Part shown: piece after piece, positions 1 to 64,000 of the stretch
How the letters are laid out: each line of letters opens with the position of its first letter
Numbering within the stretch: position 1 is the first letter of the stretch
NCBI GenBank assembly: GCA_963796105.1
Contig: CAWCKJ010000002.1
Coordinates: forward strand, 421,785 to 485,784
Reading direction: 5' to 3'
Length of the DNA stretch: 64,000 bases
From: a candidate division FCPU426 bacterium
Lineage (GTDB): Bacteria; Oederibacteriota; Muellerivitia; Muellerivitales; Muellerivitaceae
Program-made: the position numbers and the translations under genes
The notes under the pieces: model-generated
Databases searched by the model: none
Told to the model about the DNA's origin: nothing
What the model saw: only the letters and a program-made list of their open reading frames with translations

Positions 1-497
1 CCACGGGAACGACCCAGGGTTTCCAATACGGGGGACAAATCGGTTTCGGTTACGATTGGAAGTTTGGGAAAATCCTGTTAACGCCCTTCGGGTCGGGACA
101 ATTCACTTACGTCCAATTCGACAAGTTCCAGGAACAAGGTTCCCTGGCGCCGGAGACTTTCGGAGCCCAGGGACAGGGTTCCATTACCAGCGAGGCGGGG
201 GTCCGGGCAAGCAGGGATTGGTTTTGGGGCGGCATGACACTATCGCCCTACCTGGGATTGGCATGGGAGCATGTGTACCAAGGCAACCTGGATAGCTTGA
301 CGGCCAACCTTGGAATACCCAACAGCACCTTCACGGTGGAAGGCCCCTACACGGGTACGGACGCGGCGGTGGTGGAGGCAGGGGTCCAAGCCGGGCTTGG
401 AAAGGGCTTGAGCTTCTTCGCCCAATACCAGGGTAAGGTCGGGTTGGTCAACTACGCTTCCCAAAACCTGGAAGGCGGTGTTAACGTCGGGTTTTAA
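1..497 (+). CDS. Autotransporter beta-barrel domain protein, 3' end only
   Basis: Frame is open from position 3: ...QYGGQIGFGYDWKFGKILLTPFGSGQFTYVQFDKFQEQG...LSPYLGLAWEH...GGVNVGF*. Amphipathic strands and a terminal Phe are typical of autotransporter barrels. Confidence 0.8.
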   Translation, partial: TGTTQGFQYGGQIGFGYDWKFGKILLTPFGSGQFTYVQFDKFQEQGSLAPETFGAQGQGSITSEAGVRASRDWFWGGMTLSPYLGLAWEHVYQGNLDSLTANLGIPNSTFTVEGPYTGTDAAVVEAGVQAGLGKGLSFFAQYQGKVGLVNYASQNLEGGVNVGF

Positions 498-629
498 GCC
501 CCTTTGGAAAAAGGCGTTTGGAAGATGATGGACGTAATTAAATGTTTGGGTCTTTCCCGAATTTGCAGATGAGTATTCTGGAGGCCGGTGCGCGCCGTGA
601 TAAAATTTCCGTCAGCGTAGATGTTGTTG

Positions 630-652
630 ACCCCCCTTTTTCAAAGGGGGGT
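630..652. terminator. GC-rich hairpin between convergent genes (possible terminator or REP-like element)
   Basis: ACCCCCCTTT-ttc-AAAGGGGGGT forms a perfect 10-bp stem but has no clear U-tract. Confidence 0.3.
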
Positions 653-761
653 GTAACTTCATCTGCAAATTCAGGAAAGAGGCAAATGTTTGAATCCAGA
701 GGGACAACTCGGGGAATATTTACGTGTCGGACAATAACCTAAACAGCGTCTTCGTGTTCCA

Positions 762-1178
762 CTAACCGCGATTTGGTTTTTTTGATATTTTCCTGGAATG
801 TTTTCGGAAGAACGCCGCTATTTCAGGCTTTTCCATTTGTCCCTGAGCGACCTTCAAAACGATATTTTCAAACGCTTTTTCCTGCGCCGAAGTCAGTGTA
901 AATCCGTTCAATTCCAGAAAAATGTCCCCGGCCATCGCGCCCACCCTCTTGTTGCCATCGATAAAAGGATGATTGAGGGTCAAGTGATAGACATAGGCGG
1001 CCGCCATTTCAAACAAATCCTGATGCAGGAATTGGCCGCCAAACTGCGCTTGGGGCATGGCTATGGCCGATTGAAGAAGGCCTTGGTCCCGGATACCGCT
1101 GCTTCCGCCCAAACGTTTAATTTGCTCATTGTGAATATAGAGGATTTGCTCCAAAGTCAAAAAAACGGGCGAGTTCAC
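762..1178 (-). CDS. doc: Death-on-curing (Doc/Fic) family toxin
   Basis: Motif HPFIDGNKRVG, N-terminal FLTLEQILYIHNEQI...GIRDQGLLQSA, 138 aa; lies directly after the antitoxin stop. Confidence 0.9.
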   Translation of the reverse strand: MNSPVFLTLEQILYIHNEQIKRLGGSSGIRDQGLLQSAIAMPQAQFGGQFLHQDLFEMAAAYVYHLTLNHPFIDGNKRVGAMAGDIFLELNGFTLTSAQEKAFENIVLKVAQGQMEKPEIAAFFRKHSRKISKKPNRG

Positions 1179-1406
1179 TCAACCCGCCAGGTTTTTATAC
1201 ATGTTAGGGAATTTTTTAAGGGATTTTTCCACCGCCATCCTGAATTTGGATTGTTTTTTTTCATCGTCAGCCGGGGAAACGATGAGGCTTCGGCCGTCGG
1301 TGGTGACGTAAAGGGCGGATTTCTCGCTGATGTTCAACAGGTCCATGATGCCCCGGTCGATGATGAGGGCGTAGCTGTTGCCATGCTTGGCGAGTTTTTT
1401 AATCAT
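1179..1406 (-). CDS. AbrB/MazE/SpoVT-type antitoxin
   Basis: MIKKLAKHGNSYALIIDRGIMDLLNI is an AbrB-fold signature. GGAGGG SD precedes the ATG at 1406, and its TGA abuts the doc GTG. Confidence 0.85.
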   Translation of the reverse strand: MIKKLAKHGNSYALIIDRGIMDLLNISEKSALYVTTDGRSLIVSPADDEKKQSKFRMAVEKSLKKFPNMYKNLAG

Positions 1407-1435
1407 GTTTCCCTCCGTAGTAACGTTGTATATCC

Positions 1436-1464
1436 AATGTAATACCATTTGAAAGAAATGTCAA
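1436..1464 (-). promoter_or_regulatory. Sigma70-type promoter of the TA operon
   Basis: Minus strand TTGACA-17 nt-TACATT about 30 nt upstream of the antitoxin start. Confidence 0.55.
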
Positions 1465-1703
1465 TTTGACCCTCGGCGGGGCGCGAACTGAGCCAATCTT
1501 GAGTTTTCAAATAATGAAAATTTACGCGGTTAAACCCCTTCGTCGTCTTTTACCCGGCGGAATCCTTGGCTTTTCATGGCATTTTCCGCCTCGCAAACGG
1601 TTCTCCCGGGTTCCCGGTCCGTGCTTTTTTGGTTTTTATTTTTATCAAAAGCAATATAGTACCAATCGTTTGTGGCATTCAATTTTTATCTCAGGGGAGC
1701 GGG

Positions 1704-2699
1704 ATGAAAACATTCATCAAGGTAGTTACGTCATTTTTCCTTCTGTTAATCCTTCTGGGGGCCGCTGGGTACTTTTACTTAACCGGCAACTACCCCAAAG
1801 TCAGCCCGGCCGAGAACATCAAAATCGAGTACACGCCCGCAAGGCTGGCCAGGGGCGAATACCTCGTTAAACACGTCGTAGGATGTTTGGGCTGCCACTC
1901 GCAGAGGGATTGGGATTCCTTCGGGGGTTCCTTGGACGAGGCGCGCATCGGCATGGGCGGCTTCCACCTGGACAAGAAGCTGATGGGGCTGCCGGGTGAT
2001 CTTTACGCCCCCAACATCACGCCTTACCACCTAAAGGACTGGACTGACGGGGAACTGGTGCGGGCGCTCCGCTGCGGGGTGAACAGGGAAGGCAAGGCCC
2101 TTTTCCCGATCATGCCCTACGATGATTATTCGAAACTCTGCCAGGAAGACCTCTTTTCCATCGTGGCCTACATTCGGACCTTAAAGCCCGTAGTTTTCGA
2201 TCCGCCCCAGACCCGGCTGGATTTTCCGATGAATCTCATTGTTCGGACCATACCCATGAATGCGGGACCCTATAGGCTCCCCCCGGACCGAAAGGTCCCC
2301 TTTCAGTACAACATTTACATGATCAACGCCGCCGATTGCCTCCACTGCCACACCCAAGTGGACGACCATGGACAGCCCCTGGTGGGGATGGATTTTGCGG
2401 GAGGCATGGAATTCCATTGGCCCGACGGCTCCACTGTCCGCTCCGCGAATATCACGCCGGACAAAGACACCGGCATCGGGGAATGGACGAGGGAATCTTT
2501 TATCAAACGGTTTCGGGATATGAAAAAAATGGTGGGTGCCCGCAAGCCGGTCAAGCCCGGAGAGCTGAAGACTATCATGCCCTGGGACGAGTATGGGGGA
2601 ATGACGGATGAGGACCTGGGATCGATCTACGACTACCTTCACACCCAGATCAAGCCCGTGAAGCACCAGGTGGTCCAGTTCTCAGCGGTTTCCAACTAA
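1704..2699 (+). CDS. Membrane-anchored dihaem cytochrome c
   Basis: Two CxxCH motifs (CLGCH, CLHCH), duplicated NITP...W...MP units, N-terminal TM helix; SD GGGGAG before ATG 1704. Confidence 0.85.
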   Translation: MKTFIKVVTSFFLLLILLGAAGYFYLTGNYPKVSPAENIKIEYTPARLARGEYLVKHVVGCLGCHSQRDWDSFGGSLDEARIGMGGFHLDKKLMGLPGDLYAPNITPYHLKDWTDGELVRALRCGVNREGKALFPIMPYDDYSKLCQEDLFSIVAYIRTLKPVVFDPPQTRLDFPMNLIVRTIPMNAGPYRLPPDRKVPFQYNIYMINAADCLHCHTQVDDHGQPLVGMDFAGGMEFHWPDGSTVRSANITPDKDTGIGEWTRESFIKRFRDMKKMVGARKPVKPGELKTIMPWDEYGGMTDEDLGSIYDYLHTQIKPVKHQVVQFSAVSN

Positions 2700-2905
2700 G
2701 TGAGTTCCTGGAAATAAAACTGTATCGGACCCTTCTTTGGGGTGTTTCGAAATAAGAAGGAATGGCTTCGATTAACCCAAATGAAACCATGTGTTTTCAA
2801 CAGTAATTCCGTCAGTTGGAAATCCTAACTATGTAGTAAAATCTCTCCTCGCGCTCATTACCGCCATAATTTATTCCGCGCAATCTTTTGACTCATTGAG
2901 ACCGA

Positions 2906-5900
2906 ATGTTTCCTAAAACGCATAAAAAAATATTTTTATCGGTACTTTTCAGTTTTTGTTTCTTATCGACCTTTTTTATTTTTTTCCCTGAAGGGGTTTT
3001 GGCCCAAACGGCAACGCCCACACCAACTTCCGTTTGTCCGTCAGCCGTTCCCATTAATTTGGGGGATTCAGTCCTCGGAAGTACCGTGGGTTCGCCAGAA
3101 AGTTTTAATACTTCTTGCCAAGGGCCGGACAGTCCCGATAATTTGTACGTTTTTACACTGCCTTACCCTGCAAACGTGGACATCAATACTTGCTCCGCGA
3201 ATACCGATTTCGACACGGTTTTGACACTCTTGAGCAGCTGCGATCCTCCGGTTGAGGTCACTTGTAACGACGACAGCTGCGATTTGCAATCCGATATCTC
3301 GATCACGTTGCCGGCCGGCACTTACTACATCGTCGTGGGCGGATTTCAGGGGGACTCCGGCCAGTACCAGCTGAGCCTGACCGGGGCCCTTATCAACACA
3401 CCGACGCCTTCCCTGACGCCGACATACTCCCTGACGCCCACCCTTATCGGGACACCCACAGCGACTGGCACGCCCACTTGGACCCCAACCAGTACTCCGT
3501 CCTTCACTATCACGCCTATTCCAACCCATACCCCCCAGTTTTCCCCCACTGCCGGACCCGGGACAAACCTGGATAACCTGATCACGGATGGAACGGTTTC
3601 CGCCATGGCGGTCACGGGCAACACGCTATATTTGGGCGGAACTTTCAACTTTATAGGGCCATCCACGGGCGGAGGAGCCTGTTTGAGCCCTTCCACGGGT
3701 CTTCCAAATCTTTCCTTTCCCCGGGTGGCTGGTACCCTAACCACGGCCATACCCGACGGAACGGGAGGCTGGTTCATCGGCGGGCAGTTTACCTGTTTGA
3801 GCGGACAGCCCCGTTTGAACTTGGCCCATGTCCGTTCCGATATGAGCGTGGACCCCATTTGGTCGCCCCAGGTGACCGTCCAGGTTAATAGCATGGCACT
3901 TTCCGGGGGGGTTCTTTTCGTCGGGGGTTCCGCGGGGACTGTCGATGGACAGCCGGCCAATTACGCTTTCGCCGTCAATTCGGCCACGGGAATCCTTCTT
4001 CCGTGGAATCCTGGATTGAACGGCCCCGTGAGCGCCATCGCGGCCTCGGGAACGACGGTATTCCTGGGCGGGTCCTTCACGACCGTCGATGGACAACCCG
4101 TGTCTTACTTTGCCGGGGTTGATTCCGCCGGCGGTTCTAACATTATTTTGAGCCCCAATTGTAATGGTTTCGTCGACAGCTTATTGTCCTCCGGCAGCAC
4201 CCTCTTTTTAGCGGGCGGTTTTACCACGGTGGGAGGGCAGTATCGAAGCGAGATCGCGGCTTATAACCAGAATACCGGCTCCTTGCTCTCGTTCGGCCCG
4301 ACGATTACCAATGGCCCCATCAGAAGCATGGCCTCGTCCGGAACCACCCTTTACTTGGGAAGTGCGGGCAGTTTCAGCGTCAACGGCACATGGTGTTACT
4401 ACCTGGGGGCGTTGAACCCATCCGGCACTCTCTTAAGCTGGACCCCTTCCCTCAGCGGCTCCGTCTCGCAGATAGCCTTATCCGGTTCCACCCTTTACGT
4501 CGGAGGTTATTTCCTGCTTGCGGGAGGGCAAACCCGCGATTACATCGCAGCCTTTGACGGGGGGACGGGAAACGTGACTTCCTGGAACCCGGGCGGGTAT
4601 GGCGGGACCGGATGTGTCGCAACCGACGGCACTTGGGTGATCGTTGGAGGAAGTTGGCAAAGCGTTGGGATGCAAAGCCGCACCAACCTGGCTTCCATCG
4701 ATATTCCCTCGGGCAATTTACTGCCCTTTAATCCCGCCACCAACGGGAAAGTGGAAAGTCTTTTCCCGTACGGTTCAAATATCGTGATCGGCGGTAATTT
4801 CATCACCGTGAACGGTACCAGCCAGAATTACCTGGCCATGGTGGATGGGACCGCGGGAACGCTCCAGTCCTGGAATCCCAACCCCAATGGAGAAGTTCAT
4901 ACGCTTCTAGAACAGGGAACCACTCTTTATGTGGGCGGCTCCTTTACCACCATTGGCGGCGCGCCCCACAACAACGCGGGAGCGGTCCTGCTTTCGAATG
5001 GGGCCGGATTGGCCTGGGACCCCAACGCCCATTTGGACGTTTACGCTCTGGCGTCGTCGGGTACGACTATTTTTATCGGGGGAAGGTTCACCAGTCTCGG
5101 GGATTGGGCCGTCTCCAATTTGTCCGCGGTGGATTCCACGACCGGTTCAAACTTGGGCTGGCCCGTAACCGTGAACAACGATGTTAGGTCCATTGTCGTG
5201 GACCCCACCGGCCTCTACGTGGGGGGGGATTTCACCAGCATAAACGGGACGGCGCGCAATGAAGCGGCGGCATTGAATCCCGCTACGGGACAATTGCTGG
5301 CCTTTAATCCCAATGTCAACGGCACGGTCTACGATATCCTGCTTTCCAACCCCATGGTGTATATGGGCGGGTCTTTTAATATGGCCGGGGGTCAAAACCA
5401 TCAGAACCTCGCGGCGGCCTATAATGCCGATGGATCGATTCTGCCCTGGAGTCCCAATGCCAACTCCAGCGTCTTTAGTCTGGCCCAGGCCGGATCGACG
5501 ATTTTCGTTGGTGGTTCTTTCAGCCAACTCAACTGCTGGCCTTACAATGATTTAGGCTCGGTTTACGGTATGACTCCCGTTGCCACCCCAACATCCCTGA
5601 ACACCTTCACGCCCACATCCACCCCCTCCCTTACCACCACACCCTTCGGGACCACCACTTTTACGCCGACTCCAACAAACACTTCCACGCCTAGTTTTAC
5701 ATCGACCCCCAAACCATCCTGGACGCCCATCCCCCCTGGAACTTCCCAAGTGATCACGTTCCCCATTACGGATGGTACGGTTTATTCACTGGCTTCCTCG
5801 GGATCAACCCTCTACCTGGGAGGCAACTTTTCCCACGTAGGACCCCAGGTGGGTCCGGCCGCGCCGCTGGATGGCACTACGGGCGCGCTCATAACGCCAT

Positions 5901-8900
5901 TCGTCCAATTGGCGAACTTATCCGTGCGCGCCATCGTTCCGGATGGCTCGGGGGGATGGTACCTGGGCGGGGATTTCCAATGCGCCCAAGGGGTTACCTG
6001 GAACCATTTAGCCCACGTGTTCTCCAATGGGACCCTTGACCAAAATTTTGGGCCGGTGGTAAACGGGCCTATCGATGCCATGGCGTTGAGCGGCGGGGTT
6101 CTTTATTTAGGTGGTTCCTTCACGTCGGTGGATGGAAATAGCCGCACAAACCTGGCATCGGTGGCATTGGATGGAACCGACTTGCCTTGGGCGCCAACGG
6201 CCAATGGCGCCGTCAGCTGTCTCTTAGCCGCGGATGGGCAGGTTTTCGCGGGCGGGTCCTTCACCTCTATTAATGGTTCTCCCTGCTCTTGGGTGGCTTC
6301 CCTGGATCCCAATACGGGCCTGCTTAATAATTGGTCCCCGAATCCCGGCGGGAGCGGCGGGTATGTAAGTTGTATGGCATCTTCAGGGACTACCCTTTAC
6401 TTGGGCGGTTACTTTGCAAGCATGGGGCCTAAGGTCCGGAATTATTTAGCTTCGGTGGATATGAATACCGCCGAGGTTTTACCCTGGAATCCCCTGCCCA
6501 ATAATCCGGTTTATGCCATGACGGTGAACGGCACCAACCTTTATTTCGGGGGTAGTTTCAGCCTGGTTGGAAGCACAACCCGGAATGGCGCGGCGGCGGT
6601 GGACTCCACCACCGGCGTTCTTCAATCCTGGAACCCCAACACCTCTTGGGTCTTTGCCATGGCATCCGCGGGAAACACCGTGTACTTGGGCGGTAATTTC
6701 ACGACCGTCAACGGCCAGGCCCGGAACTACCTGGCCGCGGTGGACACTTCCAACAATCTCTTATCCTGGAATCCCAGCGCCCAAAATGAAGTGTTCGCGC
6801 TAGCCCGGCAGGGAACCACGGTTTACGCGGGGGGCTCGTTCAATTCCATCGGCATGAGTCCCCGCAGTGACGCGGCCGCTTTTAACACGGCCACTGGAAC
6901 CCTGCTTTCCTGGGGTCCTACCGTTATTGGTTCGGGTGTCTATGCTTTGTATACCTCCGGTTCAACCGTTTATATGGGAGGATCCATCTATACCATCAAC
7001 GGCACGAACTGTAACAACCTTGGGGCGGTTGACGGCACCACTGGGAACTTGCTTTCTTGGGCGCCATCAGCACCTGGTAACGTGTATAGCCTGGCCGGAG
7101 AGGGCACGACGATTTACGTGGGTGGAAGCTTTACCCAATTGGCCGGACAAACCCGCAATTACGCCGGCGCCCTGGACAACAACGCCAATCTCCTGCCGTG
7201 GAACCCCAATGCCAATTCGACGGTTGAGAGCATGATTGCGTCCGGAACGACTATATTTATGGGAGGTAATTTCACGAGCTTTGGGGATTGGGTAAGGCCC
7301 TATGTGGGGGCGGTGGATTCAATCACCGGCTCCACACTCGCGTGGAATGTCACTCTCAACGGCCCCGTCAGCACAATGGCAATGGATGGGCCTGCGCTTT
7401 ACCTTGGAGGGGCCTTCACCACCGCCAATGGGATGGCCCGGCAGGGTGTCGCCCAGGTTGATCCGGCCAGTGGGACCTTGTCATCTTGGAACGCGAATTT
7501 AATTGGCTCGGTGGCAAGCATCCTGCCCTCCGATCCGGAAATATATCTGGGCGGTAATTTCTCCTCGGTGGGCGGGCAAACCCGCGGCAACCTCGCGGCG
7601 GTTTATAACGCCGATGGATCGGTGCTTTCCTGGAATCCCATGGCCAGCAACAAAGTGAATGCTCTCGCCCAGACCGGGACTACGATATATGTGGGGGGAA
7701 CTTTCGGAACCATCAGCTGCTGGCCTTCCTCGAACCTTGGTTTAATTACCGGGATGACACCCGTTGCAACGGCCACGCCCAGTAATACGACGACCCCCAC
7801 TCCGACTTCAAGCCTCACTTCCACCCCTTTTGGCACTTCGACATTCACCACAACCCCCACATTTACTGCTACCCCCACGACCAGTTCCACTCCCAAGCCG
7901 ACTTGGACCCCTACGGTCAATGGCGTTCCTGCTTTAGCCCCGGTTCCGATCACCAATGGAACCCTGGGTGCATTCGCCCAATACAACGGTATTGTCTATT
8001 TCGGGGGAAACTTTTCGCTCGTGGGACCGCGACTGGGTCCGGCGGCACTCATTGATGGAAACACCGGGTTGGTCCAGACCTCGATCCCTCAATTCGCCAA
8101 TGGGAATGTTCAAGCCATCATCCCGGATGGTTCTGGAGGATGGTTCCTGGCGGGTAATTTCCAGTGCGTTCAAGGCTTGGCCTGGAACAGGCTGGCGCAC
8201 GTTTTCGCCAACGGTAACCTGGATTCAACCTGGGGCCCAGCGGTGAACGGGACCGTATCCGCATTGGCTTTGAGCGGCGGGGTTCTTTATTTAGGCGGTT
8301 CCTTCACGTCGGTGGATGGAAATAGCCGTACAAACCTGGCATCGGTGGCATTGGATGGAACCGACTTGCCTTGGGCGCCAACGGCCAATGGCGCCGTCAG
8401 CTGTTTATTGGTCCAAGGCGGGCAAGTGTACCTGGGAGGAGCTTTCACCACGGTGAATGGAAGCACCCGAAACCATGTGGCTTCAGTGGACGCCACTGCC
8501 GGACAGTTGAGCACATGGGATCCAAACACGAACCAGCCGGTCAACGCTTTGTCCTCCGCTGGAACCACGGTTTTCCTGGGCGGCTCCTTCACGGCGGTCG
8601 GGTCCAAAGTGCGCAATTACCTGGCCGGAGTGGACGCTACCACCGCGGCTGATTCAGGCTGGGTTCCCTCCCCGAACAATACTGTTTATTCAATGATGGA
8701 AGCGGGAACTACACTTTATGTCGGCGGCTCGTTCAATATGGTCGGCGGGAATAGCCGGGGTGAGGGAGCCGCATTTAGCACAGTTGACGGTTCGCTTCAG
8801 GCTTGGAATCCGCAAATTATATACGGGAATATTACTACCATGTCTTCATCCGGTACGACCGTCTATTTGGGGGGCGGTTTTACGATGGTCAACGGTCAAA

Positions 8901-11900
8901 CTCGAAATTATTTATCGGCGGTTGATTCCACTTCAGGAAGCCTGCTGAATTGGAATCCAAATGCCCAAAGTTCGGTCAACACGTTGGCTCAGCAGGGGGG
9001 CATTGTTTACGCGGGCGGAACATTCATGTCAGTGGGTATGGTCAGCCGCACTAACTTGGCGGCATTCGACCCAACAACGGGCAATATCTTATCTTGGACG
9101 CCGACTGCTTCCGGTGGAACGGGAGTCAATTCCATTGTTCCCATCGGATCAAACCTTTACATCGGCGGTTATTTTACAACTGTAAATGGCCAAACCAGGA
9201 ATAACCTCGCGGCAGTGGATACCTCCGGCAATCTTTTGGCGTGGAATCCAAATGCCAATGGGGGTTATGTCATCTCCATGTGCGCTAATGGTACGACGCT
9301 TTATTTAGGCGGTAATTTTGGGACCATATCGAGTGCCACGAGGAGCACTCTCGCGGCAGTGGATACCTCCGGTAATCTTTTGCCTTGGAATCCAAACGGG
9401 AATTTCCTTGTCGGCGCATTGGTATATGCCGGCGGGTATGTTTACGCGGGTGGAGAATTTACCGGAATTGGTGGACAGCCTGTCAGCAACTTGGCCAGGT
9501 TGGATCCTGTGACAGGAAACCCCATCGGCTCTATAAACGCGAACAGTTTCGTGAATACCCTCGCCTCTGACGGCCAAAGACTCTATGCGGGAGGACAATT
9601 CACCCAAATTAATGGGGTTTCCAGCCCGGGGATGGGAATGGTAGATCTCGGGTCTGGAACCGTCATTCCCTGGCCATCCGCCATTGCGGGCGGCCAGGTG
9701 AAAACACTTGGAGTGTCGGGTAACGTGGTTTACGCGGGTGGGTATTTCACCACTGCGGGATCACAGCCGCGAAACCGATTGGCGGCCTTTTACTATATTG
9801 ATGGAACCCTTCTGTCTTGGAATCCTTCCGTCGATAATATCGTTCAAACCCTCATGCCTTATAACGGGGAAGTTTACATAGGCGGGCAGTTCCAAACCGC
9901 GGATTGCTGGCCCTCCGATTCGCTTTATGCTTGCGCAGCGGTGACAATGCCTTCCGTAACGCCAACATTTACCGCTACAAATACTTCCACTAATACTCCC
10001 ACCAGCACCTCGACGAATACAATTACCTTAACGCCTACTGCCACAAGCACTCCAACTGAAACCTTTACGAGAAAACCCACGGACACTCCTACCGACACCC
10101 CTACTTTGACCCCTACGCCAACTATTACCAATACCGTTACCGAGACATTTACGAATACGCTCACGAATACAATGACCAACTCGCCCACGATAACGGATAC
10201 GCCAACGATAACGCCCACTTATACGCCGACGAATACCCTAACGGATACCTTGACTGAAACACCGACTGATACACCTACCCCCACCTCAACTCCAACGATT
10301 ACCGACACACCAACCGTTACGGATACCCCAACTGTGACACCGACTTATACACCGACTGACACCTCGACAAGCACTTTGACGCCGACCCTGACATGGACAG
10401 CTACCGACACTTCGACATCGACACCGACCATTACGGACACTCCAACGATAACGGATACGCCCACGGTAACGCCGACCTATACTTCAACGAATACCCTAAC
10501 GGATACTTTGACTGAAACACCGACTGATACGCCTACCCCCACCTCAACTCCAACGATTACCGACACACCAACCGTTACGGATACCCCAACTGTGACACCG
10601 ACTTATACGGCGACTGTTACTCCGACAAACACTTTGACGCCGACCCTGACTTGGACGGTTACCGACACTTCGACATCGACACCGACCATTACGGCCACTC
10701 CGACGATAACGGATACGCCCACGGTAACGCCGACCTATACTTCAACGAATACCCTAACGGATACTTTGACTGAAACACCGACTGATACGCCTACCCCCAC
10801 CTCAACTCCAACGATTACCGACACACCAACCGTTACGGATACCCCAACTGTGACACCGACTGTTACTCCGACAAACACTTTGACGCCGACCCTGACTTGG
10901 ACAGTCACTGATACATCGACTTCTACACCAACGGTAACTGATACGCCGACGTTTACTGATACGCCAACGGTAACGCCGACCTATACTTCAACGAATACCC
11001 TAACGGATACCTTGACTGAAACACCAACTGATACGCCTACCCCCACTTCAACTCCAACGATTACCGACACACCAACTGTTACGGATACCCCAACTGTGAC
11101 GCCGACTTATACGGCGACTGTTACTCCGACAAACACTTTGACGCCGACCCTGACTTGGACAGCTACCGACACTTCGACATCGACACCGACCATTACGGAC
11201 ACTCCGAAGATTACGGATACACCTACGATTACGCAGACTTATTCGCCCACAAATACCCTCACGAACACATGGACCGAAACGCCGACCGATACACCTACTT
11301 CCACCTCAACTTCGACCATTACCGACACGCCAACTATTACGGATACCCCGACAGTAACCCTGACTTTTACTTCAACCGACACTCAAACGGTGACATCCAC
11401 TCCAACCTTGACGTTGACACCCACTTCGACGCTCACCGAAACTTCAACAAACACTATTACAGATACACCGACAATTACTTTCACCGATACTCCGACCAAC
11501 ACGCCCACTAATACGTCCACGAGTACCCTGACATCAACAAGCACGGACACGCCTACTTCCACCTCAACCTTGACCATTACCGACACGCCAACGATTACGG
11601 ATACTCCAACGGTAACGCCAACTTATACCCAAACGAACACTCCAACGATCACACTCACCCCGACCTTGACTTGGACAGTCACTGATACATCGACTTCTAC
11701 ACCAACGGTAACTGATACGCCGACGTTTACTGATACGCCAACGGTAACGTCCACCTATACGTCAACCAATACGCTTACGAGCACCCTTACCGAGACGGCG
11801 ACGGACACGACTACTTCCACCTTAACTCCGACCATTACCGACACGCCAACTATTACGGATACCCCGACAGTAACCCTGACTTTTACTTCAACCGACACTC

Positions 11901-13060
11901 AAACGGTGACATCCACTCCAACCTTGACGTTGACACCCACTTCGACGCTCACCGAAACTTCAACAAACACTATTACAGACACACCGACAATAACTTTCAC
12001 CGATACTCCGACCAACACACCCACTAATACGTCCACGAGTACCCTGACCTCAACAAGCACGGACACGCCTACTTCCACCTCAACTTCGACCATTACCGAC
12101 ACGCCAACGATTACGGATACCCCGACAGTAACCCTGACTTCTACTTCAACCGACACTCAAACAGTGACATCTACTCCAACCTTGACGTTGACACCCACTT
12201 CGACGCTCACCGAAACTTCAACAAACACTATTACATACACACCTACAATTACTTTCACCGATACTCCGACCAGCACACCCACTAATACGTCCACGAGTAC
12301 CCTAACCTCAACACCCACCGATACCGTCACGCCAACTGTAACCTTGACGATAACCGACACATCAACGATTACGTATACTCCCACTCTGACGCCGACATTT
12401 ACTTCGACCGACACCCCGACGGCGACATCTACTCCATCATCGACCTTAACATCAACTGATTCCCCGACTGAAACGGCCACGAATACCATTACCAATACGC
12501 CGACAGATACAGCAACACCTACACCAACTGGTACCCCGACGGACACACTGTCGGCAACGCCCAGCCCCACTTCCACTAATACACCAACTTCCACCCTAAC
12601 CGGCACCCCCACGAATACCACTACCCTGACGCCAACATCCACGCTTACCAACACGAACACTATCACTCCAACGTTCACGGCCACGGACACCGCAACTGAA
12701 ACATCCACCGAAACACCGTCGGAGACTCCCACGGAAACTCCAACGATTTCAATGACCATCACGCCTACCGTCGGCATATCCCTGGCTTTGGGCGCGAACC
12801 GCTTCAACGACCAGTCCGACCCGCCATTGAGGATCGATTACTGGGTGAAAAACGGGGGAAGCGTCCAGGTGCAGGTCTATAACGTCGCAGACCTACTCAT
12901 CAGGCATCTTTCCAGCCAAAACCAGACCATCGGGGCCTATTCGATTTATTGGGACGGGAAGGACGATACAGGGGCACAGGCGGATTCCGGCCTTTATTTG
13001 ATCGCCGTCATTGAACCCAACCGGGTGGAAGTCAAGAAAGTGCTGGTGCTGAAACAATGA
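2906..13060 (+). CDS. Giant secreted surface protein (3384 aa): signal peptide, PPC-like Cys domain, three beta-propeller-like repeat modules, ~940-aa Thr/Pro stalk, C-terminal FlgD-Ig/T9SS-like domain
   Basis: Signal peptide ...GVLA|Q; recurring LYxGGxFxxvxGxxRxxLAAVD...WNP repeats; three modules each running ITxGT...CWP; C-terminus [18 protein letters not shown]...SGLYL...KKVLVLK. Confidence 0.85.
9950..12770 (+). repeat. Intragenic Thr-rich tandem repeat with ~258-bp (86-aa) period
   Basis: ACGAATACCCTAACGGATAC recurs at 10229, 10487, 10745 and 10991; ACTCAAAC(G/A)GTGACATC recurs at 11381, 11897 and 12155. Confidence 0.9.
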
Positions 13061-15015
13061 GCAATAAACACTTATCACCCCAGAGACTCAGAGACACAGA
13101 GAGATTCATTTTTGACAAAACCTGCGCTTTTAAGATTTTGGCTGGTTTGCTTTTATGCCTTCCAACCATGCCTGCGAATGCAAGCCCATTAACAACAGGC
13201 GCGGATTTCCTGCTGATGACCACCGGCGCGAGGCCGGACGGCATGGGCCAGGCTTTCAGCGCCGTGGCGGACGACATCAACACCCTTTCCTTCAACCCGG
13301 CCGGGTTGGGAAATATCCGGATGCCCGAGATAGGGTACGGCTACGAGAGTTTCAACGCGGGCATCAATTACAACTTCGTCGGGGCGTCCATCCCCATGGG
13401 AACCACCGGGGTTTTGGGCCTGGGTTACATCAGCATGGGGACAGCCCCGTTCAACAGTACCGCCAACCCATCCACGCCGAGCGTTTCAGCCCAGGACCAG
13501 GCCCTCGTGGGGGGATGGGGAAGATCCTTCTACGACCTGCACGTGGGAGCGGCCGTGAAGTACATCCTCCGCCAACTGGACAACGTCCAGGGCAACGGGC
13601 TGGGTTTTGACCTGGGCCTTCGGTACCGGATCATGCCGAGCCTGACTTTAGCCGCGAGCGCCATGAACCTGGGGGCTGGAATCAAGCTCGCCAGCCTGGA
13701 GCCCCTGCCGACGCAGTTGAACACGGGCGCGGCCTGGACCGCCCTGGAGATGCCCCTCCACAGCCTTACCTTCATGGCCAATGGCGTTTTAAACGTCAAC
13801 ACCAACACCCAGGCGCTGGGTGTCGGGACCGAGTATTGGTACCGGGACTTGTTCGCCTTGAGGGCGGGTTACCTGTCCAATTCCCGAGATGACGGTTTCA
13901 ACTCGAGCGGATTTTCAGCCGGCGCGGGAATCAGGATTTCCTTCCTCCAGCTGGATTACGCCTTCCAGCCCTACAATACCCTCGGGATGGTCCACCGCGT
14001 CTCGGGCATCTTGCGGTGGGACGGGCCATGGGTTGCGGGCGGGGAACCCAACGCCCCAAAATACGTGAACGCGGTTGAGACGGCCGGGGACATCGAGGTC
14101 CGCTGGGATAAATCCCAAGGCCCGGTCCAGTCCTATGAGGTCCTGGTCCAGCCCCTGGATGGGAGCGATTTGTTCGTCTCGGAGCCCGTGGTTAAACCCT
14201 TTTATGTTTACAAGAATGACAAACCCGATACCCTTTACCGCATCTCGGTCCGCGCGGTCAATAACGGAATCCGCAGTTTTCCCTCCAATGAGACTTATCT
14301 CGAGAGCCGTACAGTCCAAATTGCCGGGCAAAATACCGGTTTAGGCGCTCAAAATGCCCCGGCGCTTGCACCCGTTCCCCGCGAACAACAAGGACTTGAG
14401 ACCATCCGCGTAGTTCCTCCGCAAGGAATCGGAGGGAACGGTAATATCGACCTGAACGCGGATGTTGTCGGTTTGAGGGTTTCCTGGAAAATCCCGCCTT
14501 TCGCCACCTCGGGCTATAACCTTTACAAGAAATCCCCCTCGAACCATGTGGAAAAGGTCACCCTGGAGCCGAAGAAAAGCAACGTCGTTTGGGTGACGGA
14601 CACTTCCGGCCTTCAGGGCTGGGAATGGATCGTGACCGCGGTCACACCTGACGGGAAATCCGAAAAAGCCCTGGGCCATTTCCTCTGGTATCCCTCGCCC
14701 CGGGAAGCGGAAATCTTAACGGCTCCTCCGGTGGTGAAATTGAACGCCAGCCCCCAGGCAAGGAGGAAGGTCTTTTTGGACTGGGATCGGAACCCGTCGG
14801 AGGCGGGCTATGCGCTATTCGTCAGCCGGGAACCGGATAATGTGTACGAGCTTTTTGAGGTGTCCAAGAACAGTAACCCGAATGTGTTGCTTCAACTCTC
14901 CAATAATCACAGTCCCTATTTTTTTATGGTCGTTCCCAGAAACGCTGATGGGACTTGGTTGAATCGCTCCAATGAAGCCAAGGTGGAGCCCTTCTCGGAT
15001 GTTCCGAAACAATAA
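13057..15015 (+). CDS. PorV/PorQ-family outer-membrane barrel with C-terminal Fn3-like domains
   Basis: [36 protein letters not shown] is the PorV/FadL-like N-terminal motif. The barrel ends near [12 protein letters not shown] and is followed by Fn3-like W...Y...Y segments. ATGA overlap with the upstream gene; exact start uncertain. Confidence 0.75.
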
Positions 15016-15181
15016 GCGCGGATAATCCCTGTTTGTTCTCTCCTGAATCCGTTTCCTTTGTTGGCAGGAAATACAAGCTAATTCTTTTCGCGAATACTCG
15101 GAAGCCCTTATATTCCAAATATATTGTCAAGAATGTGGTAATGTATAAATCAACAAATGCCAAGTAAGGAGGTCATTCGAT

Positions 15182-15223
15182 ATGGCAGCTAAGAAAAAAG
15201 TCGCGAAGAAGAAAAAGAAGTAA
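15182..15223 (+). CDS. 13-aa lysine-rich micropeptide MAAKKKVAKKKKK
   Basis: Near-perfect SD TAAGGAGGT (15165-15173) 8 nt before the ATG; mixed AAG/AAA codons; TAA stop followed by an intrinsic terminator. Confidence 0.65.
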   Translation: MAAKKKVAKKKKK

Positions 15224-15249
15224 ATAACGTTCGCAATATTCGTTGAATC

Positions 15250-15281
15250 AAGCCTGGACACTTTTGTTCAGGCTTTTTTTT
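15250..15281 (+). terminator. Rho-independent terminator
   Basis: AAGCCTGGACA-cttt-TGTTCAGGCTT followed by a T run. Confidence 0.8.
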
Positions 15282-15438
15282 GTCTCGGGCACCAAAGATG
15301 CCGTTTAACTTGCGTGAAAGAATGAAGGTTTCTTACCGGAAATCCAAATGATTCCTGTCCGCTTGCAAGGCCGGCCTATTCTAAGTTATGCTTCGATGGG
15401 TATAGAGATAAGGCCTAAATCGGAGAACAAAAAAACCG

Positions 15439-17933
15439 ATGAATCGAAGAAAATCCCCAATTTTTCATGGCTTTTTCCGGCTGGCTTTACTGGGTTTAGC
15501 GTTGTTTTCATTCTTGCCCCATTCCCGGGCTGAGGCGGCTGGCCACCAAATTTTGAAAGGCCATGTGCCGGAGGCTGTTTCAACCGCGCCCCTGGTGGGG
15601 CCCCTTGAAGATACTACCAAGTTCCATTTGGCCATCGGACTTCCCCCGCAAAACCAAGCTGATTTGGAGAACCTCCTTAAGGATTTATATGATCCCAGGA
15701 GCACCCTCTACAGGAAATTCCTCACGCCGGAAGAATACGCGATGAGATTCGGCCCCTCCGAGAGTGATTACCAGGCCGTGGCTGACTTCTTCCGATTGAT
15801 GGGCATGAGGGTGGATCGGACTTATCCCAACAGGCTCTTGATGGATGTGAGCGGGACGGCAGGGGATATTCGAAGGGTTTTCCATGTCCAAATGAACAAA
15901 TACCGCAGGCCTGACGGGAGTTTGTTCCAAGCTTCTGACAGCGAACCCTCTCTCGACTTAGATATCTCCATACAGCACGTGAGCGGTTTGGACAATTTCA
16001 ACCGCGTCTATCCGAAAATGCGGAAACTGACCCGGTCCTTTAGAAAGTATGCTGGCGGCTTGGGCGCGAAAAACGGGTCGGTTCAGGTGGGCGTGACCCA
16101 ACTATACCGGGGAAAGGATTTGAGGGATTCTTATGTCCCGAATCTTCCGGCATCGGTGAATGGAGCGGGACAATCCGTGGGATTGCTTGAATATGACGGC
16201 TGGTATGCTTCCGATTTAACTTACTATGAGACCCATTGGAGTCCCGCGATAACAGCACCCGCTCCAATAACCTATGTTGCGGACACCTATAACAGTTTTA
16301 ACGGGACCCCGATTTACGCGCTGGATACCGACGAAGTTTCCTTGGATATAGAGATGGTGGTCTCCATGGCGCCGGGAGCGCAGGTCGTAGTCTATGAGGC
16401 TTCCCCTGACGACCCCAGCCTGAGCGCTTCCGCAAACGACATTCTCGCGGCCATGGCCACCACCCTCAGGTGCAACCAGGTCAGCAGTTCCTGGGGAGGA
16501 TATGGTGACACCACTACGACCAACCTAATGAACCAGCTGGCGTCACAAGGCCAGGCCTATTTCGAGGCGTCTGGCGATTACGGGGCCTATGTCAGGGGAG
16601 ATCCAACCCCCTCGATCGCGGCGGCGGGAGACCCCAGCCTCTATACCAGCCAGTTTGAGACCTTGGTCGGGGGGACGGCCTTGTCCACCACGAATCCAGC
16701 CGGAACTCCCGCGAGCATATCCTATATCTCCGAGAAGACCTGGAACGATTCCATTGGCGCGAGCGGGGGAGGTTCCTGCACGAACCTGATGAACATTCCC
16801 TCCTACCAGGCTCCCGTCCCCATGACAACAAATGGCGGATCCACCCAATGGCGAAACCTGCCCGACGTTTCGGCCGCGGCCGCCAGCCTGCTTCTGGTTT
16901 CCGAAAATTATAGTACCACCGGTAAGGCTGTTTCCTATTTGGGTTTGATAGACGGAACCAGCGCTTCCTCGCCCCTCTGGGCTGCTTTCTGGTCCCTGGC
17001 CAACCAACAGGCTAGCGCATCAGGCAAGGGTCCCGTTGGCTCGGCCAACCCCCCCTTTATTCCCTGGCTCTCACACCGACCTCGTACGCAAATGATTTTC
17101 ATGATATCAACGACGGGAGCAATAATAATTACACGTTTTCCGGACCCTATACGGCTGTTACCGGCTACGACCTGGCCACAGGTTGGGGAAGCCCTAACGG
17201 GCAAAATTTAATCAACGATTTGGCCGGAGTCGCCCGAACCGCTACCCCCACCGCTACCCCCACGCGGACGCCGACCGCGACCGCTACCCGCACCATGACT
17301 CGCACCAAGACCTGGACACCGACCATTACTTTCACCCCGACGATTACCCTTACGCCCACGATTACCAATTCACCCACTATTACGAACACGCCAACCATTA
17401 CCCTGACCCCCACTTGGACCCCGACAGTAACGGACACACCCACCAACACCCAGACCTATACTCCGACCGATAGTTTCACCCCCACGAACACCCCCACCGT
17501 GACCGACACACCCACCATCACCCCCACACCCACAATTACTGACACGCCCACAGATACCTACACCCCGACTATAACTCCAACTCCCACGATCACCGATACA
17601 CCGACCGCGACACCCACTCCAACCCCGACTTTCGTGCCTGGGCTTCCTTTTTCAGTTCAAGCTTTCCCGAACATCTCCACCGCCGGGGCGCCCATCCAAT
17701 TCAACGTGAACCTGCCGATTCCCATGAGGGTTTATTTGGTAGTCTTTACGTTGGCGGGTGAACCGGCTTTCGCGACCCATGTCCAATATTGGGAGGGCGC
17801 CAACAAGTACCAATGGAAGCCAATGAACCAAAATGGGGAACCGCTCGCCAGCGGGCTATATATCTACTATGTCCGGGCGGTCAACGGGGACCAAGCCTAC
17901 AAAAAAATTGGGAAAATACTCATCTCCCACTGA
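15439..17933 (+). CDS. S53 (sedolisin/kumamolisin) protease with pro-domain, Thr-rich linker and FlgD-Ig/T9SS-like CTD; one frameshift at C7 run 17049-17055
   Basis: Catalytic motifs EVSLDIE, SGDYG and GTSASSP. Adding one C restores NPPLYSL...[10 protein letters not shown]...[11 protein letters not shown] in frame with ORF 17220-17933, which ends FPN...SGLYIYYV...GKILISH. Confidence 0.85.
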
Positions 17934-18095
17934 GGGCTCATTCGAACCTTATCCGATGGACCAGTAAAAATGACAACTGGATTTGTTTGAGGTAAACAAG
18001 GCGACAGCCCCGCTAATCAAGGGCCAATAAAGACTGGAATGAATCAAGATTAAAAATGGATGGACGGTCCCGATGTATTGACTTAGGAGGACTGT

Positions 18096-19730
18096 TTAAC
18101 TCAATTGCAGGGAAACAGGTTCCGGAAGAAACGCCCTTTTGAGCTGATCTTTGATCCTCGGATCGCCTTCTTTTTGAATGGCCGCCATTTCCGTCTCAAG
18201 CCTGCCCAAGACATAATCCCGGAAATCCTCGAAATGCAGGTAAAGGGCCATCACTGAAACGGCCTGACGGATGGCCACTGGGTTTTTGATGAGGACCTGG
18301 AGGAAAACTTTCCAGAATTCCCGGCGGGTGGAGGGCCTCATGCCCAATGTCCGCGCAAGACGGGTAAAGGAACGAAGGTACTTGACCTGAAGTCTCAAGG
18401 GGATTTTCAATTTATTCCGGGAACAATCCAGTATCAGCGACATGCGAAGGACCCTGCCGAAGAATTTCTCGGGGGTCAGGGATTCCTTCACCACGCGGTA
18501 GAAATCGTTCAGGATCTCATTGCGGGGGCGCAGCGTCGTGAAATTCAACCCTGCCACGCACTGGCAGGCGGTTTGATCGGGAGGTATCTCGAAATTCTCA
18601 TCCAGCCGGCCCTCTTTCTTCAAACGGCGAGTAAGCTGGGTGTTGGGCAGGGCGAACAAGAGCCCCACCATGTTGACCGGGATGGAGGTGGCCTCGATGC
18701 AATCCAGGATGGACTGTGCAACGTCGCCTTTTTCCCCGTCGAAACCCACGATGTACCCGGCGTTGACGATCATGCCATGTCGGATGAGCTTGTGGACGCT
18801 CTCGGCGATGGAACGGTGGGTGTTTTGGCGTTTTTGGGTCGCCAGGAGGGTCTCCTCGTTGGGATTCTCAATCCCCACGAACAGCCAGGCAAAACCCGCT
18901 TCCTGCATCAAATCCATCAGCGGCTCGTCGTCCGAAAGGTTCAGGGAAGCCTCCGTGGAAAACTCAAAGGGCCATTTATGCTCCTTGGTCCAGCGGATGA
19001 TATGGGGCAAAAGCTCCTTGACCGCCTTCTTGTTGCCTATGAAATTGTCGTCCACAATGTCCACGTGGCCGCGGTAGCCGAGCGCATAAAGTGTCTGAAG
19101 CTCCTTGAGAACCTGATCCGCGTTTTTTCCCCGGGGTTTGCGTCCGAAAAGCTCGATGATATCGCAGAACTCGCACATGAAGGGACAGCCGCGGTTCCAT
19201 TGGATGCCTACCTGGAGGTAATCGCTGAATTTTAACAGGTCGAAACGGGGAGTAGGGCTCTGGGTCATATCGGCCTTGCGGTCCGCTGCCAGATAGAGGT
19301 GCTTGGCGGCGCCTTGGTTAAAATCCTCCAAAAACTCGGGAAAGGTTACCTCAGCTTCGCCAAGGATGAGATGGTTCGCGTTATCGTATAAGTGGGGGCT
19401 GGAGGTCGCGTCGGGTCCTCCCGTCACCACGGTCTTGCCCAGGAGGCGAAAATGTCCAATTAATCGCAGATGGTCCGGCTGCTGGGAAATCATGCCTCCC
19501 AGGAAGATCATGTCGGCCCATTGGACATCCTGTTCGTTGAGCTCACGGGTATTGAGATCGTTTAGACGGACCTCCCAATGGGAGGGTAGCATGGAGGCCA
19601 CGGTAATAAGACCCAAGGGGGCCGCGGGATAACGGGCGCCGACTATTTCACAGGTAGCGCGGTAGTTCCAGAAGCTTTTGGAAGTGAAACGGGGATAGAC
19701 GAAAAGACAACGGTGAGAACGACTAAGCAT
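18096..19730 (-). CDS. B12-binding radical SAM protein (HpnP-like/DUF4070 type)
   Basis: RGCPFMCEFC (CxxxCxxC), N-terminal cobalamin-binding region (PLGLITVA, GGPDAT, GEAE); SD GGAGGG before ATG 19730. Confidence 0.85.
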   Translation of the reverse strand: MLSRSHRCLFVYPRFTSKSFWNYRATCEIVGARYPAAPLGLITVASMLPSHWEVRLNDLNTRELNEQDVQWADMIFLGGMISQQPDHLRLIGHFRLLGKTVVTGGPDATSSPHLYDNANHLILGEAEVTFPEFLEDFNQGAAKHLYLAADRKADMTQSPTPRFDLLKFSDYLQVGIQWNRGCPFMCEFCDIIELFGRKPRGKNADQVLKELQTLYALGYRGHVDIVDDNFIGNKKAVKELLPHIIRWTKEHKWPFEFSTEASLNLSDDEPLMDLMQEAGFAWLFVGIENPNEETLLATQKRQNTHRSIAESVHKLIRHGMIVNAGYIVGFDGEKGDVAQSILDCIEATSIPVNMVGLLFALPNTQLTRRLKKEGRLDENFEIPPDQTACQCVAGLNFTTLRPRNEILNDFYRVVKESLTPEKFFGRVLRMSLILDCSRNKLKIPLRLQVKYLRSFTRLARTLGMRPSTRREFWKVFLQVLIKNPVAIRQAVSVMALYLHFEDFRDYVLGRLETEMAAIQKEGDPRIKDQLKRAFLPEPVSLQLS

Positions 19731-20225
19731 GAACCCTCCAAGGGCCAAAAGTACCAGCCGGTCTTGTGGCTTCCGGGGGGTTCGTTTGGAAGAAATTTAC
19801 CATATGTGTTGATATATGACTTATATCACAATATGAGTCTCGTTCGCAACAACCCCAATCAAAATCAGATAACAAACAGGAGCAGATGAATGCGCCCTTG
19901 TTTATAAAAGAGGGATTTTGACTACAACAAATAGCTGTAAAGGACCCGAAAACAAGGTTTCGGAGGGCATAATTGGTTTTTGGGGATTGCCAATCGTGTT
20001 TATTTGCATATAAAGAGTTTGCTTGTAAAAGTTCGGTAAAATTTTCCAACCGGAGCAAATATCGGGGATTCGCCAATATAGCTTGGACGGCCAGATTAAC
20101 CTTTAAAACAATCCGGTCTTTAAAACAAAATCGTGGACGCAAATGGACCCTGCGGGGTTGACGATGAGTTATCCTATTCGCCTATGGCCCCAAAATGAGG
20201 TCAAAAAAAGAGAGAGGATGAGCAA

Positions 20226-21098
20226 ATGAAAATTCATTCTAAGGATTTCCGTGTCAAGGAAGGGGAAGAGGTCCGTCTTAAGAATTGGCCTACCAGGATA
20301 AAACCTTATTATGAAACAAAGGAAAAATACAAAAACATCCTGGAAGAGCAAATTGAAAGTCTTAGTTCCCTCCAGGGGCTTTTTTACGCCCACAATCGTT
20401 ACTCCTTGCTCCTGATATTCCAGGCTATGGACGCGGCGGGGAAGGACGGGGCCATCAAGCATGTCATGTCGGGAATCAATCCCCAAGGCTGCCAGGTTTC
20501 CAGCTTCAAGCGCCCCAGCGCGGAGGAACTTGAGCATGATTTTCTCTGGAGAACCACCCGCAACCTGCCGGAAAGGGGAAAGATCGGCATTTTTAACCGC
20601 TCTTATTATGAGGAAGTCCTCGTCGCTAGGGTCCATCCGGAGGTATTAAAGGGAGAACAGATTCCGGAAGAATTGATCGAGAAGGACAGCCTTTGGATAG
20701 AGAGGTACCGCTCCATCGTGGAGTTTGAGAAGCACCTTTACCGCAACGGGACCCGGATCCTGAAATTCTTCCTCCATCTCTCCAAGGAGGAACAAAGGAA
20801 ACGTTTTTTGGCCCGCCTGGAGGACCCGGAAAAAAACTGGAAATTCAGCATGAGCGATATCCAGGAAAGAAAATATTGGAAGGAATACTGGAAAGCCTAT
20901 GAGGAATGCCTGGGTTCGACAAGCACCGAGAAGGCACCCTGGTACATCGTGCCTGCGGACGATAAACCGAACGCGAGATTGATTATTTCACATTTGATCC
21001 TTCATGCCCTCGAGAACCTTAAAATGAGTTATCCCAAACCGGATGAGGGGCGTAAAAGGGAATTGGAATCCATCCGGAAAGAGCTGAAGAAGGATTAG
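20226..21098 (+). CDS. ppk2: Polyphosphate kinase 2 family protein
   Basis: [11 protein letters not shown]alker [38 protein letters not shown]. Confidence 0.92.
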
Positions 21099-21164
21099 AC
21101 GCATGTGTCCGGGTGTTTTCTTCCTAAACGCGCGCGGGTTTTGATCAACTGCTAATTTTTTAGT

Positions 21165-21878
21165 CTAGCGCTTCTTTGCCTTGGACTTGTTCTCCAACAA
21201 AAAGCCGAAAAGGGGAATCAAGAACAACAGGCAGATCCATAACCAATTGTTCCCTATAAACTCCATGATTTTTTTGGGAAAAGGTGGAGGAGGGGGCGCG
21301 ACCACGGACACCATGGTATCAATGGTCTTGAGCAAGCGCGGTTCGTTGAGACTTTTTTTCTGCAAGACGATGGATAATTTTAAGGTCAACCGGTGGTCCC
21401 CTTCCTGAAGGGGGGTCACCATCCAGGTCCAAAGATTTGAATTAGCTGATACTGCCTGCTCGACTACCCCCGGAGGGGTAATACTAAAGGAACCGTCCCC
21501 CTCAAGGTCGGCCTCCAGCAAGTCCATTATATTGACATCCTTGGCTCCGCCCACATCACCGGATAGGGCGCCCTCCGCAACCTTTCTTTTAATTTTCTCA
21601 AGCTGGGCCGCCGCCAAAAGGCGAAGATCGATTTTTTGGGCCAGGTCTTTCATCATGGTTTGCGGCGGATTGTAAGTTATGTATTCCGGCAAGGTTAATT
21701 TTTTCAGAAGACGGTTCAGGGTCGTGGAGGGGTGGTTTTGCTGGGAAAAAACGCCGCTGGGATTTTCTGACTTTATTTCACTGGAAAGGGGTTTTTTCAT
21801 ACAGGACACAGAGAAAATGAAGGCGAAACAAAAAAGAATGACTACCACCCATAATGAACGGCTGTAGATTTTTTTCAT
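21165..21878 (-). CDS. Hypothetical membrane protein, possible lipoprotein
   Basis: 237 aa; N-terminal hydrophobic stretch ending SVSC and a C-terminal TM helix with a basic tail. Confidence 0.6.
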   Translation of the reverse strand: MKKIYSRSLWVVVILFCFAFIFSVSCMKKPLSSEIKSENPSGVFSQQNHPSTTLNRLLKKLTLPEYITYNPPQTMMKDLAQKIDLRLLAAAQLEKIKRKVAEGALSGDVGGAKDVNIMDLLEADLEGDGSFSITPPGVVEQAVSANSNLWTWMVTPLQEGDHRLTLKLSIVLQKKSLNEPRLLKTIDTMVSVVAPPPPPFPKKIMEFIGNNWLWICLLFLIPLFGFLLENKSKAKKR

Positions 21879-22499
21879 GATTCCCTCGCGCGAAAGTTAG
21901 GCATGTCCTGCTAAACATTCCAATGAGGTCTTTTGATGCCAGACCCCAAACATCCAAAATTACAGGAAGAGGTCTCGAACATTTGAAAGCGAGTCCACTT
22001 CCGGAGAGCAACTCGCACTATTATTCCCAAAAATGAGCTCGAATGTTAGCTAATTATTGATAAGTACGGGAAAAACCAATGAGAAATTAAGCGTAAAAGG
22101 GGAATTTACTACTTTTGGTGGTGGCAGAAAAGGGTATTGAAAAAGGCAAACCGTTTTGAATGGTCTAAGAAGTTATTGTAGAGGGGGTTGTCAAATCATT
22201 CCTACAATTTTATTTTCCACTAAATGAACCCGTCAATTTCCGGTATTTGGGAATTGTGGACGCATCGGTCATTTTTGGCAGGCAATCGTTGTGAACCATT
22301 CCAGAAGGATTCTGCGTTCCCGCGACTCAAAAGATTTATATGTATTTCACAAACCGATATCAATTCAGAAGACAAAGTGAACTTAAAACTCAGCTCGATG
22401 TGGTTTCATGAATACTTTGGGTTAATGACCTTTCCTATGGCGCGGGTGGCATTCGACTCAACTGCTTGTACCAATTTAAAGGGAATAAATTGAAAACGC

Positions 22500-22528
22500 T
22501 TGCAACAAAAAGATAAGGTGGTTATATT
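22500..22528 (+). promoter_or_regulatory. Sigma70-type promoter
   Basis: TTGCAA-17 nt-TATATT about 35 nt upstream of ORF 22564. Confidence 0.4.
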
Positions 22529-22563
22529 TATATTTCCGAACAAAATCGTGGTGAAAGACAATT

Positions 22564-23040
22564 ATGAAATGCCCTCATTGTGGAGCCAAAAACGACGCAG
22601 GAAACAAGGTTTGCAAGGATTGCGGTTTTGCCTTGAAACCGCAAACGGAAAACTCATCCTCAACCACTGTCACGGAATTATTGGGAAAAGACGTGGAGGT
22701 CCTATTTTTCACGGATAGTTTCACCGGGAAAATATCAGGTATCGTCAATCCTTCCCAGGACCAGATCTTGCGGTACAAAGACGGCATTCTTCAGCATGTC
22801 ACGATCTCCACCGGGGTTAGTGGCGTGACTGACGAGATGGCCGGGACCCTTTTGACTTTTATTCGCCAAAGCAAGGATTACCTGGGCGAGAATTTTAACG
22901 AAAACAATTATCGATCCTGGTCCACTGTTGAACTCAAGAAGGAATATCTCCGGCTTTTTGAGAAAATTTTCCTAAGGGCCAAGGTACAGCCGCAGGAATC
23001 AAAACCAGGGGGGCACATGGACAAGCCGGAAAAGAAATAA
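22564..23040 (+). CDS. Zinc-ribbon domain hypothetical protein
   Basis: N-terminus MKCPHCG...KVCKDCG. Confidence 0.65.
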   Translation: MKCPHCGAKNDAGNKVCKDCGFALKPQTENSSSTTVTELLGKDVEVLFFTDSFTGKISGIVNPSQDQILRYKDGILQHVTISTGVSGVTDEMAGTLLTFIRQSKDYLGENFNENNYRSWSTVELKKEYLRLFEKIFLRAKVQPQESKPGGHMDKPEKK

Positions 23041-23300
23041 TTCCTGCCCCTTGGGCGCCTATAATCTCCAAACCAGACCTCAAATCCCTTATAAGTCATA
23101 CCTTGAAAATTATTGGACTCTCCCAACCTCTGTGTTAAACTAATGCCCCGAAAAGCCCGTATTTACTGGGTTTTTTTTATTTGCCGGTTTATATGAACCG
23201 GGTACAATCAGCGAAAGAAAGAAATAAATATTAGAATTTCGTTTAACGCAAAATTCGGGTTTATCCTGCGTGAAATACCAACCTGAAAAAGGGGTTTGTC

Positions 23301-24341
23301 TTGCTCAATTTTCTCCTGGGTCTTTTTTCCAGCGATGTCGCCATCGACTTGGGAACAGCAACCACATTGGTATATGTCAAAGGCCGTGGAATCGTCCTCC
23401 AAGAACCATCCCTCGTAGTCGTTCATAAAAGTTCCAATCAAATACTGGCGGTCGGGAATGATGCCAAACTCATGCTGGGAAGAACGCCGGGATCTATCGT
23501 CGCAATTCGCCCCATGAAAGACGGCGTTATCGCCGATTTCGAGGTGACCGAAAGAATGCTTCGCTTTTTCATCTCAAAGGTCCACAACCGGCGATCCCTG
23601 ATCCGGCCCCGCATTGTCGTGGCCATACCCTCCGGATGCACGGAAGTGGAGAAAAGGGCTGTGCGAGACTCTGCTGAACAGGCTGGCGCGAGGGAAGTTT
23701 TCCTCGTGGAGGAGCCAATGGCGGCGGCAATTGGGGCGGGCATGCCAATCGCCGAACCCCAGGGAAACATGATCGTGGATATCGGCGGTGGAACGACCGA
23801 GGTGGCGGTTATCTCCCTGGGCGACGTGGTTTACGGGAAATCTATCCGGGTCGCGGGGGACGAGTTGGACGAAGCCATTATCAATTACATTAAAAAAACC
23901 TATAACATATTGATCGGGGAAAGAACGGCCGAGGATATCAAAATTCAAATAGGCTCCGCCTTCCCCTTGGACCAGGAACTGCGCATGCAAATCAAGGGCC
24001 GGGATTTGGTGACAGGCCTTCCCAAAACAATCGAGTTGACTTCCGAGGAGGTGCGCGGGGCCCTGGAGGAGCCTTTGGCTCCCATTATCGAAACCATCAA
24101 AATGACCCTCGAGAGGACTCCACCAGAACTGGCATCGGATATCGTAGACCGGGGAATCATCCTGGCCGGAGGGACATCCTTATTGAAGAATTTAGATGAG
24201 CGCCTTCGGGATGAAACCGGGGTACCCGTTAACTTGGCGGACGATCCCACCACCGCCGTGGCGATGGGAGCGGGGCACCTCTTGGACAGGTCCATGGATT
24301 TCTTAAAGCGTATTTCAGTCCTCGAAAAGGATTACAACTGA
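23301..24341 (+). CDS. mreB: Rod shape-determining protein MreB
   Basis: [40 protein letters not shown]. Confidence 0.97.
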
Positions 24342-24417
24342 TAAGGATGCCCGCCCGACCCACGGCCGCCATACCATTCGGATGGCCGACTCTGATAGCA
24401 GGACCGTTGGTTGATAT

Positions 24418-25251
24418 ATGCTGAAATTTTTGCAGAAAAACTTTTCCCGTTTTTTTCTCCTATTCCTATTATTAACCGGCCTTTGGATCCTTGTTTACCG
24501 TAATAACCATCCTAAGTCCGAGCATCTGACGCTCAAAAATCTTTCCCTCTCCCTTTGGCTTCCGGTTCAAAGGTCTGTGAGCTGGGTTCTCGCCGTTCCG
24601 GAAAATGTCCTGACCGCGATCCTGGAACTGGGTCACTTGCGCCAGGAGGTAGCCAGGCTTCAAGTGGAGAACCAATCCCTCCGTCTGGAACTTTCAAACC
24701 ATAAATCCATCGAATCGGAATTGACGCGCTTGCAGGAAGTCCTCCAAATCAAGGCCAAACAGCCTCACCAGACGCGCATCGCCCGGATTATCGCCCATGA
24801 CCCCAGCACCTGGAACAAGAGTTTCATCATTGATGCCGGGGCCGAGGATGGCGTGACGGCGGATTCCCCTATCATCACGGAACAAGGAATCGTGGGAAGA
24901 ATTCTGGAAGTTTCCCCGAAAAATTCAAGGGTCTTATTGATTACGGATACGAGCTCCAGCGTCGCGGGAATTGATACTAGGTCCCGGGTGACTGGAGTTG
25001 TCCTGGGTACCGGGGGGAGCCAGCTGAAATATGGATACGTGAGCGCTTCCGAGGACGTTCAAGTCGGGGACCCGATCGTTTCCTCGGGATTGGGGGGCGT
25101 CTATCCAAAAGGCTACGCATTGGGTACGATTTTCAGGAAAGCCATTTCAGAGAATGGATTGAACACGGATATAGAATTGGCGCCTGCTGTGGATTTGGGC
25201 GTCCTGGATTATGTTTTCATACTCCAGCCGGTTCCCGCCATCGGGGAATAA
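24418..25251 (+). CDS. mreC: Rod shape-determining protein MreC
   Basis: TM plus coiled coil, GIVGRI, SSGLGGVYPKG; synteny. Confidence 0.93.
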   Translation: MLKFLQKNFSRFFLLFLLLTGLWILVYRNNHPKSEHLTLKNLSLSLWLPVQRSVSWVLAVPENVLTAILELGHLRQEVARLQVENQSLRLELSNHKSIESELTRLQEVLQIKAKQPHQTRIARIIAHDPSTWNKSFIIDAGAEDGVTADSPIITEQGIVGRILEVSPKNSRVLLITDTSSSVAGIDTRSRVTGVVLGTGGSQLKYGYVSASEDVQVGDPIVSSGLGGVYPKGYALGTIFRKAISENGLNTDIELAPAVDLGVLDYVFILQPVPAIGE

Positions 25252-25362
25252 GAGTGCCGTTTTAATAGATATGATTTTCACGTGAGTAAATTAGTTGGAG
25301 GGTGAGGCGCAGGTATGACACGGATTTCAGCATTTTAAATAAATCAGGTTTAAGGATGCGGG

Positions 25363-25845
25363 ATGAAATTTCCGAAAGAAATTCTATGGGTTCTAGGTCT
25401 TTTATACCTTCAACAAGTAGGGGGAATCTCCGAATGGGGAATAGACCTGCCCTTGATTTACGTAATTTTGGCGGGATTGAGAACCACCGCCCCGAAAGCC
25501 GCTGGTTGGGGATTCGTCATGGGTTTGGCGGAAGATTTATTATCGGCAGGCTGGTTTGGGGTGCACACCATCGCGAAAACTCTTACAGGAATTTTGTCAT
25601 CGCTTTCCCAAAGGCACGTTTACCGCGAGAAAATATTAACCCAAACGTTTCTCATCTTTATCATGTCGTCCTTTCATCAGCTTTTCGTTTGGGGAATCCT
25701 AAAATGGGATGGCTCGGCACCGCCCTTTGCCGACGCTTTAGGGATTGTGGGTCGGACGGTTTTCATGACCATGATCGCCGGATCGGGAGTTTCTTATATC
25801 GTAGTGAGATTCCGGCGGCGCAAGCAGGATCCCGCAACCGCTTGA
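25363..25845 (+). CDS. mreD: Rod shape-determining protein MreD
   Basis: 160-aa polytopic membrane protein with GFVMGLAEDLLS..FG, located between mreC and mrdA. Confidence 0.85.
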   Translation: MKFPKEILWVLGLLYLQQVGGISEWGIDLPLIYVILAGLRTTAPKAAGWGFVMGLAEDLLSAGWFGVHTIAKTLTGILSSLSQRHVYREKILTQTFLIFIMSSFHQLFVWGILKWDGSAPPFADALGIVGRTVFMTMIAGSGVSYIVVRFRRRKQDPATA

Positions 25846-26039
25846 TGGCGGTTAATCCCCGGAATCGACATTCCTTTTGCCTTCGGTTTGGGTGAGAAAG
25901 ATTAAGTTTAAATCCTCCCGTTGAAAGGCGGTTTGAGAATGCCATGTTTCGAAGGTTTGTTTATTCCAACGGGGTTCTTAAAATTTTTTCAAAACAAAAT
26001 TTTTCAGGTGTTCAAAATAAATGTTTTTAGGATGCCCAT

Positions 26040-27905
26040 GTGGTTCTAGGAAAATCCAACTCAAAAATCGGGGGTTTTTCCGATCGGAAGTTGAACTTTC
26101 TTCTGGGAATCATTCTTTTGGCTTTTTTGGGCATTTTCTTGAAGCTGTTTTATCTCCAAATTCTCAACTACCCGACCTTCAGGGGTTTATCCGATTCCAA
26201 TAGCTTAAGGCTCATCCCAGCCAGGGCCCCCAGAGGAATCATCACCGACCGAGACGGTGTCATTCTCGCGACGAATGTGGCGACTTATTCTGTTTTCCTT
26301 GTTCCGGCCAACTTGAGGACCTATGAATCCACCCTTTTCCGGCTAAGTCAGATACTGGGCGAACCGCTATCCTCCCTTGAGCTGCTGGTGGAAAGCCGGC
26401 GTAAGACCAGGAAATTCGAGCCCATCCGCCTCGAATCCCACCTGGATGAAAACCTCATCGCGCAGATTGAGGAGAATAGGGTCCGCCTTCCAGGTGTTTA
26501 TATCCAAATGGAACCGGAACGCTATTATCCGCACGGGGAATTAGCTTCCCACATCTTGGGGCATATCGGCGAGATCAGCGAGGCGGATTTATTGCGGTTG
26601 AAGGACACCGGCTACGCCGTGGGGGACTGGGTGGGGAAGAAAGGGGTGGAACGAACCTACGATTATTTCCTCAGGGGAACAAACGGGGGAGTCCAAGTGG
26701 AGGTGGACGCCTCGGGAGTCCAGCGCCGAACCCTGGCCTACAAAGACCCCATCCAGGGCCAGACCCTGATGCTCAGCATCGACTGGAAGCTTCAAAAGTT
26801 GGCCGAGGAATTAATGGGCGACCAGGTGGGATCTGTTATTGTCAACAATCCCAAGACAGGCGAGATCCTGGCCTTGGTCTCCAGGCCCAACTTCGATCCC
26901 AATGATTTCGTCAGCGGCATTTCTTACAAGAAATGGAACAAGCTTATCAAGGACAAGGCCCATCCCTTGGAAAACCGGGCTATCCAGGGGCAATATCCCC
27001 CTGGCTCGATCTTCAAGCTGATCACGACCTTGGCGGCTTTGGAGGATAATGTCATGGATATGAATAAAGTATTGCTTTGCCGCGGCATCTTCTGGTTCAA
27101 AACCTGGCCTTACCGCTGTTGGAGAACCACCGGGCATGGATGGATGAACTTGAAGAACGCCATCATCGAGTCCTGCGATATTTTTTTCTATCAATTGGGT
27201 CTTCTGGTGAAGGTCGATAAGATCTACCGGGTGGCGCGAAATCTGGGTCTGGGGGCTAAGACACAGGTGGACTTGGATTCGGAGGTGCCCGGGCTCGTGC
27301 CTAACCCCCGTTGGAAGGAAAGCACTCAGCATATGCCCTGGTTCCCGGGCAACACGATACAAATGAGCATTGGCCAAGGGTATCTCCTGACGACTCCATT
27401 GCAGATGTTGGATGTCACCTCCGGAATTGCCATGAACGGAAAAATTTTTAGACCCCATCTATTGTACCGGGTGGTGGATCAGAAAACGGACCGGGCTGTT
27501 TTCGAGAAACAACCGGAGCTTCTTCAGGATGCTGGAGTGAATCAGGACTATCTTCGATTCATTAAGGACTGCATGGAACAGGTCGTGGCTTCCGACCGGG
27601 GGACCGGCAAAAAAGCACGTATCAGGGGGATTCGAATCGCCGGCAAGACGGGGACTTCTGAGAATCCCCATGGCGACAATCACGCCTGGTTCACGGCCTA
27701 TGCGCCGGTGGAAGATCCCAAAGTTGGAATCATTGTTTTGGTGGAAAATGGGGGAGAAGGCGGCATCGTGGCCGCTCCTATCGCCAAACGGTTGATGGAA
27801 CAGGCTTTCGGTCAGGATGTCGAGCTTTGGCAGACCCCGACGCCCTCGATACCAGAAGCCACCCCGGAGATTACCCCCACACCTGTGGTTGGAGTGGCTC
27901 CATGA
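26040..27905 (+). CDS. mrdA: Penicillin-binding protein 2
   Basis: APRG.I.DR, YPPGSIFK (SxxK), ESCDIFFY, AGKTGT; start uncertain. Confidence 0.95.
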   Translation: MVLGKSNSKIGGFSDRKLNFLLGIILLAFLGIFLKLFYLQILNYPTFRGLSDSNSLRLIPARAPRGIITDRDGVILATNVATYSVFLVPANLRTYESTLFRLSQILGEPLSSLELLVESRRKTRKFEPIRLESHLDENLIAQIEENRVRLPGVYIQMEPERYYPHGELASHILGHIGEISEADLLRLKDTGYAVGDWVGKKGVERTYDYFLRGTNGGVQVEVDASGVQRRTLAYKDPIQGQTLMLSIDWKLQKLAEELMGDQVGSVIVNNPKTGEILALVSRPNFDPNDFVSGISYKKWNKLIKDKAHPLENRAIQGQYPPGSIFKLITTLAALEDNVMDMNKVLLCRGIFWFKTWPYRCWRTTGHGWMNLKNAIIESCDIFFYQLGLLVKVDKIYRVARNLGLGAKTQVDLDSEVPGLVPNPRWKESTQHMPWFPGNTIQMSIGQGYLLTTPLQMLDVTSGIAMNGKIFRPHLLYRVVDQKTDRAVFEKQPELLQDAGVNQDYLRFIKDCMEQVVASDRGTGKKARIRGIRIAGKTGTSENPHGDNHAWFTAYAPVEDPKVGIIVLVENGGEGGIVAAPIAKRLMEQAFGQDVELWQTPTPSIPEATPEITPTPVVGVAP

Positions 27906-27997
27906 TTTTGGAATTGGGGCCTTGGTTTGCTGTGCCGGCGCCGGCCCAGGGAAATGCTTTTGATCACTGGGTCCGGAAAGGCTTTGAAAGGTGAATC

Positions 27998-29116
27998 ATG
28001 ACAAACGCCTTTAAAAATTATTTCAGGTGGATGGATTGGGTTTTGGCCTCGGAAGTCCTCGCCCTATCATTAATAGGAATATTTTTAGTTTATTCCGCGA
28101 CTTCGCACAACTCCGACATTGCGGGTCTTTGGAAGAAACAAATCTATTGGTTTTTCATCTCTTTTGTCGTGATGTGGTTCTTTTCCAAAATTGATTACCG
28201 GTTTTGGATCGAGGCTTCCTATATTTTCTACTGGGTATCCATCGTTTCCCTCATAGCTGTTTTCGTGATCGGTGATGAGGCGAACGGAGCCAGGAGATGG
28301 ATTAAGCTTGGGTTTCTTTCTTACCAGCCCTCTGAGCTTGCGAAATTATCCATTCTGCTGGTTTTAGCCCGGTATATAGGAAGCCGAACAGTGGAACTTT
28401 TATATTTGAAAAGCCTTTTCTTCCTTCTTGCCATGTTGGGTGTGCCTTTAATTCTCATCCTGAGGCAACCTGACCTGGGTTCAGCCCTTTTATTGATTCC
28501 GGTTTCTCTTGTCCTGATGTACGTGGGAGGTATTCGCTTTCGCTGGCTCGCTTGGCTGTTCCTTATGGGGACAGCGTCCTGCCCCCTGATATGGCATTTT
28601 TTAAAGGACTACCAAAAGGAAAGATTGGAGGTGTTTCTCAACCCCCAGGATGACCCTCTGGGCGCGGGATACAACATCATCCAATCAGTGATCGCCATTG
28701 GCTCCGGCGGATTTTCCGGCAAAGGCTATTTGCACGGAACCCAAACACAACTTTCCTTTATCCCGGAGCACCATACGGATTTTATTTTTTCCGTTGTCGG
28801 GGAAGAATTAGGCTTTATCGGATGCGTTACAGTCCTGGTCCTTTACTTCTTTATGGTTCAAAAATCTTTCGATATCGCCCGAAAAGCCAGGGACCGCGAA
28901 GGCTCTCTTCTGGCGTTGGGTATCGCCAGCATGTTCGCGGTTCAGGTAATCGTAAACGTCGGCATGACCATCGGCTTGCTGCCGGTGGCTGGCTTGACTC
29001 TTCCTTTCATCAGCTATGGAGGATCCTCGCTGGCTTTCAGCTATGCTGCGATCGGGGTTCTTTTAAATATTTCCTACGCTAACCGCAGGCCTACCTTGAT
29101 CAGCATGAATAACTGA
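27998..29116 (+). CDS. rodA: Rod shape-determining protein RodA
   Basis: QPSELAK, QPDLGSA, IPEHHTDFIF, LPFISYGGSS. Confidence 0.95.
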   Translation: MTNAFKNYFRWMDWVLASEVLALSLIGIFLVYSATSHNSDIAGLWKKQIYWFFISFVVMWFFSKIDYRFWIEASYIFYWVSIVSLIAVFVIGDEANGARRWIKLGFLSYQPSELAKLSILLVLARYIGSRTVELLYLKSLFFLLAMLGVPLILILRQPDLGSALLLIPVSLVLMYVGGIRFRWLAWLFLMGTASCPLIWHFLKDYQKERLEVFLNPQDDPLGAGYNIIQSVIAIGSGGFSGKGYLHGTQTQLSFIPEHHTDFIFSVVGEELGFIGCVTVLVLYFFMVQKSFDIARKARDREGSLLALGIASMFAVQVIVNVGMTIGLLPVAGLTLPFISYGGSSLAFSYAAIGVLLNISYANRRPTLISMNN

Positions 29117-29143
29117 GGAAAAAAATCACAAGGACAGGTCTTT

Positions 29144-29152
29144 TGCTATACT
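29144..29152 (+). promoter_or_regulatory. Extended -10 promoter element
   Basis: TGcTATACT about 22 nt upstream of ORF 29175. Confidence 0.4.
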
Positions 29153-29174
29153 TCCTGCATTATCGAGGATTTGA

Positions 29175-29609
29175 ATGACCGTAAAAACCAAAAAATTAAC
29201 CTTCACCAAGGGACTTTTGATCTATGTCTTTTGTTTCGCGTTTACTCTCCTGGGGGTTTATCTCTTACGCCAAGCCTTGATCCCAAAGGAAGAGATGGAC
29301 TGCTATAACCGGGTGATCACCCTTCAAAAGGCCGTGAACCAGTGGAACCAAGTTCATCCGGATAAAATCATCAATGACGAGATTGACGACGCGCTTTTGA
29401 CTAAAGAGGGCTTCCTGCGGCCACAAACTTATGATCACGAGAAACATTTCTACTTCGTGGGTGAAACCGCGCACGGCCTGCGCGTGAAATGCAACAAGCA
29501 CGAGGATAATCCCCTGATCCTCCGGCTGACAGGGGACGCCATCCTGGCTGTTATGGTGTTCGTGGTTTTTTGCTCCCTCCGGGGCTATGTACTTTTCAAT
29601 CCTGAGTAA
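29175..29609 (+). CDS. Hypothetical protein with N- and C-terminal TM helices
   Basis: 144 aa, SD GAGGA, two hydrophobic segments. Confidence 0.7.
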   Translation: MTVKTKKLTFTKGLLIYVFCFAFTLLGVYLLRQALIPKEEMDCYNRVITLQKAVNQWNQVHPDKIINDEIDDALLTKEGFLRPQTYDHEKHFYFVGETAHGLRVKCNKHEDNPLILRLTGDAILAVMVFVVFCSLRGYVLFNPE

Positions 29610-29621
29610 ACCGAGGAAAAA

Positions 29622-30542
29622 ATGTCCAAAGTATTAATCGTGGGTTCGGTCGCTTACGACGGTTTGAAAACTCCCTACGGTTACACGACCCGCACTCTTG
29701 GCGGCTCCGCCACCTACGCCAGTCTTGCCTCCTCGCTATTTGCGCCCACCCATCTCGTGGGGGTTGTCGGCGAGGACTTTCGTCCCTCCGATTTGAAACT
29801 CTTGAAATCCAAGAATATCGGCCTGGACGGACTTGCCCTCGCCAAAGGAAAGACTTTCTATTGGAAGGGTTATTATAAAAAAGAAGATATGAACGTGGCT
29901 TACACCTTGAAGACGGAATTGAATGTCTTCGCCCAATTCGACCCGAAGATTCCCGAAAAGGACCGGCATATCCCTTATTTGTTTTTGGCCAACATTCATC
30001 CCGCCCTTCAATTGAATGTTCTCAAGCAGATGTATAAGCCAAAATTCACGATGCTAGATACCAGGGAGCTTTGGATCGAAAAGACCCCAAAAGAGTTGTT
30101 AAGGGTCATGGAAAAAGTGGATTTGATGGTGCTCAATGACATGGAAGTCAAACTCCTCACGGGGGAACACCATCTCGGGAAAGCTGCGCAAGCCATCCTG
30201 AAACTCGGACCGAAAAGGGTTATTGTCAAGAAAGGTGAGCACGGTTCTATGTTGATCGGTCCGGATGGCGTTTTCACCTCACCCGCGGTTCTTCTGGAAA
30301 GGGTGGTGGATCCGACAGGAGCAGGGGATACCTTCGCGGGCGGGATGATCGGCTACTTGGCCCGCCAGGGCAAAATCGAACTGCAAACCTTGAAGAAGTC
30401 TATTGTGGTGGGGAGCCTGACCGCCTCGTTTACCGTGGAGGAAATGGGTGTGAAGAGTATCGCGGCGCTGACCAGAAATAAAGTGTCGGCCCGGGCCAAA
30501 GAATTTTATCGATTTGCCAGCCTTCCTCTAATAAAATTGTAA
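29622..30542 (+). CDS. PfkB family carbohydrate/nucleoside kinase
   Basis: LGGSATY, VKKGEHG, DPTGAGDTFAGG. Confidence 0.92.
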   Translation: MSKVLIVGSVAYDGLKTPYGYTTRTLGGSATYASLASSLFAPTHLVGVVGEDFRPSDLKLLKSKNIGLDGLALAKGKTFYWKGYYKKEDMNVAYTLKTELNVFAQFDPKIPEKDRHIPYLFLANIHPALQLNVLKQMYKPKFTMLDTRELWIEKTPKELLRVMEKVDLMVLNDMEVKLLTGEHHLGKAAQAILKLGPKRVIVKKGEHGSMLIGPDGVFTSPAVLLERVVDPTGAGDTFAGGMIGYLARQGKIELQTLKKSIVVGSLTASFTVEEMGVKSIAALTRNKVSARAKEFYRFASLPLIKL

Positions 30543-30669
30543 CCTCTGAAAAAGTAAGCTATCGACTCCTTTTTCAGAAAATCATTTATGGAAACCCCAC
30601 GATTTCCTGCGGAAATCTTTGGGGTAGAAACCTCTGTTGGTCGCTTTATGAAAATTTTTCAGAGGTTTC
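30539..30669. mobile_element. 131-bp MITE-like element
   Basis: 15-bp TIR G(T/A)AACCTCTGAAAAA (14/15 match), flanking AAATT direct repeats (30534-38 and 30670-74), internal hairpin 30594-30625. Confidence 0.7.
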
Positions 30670-30754
30670 AAATTATAAAACATTAAGCCGCATACTTAGA
30701 CCATGAGCGCGAAAGGAGAGTCTTTCGCGCTCATGTTGTATAGGGGAAGAATCC

Positions 30755-31933
30755 ATGGCTATTCAAACCGCGTCTAATCTCATCAAAAAATTTCCACCTT
30801 ATATTTTCGCGGTGTTGAAGTCCGAGATGGTGGCGGCGCGGCAAAAGGGCATCGACGTTATCGATTTCACGATGGGCAACCCGGATGGGGCCACGCCCCA
30901 GCCAATCGTCGACAAATTAGTGGAAGTCATTCAGGACAAGAAATCCCACCGATATTCCACCTCCAAGGGAATACCGGCTCTTTTGAAATCCATTTCCCGC
31001 TGGTACAACCGCAAATACGGCGTTTCAATCGATCCCAAGACCGAGGCGGTTTCAGTGATCGGGTCCAAGGAAGGGCTGGCCCATTTAGCTCTCTCCATCA
31101 TCAACCGGGGGGATCAGGTTTTCGTGCCGGATCCGACATATCCCATCCACCATTACAGCGTCATCATCGCCGGAGGGAAATTGGTCACCATCCCTATCCT
31201 GGGTGGGCCCGAGGATTTCCTTCGGCGGCTGGAAAAAGCAACTAGCAGGGCCGGCGCCAAGCCTAAAATGCTTATTATAAATTTCCCACATAATCCCACA
31301 ACGCTCTGCGTGGAGAGCCAGTTTTTTAAGGACATCGTCAAGTGGGCCAAGAAAAATCAGGTCATGGTGGTCCATGACCTGGCTTACGCCGATATCGTTT
31401 TCGATGGATATAAGGTGCCGAGTTTCCTGGCCACCCCAGGGGCCAAAGAAATCGGTGTTGAGGTATTCACGCTCTCGAAATCCTACAATATGGCCGGGTG
31501 GCGGATAGGATTCGCCGCCGGCAACGCCAAAGTCATCGCCTCTCTGGCTAAAATCAAGAGTTACATGGATTATGGGATATTCACTCCCATTCAAGTGGCC
31601 GCCATCACCGCCTTGGACAGCCCCGAGGAGAATCTGCGTCAGCTGGCATCCAAATACCAGCTTCGGCGCGACATTATGGTGGACGCCATGAATAAAATGG
31701 GTTGGCCTGTGGAGAAACCCATGGCGGCCATGTACCTCTGGGCTAAGATTCCCCAAAAGTTTGCGCGCCTGACTTCCATGGATTTCTCCGTGAAACTTTT
31801 AAGGGAAGCAGCAACCGCCGTGTCGCCCGGCTCTGGCTTTGGGAAGCTGGGAGAAGGCTACGTGCGCATAGCGCTGGTGGAGAACAAAGACCGTATTAGG
31901 CAGGCTTTGCGTAATATGAAAAAGATCATGTGA
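30755..31933 (+). CDS. Class I/II PLP aminotransferase (AlaC/LL-DAP aminotransferase-like)
   Basis: GNPDGATP, GSKEGLAH, NFPHNPT, HDLAY, TLSKSYNMAGWRIG, GEGYVRIALVEN. Confidence 0.9.
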   Translation: MAIQTASNLIKKFPPYIFAVLKSEMVAARQKGIDVIDFTMGNPDGATPQPIVDKLVEVIQDKKSHRYSTSKGIPALLKSISRWYNRKYGVSIDPKTEAVSVIGSKEGLAHLALSIINRGDQVFVPDPTYPIHHYSVIIAGGKLVTIPILGGPEDFLRRLEKATSRAGAKPKMLIINFPHNPTTLCVESQFFKDIVKWAKKNQVMVVHDLAYADIVFDGYKVPSFLATPGAKEIGVEVFTLSKSYNMAGWRIGFAAGNAKVIASLAKIKSYMDYGIFTPIQVAAITALDSPEENLRQLASKYQLRRDIMVDAMNKMGWPVEKPMAAMYLWAKIPQKFARLTSMDFSVKLLREAATAVSPGSGFGKLGEGYVRIALVENKDRIRQALRNMKKIM

Positions 31934-32001
31934 ATAAACGGGAATCATCTCCACGCTTCAAGAAGACTCCCGGATTTGCCACATGGTCAAAATAGAGGAG
32001 A

Positions 32002-33171
32002 ATGAAAATGGAAATTGCGGAAAGAATGGAAAAAATTGCGCCGTCCATGACCCTGGCCATCGACGCCAAGGCTAAGAAATTGAAGGAAGAAGGCCAAGAT
32101 ATCCTGAACTTCGGGGCCGGGGAGCCGGACTTCAACACGCCAGCCCCCATATGCGAGGCGGCTAAAAAAGCCATTGATGAAGGTCATCACAAATATACCC
32201 CCGCCGCGGGAACTTTAGAAATAAGAAAAGCCATCGGCCAGTACCTGAACCAGAATTACAAGGTTCAATACGAGCCGGGGGACATAGTGGTTTCTTGCGG
32301 GGCTAAGCATTCCCTCTATAACGCCTTCTTGGCGCTGGTCAATCCGGGCGATGAAGTGCTGATTCCGTCGCCTTTTTGGGTGAGCTACCCGGAACAGGTC
32401 AAGTTTGCGGGAGGGATTCCGGTTTACGTGGATTGTCCGGAAAATGATGAGTTTAAATTGACGCCGGAAGCCTTGAAGGCGAGGATTACTCCCAAAACCA
32501 AGGTTCTCATCCTGAATTCCCCCAGTAACCCGACCGGGGCCGTGATAGGGCGCAAGGCCATGGAAGGTGTCGCGGAACTTGTAGTAAAACATAAAATCTG
32601 GGTCATCACGGATGAGATTTACAGCAAGCTTATTTACGGGGAAGAACATGTTTGCTTCCCGTCCTTGTCCAAGGAAGTAACCTCCCAGACGATCCTAGTG
32701 AACGGAATGTCCAAGTCATACGCCATGACCGGCTGGCGACTGGGTTATGCCGCCGGACCTTCCAAGGTGATGAAGGTTATCGGGGATTTCCAAAGCCATT
32801 CCACCTCCAACGCCACCGCGATTGTCCAAAAGGCGGGGGTCGCGGCCCTAGCCCTGCCAGATTCCGAGCTTCAGAAAATGGTGGACGTTTTTAGAAAACG
32901 GCGTGACCTCATCGTGGAGGGGCTGAACAATATACCAGGGATCAAGTGCCTCAAGCCAGCGGGTGCCTTCTATGTTTTTCCCAATGTGAAGGGCCTTTTC
33001 AAACCGGGACGGGCCAATTCCATGGAGCTCTCGGACTATTTACTGGACAAAGCTAAAGTTGCAATCACGCCAGGCATCGCTTTCGGAGCTGAAGGGTATT
33101 TGCGCTTATCCTACGCCACCAGCGAGAAGGCCATTCATGAGGGTTTGAAACGCATCAAGGATGTGGTTTGA
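32002..33171 (+). CDS. aspC: Aspartate aminotransferase-like PLP enzyme
   Basis: GEPDFNTP, NSPSNPTG, DEIY, SKSYAMTGWRLGY, RLSYA. Confidence 0.88.
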   Translation: MKMEIAERMEKIAPSMTLAIDAKAKKLKEEGQDILNFGAGEPDFNTPAPICEAAKKAIDEGHHKYTPAAGTLEIRKAIGQYLNQNYKVQYEPGDIVVSCGAKHSLYNAFLALVNPGDEVLIPSPFWVSYPEQVKFAGGIPVYVDCPENDEFKLTPEALKARITPKTKVLILNSPSNPTGAVIGRKAMEGVAELVVKHKIWVITDEIYSKLIYGEEHVCFPSLSKEVTSQTILVNGMSKSYAMTGWRLGYAAGPSKVMKVIGDFQSHSTSNATAIVQKAGVAALALPDSELQKMVDVFRKRRDLIVEGLNNIPGIKCLKPAGAFYVFPNVKGLFKPGRANSMELSDYLLDKAKVAITPGIAFGAEGYLRLSYATSEKAIHEGLKRIKDVV

Positions 33172-33246
33172 CGCGCGGAGGTGGTTGTTTTTAAGAAAGA
33201 AAAGGCTTTTTCTTGAAAGCACACTTCTTTTACTATAATCTATAAA

Positions 33247-33320
33247 TCCTTCGTTAAAACGCCCCGACCCCCATGGGACCGGGGCGTTTTGCTATTTAAC
33301 GAGGGAAGTCGGGGCGGTTG
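33247..33320 (+). promoter_or_regulatory. Structured 5' leader of the hom operon (candidate cis-regulatory RNA)
   Basis: TATAAT at 33234-39, then nested stems 33247-58/33295-306 and 33256-66/33280-90, plus an alternative partner at 33308-19. Confidence 0.5.
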
Positions 33321-33344
33321 AATGAGTCTTTCGGGAGCGGTGAA

Positions 33345-34664
33345 ATGGCTGAAAAGTCTGTAATTCAAATTGGAATGGTCGGTTTTGGGACCATAGGCCA
33401 AGGCGTATATCGCCTGCTGGAAAAAAATCGTCCCCTCATTGAGGCTAAAATCGGCGCCTCTTTGCGCATTAAGAAAATTGTGGACAAGGACATCAGCCGT
33501 CCGCGGGAAGTTATTGTGCCCGAGGGAATGATGTCCGCTAATTATGACGAGATCGTAACCGACCCTGAGATCGACATTGTCCTGGAACTCGTCGGCGGGC
33601 TGGAACCGGCGCGGACTTTCCTGCTGGACGCTATGCGCCGCGGTAAACATATTGTCACGGCCAACAAGGCGGTTCTTTCCACCTATTGGGACGAGATCAT
33701 CCAGACCGCGCGCCAGCACAAGGTGGATATCTATTTCGAGGCCTCTGTTTGCAGCGGAGTGCCGGTGATCCAGGCCATCAACGACGGGTTGGCTCCCAAT
33801 AACATCACTTCCATATACGGCATCTTGAACGGAACCACCAATTTCATCCTTCAGAAGATGACTGAGGAAAAAAAATCATTCAAGGAAGCGCTGCTTCTGG
33901 CCCAGAAAAAAGGCCTGGCCGAGGCCGACCCGACGCTGGACATCAGTGGAATGGACGCGGCTCACAAACTCTCCATCCTGGCCTCGCTGGCTTTTTCCAA
34001 GCGGGTCCGGGTCGAGGATATTTATGTCGAGGGGATCGACAAAATCACCTTCCAGGACATCGAGTTCGCCCGGGAGGAGTTTGGACGTGTGGTTAAATTG
34101 CTCGCCATTGCCGAGGTGGAAGGGGACGAATTGGAAGTTCGCGTCCATCCTACGCTCATTCCCGAGGATCACCTGCTGGCCAAGGTCGATGGAGAGTACA
34201 ACGGCGTCTTGGTAACTGGGGATTTCATCGGAACCACCATGTACTACGGTTTGGGAGCGGGGCAAAGGCCTACGGCCTCAGGGGTTATGAGCGACTTGAT
34301 TTACGTGAGCCGCAGCATCCATGACAACGTTGCGGGTGAGACTTCCAACTGCTGGTTCGTTAATGACGATTCCCAAATCAAGAGAATCCGCAAAATGGGC
34401 GATGTTAAATCCCGGTATTACCTCAAGTTCTCGGTCCTAGACCAAGTGGGCGTTCTTTCGGCCATTTCGCGAATTTTAGGGGAGCACCAGATTTCCATCG
34501 CGTCGGTCATCCAGAAAGAACAGAAAAAAGGCGATAAGGTGCCGGTCGTGATCGTCACGTACGAGGCCCTGGAGAAAAACGTCCAGGAAGCGCTGAAAAA
34601 GATCAACGGGCTTCCATTTATCCAGGAGGAAACCCTCCTGATCAGAATGGATCGGGGTGAATAA
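33345..34664 (+). CDS. hom: Homoserine dehydrogenase with ACT domain
   Basis: [44 protein letters not shown]-terminal ACT. Confidence 0.96.
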
Positions 34665-34665
34665 T

Positions 34666-35727
34666 ATGGCCCATTGGAAAGGCGTTATTGAGCAATACCG
34701 GTCCTACCTGCCCGTGACCGAAAAAACCCCGGTGGTGACCCTTTTGGAAGGGGGAACCCCGCTGATCTATGGAAAACGGATATCCGAAAAACTGGGAAAC
34801 GGCCTCAAACTTTTTTTCAAGTTCGAAGGAATGAATCCTACCGGATCCTTCAAGGATCGTGGGATGACCATGGCTATGACGAAGGCCAAGGAAGAGGGAG
34901 CCAAGGTTGTCGTTTGCGCCTCGACCGGAAACACCTCGGCTTCGGCTGCGGCTTATTCCGCCCAGGCTGGGATTTCCTGCGCCGTCTTCCTTCCCCATGG
35001 CTCCATCGCCTTGGGAAAACTGGCCCAATCCATGATCTATGGAGCGAAGGTAGTGGCCGTGGAGGGGAGTTTTGACGATGCCCTGAAACTCACCCGTGAT
35101 TTGGCGGACAAACACCCTGTGACGATGGTCAACTCGAACAATCCCTACAGGCTTTTGGGGCAGAAGACCGCTGCGTTTGAGGTTGTGGATGTCTTGGGCG
35201 ATGCTCCTGAGTATCACTGCATTCCGGTTGGAAATGCCGGCAATATCACGGCCTACTGGATGGGATACCGGGAATACCGTGAAAAAGGTTTTGCCAAACA
35301 GCTACCCCGGATGTGCGGCTTCCAAGCAGCTGGATCCGCCCCTATCGTCAACAAGCGGATCGTGGATCACCCTGAGACCATAGCCACGGCCATCAAAATC
35401 GGCAATCCCTATTCCTGGAAAAAAGCCGAGGAAGCCCGGGACGATTCCAAGGGGGTCATCGAGTCGGTAACGGACGAGGAGATCCTGGAAGCTTACCGGA
35501 TGTTGGCATCCATGGAGGGCCTTTTTTGCGAGCCGGCTTCCGCCGCTTCCTTGGCCGGAGTCATTAAAAAAAACAAGGATGGTTATTTCAAAGAGGGCCA
35601 AAGGCGGATCGTTTGCACTTTGACCGGGCATGGATTGAAGGATCCAGACCGTGCCGTGGCCTTGAGCGAGAAACCGCAGGTGGTGAAACCTGTGATGGAA
35701 GAGATACTCAAAGCACTAAAATTGTGA
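34666..35727 (+). CDS. thrC: Threonine synthase
   Basis: [40 protein letters not shown]. Confidence 0.96.
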
Positions 35728-35816
35728 TCGTCTGTACCAATAGCAACCTCGCGGCAGGATTTGAAAAACCGTTCAAGTTTTAAGGTGTTTAAAGATAATC
35801 CGCAAAAAGGTGAATT

Positions 35817-37052
35817 ATGGCTCTGATCGTACAAAAATTCGGGGGCTCCTCAGTCGCGGACGCCCCTAAAATGCTTGAAGTAGCCGGGCGGATCGCCAAA
35901 AACCGGAAGCAGGGCCACGATGTGGTTGTGGTGGTTTCGGCGCCCGGGGATACCACCGACGATCTCATCGCCATGGCGCACAAGCTCACTGACACACCTG
36001 ACGAAAGAGAAATGGACGTCCTTCTGGCGACTGGCGAACAGCAATCCATCGCGCTTCTTTCCATCGCGCTCAAAAGCCTAGGTTGCGACGCCATTTCCTT
36101 CACGGGACCCCAAGTGGGCATCGTTACCGACGACGTTCATACCAAAGCCCGGATTGTAAAGGTAGGGGATTCTAAAATCCGATCCGCCCTCAGATTGGGA
36201 AAAGTGGTTATTGTGGCTGGATTCCAAGGGGAGAACAAAGATCACGAAATTACAACCCTGGGACGGGGCGGCAGCGATTTGACGGCGGTCGCCATTGCGG
36301 GAGCCCTCAAGGCGGATGTTTGCGAATTTTACAAGGATGTGGATGGAATTTTCACCGCCAATCCCTCTATCGTGGAGGATGCCCGCAAACTTTCTGCTGT
36401 CAGTTATGATGAAATGCTGGAGATGGCCAGCGCCGGGGCGCAGGTGTTGAACGCCAGGTCAGTGGAGTTCGCCAAGAATTTCAACATCAAGATTCATGTT
36501 CGGCCCACTTTCAATGAAAAGGAAGGAACATTCGTCATGAAGGAAACAAAGGCAATGGAAAAAGTTGTCATAAGCGGTGTGACCTATAATAAAAACGAGG
36601 CCAAAGTGACTGTTCGCGGGGTGCCAGACCGCCCCGGAATCGCTTCCACGCTTTTCTCTAAGCTAGGGTCCGCTGGTGTCAATGTGGACATGATCATCCA
36701 GAATATCGGGGAGAAGGGCCACTCGGACATGACTTTCACTGTGGACCGTTCCGAACTCAAGAAGACCATGAGGGTCGTAAACGAGGTTTCCAAATCCTTG
36801 AAGCCGGCCGGTGTACTCTGCGACGAGAACATCGCCAAGGTTTCAGTGGTCGGCGTGGGAATGAGGTCCCATTCGGGAGTTGCGGCCAAGATGTTTCAAG
36901 CCCTTGCCCAAAGTGGGGTGAATATCCAGATGATCTCCACATCAGAGATAAAAATATCAGTGGTCATCGATCAGAAGGACGTGGCGAAGGCGGTCCAGGC
37001 CATCCACGATAAATTCAAGCTGGGCAAAAAACCATCTACTGAACGGACATGA
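35817..37052 (+). CDS. lysC: Aspartate kinase
   Basis: VQKFGGSSV, TTLGRGGSD, two ACT domains, STSEIKIS. Confidence 0.96.
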   Translation: MALIVQKFGGSSVADAPKMLEVAGRIAKNRKQGHDVVVVVSAPGDTTDDLIAMAHKLTDTPDEREMDVLLATGEQQSIALLSIALKSLGCDAISFTGPQVGIVTDDVHTKARIVKVGDSKIRSALRLGKVVIVAGFQGENKDHEITTLGRGGSDLTAVAIAGALKADVCEFYKDVDGIFTANPSIVEDARKLSAVSYDEMLEMASAGAQVLNARSVEFAKNFNIKIHVRPTFNEKEGTFVMKETKAMEKVVISGVTYNKNEAKVTVRGVPDRPGIASTLFSKLGSAGVNVDMIIQNIGEKGHSDMTFTVDRSELKKTMRVVNEVSKSLKPAGVLCDENIAKVSVVGVGMRSHSGVAAKMFQALAQSGVNIQMISTSEIKISVVIDQKDVAKAVQAIHDKFKLGKKPSTERT

Positions 37053-37111
37053 AATTGGTTTCGGAATTTTGAATTTCCAGTGATATATCGCGAGAATCTT
37101 GTGCTGATGAA

Positions 37112-38725
37112 ATGAGGGGAAATGCCGTGGATAAAAAAATAGTTATATATGACGCTCTTTTAAGGGAAGGACCTCAAACCAGGGGCATTACCCTCTCTGT
37201 CCAGGACAAGCTAAGGTTGGCTCGGGTTTTGGACGATCTTGGAATTCATTATATAGAAGGTGGCTGGCCCGGCTCCAACCCCAAGGATGACGCCTTTTTT
37301 CAGGAGTCGAAAAAAATCAAATTCCGCACTGCAAAAGTATCCGTTTTTGGGATGACCCGGCGGGCTAAAAACCGGGCCTCACAGGATCCGAATCTCCTGG
37401 GTTTAGTGAAGTCGGGGGCCTCCACCGCGACCATATTCGGGAAAAGCTGGGATTTTCATGTGGACCAAACTCTCAAAATCTCGAGGGATGAGAATCTGGA
37501 GATTGTTTATGATTCTCTGAAATTTCTCAAGACGCGTTTTGACAAAGTTTTTTTTGACGCTGAGCACTTTTTCGATGGATACAAGTCAAATCCTGAGTAT
37601 GCCTTGAAATGCCTCGAGGCAGCCTTAGAAGGCGGCGCAGATTGTTTGGTTTTGTGCGATACCAATGGTGGCGCCATGCCGGAGGAAATCCGCTCTGCTA
37701 CGACCTCTGTGAAAAGGAGATTTTCCTCCTCGGAATTGGGTATTCATTGCCACAATGATGGGGACTTAGGGGTGGCGAACAGTTTGGCCGCCGTCTCGGC
37801 CGGCGTGAGCCAGATCCAGGGCTGCTTAAACGGTTATGGGGAGCGCTGTGGAAATGCGAACCTGACGTCCTTGATACCGGCCGTAGCTTTCAAGTTGAAG
37901 ATGCCCTTTATCCGGCCCCTGAGTCTTGAAAAACTTACGGAGGCATCAAGACAGGTGGATGAAATTTGCAATATGCACCCGCGGGAAAACGCGCCTTACG
38001 TGAGCAAAAGTGCCTTTACCCACAAGGCCGGCGTGCATATCGCGGCGGTCCGTAAGGCGTCGAAAAGCTACGAACATATCAATCCCGTATTTGTGGGAAA
38101 TGACCGCAACATTCTCATGTCCGATCAGGCTGGCTTGGCGGTTGTCCACCACAAAGCTTTGGACAAGCGGATCCGAATGAAAAAAGGGGGGTCTGAGGCT
38201 CGGAACGTCATCGACAAGATCAAGAATTTGGAAAATGAAGGTTACCAATTTGAGGAAGCTGAGGCTTCATTTGAGATTCTCTTGAAAAAAGCCTTGGGAC
38301 ATCATCGCCAATTTTTCGAATTGGTTACTTTCAGGGTGATAGTGGAGAACCGGGGTGACGGGAAGTTGATCTCCGAAGCCACCATCAAACTCAAAGTGAA
38401 CGGAATCCTTGAGAACACTGTGGGTGAAGGGGACGGTCCCGTCAACGCTTTGGATCAGGCTCTGCGGAAGGCGCTAGTGAAATTTTATCCCGCGCTTGGC
38501 AACGTACGCTTGACGGATTTCAAGGTCAGGGTATTAGACGCTAAAGAGGGAACCGCCGCCAAGGTGAGAGTTTTGATCGAGAGCGGGGACGAAAAACATA
38601 CCTGGAACACCGTTGGAGTTTCAGAAAACATCATAGAAGCCTCTTGGGAAGCGCTGGTGGATTCTATCGATTATAAGCTTCTCAAGGATGGCGGCGTTTC
38701 AAAAACGAAAAAGAAAAAATCCTGA
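37112..38725 (+). CDS. cimA: Citramalate synthase (DRE-TIM, LeuA-like)
   Basis: EGGWPGSNPKD, DAEHFFDG, HCHND, GYGERCGNANL, EGDGPVNALD, ENIIEASW. Start may be GTG 37127. Confidence 0.9.
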   Translation: MRGNAVDKKIVIYDALLREGPQTRGITLSVQDKLRLARVLDDLGIHYIEGGWPGSNPKDDAFFQESKKIKFRTAKVSVFGMTRRAKNRASQDPNLLGLVKSGASTATIFGKSWDFHVDQTLKISRDENLEIVYDSLKFLKTRFDKVFFDAEHFFDGYKSNPEYALKCLEAALEGGADCLVLCDTNGGAMPEEIRSATTSVKRRFSSSELGIHCHNDGDLGVANSLAAVSAGVSQIQGCLNGYGERCGNANLTSLIPAVAFKLKMPFIRPLSLEKLTEASRQVDEICNMHPRENAPYVSKSAFTHKAGVHIAAVRKASKSYEHINPVFVGNDRNILMSDQAGLAVVHHKALDKRIRMKKGGSEARNVIDKIKNLENEGYQFEEAEASFEILLKKALGHHRQFFELVTFRVIVENRGDGKLISEATIKLKVNGILENTVGEGDGPVNALDQALRKALVKFYPALGNVRLTDFKVRVLDAKEGTAAKVRVLIESGDEKHTWNTVGVSENIIEASWEALVDSIDYKLLKDGGVSKTKKKKS

Positions 38726-38806
38726 TTGGTTATAGTTTTTTCTTGAACGGATGGAAATTCATTTGATGCCTTTTAAAATATCTTCATCCTTATACCGGAT
38801 ATCTTC

Positions 38807-39610
38807 ATGAGAACTCGTCCCATTGGCATTTTCGATTCGGGTCTCGGAGGTTTGACCGTCGTAAGGGCCATTCGAAAAGAATTGCCGAGGGAGAAACTGG
38901 CGTATTTTGGGGACACGGCCCGCATTCCCTATGGCTCTAAAAGCCAAGACACCATCCTTCGATATGCCAGGCAGATCATTCGTTTTCTCCTGCAACGCGA
39001 GAAAGTGAAGGCAGTCGTCGTCGCTTGCAATACTTCCTCGGCTTGGGCGGTCAAAGACCTGAGAAAAGAGTTTGATATACCCATATTGGAAGTGATCATG
39101 CCCGGGGCTTCCGCGGCGGTTTCGGCGACCCGAAACGGAAAAATCGGGGTGATCGGCACGGAAGGAACCATTTTCTCGGGTGCCTACCCCAAGGCCATAC
39201 TTGGATTGATGCCGGGCGCGAAGGTTTTGGCGAGGTCCTGTCCTTTATTTGTGCCGCTTGTGGAAGAGGGAAAACTTTCCGGGCCTGTTGCGGAGACCAT
39301 CTCACGAGAATATCTCACGCCCCTCTTGAGGGCCGGTATTGATACCCTCCTTTTGGGATGCACCCATTATCCGCTTCTGAAAAGGACTTTATCCAAAATC
39401 ACGGGAAAAAAGGTCAAGATTGTCGATTCGGCGGATGAAACAGCCCGCAGTCTGCGACGGAACCTGGAGGCGCATGGCATCGAAATTTCCGGACACGGAG
39501 GAGAGACTTATTACGTCAGCGACCTTTCAAGAAAATTTCGGGAACACGCCCAAAGATTCCTGGGCCGCAATATTCGGAAAGTGGATAAAATATTAATCGA
39601 GAAATATTGA
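38807..39610 (+). CDS. murI: Glutamate racemase
   Basis: FDSGLGGLTV, PYGSK, ACNTSS, LGCTHYP. Confidence 0.96.
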   Translation: MRTRPIGIFDSGLGGLTVVRAIRKELPREKLAYFGDTARIPYGSKSQDTILRYARQIIRFLLQREKVKAVVVACNTSSAWAVKDLRKEFDIPILEVIMPGASAAVSATRNGKIGVIGTEGTIFSGAYPKAILGLMPGAKVLARSCPLFVPLVEEGKLSGPVAETISREYLTPLLRAGIDTLLLGCTHYPLLKRTLSKITGKKVKIVDSADETARSLRRNLEAHGIEISGHGGETYYVSDLSRKFREHAQRFLGRNIRKVDKILIEKY

Positions 39611-39658
39611 TCGAATCAGCAGACCTTGATTTGGGTGATGCGGTCCATGTTTCTCGGA

Positions 39659-39686
39659 TTGACAATAGGTTCCTTCAATCTACAAT
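39659..39686 (+). promoter_or_regulatory. Sigma70-type promoter
   Basis: TTGACA-16 nt-TACAAT, followed by SD AAGGAG at 39695-39700. Confidence 0.6.
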
Positions 39687-39706
39687 TGAACTTAAAGGAG
39701 ATCTCC

Positions 39707-40429
39707 ATTAAAGTTACAAACCTTTTATTAATATTCTTTATTTTTATTGTTCCTCCAGCCCTTTGGGCCAAGGGAGAGGATGTTTCACCCCCGACCAACT
39801 ACGAAATGGTGGAGGCTCCCACCGCATATACACTGATGCACGGTGGTTATGACTTGGTGACCCGCATCTACGAGAACGGCGGCCTGTTTTTGAGGGGCAA
39901 TGTCGGATTCAAGGATATGTTCATGTTTGGTTTTTCTGCCAATGGAACCAACATGATTGGATCAGGGGATATCCAGGTACAAACCCCGAGGTTGGCCTTG
40001 AAATTCCGTTTTTTAGATGAAAAATCCGCTCCTCTAGCCATGGCAGTGGGTTGGGACGATCGAGGTTATGGAACGGAGACTGATGGGCGCTTTTATCCAG
40101 GCACTCAAAAAGGACTTTACCTGGCAGCCAGCAAGGAATTTCCCCACGCCGGTTACATCCAACTGCATGGGGGGGTAAACGCGGTGTCTTTCAATGATTT
40201 CAACTCCAGCCGTGATTTGGGAGCTTTTTTCGGAACTTCTTTCGCGATCGCCCCGCCTCTGGCCCTGAATTTAGAACTGGATAAAATTTTGAATGACAGC
40301 TGGCAATTCAACGGCAATATCCTTTTTAATGTGGACAAACCTTTACGTGTGGGCGTGGATTTCAGGGATATCAATCGGCCCGGCCTTTTTTCCAGGATCG
40401 TACGTATCCAATACATGGGATTTTTTTAA
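39707..40429 (+). CDS. Secreted outer-membrane beta-barrel protein (YjbH-like), probable ATT start
   Basis: Signal peptide (M)KVTNLLLIFFIFIVPPALWA, PTA motif, amphipathic strands, C-terminal Y.GFF. Confidence 0.65.
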   Translation: MKVTNLLLIFFIFIVPPALWAKGEDVSPPTNYEMVEAPTAYTLMHGGYDLVTRIYENGGLFLRGNVGFKDMFMFGFSANGTNMIGSGDIQVQTPRLALKFRFLDEKSAPLAMAVGWDDRGYGTETDGRFYPGTQKGLYLAASKEFPHAGYIQLHGGVNAVSFNDFNSSRDLGAFFGTSFAIAPPLALNLELDKILNDSWQFNGNILFNVDKPLRVGVDFRDINRPGLFSRIVRIQYMGFF

Positions 40430-40536
40430 AAAGTTGAATTATTTATCCGCGAGAGGGAAAACCCGCCCTGATTTCAGGGGGAGAGCGCGGGCATTAATGT
40501 AATGGCTCTCGATACTGTGAAAAAGGCGGGTCGATT

Positions 40537-41064
40537 ATGCGAAAGAAAATTATATTGGTCTTGTTTGTGGCCATGAACACAGTTGCTTGCGGTACTCGTT
40601 CAAACGTGGATATGATACCCGCGGATAAACGGCAGGTTCCTCCGGAGATCAAGGCCTCATTTTTCAATTCGTCTTCAGAAAATTTAACACTCGAAAAACT
40701 CAAGGGAAAAGTAGTTGTTATAGATTTTTGGGCCACCTGGTGCGGCCCTTGCCGGATGGAACTGCCGGATTTGGTCAAGATTTATGATCAATACCGCGCC
40801 CAAGGTTTGGAAATGCTGGGCTTGTCGGTGGAGGCGGGTGACAACAAACCGAAAGAATATTTTGATAAATTTATGGCTTCCTTCAACATTAATTATCCAA
40901 TGGGATTGGCGACGGTGGAGACCATGCAAAACTACGGAATCAGGCCCATCCCCACGACTTTTTTTATTGATAAAAACGGAAAGGTCGCTATGACCTTTGT
41001 CGGGGCACATCCTCTGGTTGATTTCCAAGCGGTCATTGAGAAACTTTTAAAAGAGAAAATATAG
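40537..41064 (+). CDS. TlpA-family thiol-disulfide oxidoreductase lipoprotein
   Basis: Lipobox TVAC, DFWATWCGPC, IPTTFFID. Confidence 0.92.
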   Translation: MRKKIILVLFVAMNTVACGTRSNVDMIPADKRQVPPEIKASFFNSSSENLTLEKLKGKVVVIDFWATWCGPCRMELPDLVKIYDQYRAQGLEMLGLSVEAGDNKPKEYFDKFMASFNINYPMGLATVETMQNYGIRPIPTTFFIDKNGKVAMTFVGAHPLVDFQAVIEKLLKEKI

Positions 41065-41151
41065 TCTGCTGATTGATGGCGGAAACATGACGGCGTCTAT
41101 TTTGACGGGACAAAAGAGGTATAATTTCTTGAAAGAGCTTCGGCGGAGATT

Positions 41152-41586
41152 ATGAGCCCTACGCAGGAACCCGACATCAAAGAAAGCTTCCTGGATTTGT
41201 ACCGTGATCTTTTTACGCATGTTCCCTTCCTGGAAGTCGTGATCGAGCGTCTTGTTCATGGACAGCTTGTAGACAGGGTCATGTTAGAAAACCATCTGGG
41301 ACAAATGATTGCCGCGATTTCAATAAAACAAAAAAAAATCGGCCGGCAAACACCGGTGAAGCGGGTGCGTAAAGACCATCCCGATTACTTTAGGAGCGAA
41401 ATGACGAAGGTTTCCCGCGTCATCAAGGGACAACTAGTGGTTCTGCTAAAGACATCTTTTCTGGTAGAGAACCGGGATGTGGAGGAGGACTTTCTCCAAA
41501 CTTTAAGCGATGTAACGGACAATATCGCAGGAGCGTTCCAGCATGTTGTCCGATCCAATGTTTTGATGCCAGTTATGCTCAATTGA
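41152..41586 (+). CDS. Hypothetical protein
   Basis: 144 aa with SD GGAG; helical; no motif recognised. Confidence 0.65.
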   Translation: MSPTQEPDIKESFLDLYRDLFTHVPFLEVVIERLVHGQLVDRVMLENHLGQMIAAISIKQKKIGRQTPVKRVRKDHPDYFRSEMTKVSRVIKGQLVVLLKTSFLVENRDVEEDFLQTLSDVTDNIAGAFQHVVRSNVLMPVMLN

Positions 41587-41629
41587 AATACTCCTGCCGC
41601 CGAGGCCCCGAAATCCAGAAGGAGCCAAT

Positions 41630-42106
41630 ATGAAAGATGCCGCCAAGACAGAGAGCAGAGAACATCAGGTGTTTAGGCGATATTTAAGAGAGAAAAGATT
41701 GAAGTTGACGGACCAAAGGGAATTGCTTTTAGAAACTTTTCTGGGACAACAGATTCATATATCTGCGGAGGAGCTCTTCAAAAAGGCCAGGGTCAAAAAT
41801 CCTCATATGGGTTTTGCGACCGTATACCGCACTCTCAAGCACCTGACGAACTGCGGCTTGGCGCGGGAACTTGATTTCGGGGACGGTAGGTTCAAGTACG
41901 AGCCGGGTTTTGACCGCGAACACCACGACCATATGGTTTGCACCCAATGCGGTTCTTATATCGAGTTCATGAATCCGCGGATTGAAGAGCTCCAGGAACA
42001 AATCAGCCGAAAATACGGGTTCAAGATCAGCTCTCATCGGATGCTGCTTTATGGATTATGCCAGAAGTGCCAAAAGGGAAGGGCTGGAACAATAAACCGG
42101 ATCTAA
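41630..42106 (+). CDS. fur: Fur family transcriptional regulator
   Basis: TDQR, ATVYRTL, HHDHMVCTQCG, GLCQKC. Confidence 0.93.
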   Translation: MKDAAKTESREHQVFRRYLREKRLKLTDQRELLLETFLGQQIHISAEELFKKARVKNPHMGFATVYRTLKHLTNCGLARELDFGDGRFKYEPGFDREHHDHMVCTQCGSYIEFMNPRIEELQEQISRKYGFKISSHRMLLYGLCQKCQKGRAGTINRI

Positions 42107-42183
42107 GATACGGCGGGCGGCTACTGCCGGCCGGAGATATCGCCCGCCATTGTCCCATTTCAAATTCAATCAGGAGAGGAAGC

Positions 42184-42663
42184 ATGTCTGATTTTTTAGT
42201 CTCAAGCGCCACTCGGGATAAGTTGCAAGCCGAGCTGAACCGGCTCAAAACCGTCCGCCGGCCCCAGATCGCTAAGGCTTTGGAAGAGGCCAGGGCCCAC
42301 GGGGATCTGTCGGAAAACGCTGAATACGACGCGGCTAAACAGGAACAAGGTTTGCTCGAGGCCCGTATCCGGGAACTGGAAGATAAGCTTTCCCGCGTCC
42401 GGATTTTGGAGAACGAGAATATCACCGGAGAGCATGTCTCGATCGGCTGCGCTGTGACGGTCATGGACCTTAAGACTAAAACCCAGGAGATATACAGGCT
42501 TGTGGGAGAGGAGGAGGCTGATTTCGCCCAGAACAAAATATCCATCCGAACGCCCATCGCCAAGGGAATGATCGGCAAGAAAATCGGCGAGAAAGTGGAC
42601 ATTCAGGTCCCGGCGGGAATTCTCCAATATGAAATCCTTAAAATCGAGGTATCGGTGGGTTAA
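42184..42663 (+). CDS. greA: Transcription elongation factor GreA
   Basis: ARAHGDLSENAEYDAAK, ISIRTPIAKG; SD AGGAGAGG. Confidence 0.96.
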   Translation: MSDFLVSSATRDKLQAELNRLKTVRRPQIAKALEEARAHGDLSENAEYDAAKQEQGLLEARIRELEDKLSRVRILENENITGEHVSIGCAVTVMDLKTKTQEIYRLVGEEEADFAQNKISIRTPIAKGMIGKKIGEKVDIQVPAGILQYEILKIEVSVG

Positions 42664-42718
42664 TTAGGCTTAAGGCCGCGGTTTTCCGCGTTAAGCGGAA
42701 TGATGCCCTTAAAAAAAC

Positions 42719-42750
42719 AAAAGGCCCCCGTTATTCACGGGGGCCTTTTT
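42719..42750. terminator. Bidirectional intrinsic terminator between greA and eno
   Basis: AAAAGGCCCCCGT-tattc-ACGGGGGCCTTTTT with A and T runs on either side. Confidence 0.85.
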
Positions 42751-42771
42751 ATTTGCCAGCGCGAGGTCAGC

Positions 42772-44046
42772 TTATTTCGCGAATGGGTTGCTGAATACTG
42801 CGGCTTTACCCAAGTCCTTCTCGATCTCCAGCAAACGGTTATACTTGGCAATCCGCTCGCTTCTGCAGGCGGACCCCGTCTTGATCTGGCCACCCCCCAT
42901 GGCTACCGCGAAATCGGCCATGAAGGCGTCCTCGGTTTCCCCGGAGCGGTGGGAAATGACAAATCCCCATCCCGCCTTTCGGCAGAGTTGGATCGTCTCA
43001 ACCGTCTCCGTGACAGTCCCGATCTGGTTGAGCTTGATGAGAACGGCGTTGGTGGATTTTTCCTTGATGCCGCGGACGACGAATTTCGTGTTGGTGACAT
43101 AAAGATCATCGCCCACAATTTGAATCTTGTCACCCAGAACCTCGGTGTGCGTCTTGAACCCCGCCCAGTCGTTTTCAGCCAAACCGTCCTCTATTGAAAA
43201 AATAGGGTATTTCTCAACCCAAGTTTTATAGAGGTCGGTCATTTCCTTGCTTGATTTTTTTCCTTGACCAGACTTGGAAAGCACATAGGCTCCATTCTCG
43301 AAAAAGGAACTGGCGGCTGGATCTAGGGCGATGACTACATCCTTACCCGGCTTATAACCGGCGGCCTCGATAGCCTGGACAATCACCTCGACCGCTTCCT
43401 CGTTACTTTTTAAATTCGGAGCGAATCCGCCTTCGTCTCCCACGGCAGTGGAATAATTTTTCTTATGGAGGATATTTTTAAGGGCGTGAAAAGTTTCAGC
43501 CCCATAACGCAGAGCTTCCGCAAAAGTGGGAGCCCCTATCGGCATGGCCATGAATTCCTGTAAATCCACGCTGTTGTCTGCGTGTTTGCCGCCGTTAATA
43601 ATGTTCATCATTGGAACAGGGAGCCGCGTGGCGCCTACGCCACCCAGGTAAGCGTAGAGTGGGATCCCAGATTCTTCCGCGGATGCGCGGGCTATCGCCA
43701 TGGAACATCCCAAGATGGCGTTAGCTCCGAGCTTGCTCTTATTGGAGGTGCCGTCCAAGCCGATCATGAGCTTGTCCAACTCAGCCTGGTTGCATGAATC
43801 AAGCCCCTCCAGGGCCGGCGCGAGCTTCTTATTTACGTTCTCCACGGCTTTCAAAACTCCCTTGCCCCCATAACGTTTCTTGTCGCCGTCGCGCAACTCC
43901 ACGGCCTCGTTTTCACCCGTGGAAGCGCCAGAAGGAACCGACGCGGTAACCGAAACGCACCCTTCCAGTTCGACCTTCACGCGGACTGTCGGGTTGCCCC
44001 TGGAATCCAGAATCTCCATACCTTGCACTGAACTGATTTTGCCCAT
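42772..44046 (-). CDS. eno: Enolase
   Basis: [48 protein letters not shown]. Confidence 0.98.
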
Positions 44047-45255
44047 GTCCAAGCTCCTTTCGGATTTTAAAACTAAAGCGGTCTCTCTTACGCTTTCCAT
44101 CACGAAGTAAAAAAATCAAATGGGTTATAAAATAAAACGAATTTCAAAACTACATTGGCCCAAGAATATAACCGAAAGGTTTCAGGATGAATATGATAAA
44201 TGCCTTAATGCCTATTTAAAATGTGCCGTTGAAAAAATAAACGAAATAGGGTAATCAACACGCCAAAAGCATGAAATGCCCTTTTGTGGGCATGGGTTCA
44301 AACCCGGTGTTATCCCCTTTGCGGGCTTGTTAACCATTATTAGGGCTGCCTTTGCAATAAATAAATTGTCGGAGACATCATTTAAATAAATATACTGGAG
44401 TTTAATGTGAAATTTAATCAACGGATTCATGCCGAAGGAGCCCAATGTTAATTGACGGAACGAAAATCCGGGAGGAAAGGCCCGCTTCGGTTCTTTGGTT
44501 TTTTCTTTTCGCGGTGATATTTGCCGGTCAAGTTCTTCCGCGATTGACTCAAGATTCCCCTGCAGGGGATGAGTGTATGGATGTCACTGATGGTTGCGAT
44601 TATTGGAGCGGTGATATTGGGTTCTCGTTTCCCCAACATCTTCCGCTAGCCAGGTGCCTCCAGGGAATTCCTTTTCGACTGATGGGATTGAAGGTTGATC
44701 ATGATGTTATTTTACCACCCCAAGCCGGTCCTGGTTCCTCGACCCGTTTGAAAAGATTCGAGACGGCATTGGCCATTTCCCGCCTCATCACTATGTTATT
44801 TGGCCTCGGCATCGGTTTTACCTTGTATTGGGTGTGCAGGTGGGAACAACTCGTTTTTGTGATTGTCACTTTGTTCTTGTGGTCGACCGAACCGGCTTTG
44901 CTCGCGTTTTCCGGTTTGGCGGGAACAGACGTTCCCCTCACGATGATGTTTTTTTTATCCGTCTTGATGTTCAAACGTTCCTTGGAAAAACCCAAGGAAA
45001 TGGAATTTATATTATCTGGATTGTTGATGGGCTTAGCGTTGACGATTAAATTCTCCGCGCTGCTATTAATCCCGGTTTTTATTGCTTTGGAAATAATTTG
45101 GCGATTAGAGCCTAAAAACGCATCTCCGGATTATTTAGCTGACTTGTTTAAGAGATGGGCGCTTGGAGTGATAATCGTTTTAATTTGGATTTTTTCTATT
45201 TATCTTCCTGGGACGATTTGTGATGCTGAACACCATTGGCCATTTTATTATTATT

Positions 45256-46241
45256 TATGCTTATGCACAAAGTGACCGTGCTGTAATGGGTTTTGCTAAG
45301 GCACATGCGGTCAAAGCACGGTGAAATAAGGAATCGGGATCATGACGACGGTTGAACCGATAGGCATATTCACTTAGATACCGGCCTAAATACTTAGCAT
45401 CAACGCCATGATGAGTTCCAATGATCCAGGCCTTGGCGTTGGAAATGAACCGGTGTACCCAGGGCAACCAACTTTCCAACTCTTTCGGGTCATTGGCCAT
45501 CACCCGGTAGTCTGCCTCCACTCCTTTGAGTTCACGCAAGGCTGGCGAAGCATCTGTGTTGAGGAAAGAGCCTTTTTCCATAGTCTGATTCACGAATTCC
45601 TGGCTCTCCCACTTGGTTTCCATAGCTACCTTCACCTTGGCAAAACCCGCTTTTTCCTTCTTGCAACCATTCTCATCCACCCATTCCTTGCTTTCCACCG
45701 CCACCAAGACTTCCACTTGGTTTTCCTTGGCCTTTTTCCCAAAAACCGCCCCATCCAACTCAATGACGCCCTTTAGAGTATAGCTTTCGTCCTTTTGCCT
45801 AAGACCTTCCCGGATCTTATGCAATAGAAGCCATGCCGAATGATCCGAAAGATTTAAATGCCGCTTCAGTTCCAGGGCCGAAATACCCCGTTTGCCCTGC
45901 ATCATCAAACTGATGGCCCTGACCCAGGTTAAAAGAGGCAGCTTGGAGCTTTCAAAAATCGTCCCGGCGCGAAGCCGAAGACGTTTCCGGCAATAGTCAC
46001 ATTCCCTCACTTCAGGCTTGGCCTGGTGTTGCCAGAAGCTTTCGCCCTCACATTGGGGACAAACAAAGTCTTTCCCGCCGAAACGGCATCTCCACACCCA
46101 TTGGCGGGCTTCTTCTTCCGTGTGGATTTTCCTCAGAATTTTAATGCTTTTCATCCGCTGGTAGCTCATGTACCACCTCCCGTAGCGGACAGTATACCTA
46201 TGTATTCCTTTATTTCAAGGGTCACTTAATACAGAAGCATG
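45256..46241 (-). mobile_element. IS1595-family insertion sequence, copy A (986 bp)
   Basis: Imperfect 22-bp TIR (nATGCTTnTGnAnnAAGTGACC); 8-bp TSD TTATTATT at 45248-55 and 46242-49. Confidence 0.92.
45261..46169 (-). CDS. IS1595 family DDE transposase
   Basis: Zn ribbon CPQC...CDYC, AGTIF, IELDG, NTD, GTHHGV..KYL..YL.EY.YRFNRR. Confidence 0.95.
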   Translation of the reverse strand: MSYQRMKSIKILRKIHTEEEARQWVWRCRFGGKDFVCPQCEGESFWQHQAKPEVRECDYCRKRLRLRAGTIFESSKLPLLTWVRAISLMMQGKRGISALELKRHLNLSDHSAWLLLHKIREGLRQKDESYTLKGVIELDGAVFGKKAKENQVEVLVAVESKEWVDENGCKKEKAGFAKVKVAMETKWESQEFVNQTMEKGSFLNTDASPALRELKGVEADYRVMANDPKELESWLPWVHRFISNAKAWIIGTHHGVDAKYLGRYLSEYAYRFNRRHDPDSLFHRALTACALAKPITARSLCA

Positions 46242-48208
46242 TTATTATTGGAATGCTTTCCTAAAGTTGACCCGTGACAATATTTGCATACATTTTTTTC
46301 GCGGCGCTCTCACGCGTAACAATGATTTGTCATACTATCCACTGGCTTTCATCTTAAAGTCGCCTTTGCCGTTTCTTGCGTTCTTTTTCGTAAGCGTTGT
46401 TTTAGTCTTGACCCGGAAATTGAGATTTCCGGCATGGATATGGCTGCCTCCATTGTTGTTTTTTTCCGCGTTTGTCCCTTTTCATAATGCCGGGGTACGG
46501 ATCCTGCTTCCCATTTATCCTTTTTGCATTCTCATGGCCGCTCGATGCGGCGCTTGGTTTTGGAATGTGGAAGGCTTGCGCGAAAGAAAGGTTTTTAGAT
46601 CATTGCTTATAGGGCTATTAGGCTTTCAAACGTATAGCTTGGGGTCGAGTTTTTCACGCCAAATCAGTTACTTCAATGAATTAATATCCGGGGACAGAAA
46701 AATTTATTGGTTCGGGGACGCCAACTTAGATATTGGGCAGGACACCAAGCGTTTGGCGCAAACAGCGAAAATACACGGATGGAGTCATGTCAAATTGGCT
46801 TATATGGGCCAAACCAATCCCTTGTTATATGGAATGAAATGGGATTATTGGCGGGAAAAGGATTTAACAGGCCCGCAATCCGGTTGGGTTTACGCTATTA
46901 ACGCAGAATTTATCCAGATGGGGCCGGCTTTTTTTACAGGGGGAGGCGCTATCTTGAAAAGCTGGATCATGGACAGGCCGCCCACTGGAAAAATAGGAGA
47001 CACTTGGTATTATTTCGATATTCCAGGTGTGCCTGAAAAAGATTCATCGAAAATACTCGAATCCGCTTTTGCATTTAATGGTTCTTGGGGTCCGAATCCA
47101 TAATGCTTGTGTTAACCTGAATAAATCAGGACTCAAACCGATTAGAAAGATCTGAAACTGTTCTTTTGCGTTTGGGATTAAATCCTTTCATTTACTGATT
47201 TTATTTCTTTTGTGGGGTAATTCGAATGCCCAAAGGAAGATTTGATCCTCACGGTCCCGAAATTCCCTTGTTTTTACATTTGGATATGATTTCAACAGCG
47301 CTTGTTTAAAGATCACCCCGTCGTCATCGTTGGTCACGAGGACCACTCTTGGACGGACTAAGTCGGTTCCAGGCTTATCTTGATTGAGATTGTTTTTATC
47401 CAAGGAATTGACCTCGTTGACTTGTTTGTAGGGGCAATCCCGGTCGAGAAACTGGACCACGCTTGAGTTCACCTCCCAATGTATGAATAAATCACTATTA
47501 GCAGAGTATTCCCGGATTATCTCGGCGATGGTGATCTGCCTGAACCCCAATTCCCCCCATAAGCCTTTTCTTGGAAAATCGTGATAAAAAATATAACTAT
47601 TCCAGGACGCAGCCGCGAGAATGGCTATACACCCGAGAAAGATCCCGATTTTTTTAATCATTAGATCACAGCCGTTGACCCATCCAACCAAAGCGTTTAA
47701 CCCATAAGCCACGCCCCAGAAAACAAATGGAAGAAGGCAGAAGAGCCTCTGGCCGTTGACATAATCCTGACTCGGTTTATCCCCTAGGGCCGCCATGGCG
47801 TTGGCGGGAAGTGTTGCCATCAGACCCAGAATCAGGATTTGAGAAGGCCTTTCCCTCCAGATCCGAACCGCCAAGACCAGACCTATGAAGAAAAGACCGC
47901 TGGTAAGGCGGTCAAAGAGGGGTACCCCGGCCAGTCCGAAACGATCGTCCATGCCGAAAACGGCGAATGGGGAGAGCAAGGTAAAAGCCAGGGTCTTTAA
48001 AGGGAAGAGGTAGTTATGGGTTTTTTGCACGTAAGAAATCACGCTCAACTCAGTGACCCGGTAAAAAAAACTGTCGTGATTAGAGTAGGGATGCTGAATG
48101 ATCCACGGCAGGAATGGGCCCAATATCCATAAAAGCCCTCCCAGCCAGGGGATCCAACCCCAAGGTTTTTCTTTACCCCGTAATCCGTTTTTATCAATTA
48201 CAAAGTGA

Positions 48209-49196
48209 AATGCCTCTCCAAACGGTACCTGTTGAAATAAAGGAATACAGGAGTATACTCATTGTTGGAGGGGCAAATTATGAACTACCAACGGATGAAG
48301 GGGATTGAGATTTTCAAGGAAATCGATACAGAAGAAAAGGCACGTCAATGGGTGTGGAAGAGCCGTTTTGCCGGAAAAGACTTTGTTTGCCCACAATGTG
48401 AAGGAGAAAGTTTCTGGCAACACAAAAACCGCCCCGAAGTGCGGGAATGTGACTATTGTCGAAAGCAAATACGGCTTCGAGCCGGAACGATCTTCCGGAA
48501 ATCCAAGATCCCAATCTTAACCTGGTTGAGGATGATTGGATTGGTGATGCAAGGGAAAAGGGGCATTTCAGCCCTGGAACTTCAGCGGCAATTGGGAATG
48601 CCCTCCTACGATACCGTTTGGAGGATGTTGCATAAGATTCGGGAAAGTCTTCGACAAAGGGATGAAAATTACCAACTCAAGGAAATCATTGAGTTGGATG
48701 GGGCTGTATTCGGCAAGAGAGAAAAGGAAAACCAGGCTGAAGTGCTGGTGGCGGTTGAAAGCAAAGAATGGATAGATGAGAAAGGGCGCAAAAAAGAGAA
48801 AGCGGGTTTTGCAAAGATAAAGGTGACCGCAGAAACCAAGTGGGAAGCCCAAGCATTCGTCGATCAAGCAATCCAGAAAGGCGCCATGATAAACACGGAT
48901 GCCAGTCCCAGCTTGAGAAACTTGGAAAACGTGGATGTGGAGTACCAGGTAACAGCCAATGACCCAGTGGTGTTAAATCACTGGTTACCTTGGGTCCACC
49001 GATTCATTTCCAACGCCAAGGCTTGGATCCTAGGAACCCATCATGGAGTCAACGTGAAATATCTGCCTGGATACTTGAGCGAATATACTTATCGGTTCAA
49101 TCGTCGCCATGACCCAGATTCCTTATTTCACCGGGCCTTAACCGCTTGCGCTTTGGCAAAACCCATTACTGCGCAAGCGTTGTTCGGATAGGCATG
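48209..49196 (+). mobile_element. IS1595-family insertion sequence, copy B (988 bp)
   Basis: Imperfect 15-bp TIR (nATGCCTnTCCnAAC); 8-bp TSD CAAAGTGA at 48201-08 and 49197-204. Confidence 0.92.
48280..49191 (+). CDS. IS1595 family DDE transposase
   Basis: Same motifs as copy A, related but not identical; SD GGAGG before ATG 48280. Confidence 0.95.
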   Translation: MNYQRMKGIEIFKEIDTEEKARQWVWKSRFAGKDFVCPQCEGESFWQHKNRPEVRECDYCRKQIRLRAGTIFRKSKIPILTWLRMIGLVMQGKRGISALELQRQLGMPSYDTVWRMLHKIRESLRQRDENYQLKEIIELDGAVFGKREKENQAEVLVAVESKEWIDEKGRKKEKAGFAKIKVTAETKWEAQAFVDQAIQKGAMINTDASPSLRNLENVDVEYQVTANDPVVLNHWLPWVHRFISNAKAWILGTHHGVNVKYLPGYLSEYTYRFNRRHDPDSLFHRALTACALAKPITAQALFG

Positions 49197-50397
49197 CAAA
49201 GTGAATAACCCCACCCCAAGCCGCCACCAGGAACGGTACGCATCTTCCCCAGACATAGGTCATCAGAGTCATGCCTGAAACTGCTCCGGACCACCAGTAA
49301 AACCCTGTCTTTTTTTCCCTGAGGGCTTTATCCAAGAAATAAAAAGAGGACACCATTCCCAGGTCCTGGACCATCATGGGAAAGGTGACAAAACTTCCCC
49401 AAAGGAACCACCATGAAACGGACATCAGGAATGTGGCGGTTAGGCAGGCGGCGGAATTGAAATATAAACGAGTCCATTTATAAAAAATAACGAGTAGCGC
49501 AAGGGATAGCAGTGATGAAAAAGCCCTGCCTCCCGCCAAGGAGGCCCCGAAAATCCTCAAGCCGTCGGCCAAAAGTGAAAATTCAAAAGTGGCCCGGCCC
49601 CACCACCCTGTGGCAAAGGGGGAAGCGTCATGGTTATGGATCATGTCATAGGCGGCGTTTAGGTCGTTGGCTTCGTCTATTTGGAAACCCGTGAAATTTT
49701 GGGAAAGGAAGGGAAAGCGAATGAGAGCGGCCATCAAAACAAGGAGACCCAGTAACCATTCCGGCCTCAAGCTTGTCCCAAAACTCATGGGAACCGTCCG
49801 GGCCAAATTTTTTCTCCAGACAAGAAACGCGCTTGCGCCCAGGAACAGAAGGCCTCCTCTTAAGACTTGATCATGGAAAAACCATTCTGCCAGAAACATG
49901 CAGGCGAGAAGGACGGCCAAGAACCGATATGATGGTTTCGCGGAGGTTTTTTTATTGACGACTTTCTTGGATGAAAGGGAGCGATTCGTGGGTGTTTTCA
50001 ATTTTGGAAAAACTGGAAAGGCGCTAATGGCAACTAAGAAGGAGAGTGCCTGGCAGAACCCGCCCCAAAACCATTGGGTATTCTCCGCCCGCCAGAGGAA
50101 GGCTCCCACTAGGGTGAAAAAAATTGACAGCCATACCCGCACGCGGGAATAGGGAAAATGAATACCACGAATAAAGGGCGGGTTAAAGCCCCTGAAGGCC
50201 TTCCGCAGCGACATTGCCAACAGAGCGCAAGAAATAAAAAAACCGAGACGCTCCCGCCTGCCGCCACACTTAGAGAAGGCGGAACCAGCGCGAATAGGGC
50301 GAGAAGAAGAATCGGCAACGGGGATAATTTTTTTATTTGAAGGAAAAAATTCAGCATCAGTTCTGCTCTCCTGGGGAAAGACGATTAATTCATGGCT

Positions 50398-51078
50398 TTA
50401 CGGGGATTGCGGGGTGAATTTCAATTCAACCCAATCCAATCCGCATTGAGTGTTATCGATATCACAAGGATCCGCTGAAAGGACGAGCTCTTTTACTCCT
50501 TGGACAGAAACCGAAATGGGATAAGCATCCAGATACTGGTACAACTTGGGACTCCTGAAAATTTCCCGTCCGTCGGCCAAGATGGCGCAAATCGCGCCGT
50601 GATTTTCCTTTGAATACTCGTCAATGCCGGCCCCGCAAGAGAAGCGGCTTATTTTTCCTTGGAGGTCGAAAGAGATCTTGGACGGGGCTTGAGTGCCCAG
50701 GCCCTCTGGATAGTTGAAGCCGTTGATTTCAAGTTTTCTCCCATTCGTGTTTTGGTTTTGGGCCGGGGGAGTGGAGGCGTCCTCGTGAAGGGGACTTAAA
50801 TCCCCCAAACGTCCGGAGAACCCCCATTTGGCCCTGATGCCGTCCACTGTCAAGTTTAGGACATGCCTCTGGAAATTATCCTTTCCTGTCCAGGTTCGTA
50901 ACATCCTCACGAGAGGATAAGGAAGGAGGCAAAAGATGTAAATCGAGAGGGAGATGGAGAAAATCCATCTTAAAACCAATTCGCATTTTTGCGCGAGGGG
51001 AAATTTCCACCTAGAGTCTGTTTGACCTTCGGGTTCAAGAACGGATTTCGTTTCCGAGAATGGCGGCAGTTTAGGCAT
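50398..51078 (-). CDS. Membrane-anchored NPCBM/NEW2 carbohydrate-binding domain protein
   Basis: TM helix followed by GLGTQAPSKISFDL..RF..GAGID...ADGREIFRS...V.GVKELVL. Confidence 0.75.
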   Translation of the reverse strand: MPKLPPFSETKSVLEPEGQTDSRWKFPLAQKCELVLRWIFSISLSIYIFCLLPYPLVRMLRTWTGKDNFQRHVLNLTVDGIRAKWGFSGRLGDLSPLHEDASTPPAQNQNTNGRKLEINGFNYPEGLGTQAPSKISFDLQGKISRFSCGAGIDEYSKENHGAICAILADGREIFRSPKLYQYLDAYPISVSVQGVKELVLSADPCDIDNTQCGLDWVELKFTPQSP

Positions 51079-53514
51079 TTATTTCTCGCCCCCTGAGCAT
51101 GGTTTTAAGTCGCCTGGGGGGATTGGAACCCAGCCCCCGGGGTCATGCCGCAGCAGTTTCAAGCTGGCGTCCCATGATTTAGCCTTATATCGGATTCTGA
51201 ACGGAAACCAACCGCCGCCCGGAGGTTGGACGATCTCTTGTTTCGGCTGGTCGCTGATTCCCTGGTGGAATTTACGGCCCGCCAGGATTCCCTCGACTTC
51301 GCCGGCTGTTTCCAAAGCCACAGGTACTCCCGCGGGATCGTAAAGGCGCCCCTTGGCTTCGAAATAGGCCACTTTTTCGTAAGGAAAAGGTCCGCTTTCC
51401 GGCGTTGAGTTGAACCAATAAATCCACTTTGAGAAAAAAGTGGGCATGAACCATTGCCCGAGTTTCTTGTTGCGGGAATCATACCAGACCAATTCTAGTC
51501 CGCCTGGCGGCGGTCTTTTTTTCAAGGCGGGGGTTTTCCGGACCTGCCCAGGACTGATTTCCCAGAGCCGAAATTGGACATCCCCGAAGGGATTTAAAAA
51601 AAGTTTCGGGGTGGAATCAGGATAATAGAATCGAATCCAATCCTGGAACGCCCGGCCTAATTCATCCGTTAGCAGGAGGACGGCACCTTTTTCAGGAGTC
51701 TTTTCAAGTGGAAGCGTCGATTGGGGGTTAAATAGCATGTAATTGGCCCTGCCGGGTCTCTCGTCAAATGCGCCCACTTGTTTAGTTCCCCAATAGCCGT
51801 CAGGAATGTATTTGTCCCAGCCAGGGCCGTATTGGGAAAGGATTTTCCCGGCCAGGACGTCATCCCCGAAACTTGTGGACCAAGTCAACCTGCTTTTCGG
51901 AAGCCGGTTGAAAAAAGAGTCATAGTGCCAACTTACTGAAATAGCCGTGATCAAAACCAGGAACAGGCCGGAAAGGATGCGGCCAGATCCTCCCAGGGGA
52001 GACGCGATGACCCGGCTGAGGCGGTCCAAGCCGATTCCGGCAATGGCGAAAACGAACGGCGCGGCCGCAAGCGCCCTGACCGGATGGGTGGGATCTTCCG
52101 TCAAGGCGACCGTGGCGAACGCCCCGAAAAATCCGAGTAAAAGCAAAGCCGTCGCTGGCTTCAGGAAGCGCCAAAGGCACCAAGCGAATCCAACCGACAG
52201 ACAGAGGGTTTCCCAAGGGCTTAAAAAGGGGTCATACCTCAAGCTGAAAAACGAGTCAACACTGGATACGACTCCCAGGCACCATAGGCTCCTTGCTAGG
52301 TTGTGCCAAAAAAGGTGGAAATCGCCGGAATGGATCATGGACGGGATCAGGCTGACTTGGTTCATCCTTTGGCCCCAATAACCCAATCCCAGGGGATTCC
52401 AACCCCATCCGGATAGGATGTTGTTGACCATTGAGGGAAGGAACCAAAGAAGGAATGAGCCCCATGCCAGGGCCCAGGATCCCTTGCAGACGTAAAAATC
52501 GCGGGGACGGACAGCGCCATAGGCCAGCGTCATCAGTATGAAAAGAATGAGGACAAACCGTGAGGAAAGATAGGTGTACTGAAGAAGGGAAAGGGTGGTC
52601 CCGAATAATATGAAATCGGAAGGCCTTCCCTTTTCGAGAGCCTTGGCGAAAAAGTAAAGCGAGGCGGCTTCCAGCGCGACCAGGATGCTGCTTCCCATGT
52701 GCGGCATTCGACCCATGAATACGATCCAGGGAGAGGTGGCATAGAGGAGGGCGCCCGCCAAGGCGGAAGGTTTGGAAAGGTAAAACCTTAGGAAAGCGTG
52801 GAAAAATAAAAATCCAATTGTATTGACCACCGCGAAAACCGCGGAGGCCTTCAAGGGAGTGGCTCCCAGGAACTTAAAAACCATTCCGATTAAAAACGCG
52901 GGGAATAGCGGATTCTCCCCGTGACCCTCGGTGAAGGGGGTATTGTATAGGTTGAAACTAAATTCCCGGGCCGCCTCGAATGTGTCGCAGCTTTCCCCGT
53001 GCATGATATTGGGCCATTGGTTCAGCCTATAAAAAAGAAAAAAAGAACCGAAAAGGAAAACCAAGGCCGTAGGCCCAACCCCTTTCCACCAGTTCGAGGA
53101 AGGATCAGTTTGATTTTTCCAAAAAACCTCGGATTGGGATTCGAGGAAAACCAATATCCCGCCCATTGAGACCAAGGAAAGCACTGTCGAAAGCCAGGCC
53201 CCCGCGAAATAACTTTGGTAGGAGACGCCTAAAAGCCCCAGGATCATCGCGCTTGCCACCAGCGACCCAATCCAAGGCCATTCCAGGTTTCCGCTTAATT
53301 CTTTCAGGGGATTACGGGGGAAAAAGCCCAAGCCGGGTTTGGCGGATGCCAAAGGGAGGATCCGGCGAAGGGCGAGAACCCAAAGGATAATGCCAGTTAC
53401 AGTCAGATAAAGGTGAAAGTGGGTAAATATAAGGAAAGCCCCTGAACAAAAGACTGCCAGAATGTATCGAATTCCGCGTTTACTTGGCAATTCTAATGGC
53501 TGTTCTGGAATCAA
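51079..53514 (-). CDS. ArnT/PMT-like (GT-C) glycosyltransferase with soluble C-terminal domain
   Basis: Many TM helices, YRL..WP...HGE, YTYLSSR; C-terminal GLELVWY...FRIRY...GWVPIP resembling PA14. Confidence 0.75.
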   Translation of the reverse strand: MIPEQPLELPSKRGIRYILAVFCSGAFLIFTHFHLYLTVTGIILWVLALRRILPLASAKPGLGFFPRNPLKELSGNLEWPWIGSLVASAMILGLLGVSYQSYFAGAWLSTVLSLVSMGGILVFLESQSEVFWKNQTDPSSNWWKGVGPTALVFLFGSFFLFYRLNQWPNIMHGESCDTFEAAREFSFNLYNTPFTEGHGENPLFPAFLIGMVFKFLGATPLKASAVFAVVNTIGFLFFHAFLRFYLSKPSALAGALLYATSPWIVFMGRMPHMGSSILVALEAASLYFFAKALEKGRPSDFILFGTTLSLLQYTYLSSRFVLILFILMTLAYGAVRPRDFYVCKGSWALAWGSFLLWFLPSMVNNILSGWGWNPLGLGYWGQRMNQVSLIPSMIHSGDFHLFWHNLARSLWCLGVVSSVDSFFSLRYDPFLSPWETLCLSVGFAWCLWRFLKPATALLLLGFFGAFATVALTEDPTHPVRALAAAPFVFAIAGIGLDRLSRVIASPLGGSGRILSGLFLVLITAISVSWHYDSFFNRLPKSRLTWSTSFGDDVLAGKILSQYGPGWDKYIPDGYWGTKQVGAFDERPGRANYMLFNPQSTLPLEKTPEKGAVLLLTDELGRAFQDWIRFYYPDSTPKLFLNPFGDVQFRLWEISPGQVRKTPALKKRPPPGGLELVWYDSRNKKLGQWFMPTFFSKWIYWFNSTPESGPFPYEKVAYFEAKGRLYDPAGVPVALETAGEVEGILAGRKFHQGISDQPKQEIVQPPGGGWFPFRIRYKAKSWDASLKLLRHDPGGWVPIPPGDLKPCSGGEK

Positions 53515-53776
53515 AACCTCTCCCTATCTCGTTCGAGAATATCACTTAAAACTTCAAATGTATGAGCTGTATCATTTTGTTAGGGCCCGAATATTTTTAC
53601 TCTTGTTCATAAGATGTCAAATTCATTTTGACAAAACTTTTCAATAAGCATGAATTTACCGTCTTGTGGGGAATCAATGGCCGGAGTATCATCCGGCCTG
53701 TCTGTTGAAAAGATAGTGGCTTATTCAAAAGGCCTTCTCTTCACTGGAGCCGGCCGACAAATTTAAGGGGGAAAAT

Positions 53777-54376
53777 ATGGGCGGGGAAAATGAGTCGATG
53801 AAGATCGCGGACACTACGGCCAATCCGGCTCCTTTGGGGCTCCTGGGTTTTGGCATGACGACAGTACTGCTGAATTTCCATAACGCGGGATTCTATAAAT
53901 TGGATTCCACCATCTTGGCCATGGGAATATTTTACGGGGGAATAGCCCAGGTGATCGCGGGAGTCCAGGAGTGGAAAAAGAACAATACCTTCGGGGCCAC
54001 GGCCTTCACATCGTATGGATTTTTCTGGATGACTTTAGTTGCACTCTTGACCCTCCCTAAACTGACGTTCCTGGGCTGGGAAGGTCCCAGCGGAGCCTCC
54101 ATGGCGGCCTATCTCGGGATGTGGGGCCTGTTCACGCTGGTTATGTTCGTGGGAACCCTCAAACTCAACCGCGCGCTTCAATTGGTTTTCGGATCGCTGA
54201 CAATTCTTTTCTTTATGCTCGCGGTCGAAAAGGCCACGGGCAGCGAGGAGCTTGGCCAGATGGCCGGTTATGTAGGTATCGCATGCGGCCTTTCAGCCAT
54301 CTATACCGGCTTGGCCCAAGTTTTGAACGAGGTTTATGGCAGGGTGGTTTGGCCCATCTGCCCCGTGAAGAAATAA
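53777..54376 (+). CDS. satP: Acetate/succinate transporter SatP (GPR1/FUN34/YaaH)
   Basis: [34 protein letters not shown]. Start may be ATG 53798. Confidence 0.93.
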
Positions 54377-54412
54377 GACGCTAATTCCAGAATATTTTCA
54401 TTTCTCAAAATT

Positions 54413-54447
54413 AAAGCCTCTCGGTTTAAAACCGGGAGGCTTTTTTT
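54413..54447 (+). terminator. Rho-independent terminator
   Basis: AAAGCCTCTCGGTTT-a-AAACCGGGAGGCTTTTTTT (GC-rich stem plus T run). Confidence 0.85.
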
Positions 54448-54635
54448 GTTCAACGACAAGAAACATTGGGTTTAAAGGAAATCCTAAGCGCCTTAATTGG
54501 AAACGAATTTTATGCTTTTTAATTTAGGATTGGAGACTTAAGATTATTCCGCTTTAGGTTTTGGGCCAGGTTTTCACGAATTTTAAAATTCTTTGGATCT
54601 GATTTTTCGTTTTTATTCCGTTTGAAAGGACTTGT

Positions 54636-56132
54636 ATGAAAAATAAAGCGTGTTTGATCGTCTTGACTTTTATTGCCATTTCGCTTTTAGGCTCGAAAGT
54701 TCATGCCTACAGCGCGGGTGATTATTACAACGCGGGGCTCAAATTTTATAACAGCCAGAATTACGCCCAGGCCATACAGTATTTCAACGCGGCCATCAGC
54801 ATGGATCCAAATAATACCGGGGCCCTTCAAGGGCGGGCCAACTGCTATTACGCCCAGGGCCAATTCCAGCAGGCCTTGGATGATTATCAAAAGGTCCAAG
54901 CTTTACAGCCGAACCCTCAGTTGGCTTCGATGATCCAGTCGTTACAGGCGAAATTGGGCAATGCGGCACCCGCGGCCGCGCCGCCGGTTGGGGCTCCGGC
55001 GGCTCAAGTGGTTGCCCAGACCGCCACTGCTTTTGACCAGGGTGTGGCCCTGTACCAACAGAAAAAATACCAGGACGCTATTCCTGAGCTCCAAGAGGCG
55101 GTCCGGGAAAATCCTTTCGACGGCAAGGCTTATTACTACCTGGGCCTGGCCCAGATGATGTCGGGCGATCAAAGAGGTGCATGCGTGGACCTGACCCTTT
55201 CGGACCAGAAATTGCCCAACCCCTCGGTAAAGCAGTATGCCGATCAACTGAAGGCGCGTTTATCTCCTGACGACCAGAATTGGGTGAACGGCCAATTGGA
55301 GGCGTCGGCGACGGTCACCAATGCCAGAAGCGCCGTCACTAAAGGTAAGGGTGTACGGATTATGCCGGCCATTGTCTCTTTCGGCTTGGCTGATTTCACC
55401 ACGAACGCGCAAAGCTGGATGGCCGTTACCAAAGCGGAGCAAAACATTGATCCCACTTGCCAATATTCCGGTTCTGTTCCCAGTGCGGCGGCAAATATTG
55501 GGCTGGAGGCGGATTTTCGGGTGAACCCGCAATTTGAATTTGGAATTCCTATTTGCATCATGCCGGTTGGAACTATCTCTGACAGCATTCAAAACGGAAG
55601 CGGAACTTTCAATTTAACGGATTCATTTAGCGTGGTGGGTTTTGCCTTCGGGATTGACGCAAGGTACTTTATTACGAAGGGGGATGTCCAACCCTGGATC
55701 GCTGCCGGCCCCCTTCTGGTGGGTGGTTCCATAAATTATAACTACGAACTTGTAGAACCCTCGGGTTCTGCTTCGTTCACTGGGCCATTCTCGGGTATTG
55801 GATTCGGAGGCCAGGGCCAAGTCGGATTGGACATGCATTTTGGAGAATCTTTTGTACTTTCCGTGTTCGGCGGGTACATTTCGGCTTCCTCCAGTAATTT
55901 TAGTGGAACGATTGGAAACTCTAACGTCACAGGTGTCACATCCGGTTCGAGTTCCCAATTGATGCTTGTTCCCACAAGCCAAGGAAAAGTCATCGTGCCT
56001 GTGGCAAACAACGTTCTTTGCGTTCCCGCCTACGGCATAATGGCGGGCGCCCCTGTGCCATCGGGTTCAACTACATTCACTTTGGATACCAGCGGGCCCG
56101 AGGGTGGGCTCAGTTTTTCCTATTATTTTTAA
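54636..56132 (+). CDS. Secreted TPR-repeat protein with C-terminal outer-membrane beta-barrel
   Basis: Signal peptide ...VHA; two TPR clusters; OmpW-like amphipathic strands ending GGLSFSYYF. Confidence 0.75.
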   Translation: MKNKACLIVLTFIAISLLGSKVHAYSAGDYYNAGLKFYNSQNYAQAIQYFNAAISMDPNNTGALQGRANCYYAQGQFQQALDDYQKVQALQPNPQLASMIQSLQAKLGNAAPAAAPPVGAPAAQVVAQTATAFDQGVALYQQKKYQDAIPELQEAVRENPFDGKAYYYLGLAQMMSGDQRGACVDLTLSDQKLPNPSVKQYADQLKARLSPDDQNWVNGQLEASATVTNARSAVTKGKGVRIMPAIVSFGLADFTTNAQSWMAVTKAEQNIDPTCQYSGSVPSAAANIGLEADFRVNPQFEFGIPICIMPVGTISDSIQNGSGTFNLTDSFSVVGFAFGIDARYFITKGDVQPWIAAGPLLVGGSINYNYELVEPSGSASFTGPFSGIGFGGQGQVGLDMHFGESFVLSVFGGYISASSSNFSGTIGNSNVTGVTSGSSSQLMLVPTSQGKVIVPVANNVLCVPAYGIMAGAPVPSGSTTFTLDTSGPEGGLSFSYYF

Positions 56133-56208
56133 AAACGGGAATACAGGCCAGTCAATAAAGTTTGAAATGAGGATTTAAACCGAAACGGTTTTATCGGCTG
56201 TTTAATCG

Positions 56209-56243
56209 AAGCCCTGCGGGTAAACACCGATGGGGCTTTTTTT
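56209..56243 (+). terminator. Probable intrinsic terminator between convergent genes
   Basis: AAGCCC...GGGCTTTTTTT imperfect hairpin. Confidence 0.5.
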
Positions 56244-58374
56244 ATTTATGGTTTCGGCTTTGTGAACGCTTATTGTTTGAAATTTTTTGCTCCAGTTCGT
56301 CAAGATCTTCTTTCGCGTTGCTCAAATCCAGGGGCGTTTTTATCGCCCGCTTGAAATCCTTGATGGCTTCCCCATAACGGCCAACCCGTTCCATTAAAAC
56401 TCCCTGGTCATCGAGAAGGTGGGGAAGGGGATAACCGTGTGCCAGCGCCTGCTGAACAGCTTTCGAGGCTTTTTTGTCATCCCCGTTCATCTTCGCGAGA
56501 AAGATCATTTTTTCCCAGAAACAGGATTCCAGGAAGGGGTCGCCCTTCATGAGGGGATAAAGTGAAAGCAATTTGCCTTCCAATCCGGCGCGAACCGAAG
56601 GCTGGAAAGATTCCATCAGCTCAGCGGTGAAAGACTGGAACCCCCGCTCCGCATCCATCCAGCGGGCCATTTCCTTTTCATGGGAGGAGTCCAAGGGAAT
56701 AACTCCCAGCATCCAGGGCTGGTTGTTCGTGGCTCCCTCCTTGTTCAGCCAGTACCACCGGCCTGTAGGGAAGCGGGCCTCCAGGAAAGGTTTGTAGTTG
56801 GCGTTTGCCAATACGGCCACCCAATGAACATCTTTCCATTTAATCGAAGGGTTGTTGGACGCGTCATAGGCGTAAACGGCCGTGGCCAGGGTCACATCGT
56901 TGGGATTGGGCCGGAGATCCTCCAGCACCGCGCCCGGGCCTTTTTCCGCCCTTACTTTTTCCAGGATTTCATAGGCTTCGTAGAGTTCCACTGATTTTAT
57001 GTTCTTCCAAAATGGGCCTGGTTTACCCCAAAGGTCATGATAAGGTCCGTTTAAATGGTGCAAACTCATGGATGCTGACACAGCCAAAATGATCGCCATG
57101 ACCCAGCCCCTTGTTGCCGGTCTTTTAAAGGGCCAGGAAACCCAAAGTTCCTGGAATCCCAACGCTGAAACCAATGCCAGGAGTGGAATGACCTGGACGT
57201 TCCTGAAGATCTCAAAACCCTTCGCGGCCAGTCCGGGCAGGATGAAAAGCCCGAGTGATAGGAGGAGCCACCTGTGAAAGGGCTCTCGCTTTCTCCTCCA
57301 AACAGATGTCAAGCCAGTGAGGAAAAAAGCCCCGGCGACAGGATCAAGCATGCCGCCCCAGAGGGGGCCATATGCGGATGGATCGGGAGAATACCAGAAG
57401 AGGGAAGCGATTTTTTTAACGGACTCATCCAGGAAAGGGCTCCAGGAAAAGGTTGAAAAGCCAACCGATCGGATGTGGGAACCGTAACCTTCCCGAAGGG
57501 CCGCGAAACAAAAAAGAAATGCGCCGATTGAGAAAGGGGCGAGATAAATCCACAACAACCTACGACGCTCTCCCTTGAAGATGTAGAAGGCTGCGATGGT
57601 GATGGAAAGGGCAACGATGGGCCAACCTGTTCCGGTAAAGAAACCCAGGCCGGCAATTATCCCGAGAAACAACGCCTGTCCCGTTTCCTCAGGCCTCCCC
57701 TTGGCGCTAATACCCAGAAAAAGCAAAGACACCACGGTGAAAAAAAGCATAAGGTACGCCCAAAAGCTGAACTGCGCCGGATAAATAAAAGCGAAATTGA
57801 AGGCGAGAAAGAAAAGCAGGTAAAAAGAAGTGAGGGGGGGGAAGAACTTCCGTGCGCCGGCCCAGCCAACAACTACCGTTAAAAAGGAAACAAGCGCGGG
57901 AAGAAGATGAAGCGATAAGAAAGAAGGGGGAATGGCTTTGTAGAATAATGCGAGGAGCCATTCTGCGAATGGGGGTTCCTGGGTGTAGCTGAAAAAGAAA
58001 TTCCATTGCCACTTCTTACTGAGGGACATGGCGTAATAGGAATAAAGACCGTCATCCGGCATGGGCCATACCGAAAGGGAATTGATGCGCCAAAGCCTGA
58101 GGATAAGGGCCGCGGAGAGGATCAAAAAGACCCCGGAACCAGGAAGAAAGAAATTTTCCGTCGGCGGAGGGAAACGGCCGGCCTGGCTGGAGGACGCGCG
58201 GCGGAGAAACAGCCAGGGAAGAACCAGGCCCAGGATGGCAAGCGCAATTTGGTATTGAAAGCATTGCTGAATGCAAAAGGGCGAGTAGGAAAGCAGGGTG
58301 AGCGTGGCGAGAAATATCGGAAAAGAGAACCAGGGGTTATTAATAAAAATTTTCGAGGGAAATGTGAAAAACAT
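56242..58374 (-). CDS. ArnT/PMT-like (GT-C) glycosyltransferase with C-terminal TPR
   Basis: LILRLW...WPMPDDG, QEPP, multiple TM helices, PMLDP-like segment (GMLDPV), terminal TPR (GRYGEAIKDFKRAI). Confidence 0.75.
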   Translation of the reverse strand: MFFTFPSKIFINNPWFSFPIFLATLTLLSYSPFCIQQCFQYQIALAILGLVLPWLFLRRASSSQAGRFPPPTENFFLPGSGVFLILSAALILRLWRINSLSVWPMPDDGLYSYYAMSLSKKWQWNFFFSYTQEPPFAEWLLALFYKAIPPSFLSLHLLPALVSFLTVVVGWAGARKFFPPLTSFYLLFFLAFNFAFIYPAQFSFWAYLMLFFTVVSLLFLGISAKGRPEETGQALFLGIIAGLGFFTGTGWPIVALSITIAAFYIFKGERRRLLWIYLAPFSIGAFLFCFAALREGYGSHIRSVGFSTFSWSPFLDESVKKIASLFWYSPDPSAYGPLWGGMLDPVAGAFFLTGLTSVWRRKREPFHRWLLLSLGLFILPGLAAKGFEIFRNVQVIPLLALVSALGFQELWVSWPFKRPATRGWVMAIILAVSASMSLHHLNGPYHDLWGKPGPFWKNIKSVELYEAYEILEKVRAEKGPGAVLEDLRPNPNDVTLATAVYAYDASNNPSIKWKDVHWVAVLANANYKPFLEARFPTGRWYWLNKEGATNNQPWMLGVIPLDSSHEKEMARWMDAERGFQSFTAELMESFQPSVRAGLEGKLLSLYPLMKGDPFLESCFWEKMIFLAKMNGDDKKASKAVQQALAHGYPLPHLLDDQGVLMERVGRYGEAIKDFKRAIKTPLDLSNAKEDLDELEQKISNNKRSQSRNHK

Positions 58375-58424
58375 GTCTCTATTTTAAGGTTGCAGGCACA
58401 ACTGTGTACCTGAAAATGTTGCGT

Positions 58425-59495
58425 TTATTTCACGAATTCATTCACCCGGCAACAATTCGCGTAATCCACCACGTACAAGTCGTCCATCGGGTCCAGGGTT
58501 AAATAAGTCGGGGGGCAAGTTTGGATTAACTCCCCGAGGTAAAGGCCTTGCGGAGACGCGTAAACGACACGCTTATTGGTGTCGTCGGAAATGAAAACAT
58601 TTCCCTGCGAATCCGTTCCGACGCCCCAAGGAATTCCCAATTGCGATACGGGAGACCATGCCGAACCGGAAAAGCCGCTTTGGAAAACGTAATTGGGATC
58701 ATAGACGAGGATTCCATTACTGTGGTAATCGGCGGCGAAAATGTTGCCGTGGGCATCGAGCGCCACGTCCAGCGGCCAAACAATCGAGCCGCTTGCCTGC
58801 CTCAAGACTGAGTCGTCCACCCAGGAAAGGTTTACCAGGGCCGCGCCGTAGTAATCCCCGACCAGAAGGTTTCCGCTCGAGTCGATTTTAACGCAGGTGG
58901 GGGCGACCACGCTTCCTTGGCCTGTCCAGGTATAGTCATGGGCGTAGCCGGTCCGCGTGAGATAGTAGCCATTGACCTGGGAGACGCCTAAATCCGCTAC
59001 ATAAAGCTCGCCGTAGGAATCCAGCGTCATGCCCCAGGGCTGGTTTGCCGGGATGCTGTATAGGTATTGTCCATCGTAACTAAAGACCTGGATATTTCCG
59101 AGGGCTGATTGTGGCTGGTCGCCCACAGCGATGAACCCGGCCCCGACCGCGATACCCATTGGAGCTTGGAAATCGCCGTTGATCCCATCAGAGCCCAGCT
59201 GGCCGAATGAAAAGGATAAAGACCAGGCGGTGGTGGGAATGGGCGTAAAGGTTTGGGTGGGAGTCCAGGCCGGAGGCGTGGGTGTCACTGTTGGAGTTTG
59301 GGTAAAGGTGGCTGAGGGAATAGGGGTATGGTTCGCGTTGCGGGTCGGGACCAGGGTGGGGGTATTGGTATTGGTGGGGGTGGGTGAAAAAGTCGGGGTC
59401 GGGGGATTAGGGGGCGAGGATGGGGCGGGGGAGCCGCAACAAATGGAAATACAAACGGCGGTACCCAGAAGCGTGAGCATGAGAAACAATCGCAT
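58425..59495 (-). CDS. NHL-repeat lipoprotein with Thr/Pro linker
   Basis: SD GAGGAGG, signal ending in Cys, TPTP linker, NHL repeats (PMGIAV, PWGMTLD, PLDVALD, PWGVGTD). Confidence 0.8.
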   Translation of the reverse strand: MRLFLMLTLLGTAVCISICCGSPAPSSPPNPPTPTFSPTPTNTNTPTLVPTRNANHTPIPSATFTQTPTVTPTPPAWTPTQTFTPIPTTAWSLSFSFGQLGSDGINGDFQAPMGIAVGAGFIAVGDQPQSALGNIQVFSYDGQYLYSIPANQPWGMTLDSYGELYVADLGVSQVNGYYLTRTGYAHDYTWTGQGSVVAPTCVKIDSSGNLLVGDYYGAALVNLSWVDDSVLRQASGSIVWPLDVALDAHGNIFAADYHSNGILVYDPNYVFQSGFSGSAWSPVSQLGIPWGVGTDSQGNVFISDDTNKRVVYASPQGLYLGELIQTCPPTYLTLDPMDDLYVVDYANCCRVNEFVK

Positions 59496-59598
59496 GAAAT
59501 CCTCCTCGAATAAACGATGACTAATAGGTGGGGAAATTCTATCACTTATCCAAAGGGGAGGTTCAAGGAAAGAAGGCCTTTTGCGGGGAGCCCGTGAT

Positions 59599-60165
59599 CT
59601 AAGGCGAGGAAGAAGCTTCCAGTTCCTGGAGTTTCGGGCCCACCGTGTCGCCGAGCTTGTCCCCCGCGTGGGCCAAAACGAACACGAACGCAATCAGGAC
59701 AACCGCCAGGGCGATGAAAGACCAAAGGTGCCGGGACTCGAAGCGTTTGATGGTCCGGGCGTAGGCCAAAAGCGCGATGACGCCCGCCACCACGATGACC
59801 GCGTCCACGCTCACCCTCTGCCAGTAACTGCCACCCAAGTGGAGCCACATCCCGAACTCGTCAAAGGTAAGGGCCAGGGCCGCCCCGTAAAACATGGCCG
59901 TGAATTCCGCGGCCCTTCCGATGGGACGCCGGAATACGCTGTAGCCTCCCACGAATGAAAGCAGGAAAATACCGTAATTCAAGTGGTGGACATGGGTTCC
60001 TTTTAGGAAGAAATACATATTGGGAATCCAGCCGGACATTATCAGGAAAACATCAATCCGCGCGATGATGAAGAGGAGGAGGAACGTGAACAAGGCCCTC
60101 CGGGCCAGCCGGTGGGTTGTTTCCCGGTGGATATGATGCTCCGGGACCGATTCCAACTTTTCCAT
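59599..60165 (-). CDS. Conserved integral membrane protein
   Basis: HVHHLNYGI and ALTFDEFGMWL motifs; about five TM helices. Confidence 0.75.
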   Translation of the reverse strand: MEKLESVPEHHIHRETTHRLARRALFTFLLLFIIARIDVFLIMSGWIPNMYFFLKGTHVHHLNYGIFLLSFVGGYSVFRRPIGRAAEFTAMFYGAALALTFDEFGMWLHLGGSYWQRVSVDAVIVVAGVIALLAYARTIKRFESRHLWSFIALAVVLIAFVFVLAHAGDKLGDTVGPKLQELEASSSP

Positions 60166-60182
60166 GGGGTTACACCCTCGGT

Positions 60183-60755
60183 TTATTCGACCGCCCGGAT
60201 GAGCTTCAGGGTGTTTTGGTCCTTATGCTCAAACACATCAGGCTTACCCTTGATCTGGATAAAGGTGGTCTGGGAATAGGAAAGAGTCCGGGTGTCGATG
60301 ATCTTCATTTCCACGTCGAAACTCAAGGTTTGGAATTCATCATTGAGGAAGGGGATGGAAAGAATCCCGAAGGATGGGGAACCGAGCTGGGCTGAAAGTT
60401 TGAATGCCTTGGCGTCGGGGTTCACCTTTCCCTCGGCGATGACCGCCACCCCCCGGGGGATGAGGATGCATTTCATGAGCCGGCTTTCCTTTTCCTCCCA
60501 CAGCCAATAGCCGACCTCGTCATGGAAAGGGTCCGCCTCGCCCAGGCGCCAGGCCTGGGTGGAATAGCGCAAGCCGTAAAGGGTTTGCTCATGGTTTTGG
60601 GTCATGCCGGTTGGCTCGAAAACCATGCGTTCGCGGTACTTGTTAGTTTCGGTCCCGCGGTCATCAGAGGGGGCGATGTCATCCCCAGTTTGTCCTTCCC
60701 AAATTCCCGGCAGCGGGGCCAAGGGGCCCAAGTTCTTTAAAAGTGCTTTATCCAT
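60183..60755 (-). CDS. Nitrobindin/FABP-like heme-binding beta-barrel (DUF1794)
   Basis: LGPLAPLPGIWEG, FHDEVGYWLW, IPRG, F.H.D.NTL. Confidence 0.8.
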   Translation of the reverse strand: MDKALLKNLGPLAPLPGIWEGQTGDDIAPSDDRGTETNKYRERMVFEPTGMTQNHEQTLYGLRYSTQAWRLGEADPFHDEVGYWLWEEKESRLMKCILIPRGVAVIAEGKVNPDAKAFKLSAQLGSPSFGILSIPFLNDEFQTLSFDVEMKIIDTRTLSYSQTTFIQIKGKPDVFEHKDQNTLKLIRAVE

Positions 60756-60819
60756 TTTTCAAACCTCCGAGCGGCATTTTAGTGGAAATTAAAAAGAATT
60801 GGCATAAATCCTTAATGCG

Positions 60820-62080
60820 CTAAACAGGGTTTTCAGGCCATTTGTGGCGGGGGTACCGGCGGGACAATTCCTTGCGGATTTGGGGATAGTGCTTTTCCCA
60901 AAATCCCGCCAGGTCGCTAGTGAGCTGGACCGGACGCTTCGCGGGTGAGAGCAGATGAAGCACCACAGGTACCTCGCCTCCCGCCACCGCCGGGCCTTTT
61001 TTCATCCCGAAGAAATCCTGGATGCGGGATTCTCCCCAAGGCGGCTTGCCTTCCTCGTAATGGAGGATGAGTTTCCGGCCTGAGGGCAGGGTTAATTTGG
61101 TGGGCGCCAGTTTTTCCAATAAAGCCTGGTCCTTTGGGGAAAGGCCCGCTTTCAAGGCCGCTACCAAACCGGCGGATTTCAAATCCTCCAGGCTCCGGCA
61201 ACCCTGGCATAAGCCCTTTAAAGTGTTCTGAATGGTTTCCTCGTTGATGAATGGAAAATCCTTGGTCCTTCCCGCGACAAAACGCACTCGGCTCAATAAC
61301 CATTCCAGTTCCTCGGGATCGCAATAGGCTTGGGGCCCAGCCGACAGGGCCTCTTTCAATAAAATGGAAGCGGCTTCGGAACCAAAATCACCTGGGGCCA
61401 AGGGCTTCTCATCCAAGACCAATTGGAAATATTTCAGGCGCTTGAAGCCTTCCACTCGCTTGGATTTTTCGTTCCATTCCAGGTTCTGCTCTTCGGAAAG
61501 GTTCTGGGGCAACAAGTCGAGAAGCCAATCCATCTCGACAGGGCAGAGGGAGCGGGCCTGAACCTGGGTTTGCGTCCCGTGGGTGGTTTCCTGGGCCTCG
61601 ATCACGACGAAAAGCTCATGATGCCTGGTGAGTGAGTTATCGCCCGCTATGGCGGTCCCTCCCCCGCAAAGCAAAAGTTCCCTCTTGCTTGCCGTGGAAT
61701 GGCGGGTGGCAGAGGATTGACCAACGCGGACCAGGGCCACCCTGTCTGGAAACGCCGAAAGAAGGCTTTTGGCTAAAACTGATGTATCGACTGAACCTGA
61801 ATTGGCGGCGCCCTTTGGGGTCTCCAGCTTTAACAAGCCAGCCAGTTGTTCCTCCAACCGTTGGGACTCGTAACTGGGCTTGTATCTTTTCAACTCCTCC
61901 AACAAGTCCTCTGAATCGGCTTTTTCACCGCTGATGAGGGCGGCCAACCGGCAGGCGGAACGGAGCGTACGGGTATCCGTGGGGGCCAGTTCCTCGGCCT
62001 CCATTAGGAACTTGGAAAGGCGCGGATGGAGGGACATATGGGCCATTCTTGCGCCAAGAGGGGTCAGTTTGCCGTCTTCA
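60820..62080 (-). CDS. hrpB: ATP-dependent helicase HrpB, C-terminal part (truncated by chimeric junction)
   Basis: KLTPLGARMAHMSLHPRL, AFPDRVA, LPSGR..LHY, RIQDFFG, LLSPAKRPVQLTSDLAGFW, RYPRHKWPENP. Confidence 0.92.
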
Positions 62081-62107
62081 AGTAGGACCTGAACGAAGTA
62101 GACATAA
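62081..62107 (-). other. Probable Oxford Nanopore ligation-adapter remnant at a chimeric junction
   Basis: Reverse complement reads TTATGTCTACTTCGTTCAGGTCCTACT. The core TACTTCGTTCAG (62089-62100) matches the ONT adapter ...TACTTCGTTCAGTTACGTATTGCT, at the point where hrpB stops and composition changes. Confidence 0.8.
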
Positions 62108-62114
62108 GCACAAC

Positions 62115-63045
62115 CTGCGCATCCGGGTAAAGGCCTCGGGCCAATTTCGCCGACATCATGGCCCGCAAAGAGTCTCTACCCCGACGCGCCGAAGCTTCCC
62201 GCCGTCATCGGCTATGAAGTGTCAGGCGTCGTCGATGCCATTGGACCGGACGTGCCTGACGACTGGCTCGGCAAGGAGGTTCTCGCCTTCACGCGGTTCG
62301 GGGGCTATGCCGACACCGTCATGGTCCCGCTCGGGCAAGCGTTCGAAAAGCCGCCGGGCCTGACCCATGCCGAATGCGCGGCGATCCCTGTCAATTATCT
62401 GACCGCCTGGCAGCTGCTCGTCGTCATGGGCGCGATCGCCGAAGGCGACACCGTGCTGATCCATAATGCCGGCGGCGGCGTGGGGCTCGCCGCGATCGAC
62501 ATCGCCCGGCACAAGGGCGCTCGGATCATCGGAACGGCCAGCGCCCGCAAGCATGAATTCTTGAAATCGCGCGGCTTGGACGAAGCAATCGATTACACGG
62601 CCGGCGGTTGGGGTCCCCGACCTCATGCGGCTGACCGATGGGCGCGGTGCTGAGCTGATCATCGATCCGCTGGGCGGCGGCCATTGGAAGAAAAGCTATA
62701 AGGCGCTGCGCCCCACAGGCCGCCTCGGCATATCGGACATCCCTACCGCGACCGAAGGCGGGCTGCCGGGGCCGCTGAGGCTCTTGCCGATCGCGTCGGC
62801 ACGCCCTGGTTCCACCCGCTGCCGCTGATGGATGCCAATCGCGCCGTGTTCGGCGTCAACCTGGGCTATCTCTGGGACGAGGGCGCGAAGGTGCGTCACT
62901 GGGGCATGAGCTTGCTGCAAGGCGTCGCGGACGGCTGGGTCCGGCCGCATGTGGACCGACCTTTCCGCTCGCGGCTGCGGGCGAGGCGCATGCCTATATC
63001 GAGGCGCGCCGCAACATCGGTAAAGTCGTGCTCGAAGTCCAAGCT
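62115..63045 (+). CDS. MDR/zinc-binding oxidoreductase (VAT-1-like), partial with many indels (foreign fragment)
   Basis: NFADIMAR, GYEVSGVVDA, GGYAD, IPVNYLTAW, HNAGGGVG, RRNIGKVVLE spread over several frames. Confidence 0.75.
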
Positions 63046-63053
63046 TCGAGCAC

Positions 63054-63869
63054 CTATGCCGGGACGAGATCTCGCCCTTGCCGACGCCGCCATATCGCCG
63101 GAGAAACGGCGCATCTTCGCTTTGATGCTTCCCGCGCCCTTGCTCTCTGGCTCCAGCAATTTCGCGAAGACACCGGGGAAGCTCGAAGCGAAAAGGCCCG
63201 AATCCGTGAAAGTCGCGCCCAGCACCGGCGGCTTGGCGAGCGCGATGGTGCCGCGCTTCATCAAATAGCCGGGATGCGCGCCGCAGCGGCCGAGGATCAC
63301 CAGCGTTCCGGCGATCATGCGGCTGCCGGGGCAATCGCCCGTATCGCCTTCGATCACGATCGTGCCACGACGCAGCCGGTCGCCCGACCGAAGCCCAGCG
63401 CTGCCGCGCAGGACCAGCACGCCGCCCGACATGCCCTGCATCTCGCCTTCACGCGGGCCGAGCCGAGAAAATCGCCCGCATCGCCTGGAATCTCCATTGG
63501 CCGCCATTCATGCTGAGCCTGCAAAATACCGACGTTGCCGGAATAATCCTTGCCGCCCGACTTTCACGCCATCGCCATCTATGCCCCGACGTCGCCCAGC
63601 AACGAGATGCGGCCGCTCTCCAGTGCCCTGCCGATGCCGTCGAGCTTATCAAAGCCACCGGCGAATGACGGATATTCTTCCGTTCCGCTCCAGCGCGGAT
63701 CTAAAACAAGTCGCCGACCCTGATTTTTTCTTTGTCGGTTTGCGATATCGATGCGCGGCGATTTGCTCGGGAGCGAGAGCTCTTGCATTTCAGGCAAAGC
63801 GCAGGAGGGCGGAAAGATCGAACACGTTGATCCGGTGCACGCTCTAAGAGTGAAAGTTAGCGCAGTCAC
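63054..63869 (-). CDS. fhcC: Formyltransferase/hydrolase complex subunit C (FwdC-like), many indels (foreign fragment)
   Basis: Start (M)TALTFTLR; GMSGG.LV..G.AG.R.GDRLRRGTIVIEG, GSRMIAGT, GYLMKRGT; end reconstructs as GDMAALGKGEILVPA*. Confidence 0.8.
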
Positions 63870-64000
63870 GCCAGCAATCTCCTTAAATGAAAATGGAAGG
63901 GTCCGAGCTTGCCGCCATAATTGCCGGCGCCGATGCGGAGCGCGCCATTGCGCGGGTCCGAGTCGGACGATGGCGGCAATGCCGGCGCACATCGCATCGG
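63866..64000 (-). CDS. ftr: Formylmethanofuran-H4MPT formyltransferase, C-terminal end (foreign fragment)
   Basis: ...GALRIGAGNYGGKLGPFHFHL...* with a GTGA overlap into fhcC, the usual fhcD-fhcC order. Confidence 0.75.
   Translation of the reverse strand, partial: PMRCAPALPPSSDSDPRNGALRIGAGNYGGKLGPFHFHLRRLLA

Follow-up and report, generated by a model that had tools for sequence, protein, structure and literature searches.

The window, the whole 64,000-nucleotide stretch of DNA analysed here from the genome of a candidate division FCPU426 bacterium (denoted as G000), carries on its plus strand a micro-gene of 13 codons plus TAA, MAAKKKVAKKKKK, at positions 15182..15223, as established by reading of the open reading frame and by its homologues. 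The start codon ATG lies at 15182 and the stop codon TAA at 15221-15223 (window coordinates). The codons after ATG are GCA GCT AAG AAA AAA GTC GCG AAG AAG AAA AAG AAG, giving eight Lys residues in 12 post-start codons (five AAG and three AAA) and a peptide mass of approximately 1.36 kDa if Met is removed. A Shine-Dalgarno (SD) site, TAAGGAGGT, occupies 15165..15173 on the same strand with an 8-nt spacer to ATG. Its pairing energy with the anti-SD is -12.3 kcal/mol, which is equalled or bettered by 115 of the 3160 long ORFs of G000 when the best of six starts is taken for each, placing it in the top 4%. A predicted intrinsic terminator on the plus strand (15250..15281), recognised by its fold energy and family conservation, consists of an AAGCCTG...CAGGCTT stem followed by a T run. 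The stem, at 15250-15275, comprises 11 pairs (-15.7 kcal/mol, z -4.1) and is the sole terminator-like site within 14000-16500. The SD, spacer, ATG, lysine content with mixed AAA/AAG usage, TAA and terminator named in the preliminary description are thus all present in the sequence. A predicted extended -10 element, TGGTAATGT (TG-G-TAATGT), is located at 15136..15144 on the plus strand, 37 nt before the start codon. A generic sigma-70 scan did not list a promoter at 15136-15144, and the predicted promoter is accepted because its motif is conserved in the family, not because of that scan. From these signals alone, we infer that the micro-gene would be highly expressed. The string TAAGGAGGT followed by 5-10 nt and ATG occurs once in the window, against 0.03 occurrences expected. 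A search for ORFs of 8-31 codons that follow an SD and consist of Lys to at least 50% found one in the 4.98-Mb G000 genome, none in its reversed sequence, and a single case across 10 block-shuffled G000 genomes.

The micro-gene sits in a 420-nt AT-rich gap between two genes that are absent from the relatives' loci, and the GC content across 15000-15299 is 34-42%, compared with 51% genome-wide. The upstream gene (13057..15015, plus strand) encodes a PorV/PorQ-like protein with an fn3 domain, which scores above the cut-off of NF033709. The downstream gene (15439..17933, plus strand) encodes a pro-kumamolisin (S53) peptidase. Its frame changes near 17050, with the end of the peptidase and a Thr/Pro repeat tail continuing in the other frame to 17933, which reflects either an assembly error or a broken gene. 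Ahead of the PorV/PorQ-like gene, positions 2906-13060 of the plus strand encode a secreted-type protein of 3384 aa, in which many short Gly/Trp repeats are accompanied by a Thr/Pro repeat region of about 800 residues. Outside the window, at about 158460-158920 of contig C2, a 75-nt unit is present in seven or more head-to-tail copies.

The preliminary description had proposed a search of related genomes for an SD-led Lys-rich micro-ORF. Of the 30 other genomes in the same family, 22 yielded one in a pattern search based on the SD, start, Lys runs and stop; among the 16 with a completeness of 90% or more, the figure is 14. Four patterns failed to find the micro-gene in G001 (93% complete and the only genome of the same genus) and G006 (98% complete), and the six other family genomes without a match are 65-85% complete. 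BLASTN of the region against G001 matched the peptidase alone. Across the phylum, about 59 of 99 genomes have an in-frame member, as judged by reading of the matched strings; ATG-only patterns under-count, with TTG, GTG or other variants present in three of five apparent negatives, and SD-dependent patterns under-count lineages without SD sites. The 25 family genes span 13-20 codons and start with ATG, GTG or TTG. The TGnTAATGT that had been guessed to be promoter-like proved to be the motif of the family: TGnTAnnnT occurs 29-41 nt upstream of the start in 22 of the 25 genes (shuffled mean 1.9, maximum 7 in 1000), and of the three genes lacking it, one is truncated at a contig end. The motif is not shared beyond the family; 26 of 169 genes overall have it, against 10.5 in shuffled sequences. 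A terminator-like hairpin follows 23 of the 25 family genes, frequently with an AAGCC...GGCTT base. In the wider set, such a hairpin follows 135 of 171 genes, compared with 53 of 162 upstream regions and 51 of 171 shuffled ones, under a loose rule and with significance inflated by kinship. Ten family genomes share the upstream gene and seven share a converging succinate-dehydrogenase gene, while G000 and others have unrelated neighbours. Since the neighbours differ within the family, the cassette travels as a unit. Dispersed second copies are present in six genomes (G010, G026, G036, G042, G048 and G078). In another family of the phylum, four loci (L142-L145) carry a variant that contains Asp, MAKKKKGKDKDKKKK; these genes stop at TGA or TAG and have a terminator in common. 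The possibility that the micro-gene is a collapsed longer ORF is countered by the recurrence of an equally short gene in 22 other assemblies of the family. The homologues, the synonymous variation described below, and the conserved promoter motif and terminator support the proposal of a stand-alone micro-gene with its own signals, and confirm it as a real gene.

The synonymous-change check suggested in the preliminary description gave a clear direction. Among 86 identical-peptide pairs, 274 of 1160 codons differ synonymously, and the 30 nt past the stop are 49% identical; the related genomes are not independent, which overstates the significance of these selection figures, although their direction is plain. 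The triplet AAA-AAA-AAA is entirely missing from 132 genes; when the Lys codons were shuffled 2000 times within each gene, it arose 24 times on average and never fewer than 12 times. Ordinary G000 genes also avoid it, with 12 occurrences in 322 Lys triplets against about 48 expected from codon use. The micro-genes therefore behave as translated sequence, and the synonymous variation together with the full avoidance of AAA-AAA-AAA points to selection on translation. The composition set comprises 174 genes encoding 132 distinct peptides of 9-23 aa, and the net charge is +7 to +11 in 163 of the 174. Lys accounts for 65% of the residues, Ala for 24%, Thr for 5%, Pro, Val and Gly for about 1% each, and Arg for 0.8%. 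Phe, Trp, Tyr, Leu, Ile and Met together contribute 6 of 2436 residues, and 19 Arg stand against 712 Lys when only Lys beyond the five per gene that the patterns can fix are counted. The search definition forces Lys-richness, the SD and a Met-Ala/Pro start, but not the scarcity of Arg and bulky residues. The Met-Ala start in 172 of 174 genes is accordingly set largely by the search, and the peptides end in Lys. No signal or leader sequence and no hydrophobic face was found in the 174-gene set. Judged by these sequences, charge and small residues are kept, rather than length and register. Longer proteins of these genomes, such as a DksA-like protein, also bear this same Lys/Ala start as a tail, an arrangement resembling that of Streptomyces DdbA as described in PMC3643593. 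A search with a long protein of the same Lys/Ala start led to an EF-Tu-domain-2-like hypothetical family, which was uninformative.

A pattern scan of 12 of the 64 parts of GTDB yielded at least 118 stretches, corresponding to an estimated 640 or so overall. Although the pattern left the middle gap free, so that one third would be expected in frame, 105 of 120 matches are in-frame ORFs of 9-19 aa, and the other 15 are starts of long proteins. By record title, the bacterial carriers belong to Acidobacteriota, Methylomirabilota/Rokubacteria, Binatia, Nitrospiria, Verrucomicrobiota, Planctomycetes, Brocadiales, Elusimicrobia, Omnitrophota, Gemmatimonadales, Goldbacteria, Patescibacteria and Nevskiales, and the archaeal carriers (DPANN) to Woese-, Nano-, Aenigm- and Iainarchaeota. 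Cultured carriers are Solimonas fluminis (L076), Sinimarinibacterium thermocellulolyticum (L110) and Limisphaera sp. VF-2 (L089). In metagenomes, a strict pattern of 13 codons matched 127 times, and the five peptides concerned are encoded by 32 different sequences. The distribution outside the micro-gene's own family is patchy: a sample of the Patescibacteria phylum contained two in-frame genes in 201 genomes, and the class of Solimonas none in 151, a lower bound because the pattern reaches 18 aa and misses the 19-aa Solimonas gene. At ten loci the gene is repeated in tandem, in two or three copies that are each preceded by a separate SD. Neighbours are constant within lineages and different between them (124 flanking ORFs, 63 loci). 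Such low-complexity peptides may have arisen several times, in which case one function across all lineages would not be assured; the sequences are too simple to tell one shared origin of all lineages. At four loci (L039, L043, L067 and L072), the micro-gene lies right behind a class II tRNA synthetase gene, with secA next in three of the four; L043 is titled Nanoarchaeota, and its context is of the Patescibacteria type. The micro-genes of L082 and L092 have tRNA-Lys genes less than 600 nt away, with L092 also adjoining a class I LysRS gene, and at L082 an SD-led acidic 22-aa ORF lies immediately upstream.

Pfam and NCBIfam gave no match at E 10 for four members of 20-23 aa, and the PDB, searched over chains of at least 20 residues, gave none for one member or for a 35-member profile. 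In an exact look-up in a protein collection, one of four members of at least 20 aa was present, as a 'hypothetical protein'. Searches of full-text literature yielded no account of the family; paywalled papers and lists of small proteins in supplements, which lay outside that scope, may include members. Small proteins are often basic, according to PMC8195425. The widespread family of 9-23-residue oligolysine peptides is thus apparently undescribed. New here are its breadth across phyla and domains, the finding that a conserved cassette moves as one, and the testing of four ideas: polyphosphate binding, compensation for lost polyamines, attenuation and an acidic partner.

Of the three functions raised in the preliminary description, an H1-tail-like nucleic-acid binder is the best fit to the sequences. 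We consider the chances about even that the peptide is a sequence-nonspecific polycation for nucleoid DNA and RNA, comparable to a detached histone-H1 tail or a gene-encoded polyamine. A monocistronic mRNA of about 130 nt would be made abundantly, and Met removal would leave a 12-residue peptide with eight Lys that stays unfolded in the cytoplasm. This peptide may bind and charge-neutralise nucleoid DNA, and probably RNA too, with many copies bridging phosphate backbones, such that dose and charge would count and the exact sequence would not. Since length varies while charge is kept, genes are doubled, and shape-giving residues are lacking, a bulk polycation fits better than a one-site ligand. 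The signs of dose counted in favour are the rank of the SD site, the tandem copies and the dispersed second copies, and those of mobility are the separate transcription unit and the neighbours that change between lineages and within the family.

Protamines are Arg-rich, and protamine-like peptides and the phage microvirus J protein are short DNA-binding packaging polycations. Oligolysines of charge +3 to +10 condense plasmid DNA, histone tails carrying +8 to +14 (PMC2790876), and AlgP KPAA peptides bind DNA in vitro (PMC9239181). Compaction by MDP1 needed at least 38 tail residues, with 10 already raising DNA affinity (PMC10810275), and K8 packs plasmid less stably than K16 (PMC4991294). By analogy, the tail-length need of MDP1 and the lower stability with K8 would speak against a DNA-packing role. 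The bacterial H1-like regions (AlgP KPAA, MDP1/HupB PAKK, Chlamydia Hc2 and Streptomyces DdbA) are Lys/Ala-rich and Arg-poor like the micro-gene peptides, and are described as disordered, variable in repeat number, and binding or compacting DNA in PMC9239181, PMC10810275, PMC2848022 and PMC3643593. They are, however, 40-150-residue tails of folded or larger proteins, whereas the micro-gene product is the whole of 8-22 residues from its own gene; the peptides therefore share the Lys/Ala-rich, Arg-poor composition of the class but not its repeat of at least about 40 residues on a larger protein. They also differ from these Lys/Ala/Pro tails in being about 65% Lys with little Pro (1%). Polyamines and synthetic oligolysines are likewise short polycations of charge +3 to +10 that condense DNA electrostatically (PMC2790876); unlike polyamines, the polycation of the micro-gene would be made by the ribosome from a chromosomal gene. 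Composition is no guide to DNA as the specific target, since any +8 peptide also binds rRNA, tRNA, acidic proteins and membranes. No DNA-binding-protein gene was a constant neighbour among the flanking ORFs of the loci, and the histone fold (PF00808) was found in none of five genomes. G000 has four HU/IHF genes, and a spermidine-synthase-family gene (PF01564, a family that includes paralogues) is present in all 99 phylum genomes, so the peptide fills no obvious gap. On the PF01564 count, the argument that it replaces polyamines was rejected.

A different account of the same composition is an unrecognised tiny ribosomal protein or ribosome-bound factor filling an rRNA pocket, in the manner of bS22, eL41, bL37 and bTHX. 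These proteins are also very small, basic and missed by annotation; bS22 and eL41 are 55-65% basic and went unnoticed until cryo-EM (PMC10085706). The near-universal presence in the more complete family genomes, the stand-alone gene with strong translation signals of its own, and the Met-Ala N-terminus with a Lys C-terminus all agree with this account, the N-terminus with the reservation made above. Known members, however, have a fixed length, a mixture of Arg and Lys, hydrophobic residues and a defined rRNA site, whereas the peptides vary in length (13 to 20 residues inside one family), contain almost no Arg or hydrophobic residues, and are encoded in two or three copies per genome in several lineages. 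In the small ribosomal proteins of G000 itself, Lys and Arg are about equal (bL32 9/8, bL34 7/11, bL36 7/6 and bS22 8/9). G000 also has a separate bS22 of 34 aa, encoded on the minus strand at L452:241-342 (contig C3 of G000), which the PDB search recovered (E 4e-4 to 8fmw_V) and which Pfam (PF08213) and NCBIfam miss. The micro-gene peptides matched neither PDB chains of at least 20 residues nor Thx. Among 74 short basic ORFs near 159 loci, bL28 was the only ribosomal protein recognised, on the opposite strand at four Rokubacteria loci (one checked). The presence in nearly all members of the lineage thus stands beside the patchiness outside it and the absence of a sequence match, fixed length, hydrophobic contacts and single copy, and we regard a ribosomal role as unlikely. 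The peptide could instead bind another polyanion: polyphosphate, an acidic protein tail or partner peptide, or the envelope as a cationic peptide. The Lys/Ala/Pro tail of AlgP links polyphosphate granules to the nucleoid (PMC9239181), and some phage look-alikes adjoin endolysins. G000 has two PPK2 genes and no PPK1, and one of the former lies 5 kb from the micro-gene (20226-21098, plus strand; an ADP-polyphosphate phosphotransferase of the PPK2 family above the cut-off of NF042973). The test for co-occurrence with polyphosphate kinases nevertheless came out negative: of the 99 genomes of the phylum, 11 carry PPK1 and 36 carry PPK2, and both PPK1 (PF02503) and PPK2 (PF03976) are missing from ten carriers of at least 96% completeness (G017, G032, G036, G037, G042, G078, G081, G082, G091 and G092), so the peptide need not act on polyphosphate. 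A convincing acidic micro-ORF behind an SD, no more than 600 nt from the micro-gene, was seen at one of 159 loci (L082). With the peptides devoid of a signal, leader or hydrophobic face and with a transporter or protease never a constant neighbour, we judge binding to such other polyanions to be quite improbable.

A short ORF rich in one amino acid and followed by a terminator is reminiscent of an attenuator leader, and the micro-gene has this form. Translation of its eight Lys codons, rather than the peptide, might accordingly be what matters, whether for attenuation, for sensing or sequestering Lys-tRNA, or as a short ORF within a small RNA, and tRNA-Lys genes do lie less than 600 nt away at two of 60 scanned loci, one of them with LysRS. 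Attenuator leaders such as the thr leader (RF00506), however, have a cognate operon and an antiterminator, both of which are lacking here. No lysine-pathway gene lies downstream; which gene comes next differs between loci, and many of these genes are encoded on the opposite strand. The ORF region is unfolded (z -0.2), and the predicted folds contain no pairing that overlaps the ORF as an alternative to the terminator. RF00506 scores 20.6 against a cut-off of 55, and Rfam gave no match above cut-off at 14900-15500 of the window or in 20 loci. The peptide is kept while its codons and flanks diverge, and the Ala/Thr spacers and Met-Ala start are also kept, which a codon sensor would not need. We consider this account highly doubtful. 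As for a chance origin of the ORF in A-rich DNA between genes, or its creation by faulty assembly, A-rich DNA readily yields Lys codons. This reading, to which we assign a negligible probability, is already contradicted by the rarity of such ORFs in the window and in the reversed and shuffled genomes, by the recurrence of the cassette in 22 other assemblies, by the missing AAA-AAA-AAA, and by the in-frame endings of the GTDB matches (105 of 120), compared with 17 of 120 short ORFs, and mostly long proteins, under a loose viral pattern.

If the peptides do act as a polycation on nucleic acids, the idea extends to a broader one, which we advance tentatively and at below even chances: many uncultured bacterial phyla, some archaea and some phages may make in bulk, from a stand-alone gene, an oligolysine of 8-22 residues as a main chromatin or general nucleic-acid counter-ion. 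Within this counter-ion reading, and with the same reserve, the family might have escaped notice, as gene callers pass over genes so short and the peptide is destroyed by trypsin. Such a nucleoid component would be about one tenth the size of any H1-like bacterial protein and common in soil and groundwater phyla and in DPANN archaea, and cells would be able to make a polyamine-like cation on the ribosome, tuned by gene dose. Should the peptide be ribosome-bound instead, it would rank among the smallest ribosomal proteins known.

Look-alikes also occur in phages. Because phages build no ribosome yet carry them, they are counted in favour of a nucleic-acid polycation; the differences in sequence (Tyr/Cys and Gly) and the location of most sites away from capsid genes are counted against it, and the phage peptides may be convergent with the cellular family. 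In IMG/VR, 32 of 41 matches are short ORFs. The best two BLASTN matches in annotated phage genomes are Lys-rich parts of longer hypothetical genes, and not micro-genes. The types at L282, L285 and L304 were set aside, as they look like ends of longer repetitive ORFs. Among 21 viral loci, three (L286, L291 and L305, encoding MAYKKKGKKK, MAYKKKGNGKKKK and MACKKKCGGKKKK, respectively) have the micro-gene just before scaffold/capsid genes, two of which (L286 and L291) also place it after the portal gene. At another four, a capsid or terminase gene is no more than 1.3 kb away; at the remaining loci the micro-gene neighbours endolysins, tail ends or replication genes, or its identification is doubtful. 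At L281, L283 and L295, a MACKK(K)GGKKKK type adjoins endolysin genes, in some cases with its own terminator, and is possibly a cationic lysis helper.
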